Origin: Raillietiella orientalis
Taxonomy: Eukaryota
NCBI GenBank assembly: GCA_036172245.1
Contig: JAYWIR010000025.1
Span: 186,001-250,000, forward strand
Direction: 5' to 3'
DNA length: 64,000 bases
The notes beneath the pieces were generated by a model. The model made no database searches. It was not told the origin of the DNA and saw only the letters and a program-made list of their open reading frames with translations. Positions 1 to 64,000 of this stretch are shown here, in pieces. The position numbers were made by a program, and so were the translations under genes. The first letter of the stretch is position 1, and each line of letters opens with the position of its first letter.

Positions 1-1800
1 GTTGTGGTCATCGTTTAGTCTTTTCCTTGTTGTAAATTGCAGGAGGATTCCAATCGTCTTCAACCGTCATTCAGTGCCACATGGTCATTACCAGGAAAGA
101 CCTACGGGTAATGCGTCAAGAGGTCAGGTAGCCTTTCTTTCGAAGCACTTCGGGAACCTGCAGCTCGGCCACAGGCGATGGTACTCGTCACTACGGTTCC
201 TGCAGGAAATTTTTCTGCATGAAAACCGGATCTTTGCTTTCCAGCAAACTGATAAAAACCAAACTCTCCAGATGTTTACCTCAGGCCATTATGCTCCGAT
301 GATGCGCAGATTACTCTGGTACGCTGGTAGCAGTACTCTCTCTCTCATTGCTGTCCTGAAGGAGAGCAGCGAGCTCGACGGTTCAACCAAGTGTGCCCCG
401 AGGTTTGATGAGTGAAATTAAATAAAACATTTGGGAGATCAGAGCACAAAAGTATCATTTCGTCTTTCTTCAAGTGACAGGATATTTCACAGGCGGGACA
501 AATAGAATGGCGTGTGATGGATAAGAGCAACCCCAATGAAGAATAGCGTGCCAATTGCATTAGGCGTCTGGTGACCACGTCTGTTGACGTAGTCCATGTT
601 TCTTATTTCCGCATCCCACGGACGTCTTTCCATCTTCTCTTCACGTAAACTCCCTTGTTTCCGTGTTGCCGTTATGTTGACATGGAGGGTTACGTGCCAT
701 CTGCTAGCTTAATATCTGCCTGTGCGTTCCTCGACTCACCATCACGGAGTTTCCTGGGTTGTTTCCAGGAAGAACGAGATGGCAAAGGCGGTTGATTCTC
801 GTGGAAGTTGTGCCAGAGATTCTAGCAAAGCTCGGTTAGCCTGCTACAGCGAGGAAGCGGTCATGACGATTCACGTAACTGCTGGGTCCCTAACGCTCTT
901 TTCCCTATCTGATAGCTGGGAGGACGGCGCTCACAAGTCAAGCAGACGAAGAGGTAATAGCAGTGGCGGCTCCTTCGTCTACCAGCATCATCAGAAGTGG
1001 ACGAGAGGTCTTAGTAATGAAGTGTTCTGAAAGCTGAAATTCAGATGATTTTTGGTGCAGGTGTGCAGGTGCACGAATAGCAGTAGTGATGAGCAGTGTT
1101 CTGCTTTTAGGCCCTTCATTGCTGAGGCAAAAACTAGAAAACTCACGATTCGTGAGAGGCTCCAGAAGACTGAAGCTACGTTTCTCATGATGCTTGTACA
1201 TCAGGGTGCTTCATTTTACACTTTTCACATTTTACAACATCGATTACAGTCATTTGGAAAGGTTGAATACACACTGAACTTTACACGAATAGTGTTTCTG
1301 GTTTCTGGAAATGTGTGCTGACGAGTGATGCTTTTCCTCAATAATAGTCGGTGCATTTCCGAAGGAGGGTCGGGAGCGCTCTGCTTCTTCAACAGGTCTT
1401 CGACTACCTCTTTTTCCATTTCCCAGTTTTGCTCTTTCGCTTTCTGATTAGGACTTCTGTCATGAAGAATGCTAGGCACGTTATCACTAACGAGTTGGTC
1501 TTCGAAGTGATGCCTAGCCCAAGCATTCCTCCTAGTTAGTATGCCTTCTCTTCACTCTTTAGATTCGTGATACTAGTCACGTGTTTCCAAGGCTGCTGTC
1601 CAGGGTTTTACGATGAAAGCCGTGCACGTGCATCTCGGTCTGTCCGCACGCGGGACAGTGCTGGTCCACTTTGCTTTGAGGCCGGTGCTCGAGAGTCTTT
1701 CTACATATTTGTAAAAGATGTAAAGGTAAAAGCGAAATGCATTCTAAATGCCATGACACCATGTCTAGGAAAAAACAAGGTTGTCATGGAGGTCATTTCT
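1..1800 (-). mobile_element. Decayed L1/Tx1-type LINE ORF2 fragments (EN end, RT start, CCHC knuckles)
   Basis: Minus-strand translations give SDNVPSIL...NWEMEKEVVED (resembles EN C-terminal SDH.P...W.LN..LL.D, ~1390-1490), SICPACE (ORF 345-578) and HCPACGQTEMH (ORF 1577-1762). Many stops and frameshifts. Confidence 0.5.
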
Positions 1801-2429
1801 AGTAATTGACACGGATGGTGCATCGCTGTCCATTGTGGCTCAGCAGGATCTTTGGCGACTTTGTAAAGCAGCATGGTGGAAAGGTATCGACTTTACTCGT
1901 TGCTTTCCTGACGGCGAGGACCGCAAGAAGAAAGCACAATCGTTCGCTCATTTGGATACAGGAGTAAATGAAGGGTTTTAAAACACGTTGTGATTGAGCT
2001 TTCCACATAAACGGAGAACCCTTTGAATCGAACTCATTTAAATCGCTTTTCGCAAGAATGGGATTTCGGGTCCAAATGCTGAAGTAAGATCGCTTTCTGT
2101 TGACCCGCTTGCTTGAGCTCAGAGCAGAGATGCTGCTCATTTTCACGCGGAGGTAACTCTGTGATATATATGATGGAGAAACGCAGAACTGGCTTTCTGA
2201 GCACATCATTGCAGCTTGAGAGATCCAGATGCAATTTTTCTGAGCTCGGTGGGACAAGTTATACGGGACAAAGGAAAAGGAAAAAAGAAAACAAACTACA
2301 GAAACAACGTGAAGATGCATCCACGATGGTGTATGCTATAAAAAATTGATAGGTTTTTTTCTTCTAACCAACTGGAATTAAAAAAAACCCTACACCCTAG
2401 ACCCTAGTCGTAAATCTCAGTTGGTGAAA

Positions 2430-3780
2430 ATCAGCTCGAATTTACGGCTGCGATCCGTTGTGTCTTCCGGGAAAACACCAGAGTTTTGACTCGTAAACAA
2501 GGATTTATAATAGTGTCCCTATGGAGGTTCCGCAGTGGAGGCGTGCTGATAGGTACTGATGCAACGAGAATCTCAAAGTTCTCGGCAAGAGCTCTGCATC
2601 CTCGACTCTCAGTGGACTCTGTAACCATACTCTGTAACTCGGCTTCCCACTCTAAATAGCTCCAAATGGCTTCACTTAACCATAGATAAGGTGTGACTAA
2701 TTCGTTTGAAAGAATTGAGCTGAGATGAGTTGACATTCAATCACACGTGGAAGAAACATATGAAAGCCATCCATCTCAGGGGTTCTCTTAGAAGCTCTCA
2801 TTATGTCGCTGCTGGATGTTCTGTTACATTCCATTTGTGGCTGCAAGAGTAGATAATAAATGAAGACTGATCCAGCCGTCTTCGGTTCTTTGTGCAAACG
2901 CTTCGGAGGCTCCGGTTCTTTCCGAATGTTCCAGAAGCTGGAGATCTTTGTTCTAGTGCCTCAAAGAGTCTGTTTGTTATATGGATCAAGGAGCTGCTTG
3001 AAAGCTGCTCAAGACTCATCATCCGCATGTGATTGATTTCTTTTCCTCATAAAATGGAGCGAAACTCCTCGTGCTTTAGACTGAGTGACCTTTGTAATCT
3101 CGTTGTCCATGTTCGGATTTTCCCATTGCTGCTGCTTGCTTACTGCTTCCTACCCCGAGCTTTTATTTTATTTTTTTTCTTCTTCTTTTTTGACGGCGTC
3201 GATTTCCACCAGTTGCCTCCATCCATCGTTTTTTTTTTTAATTTCTGCTTTCGCGTGCGCTTGCAAGAGCATGGAACCGTTTCCCTCACTTCATTGAATG
3301 TTGAACCCATTGCTGCTTCTTAGGCACGTTCTGCGCTGAAGATTTCTGCTCATTCCGTGCTGGATACGCTGCAAATTTTCTTTATTCTGTTGGAAATGAT
3401 ACTTCCTTTGCTTACGGATGGATTCTTGGTAGTCGCCATGGAGGAGCTCCATTCAGTTCTGTTTTCATTTTCGTGTGCCCCATTTCATTCCTGTTCTCAG
3501 TATCCTCATTACAAATGTAAGCATCTCCCCCTGATTCTGTTTGCTTCGGAAAAATCCCCGGGGAATTTCATTTTCACTGCTTGGGATTTGTTTCCTGCTT
3601 TCAATATGACTTTGCCTCAAGCTCAGCAACTGATGTGGAAATGAAGTCACCTCTTTCGCGGGAACTCGTAGAATATTCAGTGTTCCACGAAGAAATACCT
3701 CTTGCTTCCCTGAGGAAAGTAGCCTTCGACTGATCCTCCGGAGATGCATCTCCTTTTTGCAAACTAGAATAGCGGTCATA
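2430..3780 (-). mobile_element. Decayed LINE remnant, probably ORF2 C-terminus
   Basis: PEMDGFHMFLPRVIEC resembles the E..H.F..C half of the C-terminal knuckle (ORF 2697-2897). Frames are broken. Confidence 0.3.
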
Positions 3781-4244
3781 AGTTGAAATGAAGTCTTAAA
3801 AGCGTTTCAGGTACCACTAGCACTTGTGTTATTTACCTGTCAGTCTTCAACTATTGTCCACTAGTTGTTTAAAAAAGGAAATTCAGAAAGATTGCAATAG
3901 ATAAATGGATGTTCCGTTTTTGACAATCTATGAGACGCTCCAAAATCATTTTTTTTTCTTCTTTCATGTTTCATGCGTGTGTAACTTTAGGGAAAGCATC
4001 TTGTCATCTACTGAAGGGATCCCCGAATTAGTTATGAGTTATCGGAAGCGGCCCTTACAACTAGGAACTTCTCGCCCTTTTCCCTTGAAAGTTTCGATTG
4101 TCTCCTTAACAGTACGTAGACGCTGCTCCGAAAGCCCCAAATGGTACATTGAGTACCTCTTTCCCAATTGTGAGTTCTTATAAACGGACGTTCCAATGGA
4201 GATAATTGAGCAGCTCCTCTGCTCGTTTTCGACTGAGTAGAAAA

Positions 4245-5086
4245 AGACCAAACCTTGCTGTTGAACCTGGGTGCCTGCACACAGGGGAAGATGCGGCACT
4301 CTGATTTAAAGCTGAAGAATGAGATTCTTGTAGTGGTTTGGAAGTATGCAGCGCCCCTAATCGAGCCACCTAGAGGCTGATATGATTCGAAGCTTCTCCC
4401 AGCATACTGGCGCTTGTCGAAGAATAGAGTCTCATCTGGTAATGCTAGATTCGGGATTAGAGAGGCTTTTGTGAACCGAAATGATCTCGACGCAACTTTG
4501 AGATGCATCGGAAGTCCGGCTGAAGCATGGCTCGGGCTGTCGGATCCTTGAGCGCCGTAAGAGGACACGTTTTGGTAAGCAGAACGGGCGCTGTAGAACG
4601 GCTCAAGAAGCTGGGTCATGGTGCCCATCAGATCTCATGTAGGAAATCTATTGCTATGTCAGAGGACGGTGACAACCACGGAAGTCTCTATACGTTAAGG
4701 GGTGTGTAATGACGCCTTTCAAAGCAACAGGCCCTGAAGATGAGTGACATTCAAGAGGCGAAGGTCCGGATCCAGCCGTCAGACAGAGCCATCCCTGTTA
4801 TCCTGCAATCCATCATCAGAAAATGAAAGGCTCCTCTGATTCTGGTCTGCAGCGGGGTCTAAGGTGTGTGCGCGAAGGGTTTGCGGGAGAGTTCTCCATG
4901 GAGACGCCGTCAGCTTAGATCTTGGTGGTAACAGCAAGCATTCCAGTGAGGTCTTCAGCTCCTAGAGCCTTGACGCGGAAGGTTTTATGCCAGCAACCTT
5001 TCGGCATGGCACCATCGATTCTGACTCCTCGGTTACCCCAGTTTCCTGATAGTGGATGTGGATGAGGAAATTCCAGGAATCCCGTT
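4245..5086 (+). pseudogene. Degenerate 28S (LSU) rRNA fragment
   Basis: Colinear matches to conserved 28S blocks: CTAATCGAGCCACCTAG (4357-4373; consensus CTAATCGAACCATCTAG), TTTTGGTAAGCAGAACGGGCGCTG (4570-4593), AGGACGGTG...GGAAGTC...TAAGGGGTGTGTAA (~4663-4709), GCCCTGAAGATG (~4731-4742), AGATCTTGGTGGTAACAGCAA (4917-4937), possibly GGAATCCCGTT (5076-5086). Many substitutions and indels, so non-functional. Confidence 0.88.
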
Positions 5087-5339
5087 GGACGCCTTCATTC
5101 TCTCCTCTCCGTTTCAACTACCACTGCATCCATCATCATTCTGCTCGTCCCCCGTGCCCTGTAAATGTCATCATCCTGACCCGAATCTAACATGGCCATT
5201 AATACAATAAACATCAGCGATAACTTCAGCTATACTTGCGCTGTTCATCACCATCATCCTAATCAACTGCCAAGACTCACATAGAACGTATTCCAATTCC
5301 AGCCCCACTTCTACATGCCCTTTTCATCAGAAACTCCCT

Positions 5340-6600
5340 AGAAGCTTCCTTGGAAGATCTCTGCTTCAAATATTCATAGGCGTATCACCTCTTCACAGGG
5401 AACTTTGGCAATCTTCCACAGATGCAGGATCCTGGCCATCCTGAGCGTTCCGCAGGTTGCAGAGCGTGTTCAAAACGTGTGGTCGGTGAAGTTCGTTTGC
5501 TTGAGAGCAACGAATCTCGCCTGTGAAAAAGCCGGGAGTTCTTTTATGAGGTTATGGGGAGATTCGCGTCGGCCTGGTAGGTGTAATTGTTTTACACCTA
5601 GTTGGAAATGTTTTCCATGGTGGTGGTGGAAGTGGTGGCAGTGGGTAGGTAGGTAATCATGAATTTAGTGGTATTATTATAATGAATATAAAAAGAAAGA
5701 AAGAGGTCAAAGCAAGCTAAGAAATTCTTGATATTACAGGAGAGGTAATGCTGCACCCGTTTGTATTCCTCTTTGGAAGTTTTGATCTCATTGAAGGGTC
5801 AGGGAGCCTTAAACATTTGGTGCCAACAGGTTCAAACCTGCACCCCGTCCAGGATTGATAAGTGAGGCCATTATTTTATTCAGACATGATTTCATGGAGC
5901 ATCCCTCTTTTGAATCTTCTTTAAATCAGCCATGGTCATTCGATCACTTCGCACAGCTGTGCTCCTTGCGTTCGATTAGCGGGAAGACACTCCACATCTA
6001 TAGCGATGCTCCAGGTTGTGGATCAACGGCTGTCGAAGAACGTTTCGTCCACTACTTTCCATCTTGGAAGTTACTTCACGCTTCAGGTTTCCAATTCTGG
6101 ACCCCATCAGTGAGAGTTGTTTGTATTCAAATCATTAGGTGCTCGTTTGTATTGCATCTTTGTAGGATGGTGATGCACTTTAATTGGTATAATTTGATAC
6201 CTTGCTGCTGGCGGCCCTCTATCGATTTCGCCTGTGTTTCCTTCAGCAATTACTAAAGCATCCGTTCCTTCCTCGTGCAGCACTTCATCCAGATGAAGCG
6301 TTCACTACCGAAGGTTATCAGCTTCCTGAGATGTTGGATAAAAGCATGCCGTCGTCGTGAAGGAACCGCCTGCTCCTAACGCATGGAATTCCTTCAAAGA
6401 GAAAGTCTTCGCTCTGCCCTTGCTGCAGTGGAAAGCACCAAGGATTCAGGAGCGAGCAAACGGTTGGTTGCACCGGTCCAAGGGAAGTCTCGTTTCCATT
6501 TCGCACAATGCACTTCTAGAATGGGTGCAGAATATTTGCTCTTGAAGAATGCGAGCAGATCTTCAAAAAAACGTGTGCGGCTATTTAGAGTTCCTGCAAC
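5340..6600 (-). mobile_element. Decayed L1-type RT C-terminal half
   Basis: Minus-strand QQGIKLYQLKC (GL.IN..K-like), FEYKQL (YKYLG-like), LPRWK and P..*GSL occur in the expected order. Confidence 0.4.
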
Positions 6601-6989
6601 GCACAGCCAACGCTGACAATTGCCATGACTTTGAACGCAGAAGGGGGTTCGATTTCCGACAAAAAAAAAAAAAAATCAGGAAAACATAATCAATTTTGGA
6701 GGAAATGTCATGCTGTTAATGGTCACTTAGGCCCACATGATATAAAAATGGTTTGAATACACCATACAAGATGGAAAAGAAAATTTTCCTGCCCCCTACC
6801 CCCGTAAAGTTCTTTGCGCAGCTCCTAAACTTAATTGAAAGAGGTTGCTAAGGACCTTTGAAAACAGCAATCTTTGAGTTCCGCTTCAGCAGTGAGAAGC
6901 AATGACTTGTCACCCTGACTGCTCAAACCTGGGAGAACTCGAATCGAAAGACAGTAATTCCTGGAACCAACATCCTTGGTATCTTGGGA

Positions 6990-8030
6990 CTTGGTTCTTT
7001 CTAATGTGTGCTGCACGGAACGTTCACCGCTATCCTTCGTAATGGAGCGTCCTCCCTAGCAGTCGTGTGCAACCAGGTTACGGCATGCTCGTGCCAACCG
7101 ATCCTCGAACGGGCTCCTCGAAACCTGAGATGGTCGTGTTTTCTTCTAGACCCACTCATCCTTCTGTTTACTATGAAAAAGCTCCCCCCAAAACTCTTTC
7201 ACCATTGACCGTTTTGGTATTACGCTGGAGCAAGGAGCCCCTTTTCGGTTTCACTCCGAACTTGGAAACCTACCCTCACGAAGCGACTGCTGGAAGGGAA
7301 CCGGGAATACGATCGAGCTGATATCAAAATTCCTGGCCTGGATGGGAAGGACCAGCCCGTCTGCAAGACGCGCGCGTTTCCTTCTCTTCAACCGGGAGTC
7401 TCGCTTTCCGGTGGACACTCCTGCTCCTGCATACTCGCGAGAAAACTTCCTGGTGGACCTCCGTTTCGCCTGCAGGGATCTTGTCCTGATGCGCAAACAG
7501 AGGAAGTGCCTAGGTGGTTCATTATGGAAAGAAATGTTCCGATTTTGAAGACGGGGGGAAGCCACTTCAAGGTTGAATCATTCTTTACCTATAGAAACCA
7601 AGCGGATCTTCAAACCAACCAAGGAATGGAGGAAGTTTTCTTTCTAAACCATGAATAATTCAGCAGCACCCAGGTTTTTTAAGAGCACTCAGTCGTCCTT
7701 CAGTGGAGTCAGCAGCAAGGAAACCGAAAATCTTTCGTAAGAGCATCGTAACTCGATGCTCATTTGTTTATGTTGGAACTGCCATTCGCTTATGGCGGGC
7801 TCGAATTTTTTAGCACTTTCTAACGTTGGATGCACTCCTCGGAGCTTGCCTAAGGCGCACATTAAACCCTCCTCAACTTTTCTTGAGTCTCAGACATAGG
7901 TTGAATAATTTTTCAACTTTTTATTAGAAGGACGCATGGAGCCTGAAGAGAACCTCAAGCACTTCCCTTTTTGGTCTCCCGTGGGAATATCTGGATTCAT
8001 TCCTCCCAAGTTCTTGTTTCTAGAAAAGGA
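6990..8030 (-). mobile_element. Decayed LINE fragment, partly similar to family B
   Basis: GGFNVR (GDFN-like) near 7860-7875. The reverse complement of ~7240-7350 loosely resembles 33500-33600. Confidence 0.3.
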
Positions 8031-8699
8031 AAACAGTGGTGAAATCGATGATGACCTGATGAAGGGCCAATTTTCCTATTCGAGTTACTGAGCCGAGGAA
8101 AAAGCAAGCAGCGATTGGGACGCTGAAACTGGCTTCTGCGTATCCCCTGTAATTACTTTAGTTTATATTTTTTTCTTTTGGAATCGTTCCGTGGAAGTTA
8201 TTTCAGCGATGAAACGTGGGAGTCAATGCAAGAAGTTTCGGAATCGCAACTGCATCTGATGTTCGTTTTAGAAGTGCATCTATGGCAAAGGAATTAGATT
8301 CCTATCGTTCAAGAAACGATTGCTTCGTTGGTTCCTCAGAACTAGCTTCCATGGCGCACGCTGTTCCTTCTCGTTCTCTTTAGCAGCCCCTCCGCTAGAA
8401 GATGCACAGCAATGGACGCAGCATATTCCCCGTTCGGACTTTTTCTTCGCTGTCATAGAATTCTTCTTCTTTCTATCTATGGCAGCAGTTTCTCTCCGTT
8501 CAAAAGTTCATCAATTCATTTAGCGGAAGATGTGCACAACTGAAGTGCCAGCTCCATTGTTCCTTTCCGTTGGAAAAGACCGAAACGAGTAACATGTATC
8601 CTCATGTGAAGATCTGCCACGATCTGTCCGCATCACCACTCTCGCAGGGCATCGCGCAGCACGTTGCATAATGGGAACTATGAAATGCGCGAATCCAGG

Positions 8700-10950
8700 A
8701 AACATCCAATGAAGGGTGGGCGAAAATCTGCACCTGAAAAGGAAGCTGGGAGAAAGGCGTAACTGCCAAAGAGCAAATCAGCTGGAAAGATGCAGACCCA
8801 GGCGAATTTGAGGAGTGGAAGGATGGCTCAAGTCGCGCGTGATCAAAAAGTGAGCGCTCGGATCGGAATCGACAAGATGAGACTCTGCTGCAGCTGAGTA
8901 ACCATCACCGCCGATGCACGGTGCGTTCGATTCAGCAGTCCAACTTGCAACACATCACAGGAATGAGTGCGAATCCTCCGGCGAGATGTTCATCCAACTG
9001 GGTCGCAACACCACGGGTGCATCATTAGTGTGCTTGCAGGTCATTCTCTCTGTAGAACGCGTTGGTTGGCGTACTCTACCAGTGCCGCACCTGGATAAAT
9101 GCAGGCCCACCAGCGTCACCTTGTGGGTGCGTCGATTCCTTTCGGAGTATTCGAACCCACGACGCTTGGTGGTGCCACGTGCGGAGACCGTAGGCGTCAA
9201 GACCGCGTACAAGACTTGGCGGTGGCGAACGAGATGAAATCCTAGACGACCTCATCTTCTTGGGAAAGGTATCTCAGATCTGAGAGGAGGTGCGCGAAGT
9301 CTTGGGATAGAACGCTGAGAGGGTGACGTCATCATTCTGAAACACAAGCTGAAAGAGGAAACCGAAACGGCGAGCAGTGCTTGGACCGCACGCTGTCTCA
9401 TCTTTCAGCTGGGAGCAGCGGTGCTCCGGCAAGAAGTGTTAAGGTGCAAAGGACAAAAGGGGATAGAAAGAAATCCCGTCGTCACTAGTCAGGAGCAACG
9501 CGCCTGTCTAAGATGAGATTCGCCAGTAGGACGCAGAGCCGTTGATCCGAAAGTCGTCTTTCCGATTCCTGGGTCTGTGCTCCCAAAGCACGGCAGTGCT
9601 GTTGGCTTCGCAAGGACACAGTGAGGTGTGTTCGGCCTGCTTCCGAACTCGAATCTCTGCTCCATCCGTGTTGATTTCGCAAATGCCATGTCTTCGGATG
9701 TGCGTGTGATCCGTAGTACCCATGGTGGACGTGCCCAAATCAAAACAGAAGCATTTCCGTAAGAGACGGAGGCTGGTCCCTTCTTTGACAGAACTCCGTA
9801 GCGAGACTTCTGCTCTCCCTTCTGCATCTTCTTCGAGGATCTCGTGGCTGGATGAGAGGAGGTGAGCTTCCGGGGGGCCTCGCTGAAATTGGAAGAAAGT
9901 GGAAGCGAATGGTCTGCTCCTCACCGAGGAATCCCAGACTCAGCAGTTGTGCAGTATCCACCGACGTTTTCCAATATCGGAAGAAGACCAGGAAAAGGCA
10001 TCGCTCCCGTTACATTAAGCTCCATGGCAGCACACTGGAGTGCTGCCATCCCTGGCAAACGGCATGGTGAGCCGCTTCTCTAGGAAGTCTCTGTCATCCT
10101 TAAACACTCTCGTTGCGGGGAGCACACAGTTCGTGTTCCCCGCTGCGTTTCGGGTGATTTCCAAGGAAGCCCGAGTCCCCAAGGAGACAGTCTCCAGGTA
10201 TAAGGGCAGGATTCGATCTCGAGATAACCCACTCTTCTCGACCACGCGGAAGCCTCGAGCTGCCAGCCGGGAGTTTTCTGGGTGAATTCGAAGCTGCCCG
10301 CGAAGTCATGGGAGGAGGCCTTCGGGGTCAGGACACGCCATTTTTATTTTTAATTCTTTCCTTTGTTCTTCTTTTGCTCTTTTGTCCTCCACCAGCTGAT
10401 TCCTGTTTCCTCCCTCCCTCCTCTTCCTCGAAAGAGTGCCCTGACTTCGGCAGCGAGGCCACGTTAGGCGCGCTGCCAGAATTCGGTGGTGCAAAAATTG
10501 GCTGCGGCTTCCTTGAGCTGCTCCGTGGGAAGATCCTGTCACGCTTTTGAGGAACTGCTGATATTTGGAATCTTCTTCCTCCCTCCGGTAATCTTCGCTG
10601 ATCGGGTAATCTCAACCGGCAAGCAGCGCTGACTACTCGATCACTCGGGAAAGGTCAGTCCTCGTCTCCCGTGCCACACAATCAAGAATTGGTATCTGGT
10701 TCGTAGGGCGGCGCCTAAAAGGACCTGCCGTCGTGAAGGATTGCGGTGGTACGCGCTGGCTATCGAATCTTCCGGGAGCAACCGAGTCAGCCGGCGGCAC
10801 TAGGTTTTCGATGGGCGACTCGCACACAGCCTTCATACCACTCCGTCCTAGCCTCCATATCACTTTTAAGACCCGAGAGATCCGTCCAGAAAACTCCTCT
10901 CGATGACTTCTCTCGGATTGCCTGGCCATCTGTTCGACGTGAAGTCAATA
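8700..10950 (-). mobile_element. Decayed L1/Tx1 ORF2 (EN end and RT core)
   Basis: Ordered minus-strand motifs: IWRLG (~10850), DFLEK/EKAAHHAVCQGW (D.EKAYD.V-like, ~10070), SGIPR*GADHSLPLSSNFSEAP (GVRQGDPLSP.LF...EP-like, ~9900), TSEDMAF (YADD-like, ~9695). Confidence 0.6.
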
Positions 10951-10989
10951 GAATGCCCACGGAATTATAGAAGGACCAGCGTGTGGCAT

Positions 10990-12600
10990 CCGGAAACCAG
11001 AGCGATGAAATGGAACTTATGGAGATTGAGGGGAGCGAGAATAAATGGATAAATAGAGGATGCGACGGACCAGCCCCACGGCGCTAATCAGCATCCTGAG
11101 TAGAGTTAGGTATCGGGGTGCGAGTTAGCTCCGCATCCCATCTTGGGTCACCCAATCGCCCTTCGCATGAAGGCGATGGAGACTCCTGGAGACTCCACCG
11201 GATGGTGGAGGCGGCGATTGTTCCTCCGTTCCGGAGACCGCCGTGGCTCGCTCGCCGCACAGAAATACCGGCGAGCAGGCAGCAGCCGACCGGCCCGAGG
11301 AGGGGCGCTCTTCTGTTAAGCGGATCATCTTGTCGGGCCTCGGGGGCACATCAATGAACCAAAGCGCCCCTGAGGTGCGCCTCCGGGGTCGCTCATGCGG
11401 CCGGGAGTACTCCGTGCTCTGGGATTCTCTTGAGAAGCCAAATCCAGCCGGCGGGAGCGCGGCTGTCCACACGTGCCAAAGCCTTCCTTCCGGAGAACTC
11501 GACCTCGAGATGGACCCTGGTCACGCCCGCGATTCCTCGCTTCCTTCGACGGAAGGCTTCTCGACCGACGCCGCGCCACCATGGGAACGCGCGGTCTGTG
11601 TGGCTTCCAGAGTTTCCGCTTGCAACCCGCGCGCTGAGTGCGGATTTCCGCGGAGCGCTCGTCGCGGTCGAGTTACCACGAGCTGACGCGGGTTCTGGAA
11701 GCGTGACGTTTTCCTCCTCCCCCGGAGCCGTAAAGCAGTCATCCTTGCGGCGAGCGATAAACGAACGTGATTGGAAGCGGGAGAAGGGGGTCTTTTTTTG
11801 GGAAGAGATGGAGGAACCGGCGACACTTCGCTCACTCCCCGCCAGTTTCGGATAGGCGCACTCCTTCAATGGGCTCCTGTTGCCTCCCTGCGAAAGTATT
11901 CAATTTTTCAGCAAGAAAACGCTTCATGGCAACAGCAAAGATAAGAAGCTGCTAACTAGTGTAACAAATACTTCAAGGCATTTGGCTCTGCGTCCTGGGT
12001 TATTTTTAGTTTTCCCAAAACCATAATGTGACTCTTTTTGAGATCTTTTCCATGTAGCACTTTTTGCTGTCGCACTCAGACGCGCCGGTAAGACCCCGGA
12101 GGAGCTAAACCGAGAAGGTGGGCACTGTGGCTGTCCACTCCGCAGCCTTTTCGATTCTCGTCCTCGCGACCCGAGAACGCTCCCAACCTTTCCGCTTCCC
12201 TCTGGCTTGCAACCTCTGATCCGGAATTCGAGCTGCGACCCGCCAGTCATCTTCAGGGACTCTGGACGTCTCCAGCGGTTCCTGCGTTTCTTCGCTTTTC
12301 TGCGCGTTTTTGGTCGATCGCGTACCACCTCGAGGGCTGCGATCAAACTGCTTGGCAACTCGCGGGCGAGAGGTTGCGGCGGAAAGGCGCGCGGAATTTC
12401 TGGGCTCTGGGCTTCCGAGACGGACGGACGGACAGTGGAAAACGGAGGGAACCTTCCCGAACTGGGGAACTCGCGCAGGAAGCGGCCGCCGTGCCTCGAA
12501 CTAAATCGCGGCGGCGACAACGCGGTGAGAACGGCAGGAGATTGTACTCATCAGGGAACTCTCCCCCGGCAGGAGCCCAGGACGCTCCCTCCGTGAGCTG
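10990..12600 (-). mobile_element. Family-A-related LINE 3' portion
   Basis: GATTGAGGGGAGCGAGAATAAATGGATAAATA (~11023-11055) resembles the family A 3' UTR at 19654-19683 and 27898-27922. Knuckle remnant NPHSARGLQAETLEA in ORF 11521-11835. Confidence 0.5.
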
Positions 12601-12639
12601 AAACGCGGTCCATACAGCCCTTTATCCTTACTACGCCCA

Positions 12640-13350
12640 TCAATTTCCATATGGCTGTAAAGTTGAACCTGGAGACGCTCCTCTCTGTCTTTCCCAGCTG
12701 GAGGGAGTTGCTAAGGCTCAGTCAGGAGACTCAAGCCACTCGTAACGGGAACTCAAGAAAGGAAGAACTCTCCTTTCTTGCAGAATACCGAGTACCGAGT
12801 GATGTCTGTCTTCTCACATGGTTTGCTGATGCTCCGGCGAGAGGAGAGGAGCTGCTTTGGTGGGGATGATTTTCGCAGTCCCCGTCTCACGGTTGTCCAT
12901 CGATCGCCAAAGAGTCGACGGGGCGTTAACGTGGCCCCTGACCACGAGGGTGCTGAGAGAGTAGCAGAGAAGTGCACCGCCGCGCGCGCGGTGGTGAAGT
13001 GAAAGCCCGCGAAAGTTCGAAGGCAGTCACCGCGTCCACTGCGCCGTGTAGCAGCGGTTTCGGGGTGCAGCTCTCCCCTGAACGACTGAGGTGCCAACGT
13101 TGATTGTACTGCAGTGTCTCGCGTTTCCAGTGGTGCGCGGCGGTCCAGCACGGATGGAGCTTCTCCCGTATTCCTTTAGTAGCTTATTCACTCGTCTCGT
13201 GCTCGGCAAAGAACAACAGTCATACGGACAACCACCACAGATGGCTGATTCCGCCGAGAGCTCCCAAACTTGCTGAATGGAAGACGCTTTCATCTTTACC
13301 TTTTGACAATTCATAGAGCATACTCGGAGGAACTTTCCGAAACCTCTGCA
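12640..13350 (+). mobile_element. Decayed LINE endonuclease domain
   Basis: LSQET (LQET-like, ORF 12651-12869) followed by CFGGDDF (GGDFN-like, ORF 12778-13002). Confidence 0.5.
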
Positions 13351-13499
13351 GGGCTGCACCAGTTACATCCCGGACACCTGAGCGCAAGACGTGCAAGCTT
13401 TCCTCCGGTTCGCTCGCACTCGGTGGGGTGAACTTTTTGGCTTGGAAGCAACCGAGTCAGAGGAGTTCGCTGTTGCCATGGGCATCCTCAGAGGGTTTC

Positions 13500-14200
13500 T
13501 GCTGCTTATCATTAACGTTGCAGAACAAGGGTGGCCGTGTTCCTGTGAGGAGCGCGTTCAGTAGGTAGGTTAGGTAGGGGTGTTTGGGGAATCGAGAAAA
13601 CACTGCATTTCAAACCAGCAGTCCTGATCTTAGGAAGGGCGTCCGCTCCTTGAAGTTCCTGGGGCGTGTAGCGGATGGTCCACGATGGGGTCATTTCTTT
13701 TCTTCTTTTTACCAAATCCATGAGAATGCACCCTTCTGGAGATCGGTCCTTCTGGTGAGCATGCCTCGGATGAAGAAGGCATAGAGTTGCCTTCCCCATG
13801 GCCCTCTTGACGCTGATGTAAGAGTTTTAAGGTTCCTTTTCCCTCGAAGATTCCTCACGGGATCACAGTGGACTTGAGTCGTCTTCCCCATGGCTCTCCT
13901 GAGCCATGGGGAAGGGTCCCACAAATGTGCAGGTACAGATCGTCTTCCATGGCCTCTCATGAAGCGCAGTTCCCCTCGCCGGATTTCCCGTCCACTATCG
14001 CTTTTCCTTAGGACAGTCCCGATGGTGCGTGGGTTGAGGACAGGTTGTCTGAGCCTTGTCCACATCTTCTCCATTGCTTGAGCCGCTCGAGCGAGATTGA
14101 CCCCGACAGGATATGAGGATCTTCTCAACAAATTGCGTTTCGTTTGCTTCCGCTCAAGGTGAAACAGCGAGCTCTTAGCCACTTTCTCTCAAAGGCGCTG
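13500..14200 (-). mobile_element. Possible decayed LINE endonuclease fragment
   Basis: LMDLVKRRKEMTPSWTIRYT resembles L.D.WR...P....YT. Weak. Confidence 0.3.
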
Positions 14201-14799
14201 GTCTGGGCTTTTCCATGTTATCTCTTCGAGTGGCCAACGGATAAGGGGGTTTCTTCTCCACTCTTCTGGAACTTCTGAGAAGGTATTGAGGCCATGAAGG
14301 TTTGATCTGGCGGCATCGCAAGCCTCAGCATCTGTGAGTTGGCCGAAAAGTTCGCAAAAATAAATTCGATTGCTCTCCCAGATTGCACGAGGCCAAACTT
14401 TTCAGTTCCAATTGTGGACCGCGGAGACTCCGATCGATAAGTATAAACTTAATCTGCAGGTAATCATCCACCTTCCATTCACTTCCATTCCATTAGTAAA
14501 GAAAGTTGGTCATCAGTTGTAGCCATCCTTTTGCATTAATTTGCATTTTTACGTAGATTTGTGACCAAAGAATGTCAAGGTGCAAATCCATTAATGAATG
14601 TGAAAAGGTTCTTTGGTCCATTCTTAGCCACTTTTCTTCCCTTTCTTCCTATTCGATGTAATTCCCACCTCCAAGATTCATGACTGCTATCAAGACGATC
14701 CAGCGGCTGTATCGGTCTGATAGCTGTCGTGGATCTCCCTGCGAGTTAGCCACGCAGGCCGTCCTCGCGACATGGAAATGACCTCTCTTTTTCGTTCGG

Positions 14800-17700
14800 T
14801 TTCGCTCAACAATTTTGGTCACAGGTTATCGTGATTCATCCGAACGTTCCGTTTTCCGGCACACTTCTGGCCACTCCGTGCCACGCTTGAAGAACGCTGC
14901 AGCTGAAGAGTTGGATTTGAAGGCACGATTATTTTTCCAGAAGTGACACTTCTTGAGTCTGGATGATTCGACGACCCAGGAACCTGGCTTCTGAGTCTGA
15001 GTCTGAGGGGCAGTGAGATGCTGCAAAAGATGAGTTATGAAAAGAGTTATGTTTGAAATCTACGTCAATACAACGTAACAGGCAACTTCTCGTGTAGCTT
15101 ACTGAAAGTACTTAAAAGTAGAGACTGCATTTCGAAAGTTCTCACTTACAGATATCCGGTCTTCCAATGAAAGATGTCTAAAATATGGGACCCGATGTTG
15201 AAGATGAGGAATTCAGTCTTTCTCATTTTCAACAAGCTCATCCTCGCCTTTGAAAAGAGGTTCCTGAGGTTCCTTTCAAAAAGAGGTCTTCTAAAATGCA
15301 GGCTATCTTCGCCCGGCTGCCCACCGTTCGATTCCAGAATTTCTCTTTTGATTCCCAATCTGAATAAACTTTTTTAAAATGAACATCTTCGAAAGATGCA
15401 CCACCAACTGCTCTCTTATCTTTGGTGTGCGCCATTTCTCGAATGAAATTGCGCATTGAAAAATTTACGACCAACTCTATGCATCATGACTTATCAGGAG
15501 GTCTTAAGTGAGCTGCGCTACCACATTCCAAGGATATGCACGTAAGATATAACGACATTTTTAAATGTATTTTCCACTGAATCATCAACAATGTCTTGAG
15601 GCCCTCCGCTGGGCTGACAGGAGGGTTCTACGTACTTAAGATTAATTTATTTCAAGTTTCCTTGGCAAATCTAGTAGTATATTGTGATGGACTGTGCGGA
15701 ATCCTGTTGCGCCTGCACCCGGAAATATCCAAAAGTGTCACAACACTCACCATTCACTGATTTCTCTTCGTTTCCGCCTTCCTAACTTTATCTTATTAAT
15801 TTTCGCTTCCCTTCGAGTCCAACAAGTAGATCTTCCCAGCTGGAACCGAAATTCAGCTTCCTGGAGCATTTTGGGGGTTCAAATAGAATTTTCTTCACGT
15901 CCTTGCAGCCCCTTTTCGACTATGGTTTCTCACGCTGGATGTCATTTCGTTGCGAAGGGATTTGCAGTCAAATTTTAAAGCTCATCTCCTGGCTGCAGGA
16001 GCCGCCGGATTCTCATAAGCCGAATCTAAAAAACCACGTGCGAGTGCAAACCACTTCCATTTTCCCCCAAGTCCCACAAGGGGTGGGGTAAATTTATTTT
16101 CTTTTTAAATCTCATTCATTCTACAATCACATTCATACAACATACCAACACTTCATGATTTTGAAGTCCTTGAGGGTATCACAAGTTCTGCTTTCAGGGT
16201 GGGTTTCCAGATGTTTGGTCCCGGGCGTCGTCTTCAATCCTCAGGATGAATCGGTATGTCCAGGCATGGAGTCGTCCACAGTTCCTGATGCCGATTTCCT
16301 TCTTGATGAGTCCTTGCAGGATCTCCATCGGGGGTGCGGCTCTTCTGGCTTTCCTCATCTTCTACCACCGCACAAGTATGGCTGTGATGAAGAGAGCAAT
16401 GGTCGTCCTCACCATGGGATTGTAACAGGAACATTACCATCTCCCTGGAACATCCCAGCGAGGATTTCCATAACGGACTTGTTGTTGAGTCCTATGATCC
16501 TTTTCAGGATCAGCCAGTCGTGTAGCAATGTGGGACACGTCAAGACGTGAAGTCTCGTATCGATGTCTCCACATGCCGTGCAGTCTTCATCTTCCCGTCT
16601 TCCGTGCAAACCACTTCCAGCTGTTTTAACTGAAATGGAAGTCGTGAGCAATTCTGAGCATATAAAAACAACTGGTCTCGTCCCCAGAGGGTGTTGCGAA
16701 ATGGGAAAAGTGTTGATAGGCCCTCACGGCCGTTCAGCAAAGACTTCTGGAGAGCAGCTTGCGGGGTCATAGGCGAATTCTACCTGTAATGCAACCGGGA
16801 AAATGGAATGGAGGAGAGAATCATCGATCGCCATTCCGCATGGAGAACACCACAGCTTTTAATGCCATTAGAGATGTATCAAGGATAGATTTTGCGTTAG
16901 AGTGGCATCACTGTCCTTTCTAAACTTGGTCTTCAGGACCGGATTACCTGTGATGGAATATTATTCCTTTATTTTGCTCATGATTCGTTTTTTTTTAGAA
17001 CGCTTACTATCGCATTCTTTTGAATTCGAGACAACGTTGGCTTCTCAAGACCCCTGAACACCTGTTTCTTAGGTGACTGCACAGCCTCCTTGCTTTGAGC
17101 CCTTTGATTTTTTTCCTTGAGGGCTGAAATATCGAATGCCTGGATAATGCAGTTAAAGACCTTGGAAGCCTCGTCGAAGTTTGTTGTTAGCCATGTTTCC
17201 TCCTTGTGCTTTGCTTCATCGGGGTCTTCTAGCAGCTGTGAAAAGGACTTTAAAATAATGTCTTATGTTGCAAATCCTTTGCAAGTTCTGTATCTAAACT
17301 CCTTGAGGATCCAGTTCCAGAGAAGCGCTCGTGGTTCCTCATCTCAAATCAGCAGGCAGTGGATAATTCCCTCGAAAAGTAGAACGTGGAAGGAAATGAG
17401 GAATGCAAACGCAACAGGAAAGTAAGTGGTAAGGAAGTACGAAGATTCGTATCATTGCACTGAGCATGTCCACAGGAAAGCCTCATGGAAGTCCATTCTT
17501 CATTCTGCCTGCCCTCAAACTTTGAAACCGATCATCAAACGCTTGTACGGTACGCAGAAATTCAAAGTTCAGAATCGCTGCTATCAACGGGATCACGGAT
17601 AGCATGATGAGGAGACGTCATAGTTTACATGTTCCGTTCTTTCGTGTTGCTTATGAGTCATTAATTTACAATTGTACACCCGAACAATTATCCAGCGCCT

Positions 17701-17900
17701 CGTACGGTACTACTTTCGCTGTTTCCAAGGTATTTTCGATTTTCAAGGTCATTTCGGAAATTGCAGGACATTCTTTTTGGAGTGCATTTGTCATTTGGTG
17801 CTCGATCTCTTCCCACGCTGAGCGCTACCTCTCTTTTCTCGCTCTCTCCTTTCGGAGTATCGGTCCGGCGTGGCTCTGAAGTTTCAGAGTTGTCTTAAGA
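14800..17900 (-). mobile_element. Cluster of decayed L1-type ORF2 fragments
   Basis: Clear C-terminal knuckle DCTACGDIDTRLHVLTCP (ORF 16409-16651). TFGYFRV (F.YLGV-like, ~15725) and a post-RT VGG motif (ORF 15238-15474) indicate a second fragment. Confidence 0.55.
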
Positions 17901-18789
17901 AGAAACTGATGCCACTCCTCTGAATGCTTCAGGATCAATCATACTGGTCTTGGCAAATGCGCTTAATGCACTCGATGGGAGAACTTGAAGTACTCAAACA
18001 GTGCATCCCGTCACGTCACCAACTTCAGCTCGGTTTCACAGCCGTCCTGGTTCATCTTTGTTCGTCTCACGGGCGTCCAGACAAGTGTTTGTAAATTTGT
18101 GTTCCCACATGAAAAGAAGAAAAAAAAATCCCGCAAGCAATCTGCCTTCGCGACGATTAGCGGATAGTCTTGCCCAAAGGGTCCACTGAGGCAGGTTTGG
18201 TCCACGTCACAAGGTCTTTGATAATTGGTCCTGTCTGAAACACCTACACTACGAAAACGTCCTTGGGTATGGTGATTCACAAAGTTCATTTATACTTTTG
18301 ATTTAAGGAATGCTAATACATAAGAAACGCCATCATGTTATTTGAGGGCAAATGATTGTCCTGTTGTTATGTTACCAACGATGATCCTTCTTGGTTCGAT
18401 AACCTGGCTGGAAGTGCCGCGAGGAGCTGGCTAGAAGCTGAACTTCGGATCCCACAGAAGATGGAGATTTATGGTTTGAACCGTGCATGCCAAAGGAGAG
18501 TCCTGCAGCAGAGAAAATGAAGTGACGACAAGTCAAAATCGGGATCGCGCTTTGCGTGTTGCGCTAACACGTCGCTAGGCACTCGTTTAAAGATGAATTG
18601 GTCGTTCAATAGAGGCGAAGGAGCTCGATGGAACCGCTGTAAATACAAAGCAGGTGGCGAATGCGCTGAAGTAGGCGCCAGCTCAGTGGTGCGTTGTGTG
18701 GGAACCTTGCCAGGCGTCTTGTTCGCTTGGGATTTTTCTCCCGCTCACGCCGGTCGTTCATTTAATCAAGGGAATTGCAACCACGCGAT

Positions 18790-18840
18790 CCGCGTTGAGG
18801 CTGCGGTCTCCGTTCGTGTTGCTGGTTCGAGTCCCACCGT
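18790..18840 (+). other. tRNA-Leu-like 3' two-thirds (pseudo-tRNA or SINE head)
   Basis: Stem CCGCG/TGCGG encloses a 7-nt loop TTGAGGC, then TCTC..TTCG and B-box GGTTCGAGTCCCACCG, resembling the eukaryotic tRNA-Leu layout. No intact D-arm or acceptor stem. An A-box-like CAGCTCAGTGGT lies at 18679-18690. Confidence 0.35.
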
Positions 18841-18844
18841 GGAG

Positions 18845-19445
18845 CGTCGACCCCGAGAATGAGGGATGCATCCTGGGTTTCGAGTTCCTCTTACAGGATG
18901 ACGCTGTTGGTCTACAGGGTTCTGGGTGGAAGACGTCGAATTGGTTGCTTCGTGGTGCCCCGCCTATAGTGCAAATGAGCCGAGCAGCAACAAGGAGCTT
19001 GTTCATACCTTTCTAGAGTGTCCAGAAGCCTTCTGCTCCTTCGAGGAGTGGCCCTCTAGCGAAATTCGGAAGCATCCTTACGGGATTTCCTTTAGAAAAG
19101 GAAAGAAGGAGCAGTTCCCTTTCAGATGCCCTCCGGAGAAGAAATCCCAGGATCTCTCCGGGTTCCCTCCCAGGATTCAGAGAGGAACGAACTCCTTCCT
19201 CCAGAACTTTCCTGGATTCATTAAGTGGAGTTTCTCGGGTTACTTTCTAACGTCAAGAGTGACACGCATCCTCGGGTGGCGTGGACGGTGCCAAAGAGCT
19301 GCGTGCCCCTGAGGAGGCAGACTGTTCTTCAGCATTTGGCAAGCCAAAAAAAAGCCGGGAGGAAAACAGCGAAAACAGAAAAACTTAAAGGAATGTCCAT
19401 CATCCGAGGCCGATAGCAGCGATCTCCCTGTGAGTTAGCTACTGA
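18845..19445 (+). mobile_element. Family B repeat, copy 1 (LINE 3' end: CCHC plus 3' UTR)
   Basis: Encodes WCPAYS...ELVHTFLECP. DNA aligns with 33370-34120, 42690-43445 and 52110-52700 (shared GGGTTTCGA..CAGGATGAC; CTCGGGTGGCGTGGACG..G..AAAGAGCT; AAGGA.T.CCATCA). Confidence 0.8.
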
Positions 19446-19454
19446 AACTTTTTT

Positions 19455-20830
19455 AAAAAAGAAAAGAAACTGGTTGGGAGCCCGATTCCTAACCGAAGAC
19501 GAAAGCAGTTCAAGAGAATGATCGACCAACACGAAAGTCGAAACCTCTGAAAATAGGGAAAGGGAGGATAAAAACAATAAATAAATAACGAAAGGTTGGA
19601 TCTTTGGTATCACTACTTTCTGATAAATAAAAAACCAGGAAAGGGCCTCAGCGATTGGGAGGGAAGAATATAAAATAAATAAGGAGTGGGTGGGAACAGA
19701 TAGATGTTACGGTGTCTGCCGGTTCCAAAGGCAAATTGCTTTGGAATTAGGAAAACCCTTTGTGCGTGAAAGCGTTTCGTACAAACGATTTTTTCAAGTC
19801 AGAAATCATGCCATGGAATTCAAAGCATTCATTAGGAGATTTCAGTGTAACCTTTTTCTTATTTGATCGTGTTCTCGAATCCAGATGGGCAGTGGCCTTC
19901 GTCAACGATACCACACGGTTAATCTAGTTGCAACCATACCAAAAGAAAAAGGAAGCGTTCGGGAGCTGTATTTCTGTAACCGCATGTGGTTGAGAATGAG
20001 TCAAGGGTTCGCTCAATCTGTAATCTTCATTGGTCTCAGTTCCTTGATCACTGGAGCCGAATGGAAAGAACTTATCTTCGGTATCTGCCGGTTCCTTCCT
20101 CAGAGAGCCAGCGCTCTCCTCTTTGACTTGCTCTTGCAGGTGAGGTGACCCAGCAGCCGTCCTCATGCTGGCGGCTGTCATACGGGTGGCCTCTTTTTGC
20201 TGCGTCTGTGACTCCAGCACATTGCGGGCTGCAACGGTGGTGCGAAGGCAACACCGTTGCGACCGCTGCTCCAATCGGGAGTCCGCCACGCTAGAAGAAC
20301 TGCCGCGGTAGGTCCCGGGCGGTGACCCCGTATCGTCGGAGTGCCGAGGTGAGGCTTTTCTATCATCACAGTTCTTGGGGGGCGCCGCAGTGAGATAGCA
20401 GGAGTGGGGTCGACTGCACCGACCCACAGCAGTCGCAGTTCGGGGATGGAGCTCTCCCGGGGGTGCCAGCACTGGTTGCACTCAACCTCCTGTGCACAGC
20501 CTCATTCCACATCATTAGGAACACAGAAGTGTTCGAACATTGGAGAAGAACCACAAGTTATTCAGGGGTGGCACAGAAATTCACTCCACCGAAAGAGTCC
20601 CTTCGTGCGGAGTGGTGGGATCCGCCAACTCCCACGTCTTCCAGACCCTCAGAACTTTCGTCATCCTTGCAATGGCGCAGGAGAACTCTCACCCCACCGA
20701 TAGGCGGCTGTCGTCTCTTGCCCTCAGGACAGACAGCGCTACGACAAGGGATGTGGCAGTCAGAGTCGACTAATTTGTGGAGTCCTGCATCACCGCTTCC
20801 AAAGAATCGCTAGGGAAGTGGCTCAGGGGT
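19455..20830 (-). mobile_element. Family A LINE 3' part, interrupted by a 352-bp insertion
   Basis: 19560-19726 and 20096-20830 align closely and colinearly with 27808-28720. Confidence 0.85.
19727..20078. mobile_element. 352-bp insertion flanked by a 17-bp target-site duplication
   Basis: CGGTGTCTGCCGGTTCC (19710-19726) and CGGTATCTGCCGGTTCC (20079-20095) flank it. The paralogous copy at ~27950-27966 has the site once and lacks the insert. Confidence 0.8.
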
Positions 20831-23800
20831 CGAAGTTCCTCCTGGCGAATTCACTGGTAAGCAGCCCAGTACGCAACCACTTTCTGCCTCCAGTCGCTGA
20901 TGTTCTTCGGGTTGCAGATCAACGGTAGGGCTTCCAGAAGGAAGACGAATTCTTTCAGGGGGGAGTCAAATCCCTGCATCCCGAATCGGAGACTCGGCAG
21001 CAACGAGGATGAGGCACGGGGAAGTCCATGGTTTGGCTCAGGGGGTCAGCATGCGGAACACTTGCAGCCCGACTTTTTCCAGCGTTTCCCTAGGAGAAGT
21101 GAACACGGCCGTGGCAATTATACCACATGTCATTAGAGTGTGGTAGTTGCCACGAAAGGAACACTTGGAACCTACTTATCCCCTTGTAGTTACTTCCTTG
21201 CTTGATAGGTGATATTTCCCTGGGAATGAACTCCCTAAACGGGAGCGATTTCAAGGAGCCCCCACTACTGCTTGCAGGGGTTATAGTGGGTGTGACTTCC
21301 ACATTGCCTTCCACTTGTCCATTGGTCAGACGGGATAAAAAAAAATAAAAAAGAACTTCGCCTGCTGGCTGGCAGCATGGCATCTTTGTTTGAAAATTCC
21401 CAGTGGAGTAGGGCAGAGATACTTTCCTCCCCTTTGTATTCACAAAAGGAATTCCTCCTTCCAGCGCTGCTTTATAATGGTTTTTGCTAACAATTTTCGT
21501 TCCCTTGACGGAGAAGTAAAAAGGTACCGTAGGGAAGGGGAAATCTGCAGTGCTCGCTGCACGGCTATCTGGAATTTGAACAACGCTGCAATCGTTCGAG
21601 ATGGAACAGGAAAACATCGGCACAACGTTGGTGCTGAAGGTGGAGCAATGAAAACTCTAAGCAGGAAACGAAGCGCACAAGAAGAACCAAGTGGAACACC
21701 ATCACACGTACTCCGAAGAACACTCGGTGATATTCGTGGCGAAGAGGACTCCTTAATACCATAGGAATGAAATACATTAATAGGAAAAGTAAATTAGATT
21801 GGAGCCACACATGGACCTGAAAACCCTACTCCTCTGTATAGAATACTTGGAACTCCAAAGGAGTGATATATGAAGCAAGTAGACGCCCAGAACCGTTTCC
21901 TTGCTGTTCCAGTGTTCTTGAAGTTGAAAGAATTATTTTTTACCCAACATACAACCACATTCTGCAAGTCAAGAACACCTGTTCATCGGCATCAAAGTAA
22001 TCCTGTTCGACTTGATGACAAGCGAACAACAAGGACGAAAAGTCAAATCCGAAATTCGTTACGAATTACAACGAAAAAAATAACGCAAATGAAATTATGT
22101 GAAATTCCATGTTTGTATTATTTATAAGCCGTGGAGCAAATGTGCTAACGGACCTTTTGCACAGGACCAAACCCCACGAGGCTTCGCGACACACGAAAAG
22201 GTTACCTATGTGGGCGAGGTTCCATCAATATACGAGGAAAAAATTCTACCCATCAAAGAAAAGAGCTGGAGAAAGAAAAAAAGTTCTATCAATATAAAGA
22301 AGAAAAGAATCTTCTAGCAGTCATCGGAAGTTTAGGCAATTTTAAAGTTCTTTCAGTGGAAAGATGATTTCCATCTTGATCCCGTATTCCTTCAGCCTTC
22401 CGAAGTTTTCGTAAACATTTGGATCGAGGATCTCATGGGAGTCTTAATAAAGCCAGGAACTTGGTCTACTTCCTCACGCATGAAAATTTTTTCCTTTCTC
22501 CGTGAAAATTCATGGCGTCATTTTTTATCTAGCAGCCTCCTAGAATCATCGCGGAAACTGGAGCTGAGTTTCTCGTGAAAACAAAAGCTCCGGAGCATGC
22601 ACTGCCTATCACTCTGAAATCACAATAAACAAGGAACCTGTAAAATCATCATCTTTAAGAAAGCCCTCCATCTGAGCAAATATGCCGTTAGCTGACGGAA
22701 TGGAAGAAATCGCTCACGGATCTGTACCTCGGAGCCTGGGGAAGGAAAAGTGGTTCGAGCCGTGCACGTTTGCATCATGTTTCGTCGTCCGGTTCCAATT
22801 TTCAAACAGTATTCCTTCCGGGTGACCCTGTCTCGTCTACACAAACAGGGCAATACCGAAACCTATCTGTCGAAGAAGCATTTTCTAAAAGACACTGTAG
22901 CGAAACCCGGCAGTCCTTTGACGAAAGTCAAAGCAACAGCACTCGGAACGTTCTCGGAAAAAAATCCTCTCCCATAAGCTGGGAATGGAGGATACGGTCG
23001 GAGCATTGTCTTCCCACCCCTTCTGCACTGCACTTGTTCCCGGCTGCAGGAAGGGGAGACCCACCGTGTCCACACGAATGCTCCATAGCTGTTGGAATCC
23101 CCCGCTTTGTGTTGCTGTTGAGAAAAAACACGCGGGTGCTTCTTGGACTTCGCATCTCGTGGCATCGATTGGAAGCGCCAAGCGCTTTCTTTTCGCAGCA
23201 CCATTAGAGGCATCTGGTCGTCCTTAGCTATGACGCCCATTTCCGAAAACCACCACCTCGTTTCTCGAGGCGCACCGCCCTCATCAACATGGGAGCTTTA
23301 CCAGTACTTGCAGGTTTCGCGCGTTTTCCCAACGTGTCTTTTGTGTTTATTTAGGAGAGAGGCTTGGGATCGAGATCACGGCAGAATGCACACGTCCTTG
23401 GGCGTCCACTGGACTTGGGAACACGAGGTGAACGCGAGTCGCACAGGGGTTCTATCGTCCCTAGTGCTTGCTAACAGTGGAAGGAAGTCGCCCGAGATTA
23501 GAAGGAATGATCAACCCTTTGCAACGGTACGTATTTTGCTTACGGGAACCCATCTTGAGACGAAAATCCTTATCTGGTTTTTCCTCACGTGGATGATGTG
23601 TTTTGCAGCCTTCGGTCTTCTCCCATCTCCAGGTCGTTCATTTGCACATTCTTTCTTATTCACAGTACCTTTTGCTTTAACCTCCGTTAGGGAAGTAAGC
23701 AGTGTGTTCCTTCATTACGAAAGTGCGCGTGTGTTCCGTGTGAAACAATGGCTTCCAAAGAGAGGTCCTGTACACTCCTACTGGGCTTCGTGCCCAGTGT

Positions 23801-25029
23801 AGTCGGACGTTGACCTGCAGGGAGAGTTAGAAACTCTTGTTCTTTTGCACTGCATACGAGCCATTTCGTTACAATTGTACATTTGACTAATTGTTTCGTG
23901 CCTCGTGCGACACTGCCTCCGACCTACGGAGCGCTCTCAGTCGAGGAACTTTTCTTTCGAAACTCCCATCTCCTGCGTTTGCCTACATTTCCTAGGCAAC
24001 ATGGCTTCCAACTTTTCGAGTTGCGAGATGGGTGCAGGGCAGTTATCGAGTGGATCGACACCCTTCCGCTTCAGAAACGATCCTTCTGGTCTGAAACGCT
24101 TCTGAGGAACCGATGCTCCCAGCCGATAAGGAGGTGGGTCAACTTCTAGCTGCGCCTGTGGAATGGACCGCCTGGGTGGCTGGAGCAACTGAATGTTCGA
24201 GCCAAGTTTCCGCCTGATACAGGCGCGGCGACCGTGTTGCGCACCCGAGGAAGGTGGTTGTCTTGCGTGGAGTGGCGGACAAAAGTGCGGAACAGCTAGA
24301 ATAAAGGAAGGGTAGCGCGAATGCAGTGCAAAGAAACGGCGTCCCTAGAGAAGACAGTGATGGGACATCCTAAGCAAACGGACACGAGACGGCCTTTGGG
24401 ACACTGGAAAGAGAATACGAAACGAAAAAAGCAAGCGTGCTGAGGAGGAAGTTAGAGAACCAAGAGAAACAACAACAGGAAGGAAGGGAAGAAATGAAAA
24501 CATGTCGACAGTTTGCCAGCTCGCTGATGATGGTAAATTTGGTTGGAGGAAGAGGTGAAAAAGAAGTTCCCACATGACGACAATACAATCGCCAATGCAG
24601 TTTGCCTGCATAAGCGTCATTCGAAGAGTCAAGACCGTCAACAGTCAACAACATTCTTGTTGACTTAGCAATGTGCTTTGCCAGTTTGCTAAAGGGAGGC
24701 TCCACGGGATATGGTCTTCCGCAATCGGTAAGCATCAACCACTTGCTCTTCTTTTCCCAGGTGAGAAGAGATGAGGACGGAATGAAAAGTGGATGGTGCT
24801 TGATGAGGCGATCGAAGCGACCTCCGGCAGGGCAGCTCTGCCGAGGGGTGCGTGGGCACCGCGAAAGGGGCGGTGGAGCGAGGAAACATTCAGTACCACA
24901 GGAGCCTGAGGGTGGGCGCTGAGCAGCAGAGTTGGAGGAGTCATGACAGAGCGGGACAAGATTCAGCCGAATCTGCGCTCAGCACCTTCAAGGAGGGGAA
25001 AGTGTTCGAGAAGATGAAAGAGCATATTT

Positions 25030-27580
25030 AGCCGCGGCGCACTCCTGCAAGCGGGGGGCGCGCCACCGTGGACGCTATCGCGGAGCGCATGCGCATGCGA
25101 GCTGGGTTTTGGGTTCGCTGCGCTTTCCTACCTGCTGGACCGAGTGGGAGTGATGGGGCACCTTGCTCACGGTTCCGCTCGAGGTGCGATCCAGGGATGG
25201 AGGCGACATTCAGGGGGACTCCAAGCGCGCGTTCCCTACGAGAGTCACTTGAGCGGGACACGCAGAGCCATGGCAACAGCAGCAGCAGCAGCCACTCTCC
25301 TGCGTACTGCGTGTGTGGGAGGTTTCTCACCCTTACGTGCAGATGGCGATACGAGGAGCGCTCTCGGTCCGCAGCCACGGTCGCGGAGCCGGAGGGATTC
25401 TGCTTTGGCCTCTTGCCGGGAGCAGAGACGGCAGATAGCGAGACTGCGGTGACCCTGGTGGGCGAGCACCAGCTGGTTCTCTCCTGCAGCTCGTGGATCC
25501 CGTGGGCGGAGCAGAACTGCGGACTTTCGAGCTGAGATCTGATGGGCTTGGACCGGACAGGAAGGCAGGATGAAGGGCTCAAGGCTGTAGGGAGTGGTCG
25601 GAAGGACAGGGTTAGTGGAACACGGCAACACGCGCGTGAGGGGAGGTAGTCATAGTGGAGGGAGATGCGCGCAAGAAAGCTGGATGCACTCTTGTAGGGG
25701 TGAGGACCGGACCCCTGGTTTTTCCGCGGGGGCGGTCTCGCGGCTTCCGGCTTTCAGAGACCCGAAGGGCGGACTCACCTCCCTTGCGAAACACGCGAGA
25801 CCCCGTAGCGCACCTGAGGGCACGGGGTAGCTCCCTCCCCTGCCATTGGAAGAGCGGCGGTGAGCAGCGCCGGATGGAGACTTCGACAGTTTCCTGCAAG
25901 GATTCTCCCCGGTCACTATAGAGCTGTCGTGAGCAGCATGAGGAGTCAAAGGGCTAGACTGGTCTCCGGGAGCAGCGCGGCACTGGAAGCCCGTCGCAGC
26001 TCGAAAGCGGCCGGGTCCGGGTTCTTTGCGTAAGACTGGGGCCGAACGGTAGCGCTCTTTAGTGCCCCGGAGCGCTCGCGAGCATTCAAGCTCGCACCGA
26101 CTTGCCTCAACTCAAGGAGTAGGGGAAGGGGGGAAGGCAGAGGACTCCCACGTCTACCGGCGGGCGGCACCTCCCCTCAGCTACGGGAAAGAGGAGGGGG
26201 AGGAGCCGAAGGAGAGATGTTCGGTGAGTCAGTGCCTCCGACTCGCTCGCTCGTCCGTCATGACCCTGTCGGTGGGTTCGGGCGCACCTCCCTTCCCTCT
26301 TTCTTTTTCTCGGAACAGGCTGCTGCTTTTCTGCCCAGAGCGTTGCCATTCGTTGCCGGATGCTGACGCTACCTGAAAGGATGAACTCTCCTTGGCAACA
26401 GAGGACTCGCTTTGGTATGCCGCGCTCCGTTGCTGTGATACCGTCCCAACTTTAGCGAGGTAATCAACACCTCCTACAGCTCGTAATCATAAGCGCATCC
26501 TTCGGGATCTCCGGGAGCATAGAGAATCCCTCAGACCCGCCAGTTCCCTCCTCCATTACTCCCCGTTTCCTCCAAGATCCCTCTCCATCCTGGAAGGGAC
26601 GCGAGGACCGGAGAGGACTCTCCACCTCCCTTCGGGAGGGCTCCGGGCTGATCGCTGATTCTCCTGCCGGCCATGAGTGACCCACCTCCTGCCAGCCATG
26701 GGATCGCAAACATCCTTCCGCGGTCAAGCCAGGCATCCCAAGAGTGTGAACACTGCCCGCATACCTAACAGAGATCACGGTCGGCGCCCCAGTGGCTCTT
26801 TTGAAGGGAGGGAAAACCGGAATTCGGCTTTGGAGAGGTTCGAGAGAGACAGAAAAAGGGGAGGGAAGGCGATTTTGCACGAGGCGGGACCACAGAGACG
26901 CATGGCTCTGTGGTCCCGCCTCGTCCTCCTGCCCTCCTCCTGTTTTCACCTACGCGGATATCCCGAACGCCGCCACGCCCACCGGCGAAGAGTGAAAAAG
27001 GAAGGTCAAGTTCGTGGCATCTTCCCCGTTTGGCCGACCAGGGATTTTCCGCTTTCTCGCGGATACGGGAGCGACCCCAGCGCCGGGGAGCACCCGCCCA
27101 AGGCACCCGATCCTCCAACGCTCACGCGGTGGGCAGGCGGAGTGGTGAATCGACCACGAGGATCCACTCCCTCAGCATCTCTCGTGAGATCCGCGCCCTC
27201 TGAGAGGGACCTTCCGCCGCTGCGCCGCCGCGGAAGATCCGCACCCCTTTCGCCGCGTAGCTGCAAGGGCGCTCCGCTGGGAAGTGAGCTGCGCGAAGGT
27301 GAGGTCGGCAGGGATGGACCGAGAAGGCTCATCCCGGGATGCGCCACCGGAAAGCCCACTGTGCCGCGCCACTGAGAAGTGCACGAAAACGGCCGAGACA
27401 AATAGGTCACGGCACACTTCCGCTCGACATCATCCCGAGGTTCCCATCGAAGTTTCCCCAGGGTTCCCTGTATGGCTCACTTCACGCCTTCCTTTCGATT
27501 CCCGGTTCCGGTGATGTTCCCGAACCTCCCCGTCTCAAACACATCCAGCCGCCCACTCAGAACGAATGGAGTCCATGGTA
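25030..27580 (-). mobile_element. GC-rich, decayed Tx1/L1-type ORF1 (gag-like) region
   Basis: ORF 26464-26949 contains PTVISVRYAG...GMPGLTAEGCLRSHGWQEVGH (GQP..C..C.E.GH-like), followed by low-complexity P/S/R-rich frames. Confidence 0.45.
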
Positions 27581-27699
27581 GAGTGGGTCCAGCCACCCCC
27601 CGGAACGAAACGTAGTAGCTCCAGCTTCAATGAAGACACAACCGGGCAGGAGGGCAAGCGAATGGAGGGGAATTTCCTATCCGGTCACGCTAGGGCATT

Positions 27700-30600
27700 T
27701 ATTTAATAAGAGGAAACTAAAAAGGCTGAGAACCGCATTCCGAGACAACAGAGGTTCAAGGAAAGGATCCGCCGACACGCAGATCGGAACCCCTTAAGAT
27801 AGAGAACGGGAGGATGAGAACAATAAATAAATAAAGGAAGGGTTGGGTCTTTGGCGTCGCTACTTCTTGATAAATAAAACCAGGAAAGAGCCTCAGCGAT
27901 TGAGAGGGAAGAATATAAATAAGGGTTGAGTGGGGAGAGATAGATGTTATGGTGTCTCCTGGTTCCTTTCTTAGAGAGCCAGCGCTCTACTCTTTGACTT
28001 GCTCTTGCAGGTGAGGTGGCCCAGCAGCCGTCCTCATGCTGGCGGCTGTCATACGGGTGGCCTCTTTTTGCTGCGTCCGAGACTCCAGCACATTGCGGGC
28101 TGCAACGGTGTCGCAGACTCAACACCGCCGCGACCGCTGCTCCAGCCGGGAGTCCGCCACGCGAGAACTGCCGCGGCAGGTCCCGGGCGGTGATCCCGTA
28201 TCGCCGGAGCTCCGAGGTGAGGCTTTTCTATCATCACAGTTCTTGGGGGGAGCCGCAGTGCGATAGTGGGCGTGGGGTCGACTGCACCGACCCACATCAG
28301 TCGAAGTTCGGGGATGCAGCTTCCCCGGAAACGAGGTACCATCTCTGGCTACGCCCCAATGCGGAAGCAGCAGCAGCACTTCGCGCTTCCGCTTTCGAGG
28401 AAACACGGAGGTGTTCCATCACGGAGGGCAGACCACGAGTTCTCCGGGGTGCACACTTCACTGCCGGCTCCACCGACTCAGCCCCTTCGCCATGGTGCGT
28501 GGAGCGGCGGCATCCGCCAACTCGCGCATCTTCCAAGCTCCAAGGATTTTCGTCTTTCCTGCAGTAGCGTAGGGGAACTCGGATCCCGTCGGCGGGAAAC
28601 CGTATTCGTGTGCGATGAGGGCAGACCGCGCTGCAGCAGGTGTTATGATGGCCAGGATCCATCCTTCGTCGAGTCCTGCATCAGTTACTCCAAAGAATGG
28701 CTGAGGAAATGGCTCAGGGGGGGGAACAGGGAATCCGTGCAGTGCGGAGCGGCGGCCTCGAATTCCGAGGGTTTCCGCAAGACAGCAACGGGAGAAAGGA
28801 GTGGGAGGAGGTTACTGGTCCGTCCGCGGTTGCCCCGAGTCCTCTGCTTCTGAGGCCATCGGGAGCCACGTCGCCGCAGCAGGGAGCCGAGCATTGCGCC
28901 CGGCTGGGTAGAGAACGCGCGCCCTCCTCGCTAACCTTGGAGACCGCCCCTGCTCTTAGGGGGAACGAGATTGCCAAGGGGGAGTGTGGTCGCAGAGGTC
29001 GGCGTCCTTCTGAGAGGGCCGTCCAGGGGGGCTGTTGCTCTCCGACCCTGAGGGCCAGCGGTGACACTGCAGATGGTGATGAGCACGGAGAGCCTCTGGC
29101 GCACTCCGGGAGCGGTGCGGAAGGGTGCCCGCGATGCGTCTCGCTCCGGAGGTGTCCTCATCCCCGTGGAGGCGTCCCTTTTTCCCTCGGAAACCCGGTG
29201 GACTGCCAGGAAGGTGGCCGCAGTGTTCTGGTAGGGCAAAGGAAGGAAGGACGGAAGCGGTTTGCACGGGAAGGACCGAAAGAAAATCTTCCCATCCTGG
29301 GGAGGGGAGCAGTAGAGCCGAGCCTCCATAGTCGCAGCCTTTTCCTCGTGGGTTTCCTGGTCATCTTTCTGAAATGAGGTCAGTAGAATACTTGCGAAGT
29401 TATAGAGGACGCGTGGCATTCAGAAACCGGAGGGATGACCTCATTGTGGATAGAATTCAGGGGAAGTGGAGGGAGGGTCAATAAGTAAATGAATGGGTGA
29501 CGAAACGGAAGGAATACCCTTGGAAGTCGTGGGAAGCAAGAAGGGAAGATGTGCTAACCTGGTTCCCAAATCAGTCCATGATTGCTCTGAGTCACCTTCC
29601 GCGCCTGCTGCCGGCCGGCGCCAGCTAGGTGCGCGTTGCATGGGCTCCTCCGAACGGACTTCCGGATGTCATGGCGGCGCTCTCTGAGGTGAGCTCGCAT
29701 CCCTTCCGACGCTGCCAGAGCAAATGACGCGGCCAGTAGGGCCGGACGAGTAAGCGTCCTCCTCCCACGATCTCGGGCGGAATCGAAGATGGCTGGACGA
29801 CGTACTCCTCCACCTGCAGTGCGGGTCCCAAGAGAACGCAACTCTCCTGGGAGGAGAGAGGCTTGGAAGACACGGGACGGAATCCATGGACGAGTGCAGG
29901 GCCGACGAGGTCAGCATCCTCTCGAGCGGGTCGTGGGGGTGACCACCAGGGTTGCCGCCTGCATCACCGCGCGTTTGGCTCCCCCACGTCCCAGGGTTAG
30001 CTCAGAGGGGTGGCCGCGGAGCGCACCGTTCCCTCGGAAACCTTCCCCGAGGAGAGCCTCCTGGAGCCGTGACTTCTCCCGTTCCCTAGGACACCCCGGT
30101 GGACCACCAGCGTGGAAGGCAAGTCTCGGAAGAGCGGATGAAGAAAGGAGGGAGGCGGCGACCTGGACCGGAAAGCTTTGCTGGGGACTTCCGGGGCGAT
30201 CCGGGTGTCCTCGCGGGTCCTCAGCTGGGTCTCCGGGAGTCGTTTCCCGGGGCGCGATGACCAGCCAAGGCGAACTCCGAGATCGCGCAGGTCACCACCC
30301 CACCCTCACATTGCTGAGAAATCCACCACCTATGCTTCCCTAGAGATAGGTGGAGTGGATGCGCACGGTGCCGGCGATGACTTGGAGGCGATGACCCCGG
30401 AGGAGGACTCGTGTCCTCCGGCATCTCGCCGAGTGGCGCCAGAATCGCACCGGGACCGGCGAGCGTGGATGGCCTTCCTACGCGTCCACAGCTTCCTGCC
30501 CTGGCTGCGTGCGTGGGGAGAGGAAGAAGGACACCGGACAGCAGTCTCGTCACACGCGCGTCTTCGCACTCCGGCTAGTCGGGAAGCGGAGACGAGCTGG

Positions 30601-31600
30601 CGTCCCGTCTCATGCCGAAACTCTTCCAGGAAGGTCGGGTCACGTGAAGGTCATGGGCGGAGCCGAGCTCGGATCTGACGACGTGTCGATAGGCACCTGC
30701 TGTGGTTTGGTTTCCGTTTGTGTTCGCTCCTTTCCTATCCCTTCTCTGGAGTTTTTCGAGAGCTTTGCAGGGGCGGTACCTTCTTTTGCCTTGAGAGTGG
30801 GGGTGGAGGAAAACCAAAAGTCCCGAGTTCTGTGGTAGATAGAGGTCGCAAAGCCAGCTTGGGGCTTAGAGAGATGTCCGGTGCTTCCTATGAAGACGTG
30901 TCAGGACCTCTGTTGAAGAGACCACTCAGCGGCCCCCGCCTGCGACAAGATGCGACCTGACCCCCATTTATCCATTGAAGACGGCGGAAATTTTTCTCCT
31001 CCCACTGTTCGGCAGCATCTCGCGTCGATTTGGGGACGTCAGCAACTTCGGCAGAGGGCCAATTGTGGGGCTGGTGCTGGTCACCCACAGCCTCGAGCGC
31101 GTTGTTCTCGACCTTCTCGCGACGCCTTCAGCCCCTCCTGATGAAGGGCAGCTAGCGGTCTTGTCGCTGTTTCCGGTGTCGCATGTGTCGAAGAAATGTG
31201 GACTCACGCGGTTGACGTGGAGCTTGAAACACCTCCACGGTTGGCCTCTCTTAACGCCACAGGAGGTTCCAGGAACAGCTGCCACATGCGCCGAAGTTCC
31301 GGCACTCGTTAGCAGTGGGACCAGAGTCTTCGGATCTTCGGCCTCATGATCTGCCGGCGCCATCTTCCTGGAGGAGTGCCAGGCAAATTCTTGTGTCCAA
31401 AGAGTCATGAAGCACGTGAAATTTCTTGCCAGGAAAATCTCGGTGCGGAAGGCAGAGCAGGGTGGGATAATGGAACCGAGGAGCGAGGTCAGTGGGTTCA
31501 GCAATCCTCTGAACGGACGGGTGCAACACCTGCTCTCAAGCGTCGTCCATGCACTTCCATACCTTTTGCTGGCTCGTGATCTTCGCCGTGGTGGGATTGA
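27700..31600 (-). mobile_element. Family A L1/Tx1-type LINE, near full-length but internally deleted and decayed
   Basis: In order: ORF1 knuckle RGQPWRCFK (ORF 30968-31504), RRKGCELTS (RQGCPLS-like, ~29700), PFIYL (~29490), PRVLYNF and LYCSPPQDG (ORF 28931-29419), knuckle remnant ESVEPAVKC (~28470), then an AT-rich 3' UTR ending near 27700. Confidence 0.7.
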
Positions 31601-31699
31601 TCACTGCATTCCGTGAATTGACTGTCCTGTGAATGCAGCATCTTAAAGTGCATCCTTTCTTCCTTCTTCAAGAGCTCAGCTTGCATGCAGGAGATTCCG

Positions 31700-34120
31700 A
31701 GCTGCTCGGCACTGCTCCCTCCCCAGAATCCTGGTCTCCTCAGAAATCATGAGAAAAGTGCTCGCACCGAAGCAGGTATCCTTCTGGAGGAGCACCCATA
31801 GTCCCAGACAAAGAGCAGTCAGAGCATGGTATTTTTACTGTTCCGTTCTTCTGTCTCGTTTGCATCAGCGCCATCGGCGATGCCTCGCAAGAGCAGGCGA
31901 CCTGGAGAGCAATGGTTTCACCCTTATCTTAGAGCACCAGCCCGGGAAAGGGTTCTGAACCAACCCTTTCAGAGTTGGATCGAGGGAGGCTACCAGGCTC
32001 CGCTGTTTTTACTTCATTCTCTTAATTTTTCCCGCTACATGTCACGTCTCCTGGTCATGGAGCACAGGAGTTACTTACATGACTAGTGAGAGTGTGAGGG
32101 AGTAACTCTCCCGAAACCACTTTCTTTATTCTGCACATGTGGTCCGGACCGCTTCCAGTGAGTGTGGCTCTCACCAATCGGGCTGCGTGCGCTGAATGGG
32201 CCTCGGGAGAATCTCTGGGGCTCATCGATGAACAGGAAGTAGATTGATGGCTCTGCACGATACTGTCCAGCAGGGTCCAGCGCAGTACGTGACCCCTCCT
32301 TTGCCTTGTGATGTTCCTCTACAAGAGGGTGGAAAGCTATGATTCCCTGTGCTGAGCCTTGCAACAGATAAAGGTGGATTTTCTTATTAGATTGTGATGG
32401 CACACGAACACTTTGGAGGTCATCTTGAGCCCTTTCTGTTTGAACATCCTTTGCGCCCGCGAATGCTTCCGATGCTTGATGACTCACTGCTTATGAGCTG
32501 CTTGTGGCATCGCTTCTGCTGCTAGATTTCCTGGCGTCCTCACCAGCTTAGTCTCCTCAGTTCTTCACCTGGAGGTGACTATCGGAATCCCTTGTTTACT
32601 GTCGCTCGTGGATTCTCGAAGTCAGTCCCTGTCGAGTTGGATGCATTTCGGCTCTGACACTTCCAAGGAGCAACCGAGGCTGCTTTTCTTCACCTAGCGT
32701 AGCGGCGGCTTCATGCAGCTATGAACCAAAGCACCTTCAACTTTCATCCGACCTGTTACATGGCTATATTCCGTTCGGGGGGTCATCAGGCTAGCAGCTC
32801 AACACTGACGAAGAAGCCCAGTTCCAAAGGCAAGTCCCTGGGATCATCGTTGAGGGAGGTAAAGGAGACGTGCTCTCGAGAACCTGCTTCCGACGCTTCA
32901 AAACTCTGTTGTGAATGGTTACCTTAATTTCATTGGTCTTTCCGTTTGAGACCTCAAGGCGTGAGCAGAGTTTCTGGCGTGCTTCTGCGGTGAAGATGTC
33001 CAGTCGCTTGGGAAGTTCTTCCCAGAGCGTCAAGGGGTCTGCGGCAAGGATGAGGGAGCTTTTGTCAGCTGCAGCGACAACAACTTGAGCGAGACGCCCA
33101 TCCCGACGGTAATAAGCCGGCACTCGAAGAGGCAGCGACGAAGAAGCGAGGTTTCGAGATTGAAAACCCGTGCTCCAGAACCAGCATCGCCGCGTGGCCT
33201 TCAGCTGCGCGGATTCGCTCAGAACCACGCAGGAAGGAAGGGAAGGGAAGGACTCCGATCATCTATTGACTGCTGCCTTCCCGAATTTTGCGCTGACGAA
33301 ACAGAGTTCCAGGAATCAGCAGCCACATTCCTCTTGGGCAAACTGCGACGCGGGTTTCGAATACTCGGAAAGAATCGACTCCGAGACATGGGTGCGTTCG
33401 AGTTTCTCTTGAAAGATGACTCTGGTTGGCCTCACTCGGGTGCGGCACCGGTAGCGGTTCAAGCCTCTCGGTGAGTGGCCGGGATTGGGAGTCTACCTTC
33501 CGACGTCCTTCCAGGCAACAGAATCAAGGAGTCCGGTTCCATCCGGGGTATCCCTCCGGTTCTGCAAAGGAGCGGACCCCCTTCAGGGGGTACCCTCGGT
33601 CTCTTACCATGGAGCTGGAGGATTGAGAATGTCTCTCCAAAGAGTGCAGAGAAGCGTGCCGATCCCTTCGGAGAGAAAATGTCTGGAAGCGTCCCTTCGA
33701 AGTTCTCTTCAGAGGAGCAAACAGGGGCGGTTTTCTTGCGGGTTCCCTCTGGAGAAGAAATTCCTAATGACGGATCCTTTCCGGGTTCCCATCGGAGAAG
33801 CAAATGAGAAGCGGCCCCTTCTGTGGGGTCCTTCCGGAGGGAATATGGAAGAGGTTCCCTTCGGGGATCCCTCCCCAGGAGTGAGAGGAACAAACTCCCT
33901 TCTCTGGAGCAATTCCTGGATTCATGGAGTGGCTCCCTCGCGGGGTACCTCCTATCTTGAAGAATTACACTCACCCTCGTGTGACGTGAAGCAGCGTTAA
34001 AGAGCTGCGTGAGCGTCCGCCAGGCGTGCGACGGTTCTTGAGGGACTCAGCGAACCAAAAGGAGCTGAAATGAGAACAGCGAAGACAGAAAAGAACCCAA
34101 GAGGATTTCCATCAGATGGA
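31700..34120 (+). mobile_element. Family B copy 2, with longer upstream decayed LINE sequence
   Basis: 33370-34120 aligns with the other family B copies. Upstream EN/RT-like motifs are weak. Confidence 0.6.
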
Positions 34121-36133
34121 AACAAGATGCTCCGGGAATTCCTTCCTTCCTTTCTTTCTCCGCTCCTACGTTTTCTGGCAAGGGACCGCAGCTCCTCGGA
34201 GCATTCCTTCAGGGGGTCACTTTGAACGTCCCTGAGACCTCCAGCTGACGATTCGGTTCGACTGCTCCGTGCGCTGAGTAGACCGCCAGCACAAATTCCG
34301 GTTACCACGTGCCAGGTGGAGCAGCGTGCACGGACCGAATCCTCATCCTCGCCATTCTCGTGTTCGCTTAGCGACGGAGGATGCTCCTGACAAAGAAAGA
34401 TCAAGGAGGTGCTTTAGGAGAACTCCATGCTTGAGAATTCATTTTCACATGCATACATTCACATTGGTTTGTGCAGTTTTTTGTTTTCTTTTCTGCCGTT
34501 TCGCACTGGTTGAGCTCGAAAAGTTGCAGCATCCCCTAGGGCTGTTCTTCACCCTTATGCAGAGGCGTGAAGTTTTAAAAGGTGGACGCTGAAAAGGTAA
34601 AGAGTTCCTCCCTAAAGTATGGCGCACCCTTACTGAGGAGGAAGAAGGAAATGATCACGGAGGCGCGCTGTAGAGCCGACGCGCTTCAGGGAGTCCGAAT
34701 CACGGGGAGATGGGACCATCACGTGTCTGGAACTTCCTGCTAGCTGCTTCGGGGAGGGGGAAATGTGATGCAGCGGCAGCTCAAATCGATTCGGTAACTC
34801 GGGAGACGGACGCTCCTCATGGGAAACAAAATAGCTCATAATCTCGAGGAATAATCGAAATCTCATTAGTGAACGAGTTGATACGTGAGCGAATGCCACG
34901 GAGGCGTCTGGAAGAACAGGAAGAGAGCCAGGGCGCTGGGGAGGATAACGACCTATCAGAACAGCGGAACGATTGTGGCGTGCGCGGCTGGCATGAGGGC
35001 TTAACGCAGTGACGCGAGATGCATGGAGGGGGTGCAACCAGAAGTTCGGCATCGAAAATAACACAACAGAAATAACACGCCGGAGGAAATCACGCAACCA
35101 CTTAAAGAGCTCTCAACTTGAACAGCTCCCGGCTCGTACTCAGAATCCAGGAATCCAGCAGGAAAAAAAGGAAAGGGAGGGGGGGGGGGAAGGAAGTGGT
35201 ACACAGAGACAGAATGCGTATTATTTGAACGTCGGCAGAGATGAAGTCGAAGAACAAAGACCGCAATACCCGATTCCAAGAAAAGGGCAGTAGCAAATTG
35301 GAGTAGAGACCCATAAACACAATGGAAGATCCAATTATTGTCGCAAACTGAATTTTGGAGCGGAACTTCGAAAGGGAACCTCCAGCAATATGAGAATCTT
35401 CCCGGCCATGAGAATAATTTCGCACGCTCTTCCGCTAACCAGCGAAACACCTCTTAACGAAATGCTGGGTTTCTCGGACGCAGCGGATACATGAGAAGAT
35501 GAACTGCTGAAATCCTTAAAAAGTAATTCATGCGCTTCTATTGACATGCATTGATGAGCTGTTGCATCGCTTTTAGGGGGGGCTTTACCTTTCAGGAGAT
35601 TCTCAGAACCAACTGCGTTCATTCGATGTTGTAAAAGATGACTTCTCAATGGAATGAAGTGCACTTGGAGGGACTTTTCAAAAGAAGAGGCCTGAAGGAC
35701 AGAATAGAATCCTTAGAAATTTGAAAAAAAAATGCATATGAGAAGGCATATTCACGCTATTTATCTTCTATTTTTGGAAGGACAGGTAGGTTGATAACCG
35801 GGAGAAGCCAATTCGGATGCACCGCCTTCACAAACACACGCAGATCCTACATCGGTCAGTGAGGAAAGCAAAGAGTTTCTCTCTTCTGGGAACGGAACGT
35901 AAGCGAAGCAATCTTAGGACATCAGACGCAAAGAAAAGGCCAAGTGCAAGTGCGATCATTAATAAAAAAGCAAAGAGGAAAAACGATCCACATCATATGA
36001 GAACCGCAGGTGGGGTGGAACGAATTCAACTGGCTTCAGAAGAAGCTCATCTTGTAACTACTTCAATAAGGCAGGTGGATCCTAAAGTCCTCTGAGGATG
36101 GCCTGGCCTCAGTATCTGCAGAGGCACCTTATT

Positions 36134-36160
36134 ATCGCTTCTCGGCCTCTTGGCTGAGAT
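36134..36160 (+). ncRNA. U2: U2 snRNA 5' fragment (nt 1-27), disrupted gene
   Basis: ATCGCTTCTCGGCCTCTTGGCTGAGAT versus metazoan U2 ATCGCTTCTCGGCCTTTTGGCTAAGAT: 25/27 identical, beginning exactly at U2 nt 1. Confidence 0.82.
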
Positions 36161-36665
36161 GGAAAGTACTTTCTGAAAACCAGCGCGTGCCTGGAACAGT
36201 CCAACCCACGCCCGGACCTCATGATGCAGGAAGGCAACCGTGTGGTCGTCCTGGATGCCGCCTGTCCGCCTGAGAGCAAGGAGGAAGTGTTCATTAAAGC
36301 CAAACGAGAAAAACAACCTAAGTATCAAAATACTGCTTAATCACATGACAAGAAGTGGATCAACCACCAAGGTTCGGACCCTAATTGTGGGCTCTCTTGG
36401 TATCTGGGACCCGATGAACGATGGTATCCTACGAAACTTGGGAATTCCATCAGGATGCTCTGAAAGAATAAGACGTCTCATGGTTGCTTCGTGTATCCGG
36501 AGTGGCCATGATGTTTATTGGACCCGCAGACCAGGACACCCTCTAGACAACGCTGTCCAACTGAAGAAAGGTGTAGCTGGAATGCAACCGAGGAGTAACT
36601 GATCGACAGATACAGTGTCACTCAGAAGATCCGGAAACGTCATCGCCCTATGCCGTAGAAAGGCT
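36157..36665 (+). mobile_element. 5'-truncated RLE-type non-LTR retrotransposon (NeSL clade, Utopia-like), frameshifted
   Basis: Across two frameshifts: RWKVLSENQRVPGT / RPDLMMQEGNRVVVLDAACPPE...KREKQPKY / LIVGSLGIWDPMND...RLMVASCIR. This is the PD..D..K..KY restriction-like endonuclease plus the GSLG.W motif. Stop at 36600-36602. Confidence 0.88.
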
Positions 36666-36703
36666 GCGTAGATGCGTTTATTATCTATTTATTATCTATA
36701 CGT
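36666..36703 (+). ncRNA. Probable degenerate continuation of U2 snRNA (about nt 31-69)
   Basis: GCGTAGATGCGTTTATTATCTATTTATTATCTATACGT aligns with U2 GTGTAGTATCTGTTCTTATCAGTTTAATATCTGATACGT at about 30/40 columns with 3 gaps. AT-rich, so less certain. Confidence 0.45.
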
Positions 36704-37399
36704 TTATGCTATTGTGTTTGCTATCTTGTATCACTCCCACATGAGAGGAAATCTGCAACGCGGCAGTGGGACTGAAATCGCCGGCAGAGGTAAAACGTGC
36801 CGAGGGATTCGAGAAAAGTCAAGCTCACCCGAGCCGGCATCCGATTTCAAGTAGGCTGGCTCTTCTAAAGTCTGAGGTCATCTTACCTGAAATCGGATGA
36901 AAACAAGTATCCTCTTCCTCACTCTACAGAGATATTTGGTATTCTCTGATGCGAAGGAACAGCTGCCTAGGTTATCGGAGCCGACTCGTGGTTTGCCGTT
37001 CTCAGTACGCTGTTTGGGAGTACTCAAAGAACCTGAGCAAAGTGTCAAAGATACCCTAGTGAGCCCTAATGATAGGCTGAGTTCACAGTGCACCAATTTA
37101 CCGTGATTTGCACACGGAACTGTGATTTCGTGCACGGAGTGTTACGGTGATCCCAAGACCCTGAACATAGATAAAGAAATTTCAGTGTATTCTTGCCGCA
37201 GGAAAGCACTTCCTCCGAAGGGATGCTGCATTGAAAGGTACTTCATCTTCCGCCTGGGGTGGGAGCGAAGCAGAGATAGAAAAGGGGATGCCTCGTATGG
37301 CGACATATGCGACATGGCTGTGTAATGCCTGCTTCGTTGAAGTCCTTCGCCGCCCTTGCAAATGACTGGCGTAGAATTTTCGCTTAGTTTGAAGAGATC

Positions 37400-40250
37400 G
37401 CATGCATGTAACTTCACTGCTAGTAATCCGACTATACAGCATCATCTCCCATGGACCCGAACGAGCTCAAAGAGCTACCTTTAAGCAAAAACTGTAGTGT
37501 AAACTGCTGGTGCTTTAAGGGTGTTTCTCGAATGAAGGAAGAAAGACTTTAGCCGTGGCCAGTAATGAACTGCTCACTCTTGAGCCCCCTTTCCTAGCAC
37601 GATCTGTCAAACTTCATCACTCGATAGTGACTGCAAGTTATCGATTCGAGTGCCAACAGCAGCAAAAAGGCAGTATAAAGTGTTTCCAATCTCCAGTGAT
37701 TGGAGTGGTGCATAAACAGGCAGACAGTTACCCTGAAGATGAGTTTATCCAAAACTCTAATAGCATCCGACAACTCTAATAGCATTTTTCTGCTCATCTG
37801 TTCCTTGGTCTCCCTGTGGCTGGAGGATTGTCTGGATAACTCGTGCCAAGCTGCGGAAATGCAAAAGCAACTTTCTGCAGCAATTTCCAGTCAACACTTG
37901 CGGAGTTCTTTGTAATTAGAAACTACAAAGATGGAAGCAGCTGGCTGAGCCCACTGATGAGACAAAACTCTCTGAAGAGGGCGAAAATCATTGCGGGAAT
38001 TGAATGAGAACGTGAACGCACTGAATGTGGATCAAGAGAGTAGGAGAACTGAATATAAGGTGGAATACCTAGGAATAAAGGGGAGCAGACATCAGGGGAA
38101 GGAGCTTTACTGAATCTAATTATAGAGGATAACCGGTAAGCTTTCTTCCCTCTGCCTCAGTGATTCTCGCGGGTGCAAGAAGTATACATAAACAGATAGC
38201 CCAGCTCAGAACTTCGCTTGAGACGAACGAAAACATGAAAGGGGCGTGCATCATTTTTTCCAGAAATTCCCTTTTTGACCTCAATCCCCGATAAAAGTCC
38301 TCTGTAGATTTCAATTGCTCCAGTCCCTCATGAGATTTTCAACTGAAATTTCATCATTAGGATAATCAGCCAGTAGAAAATCGGACTTAGTATGGAACAG
38401 CGGACAACCCAGGGCCCACGGCAGCAATTTCATAGGTGGGTGTTGCTTTGCTCCAAGGTGTTGATATTTTGCTTAGTTTGTAACTCTGATGTAATTTATT
38501 CTTATTTTTCTGTTTTTTAGAAAATTTCATTTGCACTTACTGGCCTAGCAGTGCTTTGAAGTGCGGCCTGAGCTCGAAGGCAATTCAGAATTCTCTCCTT
38601 TGGATCTCTTTTGCGGAGTTACTCGTAGTTAATTTGCCACAGCAACGAACCTGTCTGATAGAAACAAATACGATGGGAAGAAGGTTTACGATGCTTCGAT
38701 TCGTGATTTATAATAGCTCGTGCAGTAACCAAAGCAAATTGCATAACGTCTAACTTACAAAGAACAAACTATCAAAAGGCTTAATGAGTAATAGAAGCTT
38801 TAAGAAGAGTCAGAAGTGAAGATCAGACCAGAGGCAAAAGAGTTTACAACTCCGAAAAAAGGAATTTGAAGAAACAGAAAAGCAGAATGGAAATTTGGAG
38901 ATGTGAAAAAGAGCTGAAGGCGAGGGAACCCAAAAACTTTACAAGCGCGAACGGAAACGTCAGCATGAGTCAACTTTGAGAGGAAGTCAGTCAAGAGGAC
39001 CCATTTGCAACCCGAATGGAACACCTGACTTCAATATTTTCGTCAGGTTTCGCTTTGCGAAGACAGCTCTTCTGTTTTCGGAATCAAAACGAATGAAAGT
39101 AACAGCAGACGGAAACGGACACAACTCCTCCTTTGATTGTGCTTCCCATCAATAGATGGCACAATGAACCTTTCTTCGAGGCGCGAAGCGGAAATTCTGC
39201 TTGCCACATCCGGAGGTAGCCGCCGCTCTCCGAAAACGGCTTGGTTTCTTCGAGAAGCGACCATCCAACTCGAGTGCTCCTCTGCGTCCCTGCTTCGAGA
39301 GGGTCGTTTCCAATCGAGCGTGAAGAGAATCGACCTGACCCTTCTGACATTCGATCGCGGACTCGTCCCTGTTGAGGAAAAATGGGTTGGAACAGGTGCA
39401 GTCCTCTTTCCTATTAACAAATTATCGGTTCATGGAGTATCCGAAAGCTCTCTTGCCCTGTCAAGGACAAGAATTAGAACCTTTCTGCCTTCCGAGCGCC
39501 AAGATCATCGGAGACTGCACAGTCCGAGCAAATCTTCCAGTTTTATTAGGAAGGCATCGCGGAAAATGAAGAAATAAAATGAAAACACTCCCAGAAAAAA
39601 ACTTTTGCTTGAAGATCAGAATTTCATTATCGCTGCTGATCGGAAGCTCCTACGGACTAACCGCACCTTTGTGTGGGATACCCTTCGCGAAGAATGCTCT
39701 GGAATGAAGCCGACATAGGAGCAGCCGTAGATTTCATATTTCAAACGGAGCGGCTAATGTCATCGTGAACGTGGCACTACGCCTCCGCAGCCTCAGGAGC
39801 ATCGAATGTGAGAGGACTCGCATCGTTGGCTCCGAGCAAGAAGGCCTTCCAAATGCCTCGAAGCATGAGGAAGAAAGACGCGAGAGATAAGAAAGGATGC
39901 ATCGCCCTGTCACTGGAAGCAATTAGTCTTCTAATTTTGAGATTCCCGGTTCGATTTTAAAATTGGATCTCCCTGCCAAGGAGCAGGGAGAGAAGGCTGC
40001 TGAATGATCTGATCGGTGTTCGCTAGGCAGGCAGCGAGAGAGATGCATCTCGTGAGTTCTCGCAGCTTCTCAGAGCAGTATCGAGGGAGATAAGTTTCAC
40101 GCGAGGCAGCCCAGGAGAAGAGATTCGGAAAAATGGAAAATCCACATGAAGGGCTAAAAAAAAGAAACAGAAAACTCTCCCTGGTCAGCTTTCCGGGAAC
40201 CGGAAGCTCTCCTCTGGACCGCATCGAAAGCGATTGGTCCATTCATTGCA
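37400..40250. mobile_element. Three decayed LINE endonuclease fragments (37400-37900 minus, 38780-39030 minus, 39550-40250 plus)
   Basis: PVYAP (~37710, minus). KWVLLTDF and PRLQLFF (ORF 38800-39024). NFIIAAD (~39620) and MHRPV (~39900) on plus. Confidence 0.4.
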
Positions 40251-40299
40251 GATGCAAAGTCAAAAACCCGGTGAGGACCTGAAGAGTTCGCAAGAAGGG

Positions 40300-42640
40300 T
40301 GGAAGCTCATTGCAGGTATTCCTGCGATGAGCTGACATTCCTGCTGCAGCTTGGCAGCGCATCCTAACAGCACGTGCAGGAGGGGACCTCAGTGAGCGCA
40401 TTCCTTGGTCTGCCTCTCCACCGAGGTGTGATGAGGTTTCTCAGCTCGAGGAAATGCGCCGGCAAGACGATGGTCTCCTGGAGAGCATGGAGGGAACACA
40501 GAGTCCGGGTCACGTACAGGAGCAGGAGGAGCAAGTCTCCAATGTAGGCCACCTCGCAGGTCAGGCGTACCTTCGGAGCTGGGCTGGGGACAGGCCGGAA
40601 TTCTCCGGTACGCGTTCAGAGTCAGTCCAAGGAACAGGCCAAAGAGCACCGCGCTCGCGCTGTCATCTTCTGCGTCCGACTTCGATACCTAGAGGGGGCA
40701 GGGGGAGATAGAACTCTCGAAAAGGTGGAGATCCTTGCCTTGCACCACAGAGAGCGTGGGTAGCCGAGAAGGCTGGCTCGGAAACCAAGCCATTCCCGAA
40801 AGGGAAAAGGAAGGAATAGCTGCCGGTGGCCGCAGCAGAAAACCCCTAGCAGGTCGGCTTCGACGGTCAACGTTCCCTTGGCAGTGGCAGGGTCGACTGC
40901 CAACCCGCCATGCAGTTTGCGCCCCCTTAGGATGAAGCCGTGAGCTTTTCCTCCCGATGCCTCGACCACACGTGGACACAGACCATTTCGACTCCGGGAG
41001 TCATAGGTCTGCTCCTGACTGGCTACGGATTCTCCCACCCGCCCCATCAGAGCCCTCCACCTTTCGCAAAGCAGCTCGACTCCTGCGTTCACAGGCGCGA
41101 CGGGAAGTCAGCTGCTCATCGCGCCTGCTCCTTGTTTGCATAGGAGACAGAGCTCTGGCTGGTCCGGAGGAGGCGGGCACTCCATCGAGAGCTGATCGGT
41201 TGACCGAGAGCTCTGGTTCTTCATGAAAGCGCTGGAAGAACTCCGCGGACAACCCGTCTGCTCCTGGTGGCCGCTCTTCTCTCGAGACCTCCGACAGCAC
41301 CCTCGATATTTCCAATCACGAAAAGGTCGCCAAACCGGCCGACAGCCTGATTCATGGTGACCTCGAGGAGCTGGGCAACACAGACCCCGCCCTTGCACGC
41401 AGATGCAAATCATGTCCCCTCCCTGAACCGTGCACGCGCTGCACACCTGACCCTCAGAGTTCAGTAGGCCTGCAGCGCCCGACTGTCTCGTTTGCTGCTC
41501 CGCCGACGCGGAACACCCCGCGAGGTGCCAGCGTTGATGGCCTCGAGGTGTAATGGTAAGAAGAGGCAAGTAGCTCTCCACGTCCAGCAAAAGGAAAGGC
41601 AAACAGGAATTTCAGCAACGCACCAGCCTCCCAGGGTCTTCAGTGCCATGAGTGACCAACAGGTCTCTGGGAGCGGAAACTCCGCATCCCCCATTCCGAA
41701 AGTCTCGCGCGTCCCTACCAAGAGGAGGAGGAGAAGACAGGCAGTGCGTTTCGCCGGCCACTGAAGGGGTTACCCGTACCGCACAAAGAGAGGTGTCGGG
41801 GGGAATGAGAACAAGGAAGGGAAGTGCAGGAATGGAGATCCTTCAGGAAACCTCTGGAACGCAGCTTCTGGAGACAGGAAGCGAGCAATCATCGACGAGA
41901 CAGGAAGCGCTCCAGCCTGCCCATAACTCGGTCACAGTGGTACAGACAGCTTTCCGAAAAGACTTCAAAGGGGGGGAGACTCTCCAGTGCGGGGTGGCAT
42001 ATTTCCCCCTTGACCCCTCTCACCGCAGTTCGAAGTTTTCCGGGAGAGCACAGTGATCGGGAAAGCGCAGCTGGGGGTGCTGGACTTCCCAGGGTAGCGC
42101 CGTCGCCAGTGGAAAACTTTCGCATGAGAGAAGAGGGCGATGCCCGGGTCGAACCAAATCCTCTCGCAGCGTCAGCGATCCGTCCCCGCAGCGACCCGCA
42201 AGGTTACGATTTGGGTTGCTTTTGAGGAGCCCTTCCTAAACTCTGCTCGAAGCTCTTTCCGCGCGGCTGCTGGCTGCCTGCCTGGTCTCGAGAAAAAGAT
42301 CCCGTCCATCAGCGATGCCCGCGGAGAAAAGATGCCAAGGATACCGTTGCGATGCTAGTCTTTCACTCTGTGGATGCAGCAACCTACTAGGAAGATTCCG
42401 GCGTTTTTCTCGGGCTTCCTGACTGCTGATCTGGCCATCCATCATTTTTCCATCCTTTGTTCCGGGGCCGCTCCTGGGTCAGGCCCGTTCAAACTCGACC
42501 CTGGAGTGGATCAGCAAGGAGGACTGCATTCATCCTCTCGCGAGCACATGCGGTCGTTAGGGAACGTGCGTTCGGACCACCCCAGGTGCAAATAGCAGGA
42601 CATTGAGGACCCTCGCCATAAAGGTGGCATACGTTGTTAG
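40300..42640 (-). mobile_element. Decayed L1/Tx1 ORF2 (EN-RT)
   Basis: EISRVLSEVSREERPPGADGLSAEFFQRF (ORF 41001-41315) is the canonical K.PGPDG..AEFY start of the RT region. TTYAT (N.YAP-like) near 42630. Confidence 0.7.
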
Positions 42641-42689
42641 TCATGTGGCTGAGGCCTCCGCAAGTGGCATCAGCATTCGAATCCCTCCA

Positions 42690-43445
42690 GGGGAAGGATC
42701 GACTCCGAGAAATGGGTCCGTTGTGGGTTTCGATTCCCCTCCACAGGATGACGCTGGTCAGTCTATGGACTTCGTGTGCGGCACTGGTGGAAGTCGGCTG
42801 TCCCCGTTGACTGGCCAGGATTGGAAGTTGGGGTCCTTGCGGGAATCAGGGAGCCGCCCAGTTGTGAGGATGTAACCGCACCATGAAGCTGGTGGATATT
42901 CCCCTCGGAGAGTTGGCTTTCCAGCGTGTCAGAAGCGCTCCGCTCCCTTCGGGGAGCGCTCTTCAGAGAAGTCGGGAACCGTCCTTTAGGAGTTCTCTTC
43001 AGGAGAGGAAACCAGGAGCGGTTCTTTTCCAGGGGATTCCCCTGGAGAAGAAATTCAGGATCGGATTCTTTCCGGGTTCCCTTTGGAGAAGAAAATGAGG
43101 AGCGACTCCTTCTGTGGAGTCCTTCCGGAGGGAATAAGGAAGAGTTCCTTTCAGGGTTCCCTCCCGTGCGTGAGAGGAACGAACTCCCTCCTCCGGAGCA
43201 GTTCCTGAATTCACGGGGCGGTCCCTCCGAGGTTACCCTTTAACTTGAAGAGTTACACGCACCCTCTGGTGTCATGGACAAGCGTTGAAGAGCTTCGTGC
43301 TCCCTACCCTAAGGAGGCGAACGGTTCTTTAGTACTCCTTGAGGACCAAAAGAAAAGAAATCCCGAAAAAAAAAGCTGAACAGCGAAAAAAAAGCTGAAC
43401 AGCGAAAATGGAAGAACCTGAAAGGATTTCCGTCATCCTTTAAAA
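42690..43445 (+). mobile_element. Family B copy 3
   Basis: Aligns with 33370-34120 over its length. Contains a short tandem duplication of GAAAAAAAAGCTGAACAGC at ~43364-43403. Confidence 0.8.
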
Positions 43446-43799
43446 GAAAGATAAACAAAGATAAAGGTGAGCGGTCATCGAGTGCGACCAGTCCTCCAAC
43501 GGAGCAACCCCACCCTCTTTCGGTAGGATCGTGAGTTGCGGGACGCACAAGTGCTCGCTACGGCAAGTTCGATGGACTCAGACCTCTTTGCATGAAGCTG
43601 GTCCACCCGAACGACCGCTATTGTCGAAGGACACATCCCCCCATTCCTTTTCTCACTTGCGGTTTTGGGGAAAGTGTCACTCCCCAAGATACGAGCGGGG
43701 ACGCCTTTTGCCTCGAGAGTCCTCTTGAGAATGTCACGGTCTTGAAGATCTCATGCAGGGAGAGCTGCTAGTGCTTTTCTCTTTAGGAAACGCGAGGTC

Positions 43800-45150
43800 C
43801 CTGTGACGCGGATTTCTCGCCCCTTTTGCCGCTGACCCGGCAGTGCGCGCGGCCGCACGCGAGCGCCTCCTCATCTCAACAGGAACCCTGGATCTTAGGG
43901 AACGCCCTCTTCAGGAGCCCCGGTCCGGTAGTCTCGAGTGAGCCCACAGAATCGGGAGCTGCCCAAGGCACATACATCGACGATTCCGCTGTCGGAACGA
44001 GGCAAACAGCATGGCTGACCTGTCAGGCATCGTCAACCGCATCGAGGCCGACCCAAGGAGCACTTTACAAGGGAGTGGACAGTACCGAGCTGCTCAGATT
44101 GAACCACCGCCGCGTCTTCAGGCATTCTGGAGGAGATCCTCTTGTTCGATGGATTGTGTAGGACGATACTTTAGGGCGGAACGAAACGTTCTCGCCCCAA
44201 CGCTCTCTAGCGGCTACAAGAGGCGTTGTGTGGCGCGACCTCCGACCCTAACGCACCCTTCTTCGGTGTCGCTGAAGCACGAGGACTCTCTGAGAGCATT
44301 TCGGGCGGCTGGAGCTCTTCGAGAAACTCCATGTGCATGGCCTCACTGACATCTGCTACTTAAGCTGCAGTCAGGGTCACATCCGATGCTCGAACAAGGG
44401 TGCTCCCGCTGCCACCTCCTCTCGGGAATTCTCCGTTTCTGCTTCCTTTAGGGAGAAATTTCCCTGTTGGCATCTTGGTGTCCCAGGAAACGCAGTGTCC
44501 ACTCACTTGTGTATCGGTAGGACACGTTCCTACCGATACACAAGTTCCTCAGCTCATAAACCGTGGACCCATAGTCTGATGTCGACTCCGCTAAAACTAC
44601 ACACTGGCAACACCCGGTGTTCAGAACAGGAGCACGGCAAGGCTGCGTCCGCACGATCCGCTATGACGACACCGCTACAGACTTGCCAGCTTTCGAAAGC
44701 GATCGAGAGGTCACTGAGCGTCTCTGCCTGTAAAGGGAGACTTCAGAAGAGTTGAACCGAATATGAGGATACGGTGGGATATGGCGGGGCCTCAAAGGAG
44801 GCAGCGTCCGTTGTAATCCACAGAAGTCGCTTGTCGGGGAAGAGCCAGGTCGTCCACTGCACAGGAAGGCAAAGAGGGGTCGGGTACTGCCGTGTGCTTC
44901 GATCGCACAAAACATCCGGTGCGTTCCTTTCAGATGCGTCCAAGAGCCTATGGCTTACGGTCCATCCACGAGGCGTTCGGGCTCGTCTCACTTCGGAGCG
45001 GCGCGGCCGACTCGCCGCCGCGTGGAAGAGCCGCCGCCGTCCTTCCGAAAAGAGAAATTTACCACCGTCCCACGTGCCGTGTGGAGCAGCCTGGAAACGG
45101 AAACTACGAGGGCGGAACAACTGCAAACTCTCCAGAGAACCGGGAAGATA
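43800..45150 (+). mobile_element. Decayed LINE ORF1 (zinc knuckles)
   Basis: DICYLSCSQGHIRCS and PCWHLGVPGN in ORF 44333-44755 resemble tandem CCHC knuckles. Confidence 0.4.
44505..44545. repeat. Perfect 18-bp inverted repeat with 5-nt loop
   Basis: ACTTGTGTATCGGTAGGA-CACGT-TCCTACCGATACACAAGT. Confidence 0.97.
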
Positions 45151-46395
45151 GCGCACCGTCTCCTGGATTCTCACATTCCCAAAGTTAAAGGAGTGGACGC
45201 ATTGCTTCTGGCTAAAGCGGGTACTGTTGCATCCGATGATCGTGGAGCATCGAAAGAAGCAGTCCCCTGCCGGTAGGAAAGAGAGGAGAAAAATTAAAAA
45301 GAGATGAGGGAGGACGGCTCCATTCTCTTGCAGGAAAATGGGAATCCAACGTGTCCAGATTCTCTCACAGAGCTCCGCGTAACCAATGAACGCCATGGTC
45401 ACGGAATCACCACCACCGCCTTCCTTTCCAGCTTCTTTAAACGCTTCCAGGTCTGCTCCTTTAGGAAGGGGTGTTGTATAGAACACCGCTGCTTAATAGC
45501 AGCAGGATGAACCCTCCTCGGATAGAGGAACCGAACGCAAGTTCCTGAGTGCCGTGATCTTCGGCAACTTCCTTGAGTCCATCAACGCGTGAACAAAACT
45601 TTGCAATTAATAGATAAATAAAACAAAGAGGAACGAATCATACATTCTCTGCTGCTCTCCTTAACACAGAGAGAGATGCTTCCCATTGTGTGCCTGTTTC
45701 AATCCCTACTTTCCTCGATTTCCCCATATCCTCGAGCCACTAACAGGGAAACCGAAATCCATGTAGGGCACATAAGCCTCACGGGCCCTAGTGTGGCTTT
45801 CCCATCTACACTTCCCATTTACGTAATCGCGGCATGAAAATGCAGCAAAAGTAAATTTTTGGAACCAGCATCTCCCCATTCAGATCCTGGTGATGGACTT
45901 GAAGAAAATGATCCAGCCTAAACCAAAGTTTGCAACACCACGTTTGTTCTGCTGCTCTTTGAACAGTTTAAATACTCATGGAGATTGGTGCTTTGCTTTT
46001 GCAACTCGTCCACATATTCTCCCTCTTGTGAAGAATTGGACCCTTTCACTTCGATGAGACGTCTTATGACATAATCTGCTTCGCTGACAAGTTCTGGTTT
46101 CTTACGCTGAAACTCCGCAACCTTGGACTTCCTCGTCACTTTCTGCGGCGAGAAAATTCGCTCGCGCGCGATTCTTTCTCCAGTTATTGCTGCCTTAGAA
46201 CAACAGTCATTGACGTCGTCAAGAGACCCGAAACTGATCTCATCACCGATCTGTTCCACATTCCTTCTTTCATCGTCTGTCATTCCCGCTGCAGATAAAC
46301 CAGCAGCCTCAGCAGAATTTCTTTACATTAAGTCGCAGTCCTTGCGATCCAGTTATTTCCTCAGCATGGGAGGTTTGCTCCGCTTGATTTCATGT

Positions 46396-47950
46396 TTAAG
46401 TGTTTTGAACACTCGCGTCAGCCATGATCCCGCGAAGACAGCAGAGGACTGAGAGGGACGCGGCTGGCGGCAGTGCGGCACTGCTCACGAAGAGACGTGT
46501 GAAAATGCTCCCGGGACTGCCCACTGGGATCATCTCGAGGAGATCCCAAAGAGGTCGGAAAGCAGCACATTCTAGCAGTAGATGCAAGAGGGTGTTCTTC
46601 TTCCCTCACCTGCTTTAGTCCGCACCCTTCCTACCCCGTGTCCAGTGGCGAATGAGCGCTTCGCATGGGATTCCCCCATTCAGCACCAGCAATGCCAACT
46701 CCTGCAACTTGACGGGGAGGATTGCATTGTTCCAGCAGGCTGGGAGCCACTTCAACTCTCCAGGATGGATAGCAAGCAGTTCTCCCCCGCGTAGAAGTCC
46801 TTGAGGTGGAACACCCGGGGTCACAGTGTCCTTCACTTCCCGAGTTGTGTGCGCCCCCAGAAGTTCCGTCTTTGCTGCTGCTGTGCGGAAAATCACTTCC
46901 CACCTTGCCGAAATTACGCTGTCCCTTGGGTCCCATAGAGAGGGCAGCACTGGAGCAAGCGGGGTAGATGAGACTCTGAGTTGATGGAGATCCTTTTTCG
47001 TGCTTTCGCCGCTTCCTTCCAGCAGCTGTTTTTGCTGTTTTTTGGGTTCGCAAAGTGCTGAAGAGCCGTCAGCCTGCTAAGATGGACTCACAAAGCTCTT
47101 TAACACTGGCCACTCCACCCGAGGGTGAGTAACTCTACAGGTCATAGGGGGTGACCTGGGAAGGACCACCCGATGAATCCCAGAAGTCTTCGGAAGAAGG
47201 AGTCCGTTCCTTTTACACTTGGCAGGGGAACCAGAAGGGTAAGTTTGGTGACTTCGCGGATTCGATGACAAGATTCATCTTAAGAAGGTCGCACGTCGAC
47301 AGAAGGCGGGGTGATATGAATTTTCCTCATCCCAGGGTTCGTTGAAATCGGGTGAAGAGAAAAAGTTGTCAGGAGATCTCTTGAAGGCGGGCAAGGGTAT
47401 AGAGAGTTCTGTGTTCCTCCAACAATGCAGACTTTGCACCATCCTCTCTCAAAAAGCTGGCAAGTTGATCTCAGGAGTGCTTGAACGAAGGAGACAGCAA
47501 GTTCCAAGCATCATCCTGCTACAGCCTCTTTCTTCTCTGTATAGCCTCATTCCCGTGTGCCTCAAAGAGGCGGCAGAGTTTCACAAACTGGGAAGAGAAG
47601 TGAGCATAAGAAGGCGATTTGGGTCCAGGGCTTGTTATAGGCCTTTGATTGCAACTCAGGTGTTTCGAAATAACTGCGAGAATGACTTCATTGAGGTTTT
47701 CCTGACGGTCATATGTGCTGGGCAAAAACGCGATGGGAAGGGGGGAGCTCAAGGAGTTTCCGTCACAGATGAAAGCTACTTTGTCAGGATAGCGCTGAGC
47801 TTGCCCTGAAACACACTCCAGGTTCCGTCATACGGATTTCTCCTTGCCGTTCGAACGACGAGCTCGAAGCTCCTACGCAAACACAAAAGATTAGCCCTTA
47901 GGAAGAGCTTCCGGACCCTCCTTAAGATGACCTCATGCGTGTCCACGCCC
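46396..47950 (-). mobile_element. Decayed L1-type ORF2 (RT start, internal deletion, CCHC)
   Basis: NLNEVILAVI...TSPGPKSPSYAHF (ORF 47519-47752), LYPCPPSRDLLTTFSLHPIS (ORF 47280-47507), HLLLECAAFRPLW (ORF 46396-46587). Confidence 0.65.
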
Positions 47951-48559
47951 GTGAGGCCAGAGTTTTTTTTTTTTTTTGAATAGTTGTTCCCTACAAAATT
48001 CGTTTGCTGATTTCCCCAAAGTCGAAATCGCTGATGACGTCAGGTGACTCGCGAATGGGAACCAAGCTATACGGAAGAGCATTCTTTATTCCATTTCCCG
48101 CTTTTTAGGAAATTCGATAAAGGAGGATGTGGATCCATCTCGCGGCAGATATTCCGCGGGAGTGTCTGCACAAGTCATCTCACATGACGGACCACCGCTG
48201 GCTGGTTCAAAGCGGGGTGGCACTGTCGGGAGGATCGCAGCGTCTCATCTCTCACGTGTCTAAGTACGCTCTTCACTTAATCAGTCGGCTGAGTGCATCC
48301 CTCGTTAAAAATGGTTGTTCCTGAACGCAGGTTTGCAAGGAAATGGGGTGCTGTGGTTCAGTTCTTAAGTGCAAGAATGCTTGCGCCGCCAAGAACTTTT
48401 GCCAACTTGATGTGTATGGGGAGCAAAGCAAGAGCGTCAATCATGATCGTGAGCAAAGCTCCCAGAAGAAGCCTTGGAGCACTAGTGACAAATGTCGAAA
48501 AGTGAGGAGTTCGGACTTCACTCAATCTACATCAAGAAGTTCGTCCCACGGCGAAGCAA

Positions 48560-49000
48560 TTGCCTGACTAGGAAAGTGAATGAGAATCCCCTCCCCCCGT
48601 CTTGTCAGCAAGTCGGTTTCCGGAAAACGCCTTGTAAGACTATCTTGGAGCCTTCCGTTTCAATGGACTTCCTTGGAGGATGCTCCTCAGGGGAGATTTC
48701 ATGCCGCTAATCCATATTCGCGTACAAAAGCTGCACCCTAAAGGGAAAGACAAATTCTTTCTCGGGCCGTTGGTTCCTGGTGCTGGAAATCCTGGAGACG
48801 TGCTCACCTGTCTGCATCTTCTCGAGCTTGATTACATCAGTGACTTTCATCTACGCTCCCTGCGCTTCCACCTGTGTCCTTACAGTTTCCTGCGCAAACC
48901 CACTGAAATGGAGTTTTGAGGAATTTCCTTTCTTGGTTAGTTGGTTACGTCCCGCTCTCACTGTCACTGTCAATGGCTTCCGTGTGCACCTGGTGTTTTC
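48560..49000 (+). mobile_element. Decayed LINE RT N-terminal fragment
   Basis: LVPGAGNPGDVLTCLHLLELDY resembles LIPK.G......YRPI.LL..DY. Confidence 0.45.
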
Positions 49001-50439
49001 GGGCTGTGCCGCTTGCGTTTGGGACTCTGAACTGTCCCTACCATACACCTGTGACCATCGCGCCACCTTCCTTGGACCAACTGGTTTGACCTCGTGAGGT
49101 TCGCGATCTGCTTGGTTCTGACTGTCCGTAGCCTTTGCGTGAATTCGCCTTTAGCTCTTGGATGGCAATTCACAACTTGATACCGGCTGTTGTTTTTCGA
49201 ATTGCTTTTTTTTTTTTTTCTTCTTCAGCTACTCTTCGTTGGATCGGTTCTTGTAAACACTTCCTCGCTATCAAAGAGAGCTGCAGTTTTTCGTGCATTA
49301 AATGAATGAATCCCTGTTTCAGTTTTCTGCTCTGGGCCCGACAGATCCTATGTTGATTTCGTAGCGTAAATGAAGTGATCCCGTCGTGTAATGCAGCATC
49401 ACTGGCGCGAGCAGCTCGTTGATCAGTTGCAAAGTAGATTTGGTTACATGAAGTGCGGCGGCAGCACGGTTTTGCTATGCGTTCTTTGAAGTGATATGGC
49501 TGCTCCACTGTAACAGCAGAGGTAACTATGAGCAACGGAAACCATGGCGTTCGTAGGACCAGACTCTTCTGCTACAGCTGTGCTTTCCTGATTTCCTACT
49601 CTGCAAAGAGCAACATTATACGGGGACAAGGTGATGCAGGAAATATCACCACAGTAGCACACCTGGTGACCTGGTTGCTTTTGTTCGGCGGAATCTTCCG
49701 TGTAAATGGAAGCCTGCTGAAAGCCAGTGTTTTCACAATCCATCCTTGCGGAAGTGATGGCTCTGCCTGTAATTACAGGTGATCACTTCCTCCTGACTTC
49801 CTTTGCTAGCTCATTGGTGTTCTGATAGTCAGCTGAGGATAAAGTAGGGAAACGGAGATGTGGCACTTTTGTTTGGTATCCAGTTCTCGGTGGGCGGAAG
49901 GATTCGAGATAGCGCTAATGCAAGATGAAGTCGACATCCTTCTCCGCGATTTGGGTTGTCTTTACGCCAGCATGACGTACCGAAGTGAGAGGTTCTTTAT
50001 AAATGCTGAGTCATACATAAAACATAAAGTGTTCTGGGTTGCAACGCTGTACCAAATGTGTTGCAGTCCAAGAAAGCCGTTCAGAAAGAGAAGGTGCCAA
50101 ATTTAATTAATAGATGTATAATCTATCCCAGTAAAGAGTAAACTTTGTAGTTACTTCTTTGTATAGAAGGCAGACACAGACTCCAAGATGGATACTTTTA
50201 ATCCGTTTAGATTATCAAGGCCAATTATAATAATGACCACATTTTTCCCACTCGAAATGATTTTGGTGGTAGGAAGACCTTTTCGAGTTGGCACATTGGA
50301 ATCCTTGGATCTGCTCTTCCTAAAACTATTTCGGATAATAGCTAGATGTTCTGAATCTCTGGATTCATATGCAAAGAGGCAACTCTTACATGATGAAAGC
50401 TTCGAAATGTATCGGAACTTTATTGTTCGTTGTGTGCAA

Positions 50440-51168
50440 TTACATAGCTTGATTTGCAAGGGGCTCTGGAGAGTTTTCTGCAGTTATTTTCTTCTCCCCG
50501 TCCTTGCGAGGCTTCCTGGACTTGCTCAAATTCCTTGGTGGGAAAGCATTGTCTGGGTTATCGAGTTGGTTATCGGTTTTCTTTTTCACGTGGGTTGCAT
50601 ACATGGCGCTTGAGTACCGGATGCAGGTAGCCACCATGCGATGTCTCAGTTCCACCAGCTCCTTCTTTGGTACTTTTAAGTACTGTATTGCTTCCTCGTT
50701 ACCAGAATCCCATGCTCCCAGAGAGCTGACGATGATCGCGTGTACTTTGTTTTCCACCACTTTCAAGTTGCATTGCTATATCCTTGTATTTTCCTTGTTC
50801 TTTCTGGTTGTGCTGAACATCTTTGTATTTTCGTGTGGGCAGCAGATGTCCAGCACACATATCCTGTTTCCTTTTTCTAAAACCAGATCTGGTTTTAGGC
50901 TAGAGGTGGTTCCTAGCACTCTCCGGTTTCTTGAGGCAAGAATCCACTTTGCTTCATCCATTGTGGCCTTCTTGATGATCTCTTGAATCGCATCGTGACG
51001 TGCCATGGTCAGAGGAACGTGCTTCTTGCATCTATTTAACACGTGAGATAGCGTTTCATCCTCTGTCCCACAACGCCGACATATGCGTTCATGTGTTTTT
51101 TTAGGTGCTCCAGCGTTGATTGTCAGTAAGTTCAGTCCTGCCGCATTGGTAAACCTGAATGTTCTTGA
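50440..51168 (-). mobile_element. 5'-truncated RLE-type non-LTR retrotransposon (NeSL/Utopia-like), one frameshift
   Basis: FRFTNAAGLNLL...ICRRCGTEDETLSHVLNRC...ARHDAI...LKPDLVLEKGNRICVLDICCPHE, then a frameshift near 50770 to IIVSSLGAWDSGNE...RMVATCIRYS. CCHC, RHD and PD..D RLE motifs are all present. Confidence 0.93.
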
Positions 51169-52109
51169 TTACGTTGCATTCCTATTTTTGTTTCAATGCC
51201 AGAAACTTGAATATAGGCATCCACACATCCGTTGTTCTAAACTCTCAGATCATTCGTTTAAAACGTGGTTTATCTTCAAATCTCAACTGCCGCAAAATAG
51301 GAATTTCAAGTGCCGGGATAATTATAGCTGAGCTTTGTATCACTCCACTTCAATGTACTTCAGGTTTTCGGCTAGGGCATTCGCCAGGATTCTCGAAGAG
51401 TTGTCTATTTACAGCTATGATTCCTTGTGCCGTGTGCACAGTTCTGTTTGCTATTAACTGACGTCTTATTTGAGAAGCCCAGCAAAAATGTCAAAGGGAA
51501 CGAAAGAGGCAGCTGATTTCCTGAAAATATGAATGGTCCTTTCCGCTCTCATCTTCTGCCTCCACTTGAGGAAAACAGGAAACTGTCCAAATGTGCTTTC
51601 TGTGTCAATACAAAGATCGATTCCTATGAGCCAAGGCAATTTCTTCTTACCCGAGGACTCTGTTCATACAGTATATGCAGCATAATTGTTCGACTACCAT
51701 CATCATCCATCCTCTGGATGCTTCTTTTGCTTTTCAGCTTTATCATTTAAGCATGTCTCAACATTTTACAATGCACTCGCCTGTGAGACAGCAAATCAGA
51801 TCGGAAACCCAAGAGGCCAGTTCATGCGTTCATCGTGTTTCGGACACTTTTGTAAAAAAAATGCTTCAGCCCACAGCTCGATCACTCTATCAAAATCCAT
51901 CTATGGTGGCTTGATAGATAATAGACAGAATTTCCAAGCTTAAAGTTTACCCTTTCCCCCACTTCTTCTGTGAGGATCTCATGGGCCCCGCTATGATGTG
52001 AAACCACTACGAAGAAAAGCATTTTCATATTTTATGTGGATGCTTTTTTTTATATATACATATATATTTTTTTTACAATAAACGCTCCGTCGCTACCGGG
52101 TAAAAATGC

Positions 52110-52700
52110 AGGATCGATACCTAGGAATGCCGTGGGTTTCGAATTTTCCTTGCAGGATGACGCAGATTGACCTGAAGGCTTCGGGTATGGGCACTGGTGG
52201 AATTCCGGATGCTCCTGTTGACTGGCCGGGATTGAGAGTTCGCCCTCCGGGATCCTTCCAAGAACGCCGGATTCCTCCGTGGTTGCCCTCCGTGGTTGTG
52301 AAAATGGAGCCGTTGCTGTCGATACTCCCTTCGGGAAAATGCTTCTCCAAGAAGCGGTCCAAGAAGACAACCAGGGCGGTAGTTACCTCCGGAGTTCCCA
52401 ACGAAGCAAGCGAAAGAGGAACGGCACCCTTCTTCCAGAGCCTTCCTGGATTCATAGTGTCGTCCCTCTGGGATTACTTCCTATAACTCGAAGAGTTGCA
52501 TGCACCCTCGGGTGGCGTGGACGATGCTAAAGAGCTTTGTGAGCCTCTCCTAAGGAAGCAAACTCTCCTATTCAGCACTCAGCGAGCCAAAAAAAAGCAA
52601 AAAACCCGGAAGGAAAACAGTGAAACAGAAGAACCCAAAAGGATTTCCATCATTCTAGGCCAATAGTAGCGATCTCTCTGTGAGGTCGCTGCTGGCCTTT
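52110..52700 (+). mobile_element. Family B copy 4
   Basis: Aligns with 18845-19445. Ends in a stem-loop at 52657-52698 followed by TTTGAAAAA. Confidence 0.8.
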
Positions 52701-53249
52701 TGAAAAAGCTCTTTTAGTTCTGTCTTATTGTAAAGTTTGACATCAGGTCCACCTTCCCCATTTACCTGATTTCTGTTTTGCTTGCGGAATCAAAATTGAG
52801 CATTTCTTGTGCTCTGTGGAAATGAAAAATTCTTCGTGACAGGTAGTGAAACCACGAGAGCCGTCTTCGTGGTCGCCCTGGGATGACTGCTTGCTCTCGC
52901 ACGACATATTTCTCATACCAGCATTCATAGAGGGAATCCACTGATCCATTCTCTTCTTCCCTTATTGACTTTGGACTCTTCTAGTTGGATTGCTTTCTAA
53001 CTAGAGTTAAAAAGAACGTTCCCATGAAGAGGAAGGCTCCTGACTACCATTACACATCATCGAGGAAGTTTTTTGTTTGGTCCAAACCTATTCACGAATC
53101 TATTCATTCTTCGCCTTGCTAGTTTTAACAGCACATCCGTTTGTTTTCATAATTCGCGCCATCTAGATGTTTCTTGTATGTTCCGTTTCGTGCAAATGAT
53201 TTGTATCCGTCAAAGTGCCGTTCCTACTTTTTTTTGTTCTTTGCCATCC

Positions 53250-54150
53250 CGTCTATGTTCTTGAGAATGAAAAAATGGCCATCACTATTTGTCCTAAGGT
53301 AATCATGGCCCTGGAGGAAAACGAAGACGTCCGCCAACAGACGAGGTTCTCCATAACTCATATCACCTGAGAATGGGATTTCTTCAGCAAAGGCAGGTCC
53401 GCGTAATCTCCGGAAAGTGTTCGTGATAACTGATGGCGTAAGCACAAAGGAAGAAGAGAGAGGTCCCGCAAAGCAACCGGCGGCATGAAACACAAGCGAA
53501 TTCCTCATTCATCTTTCGTGAGTCACGTGATCTTGGACTTGGTGCACACCTCCTGAAAAACTTTCAGATGCGATCTCCGGCCTGTGCATGGCCTGCCGTC
53601 CACTTCGGTCCTCAATTTCGGGGAAGCAAAGGAAACAGGGAGAGAAAATGTATCCAAATCATGCAGTGATGGGATGAGCCGGAAAAAGCTGCGTCTTCCT
53701 CGCAAGAATGAAAATCTCGTGTGAATCTTTAGCAACCGAGCTTCAAAACAGGGAAGAAGCCAACACCTTCGAAGTGCAGTTCTCTCTACGAATGTCTTTT
53801 GCTCCTCGTCACCGACCCTACGAAGCCGACCACCATGCTTAAGCCTGACACGCCACCACCGGCCAGTGGTGGTGTGAGACACGCCTTTCCACCTAAGCTT
53901 GGTATCCTTCTCTGGACTGAGATCGCGTTTTCCTTCTTGAGTAACCGAGCAGAAAATTGACTTCCACGCTGATTGGGATCCCTGTTTGTTTTCTTCGTCG
54001 GTTCGTGCTTTCACGACCTTCTACAAATGCTTCCCGTTTCCTCTTGGAGCTGAGCATTTTGTTCTCAGCATGTTTTCCCGGAGAGCCTCTCACCAAAGTT
54101 CCATCAATCAAGGGAACATGAATCGCAGCCATTTGTGCTGGTTCTGAGGG
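53250..54150 (-). mobile_element. Possible decayed LINE RT core
   Basis: DLSPEKD...GVSH and LLPCFEARLLKI in ORF 53523-54014 are weak matches to RT motifs. Confidence 0.3.
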
Positions 54151-56299
54151 GCGATTCAGAGGTCAACGCTGATGAAGACAACTCCATTTCAAAAGCTGTG
54201 AGTCCCAGGACTTCGTTAATAATGAACCGGCAAGTGATGAAGACCTCCGGCTTGAAGCATTCGAAGCATGCGATTGGGGACTTCGATTTGGCTTGACCTC
54301 AGCGTCTGTTTTAGTTGCGAGATGGGAGCTGCAGAGAATTCCGAAGCATGCCTCTCCGAGGGCAGGAATCACAAGGGGAAAGGGAAGATGGACAAGAGGA
54401 TGGTTCCCTATTCGGAGCTCTCGTGTGGAAAATCATGGGCGGTTTGGCGTGGACAAATGGAGTTTCCGAAGAATAATGTCAAAATACCCATGTATTTCAC
54501 ATGTAAAAAATCCATATTCAATAAATAGGTGTATTCAGCGAGAACTCATCTTTAACAAATAATTGGACACCATACAAACAAATGAATATGGGTATTATGA
54601 TTCGGATAGGTATTAGAAGTCTGAGCATAATAATAATTAGATCCAAAGGCATACACCCGCCACGTCCATGACTACAAAAAACTATAAATAAACTCCATAA
54701 ATTAGAGTTAATTTCTCTCCTATTTCGGATGGCTTTTTCTATTATCAGGTGCTCTGTACATCATTTAGTGCGTTTCTTGCACAACGAGAGCAGCAGGTGT
54801 TTCCAAATGCTCGCCTCGAGGATGCAGTGAAGCCAGCGATGCTGCCTTTTGCTCTTCAGGACTTCCCAAGCTCAGGTCCAATAAAAGCGGGCACGTGCCG
54901 AGCACAGTCCACTGGTGCCGGTGTGAGAGCTTTCTGAGGCTCAGTGGAAGCGAACCGACCTGTGACCTGATGCAAGCTCGTGGTCCTTCAAACACATCCA
55001 CGACTAGATTTTCTTTCTCTTTCGCGCGGACTCTGGAACGAAGGAAGCTAAGAAAATCAAGAAGTATCCTGTTATCTTGAAACAGGATGAAAGAGAATTC
55101 GCCGAAGAAAAACAACAACAAGAAAAAAAGGTCAGAGAAGAGATCTATTAGGATATTTTGATCAGGCATGAATGGTTATGGTCATCCACGTAGATGTGTG
55201 CTTCGTAGGCTTCCACATTCAAGGGGGAACAAGAACACAGAGAGGACGCGGAAGAATCCAAGATGATTCAGAGAAGGAGTTCCCCCGGAAAAGCTCGAGG
55301 ATGCGGATTCGCTCTGGCGGAAGCGGAAAACGAACAGCTTCTTTGCTTCCGAAGAAGTCTCAGCATTATTCTGCCTGGTTTCTGCACGGGAATTGCAGTT
55401 TGCTCCACGGTTTGGGTGAGGAGGCGGGGGCTCCCGTCCTATCAAAGGTGGTCACAACTAGGGTGCTTGCACCCCCTCAGCGTCTTAATGATCGAGTTGG
55501 TTAAGATTTCCTTCCGTGCATACGCGAAGGAGAGCTGCTGCTGCGAAGGGACAACAGAAAAACTGGCGGCTCAGCACGTCTGCTTGCGAAGAGCGAAAAG
55601 TCAACCTCAGAAGCCAAGCAATCGGGTCGGAAGATGACCTTCCACTGAATCTCCACCGCCGCTTCCTCCGAACGAAGCGCCACTTTCAATGGGATCCCAC
55701 CCCAAGCATGAAATTTCTGCCGGCCCTCTCTGAATTCAGGGGGCAATTGCTTGGGGTCGCGAAGCGGAACGGACGACGGACAATCCGTCTTCGCGAAGAA
55801 GATCACGCTCCGAATTAAGGAGACGCTGGAGAGTCTTCCAAATTGTTTAGCCGGAGGCTTAGCTGGGCAGCTCGCTGCCCGTCGCAAATCGTCCTTTTGA
55901 TGTAACAATCATCTGATTATCTGATGCAAAAGCAGCTATTCCAAAGGTCAAGAACAAGAGTTCGTTCTACAGAGAAAGAGAGGAAGATAAGGAGAGCGGT
56001 CAGGGTGTAATTGCATCCTTCAATTGGCGAAAGCATGATGGAGTCAGCGGGATTGTGTCCGGAAAACAGGTGGCCTGTCCCTCGTGCACTATTTTGGATT
56101 CCCACTTGTCAGACGATGCGAAGACACCTATGCGGATTTTGCGGATGCGAAAATAAGCGATGATGAGTGGAAAGTACCTGTGTGTGTTTTTTTTTTGCAA
56201 TGAGTTAGCAAATCTCTGAAAGAAATCAAGGAAAGGAGGATCCATAGCTGTTCACCCCGAAGATCGATTTTCGTTGTTGTCAAGGAGGCAGGAGTCAAG

Positions 56300-56785
56300 G
56301 AGTCACCCTTAGAAGATGTTTGTCTGCCCACTGCATGCGGCGACCCTTCGAAAGGAGTTCCCAAAGATTCGCGACAGAGATGGGCTCATGAAAGTGATGC
56401 CGTCTCCTGACGCGTTCCGAGATTTCGGGAGTCGGGCGCGAGGCTTAGCACGCGTCGCCGTGCCCGGCGGGAATGCAGACTTCGATTTCCGACCCTGGAA
56501 GTGAGGGCGGAGATCGTCGGCATCCAGCCGCCGGTTCTGAAGAGAGGGGCCACCTCTTCCCCCACCCTTCTCTTTTGTTTATTTATTCATTTTCTTTTCT
56601 TTGTCCCCTCTCATTCGCTCCAGATCTTTCCGTTTTTTTTTTTTCTTTTCTATTTATTTAGCAAGGAGCGACGACAAAGGCCTGTATATCCATATTTATT
56701 TGTCATCCCTACCGGCGTGTCGACGTTTTTCTCAACTTCCTTTGCCTTCCGTCAAAAAACAAGTTCCCAACTGGCTTATAATTTT
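56300..56785 (+). mobile_element. Family-A-related LINE 3' end
   Basis: CCCTCTCATTCGCTCCAGATCTTTCC...TATTTA..AGCGACGACAAAG...GCGTGTCG...TCCCAAC matches the reverse complement of 27720-27910 and 19465-19660. Confidence 0.65.
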
Positions 56786-57399
56786 TGGAACGAAACGTCC
56801 GAGGGTGACCGCCTCGGGTGTCCTCAGTAGCAGCCCCTCGCGCAAAGCTGTCCGCAACCCGAGAGCGGGACGTTTCCAAGAGTCTGCACACTTCTTCTCC
56901 TCTTCCTCTCGCTGCCGTCCGTTTCCAAAGCGAAGTCGGGAGCCCCGAAGTGAGGGAACCCAGAGGATTCGGGAAGCACTTTGCTTCCGGGTCCCTCGAA
57001 ATTCAAACCGGAGACCGAGGCGGGATTCGCAAGATGCGACGGCACGAAACAGAAAGAGTGCTCCCTCACCGAGGAGGGCACGCATCACGAATCGCCAGCG
57101 TGGATTCACAGCTCCCCTGCGAAGAAACAGTAGCAAGGCACCGGGATTCGCTAGTGAAGACATCGCAAAGTTCGCGCGCGAGCGAACGTGAGAGCTGATC
57201 CGTGCGCATGCGCATGGCTCTAGGGAATGCAGGGTGCTATCGAGGTGCTATTCACAGTGACACCATTGATGATCCGCCAGATGCAAACAGGGGCAACGGC
57301 GGCTTAGAAGCACACTGGTGCTGCCAGAGGGCTTAATGGCTGCACCGTGACAGTGCACGCTTTCACTTTCCGCCTTGCAGCTGGCCGTGATACGCCGCT

Positions 57400-58600
57400 G
57401 TAGTTGGGAGCCGGAAGCAACGACATGCTTTGCGAGAGTGGTCATAATCGGAGGCCAGAATGAAGGCCGGAAGATTCTCTCCCGCTCGATGGAAAACAGC
57501 GATGGTGAAACCAGTGAGGATACTCCACCCTGACCATCGATTTGAACTCGGCGAGAGAAGAGGTGATCCTCCGCATGCACTTCCCGCTGAGATTTTCAAG
57601 CAGAGATCGAAAAACAGGGAGCCGGAAACCAGAGACTGGAAAATGATAATTCCATTCCGTCGCCTTTCTCTTTCCTTTCCCCCTTGTTCTGCCCGAATTT
57701 TTAATTGGCATTTCCATCCTGTGAAAGATTTAACGGGAGAGTCTACCTTCTCCTAGTCAGGAACCCGTCTGTCTCTGTCGCCTTCCTACCTGCTTACGTG
57801 ATGAAGCCGTGGATCCAAGAAGACAGCTCGCGACTGGGAACCTTTCGTACCTCCCAGGGATTGGGTGAAGAGGGAGTAGCGCAGGTTCTTGTCGGGACGT
57901 GACGCGTTTGAATCTTCCACGAATCCCCCCTGCCGACGCATGCGGACCGGCTGGGGAGAGCGGGAAGCATTTCTGAAAAAGACCGTCTCCTTCGAGAGCA
58001 GCTGATGCATCTGGACGAGTTGAGCATGGCCTCTGCCTCCTAAGTTGCGGGAGGAGCTCGCATTCAACTGCTCCCCGGCATTCGGAGGGGGTAAAGGTGT
58101 CTGAAAGCTCTTGAACAGCTCAATATAGTGTCAGTAGCTGACGATTTGCAGCGGAAATTCGAGGGAAATTTAGTTGAAGCCCTCAACGCCACGCCGCTGG
58201 TGACCTTCCCACGTTACAGTATCCACTGGTTCATTCGGACACCGTCTGCTGGGAACGAGGAAGGAGCCCGCCAAACGGGGCAGCCACCGCGCTGCCGTGC
58301 ACCTCTGCAGGTGTGGCCTCGGCAGCCAGAGAAAGCGAGACGATCCAGAGGTGCTCCCATGCTGCTAAACGGAATTCCAGCACCGTCCGTCACCATCCAC
58401 TTCGCAAGAGCGAAGGCTCAGATCGGGAGCAGTCGACCTAGCCTTCGCTCAGAGAAGGCGTCGCTCGGAACTCGACAGCCGCTCTCGCAGCTTTCCCCAT
58501 CCCGGATCGAGGTGCAGCTTGGACAGATTTCCAGCGGAGAATCATCGAGGATTAACTTTCCAAGAGAGCGCGGACGCAGCGCTGGAATTTCTTCTCCCTG
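57400..58600 (+). mobile_element. Decayed LINE RT core and thumb
   Basis: FELGERRGDPPHALPAEIF (RG.RQGDP-like, ORF 57460-57756) and a later CSPAFGGGKG (P...GG.G-like, ~58070-58100). Confidence 0.45.
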
Positions 58601-59299
58601 AAACATTCTAAGAAGCCGCGAGGCGAGTCGGCTGAGCGCAGAGAGAAAGGTGAGAGATCAACAGTCCGCCTGATAAAATCTGTCCCGGAGGCCAGCGATC
58701 CGAGTGCAGACGAGATGAAAGCTACAACGATAGATGCGGTTCCTGACCCAGCGGCAGCCAAACACTGAGCGACTCCCTGACCTTCCAGCATGAGAAGGAA
58801 ACGTTCCTCGCCTTGTTGTCTGACCCAGGATCACCGTCGTCAGAAGAAGGAGAAGGAGAAGCTGAAGCTGCTTGCATCCGACTTTCGAGTCTGATCTTCC
58901 TACCGGTGTACCGCGCATCTCGATCTCCTGAAACAGTTTCCGCAACAGGTATCGCGCTTTCCGAGTTCCTCCGGTATGCCTATGGCTGCTTCCATCGCTC
59001 CAAGACTAAAATATTCGCAATAGTCGAAAGCTCATCCATGTCTGTCATTTTGCTTCCCATCTTCCGATCTTTCTAATTTTCCATGTAGACATTCCTTGTG
59101 TCTTTTTGAATTCTTCAGCTTTTAGAGCAGTTGAGCTCGTTGCTGTTACGAGACATCGTGGCCGTTGTTGTCGCCATTTGCTTCGCTTTTCCAATTTCAT
59201 CACCATCATGGTTGCCGTTTTGCATATTTCGTTCTCCTTCCCTGAAGATCAGGTACGCAGAATCCACGACCGTACCGAGTATGTGCACGAAGGCGCTTT

Positions 59300-60900
59300 T
59301 TGCATCACGGGAAAGGGCCTCTTTGCCAAATGGCGGAGAGGAATGCATCGACTCTTCGTCAGGATCCACCCCTTTTTGAGAGGGTGATGCATTCCATGAT
59401 GAAACATCGCCTGCAACAATTTCTCCAGAGAGACAAAGGATGAAGCAAGAGACAAAATCGAAACGGTTTGTGGCATCCTTTCGCGAGATGCGCTGCGGAC
59501 TTGGATCGAGTAGTTAAAGAAATACAGCGATACTAAATGATAATTTCCGTCACCATCGCTGCTACCCTCGCAGTGATTCGGGACATCATGGAGCAAAGAG
59601 GATTCCGGCGCCACATGCGAGTTTATCATGGTAGCATCATCGTGTCCCGAATGTCATTCGAGACCCTTCCGTAAGTGTCTTCGCGCAGGGAGACCGGCGA
59701 AACGGTTGCGCACAGGGAATACTGTAGAATCGATATTCCTCTCTGTGAGTCGAGCGTCGACGTAGCTCGGTCGGTCAGCTGATGAAGATCTCGATCATCG
59801 TGAAATGAGGCACGCTGGACGGATACTCCAAGGATGCGAACTGTCCGTCGGTACTCCAACGTGCAGCTGCTCTGAAACAAGAGAGTTCCGGCCAAGTTCG
59901 CATTGCTTCAGAAGGAAAGACAGCTTCCTCCAGGAATTTCCTGCTTCCCTCCTCCCTCCTGTGCCATAGCTGCAGAACGGAGTAGAGTATAGTATCAGAG
60001 GATCCCAATTTGCGATTTGTTTGGTTTCGGCTTGTGTCTCTCCTTTCGAAGGAATTTCTTCGAACGCACTTCCTCTTGCTCTAGGGTTTCCCACCCACCA
60101 CCGCTCCCTCCCTAGGACTCATATTTCTCCTTAAAGACGGAAAAATTTTGCCAGTTGTCGCTCGCCATTTGCTGCAAAAATGTTCTTGGTCATATGGAGG
60201 ACCGAGCCCTGGTTACACAGTTCTTCAAGAAAGAGGCGTAGGCATAACGAAGGTGTCGGTCGATCATATGTTGGAGAAAGCGCGGTGGTTTAGCAATGCT
60301 AATCTCTACGGAGTTGTCTACCCGAACCATGGCGCCTGGGAAGGTCACCTGCCAAGCCTTGTGGCGGACGTTCAACGCAGCTCGAGGGGGAGGGAATGGG
60401 AAACGTTCGCGGCGGTCGACGCCTTGAAATAAACGACGTCGGTGTTTCTCCTGCTTCCTGGACCTCATGCCGACTGACACCAGTTATAAAGAAAGGTTTT
60501 ACTCGGATCCCTCGTGGATCGGACGGGAAGCTTATCTCTCGTAGAAATGATGCGGGCTCAGGGAAGCGGAACCCGTTCAGCATGGAAGAAACGAAAATGA
60601 AACTGCAAGCGAAACCTCCCCGAGACGTTTGCTCCCGAACTTTCGCTCTGCTTGCAGCTCGCTCGGCTCAGATGAGCCACCGAACGTGGGTGTTTTATAA
60701 ACGGGAACTTTCTCTACCACACAGATTGAGAATGCTCTTACTGATTTCCATCGGAGGAGGAGGTGGAAGGGAAACCACCGTTTCCTTCGGCACCGCTGTG
60801 GTTCTTCAGCCGACTTATTCTCTATCCCGGTGGTTCGTCGAGGGATTCTATCACCAGTTTCATCTTGCCAGCGTCAGAAGGCTTTCTTCAATTTGATTTG
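59300..60900 (+). mobile_element. Decayed L1-type EN-RT
   Basis: In order: CRIDIPL (~59725), DLDHR (~59790), SWTSCRLTPVIKKG (ORF 60396-60896), RQKAF (~60875). Confidence 0.55.
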
Positions 60901-60929
60901 TTTTCTGGGAAAAAGAAAAGCAAAAATCA

Positions 60930-62460
60930 CGGTTGATGCAAATCTGAGTGAACGAGCAGCTCAAAAGGGAAAAAGTGATTTTCAAAAACAGCTGATGGCA
61001 TTCGTTTCTTGTTTGAGACGAATTCGCGGTGAGTTCGCTTAGAGATGCAAAATGACCTTTGAGCAAAGGCTAAATGCCGTTCATCCCCTCCGTACAACCT
61101 CAAAGCAAGCGCTTTGCGAGGCTTCGCCGCTGCTGACATCAAAACTTCAGGATTCACGTAGGAAACTCTTCTTGCACTGTCAGCAGCATTTGGCCTTGAG
61201 CTGACTTTCCTCCCAGAACACGGACATGTCCGCTGCAAGTCAGAATCGAAAGCTTCAGGCAACTGGGACACCAGCATGCAATGCTGTAAGCATTAGTAAG
61301 TAACTAGGGCAGCGAATAACCAATTATGGATGGATGGAGCGAATCCGACACTCATTCACAACTTCATCTCGCAACTTCTTTATCATTTCGTTTCTTACCC
61401 TATTCTTGAAATCCCTTTCACTAGCCCCACGCCATCCTAGAGACTCCGAATCCATCATGTTTTCTTAATTCAATACATTATATTTGTTTCTACCGCTGCG
61501 GTACACATCCTACTATGGACAATACCCTTTCTTCTGTTTCCTCTTGGACCGATCTTTCATCAGTGGTATCGCCAATCGGTGAAGCCCAAAGTGCAGACTT
61601 GACTGGATCAAGAGAGACCTCAGCTGTCGAGTGGAATCGTCCTGGATGCCGCATCCATGTGAATTCAGACCGCAAGAGACCGCCTTTTTATTTGCGCCGG
61701 CGTTGCTGCTAACTTTGGAAATTATAGAAGGATGACTGGAGCTGACACTCTTCCGACTCGATTTTGTGAAATGCGCCTTCCTGGTCAGGTTTAGGGAGTA
61801 ATTAGAAAGCTTCACTGTCCTTGACCGCGCTTGCTTCCAACGGACTTTGCTTTCCTGGCGGATTCAGCAGGTCGCCTCCGATCTCTGGTAGAGCAGGAAC
61901 GTAGGCACAGGTAGTAAATAGAGCAGGGTAAAAAATAAATGCTGTGCGAGGCGAAAGAAGGATCTGACCACTCCAGGCGACCCGTTTAGCTCTTGCCCGA
62001 CGAGTCCCAAGCTGCATTCCGTCCTCTGCTGCATCCTCAGCGATGTGAAAGGCTGGAATCCTCTCAGCTTGTGGAATCGCACCATTTCCTCCAGATCCGT
62101 TTTTCTCCCCTCTCCCCTCACTCGTAAGTACTTCGGGCATTTCTTGGCAAGGAAGTCTTTCGCTTTTAGCTACTTCGCAAGAAGAGCTCGCATTTGGTGG
62201 CTCTTTAACCAATGTTGCTGCAAGGATGAGTGGCTTGCAATTCTCTTTTTCTGCTCCTGAAGATTCTGGGGATACATTATTGAGAAAACTTACCGAAAAT
62301 GTGGGTTCCTCCTTTGCACCGATTTCCCGATTTTTCGGCCTGGGATATTGGCCGGGATCACAATTACGGCCTTCCAATGCCGTGGGATTAGGGACGATTG
62401 GAAAATACCGCTGAATTCCTTCCAGAAGAAGGACGTTGTCTTTTCCTTGAATGAAGTTCA
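60930..62460 (-). mobile_element. Decayed LINE ORF1/ORF2 junction and endonuclease
   Basis: IGGDLLN (ORF 61802-62461) followed by EFTWMR (ORF 61490-61675). Confidence 0.5.
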
Positions 62461-63938
62461 TCGATCTTTTTCTAATGGAAAAGTAAGAAGGTGATTATGG
62501 AAAAGTGAATACCAAAAGCATCGAATCGTTATGGGAATCGCAGAGGAACCGCGCACGGGAACGTACGCACGTTTGATGAATGAAAGTGACATGCACTCAG
62601 TTCATCCTATCGGTATAAAAGGCTCTCCTGTCTAAGGTCAGCTTTGCACGCTCCTAGGCTTCATAAGGTTCCGCCGTCGCCCTTTGTCACTCTGTCAGGG
62701 GAAAGAAATTTAATTCAGAAGTGTGGTGAAAGGTGCTGTTGGTAAAAAAAAAAAAAAAAAAAAAAAAAGGGAACTGCTCGGTAGGTTTGCTTTTTGCACC
62801 TACCGAGATCGTGATCTTTTCCGAAGCATCGCTGACGCATGTCATTGAAGAAAGTTCAGTGTGACAACGATAAGCCTTGAAAAGAGAGAGGGACAAGGGA
62901 GCCGTGCAGTGATTATCCGTGACCTTCACAGTTTCTCCTGCGGTGATCATGGCTGAAGGAAAAACGGAGACATCCGCCCAACAGATGAGGCCCCTATGAC
63001 TCGTACCACTTAGAGTGCTTGGGTCAAAGCGTTTCATTCGAGACAACAAACCGCTGCTCCACGTTCACGATAAGCCTCATGTCGTACATTCGGATCTAGC
63101 AGACGAATCTTCCACATCCCGCAGATGTTTTTTTGTCATGTCTTCACCAGTGCTGTTGATTTTAATGACAACTTGTGAGCTGTTTCTTTGTCTGCCAAGA
63201 TGTGTGCCGACAGAGCAAGGAGGCAGTCTTGTTTTGAAACTGGTTGTTCAACAACACATAGTTCATTTTGCCACTCTGAGCCACAACTTCTTTTCCCAGT
63301 TCAAATCCTTTCCAGATTCCCGCAGTTTCCCCTTCACTGTTCCGATTGGAACTTCGAAACAGTTATCTTTCTGTGTGCAAAGATGAGAAAGCAGAGCACC
63401 TTCTTTTTCTAGTAGTTTGATTCATTTCTCTCAGAATGGGCATCCGGTGACCACGGCTCATTTCTTTCGTGCATCCTCGTTAAGTCTCAGCTGGACAACG
63501 CCTAGATGTACGTGAGACACGAGCGTATGAGCTCCCTTTGCATTCCGACCTCATTTCTTTTGAACTGACGTTCTTTGTTTCGGTGTAAATCAGAGGATAA
63601 TAACAAGTGGGTGATGCTGGCCATCAAGTGTTCTTTTCTCTTGGCCGGCTAGGAAGAGCGATAGGTGCAGATGTGCCTTCTTTCCTTCTAGTCCAGGGGA
63701 CGTGTCCCGAATGTATGTGTTTGTTTGCGGATTCCCTCTGTTGCCATTCTCGGGAGCCATCCACTTGCTCATCCTGTCTTTAAAGCGTTCCTTATCTGAT
63801 TCCTAAGGAGCATTACGTCGAAGAACACCTGGATTAAATCGCGCTGATGCTCCGGAAACCATTTCGTATCTTGGTCGTGCTTTGATCTTCTCCGCAATGT
63901 ATCCGGATTCACTTCACCATTTTCTCTAAGAACACAGA

Positions 63939-63980
63939 GGCTCTTCGGTTATCGGGATGCAACCCGATAACCGAAGAGTC
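63939..63980. repeat. Perfect 16-bp inverted repeat with 6-nt loop
   Basis: CTCTTCGGTTATCGGG-ATGCAA-CCCGATAACCGAAGAG (arms 63941-63956 and 63963-63978), extendable by G.T and G-C pairs. Confidence 0.97.
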
Positions 63981-64000
63981 AGGGTCCCCCAAGATCCATT

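Follow-up and report, generated by a model that had tools for sequence, protein, structure and literature searches.

A dead Utopia-type retrotransposon copy capped with the 5′ end of U2 snRNA, probably formed as a chimeric retrocopy

The window analysed here is a 64-kb stretch of DNA (G000:C25:186001-250000) from a eukaryotic assembly of 210 Mb in 491 contigs. On its plus strand, positions 36134–36160 are identical to nucleotides 1–27 of the host U2 snRNA at 25 of 27 positions, and the similarity starts exactly at U2 nucleotide 1. The host U2 reference was assembled from loci of the same genome. It contains an extra A, which places host numbering one above human numbering after nucleotide 30 and which is also present in the fruit fly row of S1 Fig of PMC4640811. 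The Rfam U2 model aligns with its positions 1–27 to this cap at 20.5 bits (E 0.12), under the cut-off of 46 bits, and no match in an Rfam search of the 64-kb window attains the gathering score. The cap contains U2 stem I and folds as such (hairpin z −4.4). The A23G change in the cap (window position 36156) perfects stem I and is also found in 7 of 81 exact pattern matches, three of which are copies of one duplicated locus; it is either a U2 variant or a hairpin-driven mutation.

The cap runs straight into the coding remnant of a 5′-truncated RLE retrotransposon (36158–36602, plus strand), as stated in the preliminary description and confirmed by the alignment with host U2 and by tblastn. The remnant contains the motifs RPDL...LD, REK..KY, and GSLGxW, and its similarity to relatives in tblastn (E 7e-30) is distributed over three frames, 36160–36207, 36200–36331, and 36333–36557. 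The two frameshifts that had been claimed for the element are located near 36205 and 36335, and the stop codon is at 36600–36602. Neither a zinc knuckle nor RT was found in 36158–36602, and Pfam gave no match for the window pieces. Alignments with the closest relatives delimit a proximal 3′ UTR on the same strand (36603–36672). The 300 bases upstream of the cap contain no similarity to the element (12–92 of 100 control tiles score equally). An RH-like motif spotted upstream of the cap by eye was considered as element sequence and rejected, because control tiles score as high. Since the window copy lacks RT and a promoter and carries two frameshifts, it is a dead fossil with no evident function.

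The closest DNA copies of the element (L002–L005) are 68–72% identical to the window copy, with similarity beginning only at about 36158, and they have other sequence in place of the 27-mer. Because the relatives differ at its position, the 27-mer does not belong to the internal coding sequence of the element, and the possibility that relatives carry it as ordinary coding sequence, which had been named as a potential refutation, did not hold. The junction is unique to the window: the relatives match only from query position 59–61, and the other caps described below are joined elsewhere. Three nucleotides at the junction, GAT (36158–36160, plus strand), can be read as U2 nucleotides 25–27 or as element, and are found in the aligned place in L004 and L005, but not in L002 and L003. 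The overlap had been given as AGAT. However, the fourth place is occupied by G in L004 and L005, and there is no overlap in L002 and L003.

Judged by its testable features, the element appears to belong to Utopia. Utopia elements are RLE non-LTR retrotransposons of the NeSL clade that target U2 snRNA genes (Kojima and Jurka 2015, PMC4640811). Across the genome, the Rfam U2 model matched at 46 places, 38 of them above the cut-off. The best 12 of the 46 loci are all without the U2 5′ end; in each, an A-rich end leads into TCTGTTC and the remaining part of U2, which is the junction of Utopia and Keno in U2 (PMC4640811). The sister of the window copy in the RLE tree, L002 (three-row group, 98/95; 72% DNA identity), ends at U2 nucleotide 39 (40 in the host) before TCTGTTC, as does L004. 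A proposed check of the 3′ ends of the family was positive, and the second potential refutation, which included a lack of other family copies next to U2, did not hold either, as copies adjoin TCTGTTCTTATCAG in L002, L004, and 12 of the 12 best U2 loci. The RLE domain together with the TCTGTTC junction seems to fit the published definition of Utopia against Keno. Keno, of the Tx1 clade, has the same 3′ junction in U2, but an APE endonuclease (PMC4640811), and Keno membership was rejected because the window element has RLE motifs. The relatives L167–L169 show, in pieces, N-terminal zinc fingers, RT (RVT_1 E 9e-15), a zinc knuckle, and RLE, whereas the window copy contains RLE only. For the intact relative L169, similarity to R2 protein structures was detected (best E 3e-14). 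The best named homologues of a relative are RT proteins of tick, spider, and dragonfly with 37–44% identity, none of which is labelled Utopia; these arthropod proteins are far closer than R2 (170 vs 56 bits), and two of them are from species listed as Utopia hosts. The lack of a Myb domain is a Utopia criterion used in PMC13188248. A DNA search for the closest subfamily added one fragment (L174), and a UTR pattern search gave 15 matches vs 7 in the control, with the three exact ones being the input loci. The description of the window element as a fossil 5′-truncated Utopia-type copy with a short microhomology at the U2 junction was borne out.

The minus strand of the window contains a second 5′-truncated tail of an RLE retrotransposon (approximately 50417–51170), which includes a zinc knuckle and ends with AATAAA. 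This tail is part of a large sister group with 150 scored matches, and none of the 25 examined members has a U2 3′ flank or a cap. The sister group seems to be a Utopia-related lineage that lost U2 targeting.

The 3′ side of the window element can be read in two ways. A degenerate match to U2 nucleotides ~31–69 had been reported after the stop codon. Its first seven bases (36666–36672) belong to the element 3′ UTR, as they align with L002, L003, and L005, whereas the remaining 30 bases are about 71% U2-like. A profile of the four closest 3′ ends aligns with 36646–36672 and no further, with a weak score of 4.6 bits and the best match of the window elsewhere. Positions 36673–36702 on the plus strand are identical to U2 nucleotides 40–70 (host numbering) in 22 of 31 columns by hand count. 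This score was equalled by 22–23 of 5000 shuffles (p ~0.005), also with the duplication kept, and by 2 of 632 window tiles. The stretch is either decayed U2 or an AT-rich part of the 3′ UTR with an 11-nt tandem duplication. Its identity to U2 is 71% vs 93% for the cap (Fisher p 0.047), and no further U2 similarity was detected downstream of 36702. We are somewhat doubtful that these 30 bases are derived from U2. The following segment (36703–36751, plus strand) may be distal 3′ UTR, which would then end in GAAA, or simply flanking sequence. It resembles the distal UTR of one of the four relatives, L004 (9 of 3000 shuffles score equally, vs 293–804 of 3000 for the others), and a 21-sequence UTR profile detected nothing there. 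An alternative 3′ end of the element at 36751, where GAAA is located directly before the only TCTG within 36673–36800, fits as well as the U2 reading of 36673–36702.

Two 3′ ends of relatives are more complex. In L002 (2017–2100), the element is followed by U2 nucleotides 40–61 and then by more short U2 pieces from about nucleotides 19–41, which makes it a multi-jump junction. In L003 (1335–1365), TCTG and then a U2 3′ piece in inverted orientation come after the element 3′ end, which may reflect twin priming or two tail-to-tail copies.

The flank upstream of the cap contains, at 36111–36118 on the plus strand, an 8-mer, AGTATCTG, that is identical to host nucleotides 36–43 in the U2 target core. 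The 8-mer is present in 10 of 3198 40-nt tiles of the window and upstream of none of the 91 other U2 5′ pieces described below. By its sequence, it suggests a U2-like landing site. A candidate 5′ copy of the target-site duplication (36115–36126, plus strand) starts with TCTGCA and is separated by seven bases from the cap; AGTA precedes the repeated sequence at 36115, and together they form the 8-mer. The candidate 3′ copy (36752–36765, plus strand), which contains the TCTG following the alternative 3′ end, matches it in 11 of 12 aligned bases with a 2-nt gap. The candidate duplication is weak when considered alone, because an equally long match is seen for 22 of the window's 310 TCTG sites, and the 3′ end at 36751 was picked partly on its strength.

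The structure had been interpreted as a U2 gene split by the element. A genome search for an intact U2 gene across the insertion site gave three matches, all of which were fragments, and the U2 promoter was therefore deduced from a flank shared by four loci. Among the 91 U2 5′ pieces examined, only L010, L131, and L155 share an upstream flank (38–40 of 40 identical; median 11), and L169 holds a fourth copy of it. This flank is taken for the promoter side of U2. The promoter-borne U2 copies, all of which are interrupted, are located on very small contigs or clustered on contig C30, and intact U2 genes are probably missing from the assembly. In the U2 gene cluster (L168 and L169; G000:C30:2711000-2732000), two of the U2 5′ ends are promoter-borne, and several Utopia-like copies of different lineages are stacked.

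The promoter flank was not found upstream of the window cap (7 of 40 identical; 250-nt score of 16 vs 177–380). Searches for an empty site or a paralogous flank showed that both window flanks are single-copy at the sensitivity used, and the remainder of U2 downstream of the element amounts at most to the doubtful nucleotides 40–70, with nothing beyond. Furthermore, many non-U2 sites show this same arrangement of cap and element. The reading of the window as a U2 gene cut in two is most likely wrong. It could be retained if a real U2 gene was split here and its promoter and most of its 3′ half later decayed or were deleted, which we consider very unlikely. Real split U2 genes do exist in the genome (L010 and the L168/L169 cluster), the 30-nt match to U2 has a p of ~0.005, and the upstream 8-mer and the best part of the 3′ match (U2 nucleotides 44–69) are contiguous in U2 numbering. 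However, the flank test largely refutes a split gene, and the U2 similarity ends at nucleotide 70, whereas 13 of 15 examined 3′ flanks, a set mostly picked by U2 score and therefore leaning long, reach nucleotides 188–194. A split gene would also require the loss of the last 41–54 nucleotides of the UTR of the relatives. The two U2 halves differ in decay, and the flanks are single-copy.

Pieces of the U2 5′ end are common in the genome, since the U2 5′ pattern has 215 dispersed matches, compared to zero for the pattern read backwards. The 91 pieces examined besides the window come from 100 of the 215 matches; loci with such pieces include L019–L048 and L107–L166. Stand-alone pieces end at nucleotides 28–39, and 76 of the 91 end at nucleotides 34–39, just before the Utopia cut site. 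Duplications of at least six bases were identified in 28 of the 91 pieces vs 2.6 in swapped controls. The stand-alone pieces are tailless retrocopies of the kind known from therians (PMC5322556).

At least eight other truncated copies of the element are capped and have no promoter flank or have unrelated flanks. They include five of the 29 other loci (L076, L081, L089, L092, and L094), two of the 91 U2 5′ pieces (L139 and L152), and one of the four closest DNA relatives (L005/L171). In the U2-associated group, 7 of 30 truncated copies including the window are capped by hand count, vs 0 of 20 in the sister group; the automatic count is 5 of 30, L076 and L005 were added by hand, and 6 of 43 group-A rows without a protein block were left out. 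The truncation points all differ and the capped copies are located on several branches of the tree, and thus the caps arose repeatedly. Exact target duplications surround the capped copies in L076 (10 bp) and L139 (11 bp), and the duplicated target of L076 itself resembles U2 nucleotides 40–47. A match of at least five bases is present in six of seven capped copies with a chosen 3′ end vs 4 of 42 swapped pairs. The caps end at nucleotides 27–34 and are shorter than the stand-alone pieces, which end mostly at 34–38 (p 2e-5, with stand-alone counts taken after removal of six element-linked rows). Microhomology at the other cap junctions is 0–3 nucleotides, which counts against a consistent annealing signal, and the junction of L094 did not align with any relative. 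In an extreme case, L152 (303–390), a U2 cap is joined to only the last ~45 bases of the Utopia 3′ UTR.

The recurrence of the caps bears on the possibility that two unrelated events formed the window structure, with a stray U2 piece landing by chance in or beside an older Utopia fossil. Such a landing has a parallel in L117, where a U2 piece is located antisense inside an element of this kind. Nevertheless, no element similarity was found in the 300 bases upstream of the window cap, and caps are sense-oriented and positioned at the truncation point in the 7 of 30 copies, vs 0 of 334 control tiles. We regard a chance landing as highly improbable.

We propose that the window structure is probably a dead chimeric retrocopy that originated in one event, in which the enzyme, while reverse-transcribing the element RNA, jumped to U2 5′ sequence. 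The proposal starts from the observed parts, the missing promoter flank, and the recurrence; the RNA route and the jump are what we infer from them. TPRT is an established mechanism and would have operated here as follows. A Utopia-type protein would nick a U2-like site in ordinary DNA, and the element RNA would be reverse-transcribed from its 3′ end. After approximately 500–600 bases, the RT would leave the element at GAT and continue on U2 5′ sequence to nucleotide 1, after which the U2 nucleotide 1 end of the cDNA would be joined to the target. The U2 template could be the leader of the element itself or free U2 snRNA, and we consider the two about equally probable. For elements inside U2 genes, the U2 promoter probably drives transcription, and therefore their RNA would start with U2 nucleotides 1–38. 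In L151, U2 nucleotides 1–38 are followed by the 5′ sequence of the promoter-borne L155 (216 of 268), without the promoter flank, and lead into Utopia-like N-terminal frames. In L046 (1501–1628), U2 nucleotides 1–35 and a copy of 5S rRNA (Rfam 72 bits) form a direct fusion. To judge from these sequences, L151 would indicate the use of the element's own U2 leader and L046 that of free U2, and both templates may be used. No Rfam match to a ribozyme was found at the element 5′ end in L151 or L155. Another composite, L029 (1501–1580), contains U2 nucleotides 1–34 and a short duplication followed by what we take to be a U6-like 5′ end, for which Rfam gave no U6 call.

The window contains an snRNA 5′ end in sense orientation, fused to a 5′-truncated LINE and without the flank of an snRNA gene. 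A single target duplication around both parts is a candidate at the window and is clear in L076 and L139. However, a duplication around cap and element is equally expected under the main alternative, in which Utopia inserted at an older U2 retrocopy. A U2 5′ retrocopy, comprising nucleotide 1 to ~36 or reaching nucleotide 70, would have been present first, and Utopia would have read it as half a target and inserted at its end, with the cap trimmed back to nucleotide 27 via the GAT microhomology. The 215 dispersed pieces, their ends just before the insertion site, and the excess of duplications around them are in line with such an insertion, as are short internal U2 pieces ending near nucleotides 67–69 (L104 and L105). 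Moreover, U2 nucleotides 2–34 and 40–63 are located around the element in L081, and the 5′ junctions of Utopia are known to vary, with loss of U2 sequence (PMC4640811). On the other hand, the promoter-borne insertions (L010, L131, L155, and L169) retain U2 to nucleotides 33–38, which exceeds the length of most ectopic caps. In L076, L152, L171, and the window, a TCTG-like sequence precedes the cap, at the position expected for a duplication made by Utopia, although such cases are few. The shorter caps and the TCTG-like sequences favour a jump over insertion at an older retrocopy, on few cases, and we consider the latter unlikely.

Several components of this explanation have already been published: Utopia and its off-target copies, snRNA/LINE chimeras, and tailless U2 copies. 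The window element and its relatives resemble published Utopia in the RLE domain, in relatives that end exactly before TCTGTTC, in variable 5′ junctions, and in the presence of copies at U2-like sites that are not in U2 genes, as in crocodilian Utopia (PMC4640811). In the parts of that paper that were compared, 5′ U2 flanks are described as belonging to the target gene, for some families the truncated copies have no flanking U2, and no duplications are reported for the arthropod families. Truncated copies capped with U2 nucleotides 1–30 at promoterless sites and inside a duplication are not in the text compared, Fig 1C aside (PMC4640811). The combination of an snRNA 5′ part and a 5′-truncated LINE within one target duplication is known from chimeras of the U6/L1 type (Doucet et al. 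2015, PMC4476161). According to the portion consulted, these are mostly formed by U6 or U6atac with L1, L2, or RTE, and internal switching onto a 3′-truncated U5 is also described (PMC4476161). In contrast, the chimeras here combine U2 with an RLE element that itself targets U2, and make up about one-fifth of the truncated copies in one group. Template jumping was reported for the RT of R2 (as cited in PMC2912911).

The approximately 200 stand-alone U2 5′ pieces with short duplications resemble the tailless, 3′-truncated snRNA retropseudogenes (Noll et al. 2015, PMC5322556). However, these are described, in the sections compared, in L1-bearing therians, and the window piece is joined to an element rather than standing alone. 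Crocodilian SINEU elements with U1 or U2 heads are similar in that a U2 5′ end was added to a retroposed body, with a proposed template switch (Kojima 2015, PMC4494074). As far as the consulted part describes them, they are multi-copy families of shared structure, whereas each capped copy here has its own junction. A U2-headed SINE of the SINEU type was rejected for the window, because many copies with one head–body junction would be expected and the window junction is unique. Within the literature searched, which left most subscription papers outside its scope, we found no publication that describes truncated Utopia copies with a U2 cap at sites outside U2 genes.

We speculate that the jump could be a routine step, in which Utopia completes aborted reverse transcription by jumping to its U2 leader (nucleotides 1–38) or to bound U2 snRNA, and that the same machinery scatters the stand-alone U2 5′ pieces; this extension is tentative, and we think it rather less probable than its opposite. 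If it is true, the window copy would be a record of 5′ joining assisted by the target RNA in an RLE retrotransposon. Independently of the mechanism, a piece of U2 next to a Utopia copy should not be scored as a disrupted U2 gene unless the promoter flank has been checked. The way in which RLE retrotransposons such as R2 and Utopia attach their 5′ ends is of practical interest for gene insertion tools of the R2 type. The many independent U2-capped junctions in one genome constitute a natural data set on template jumping, of modest importance.
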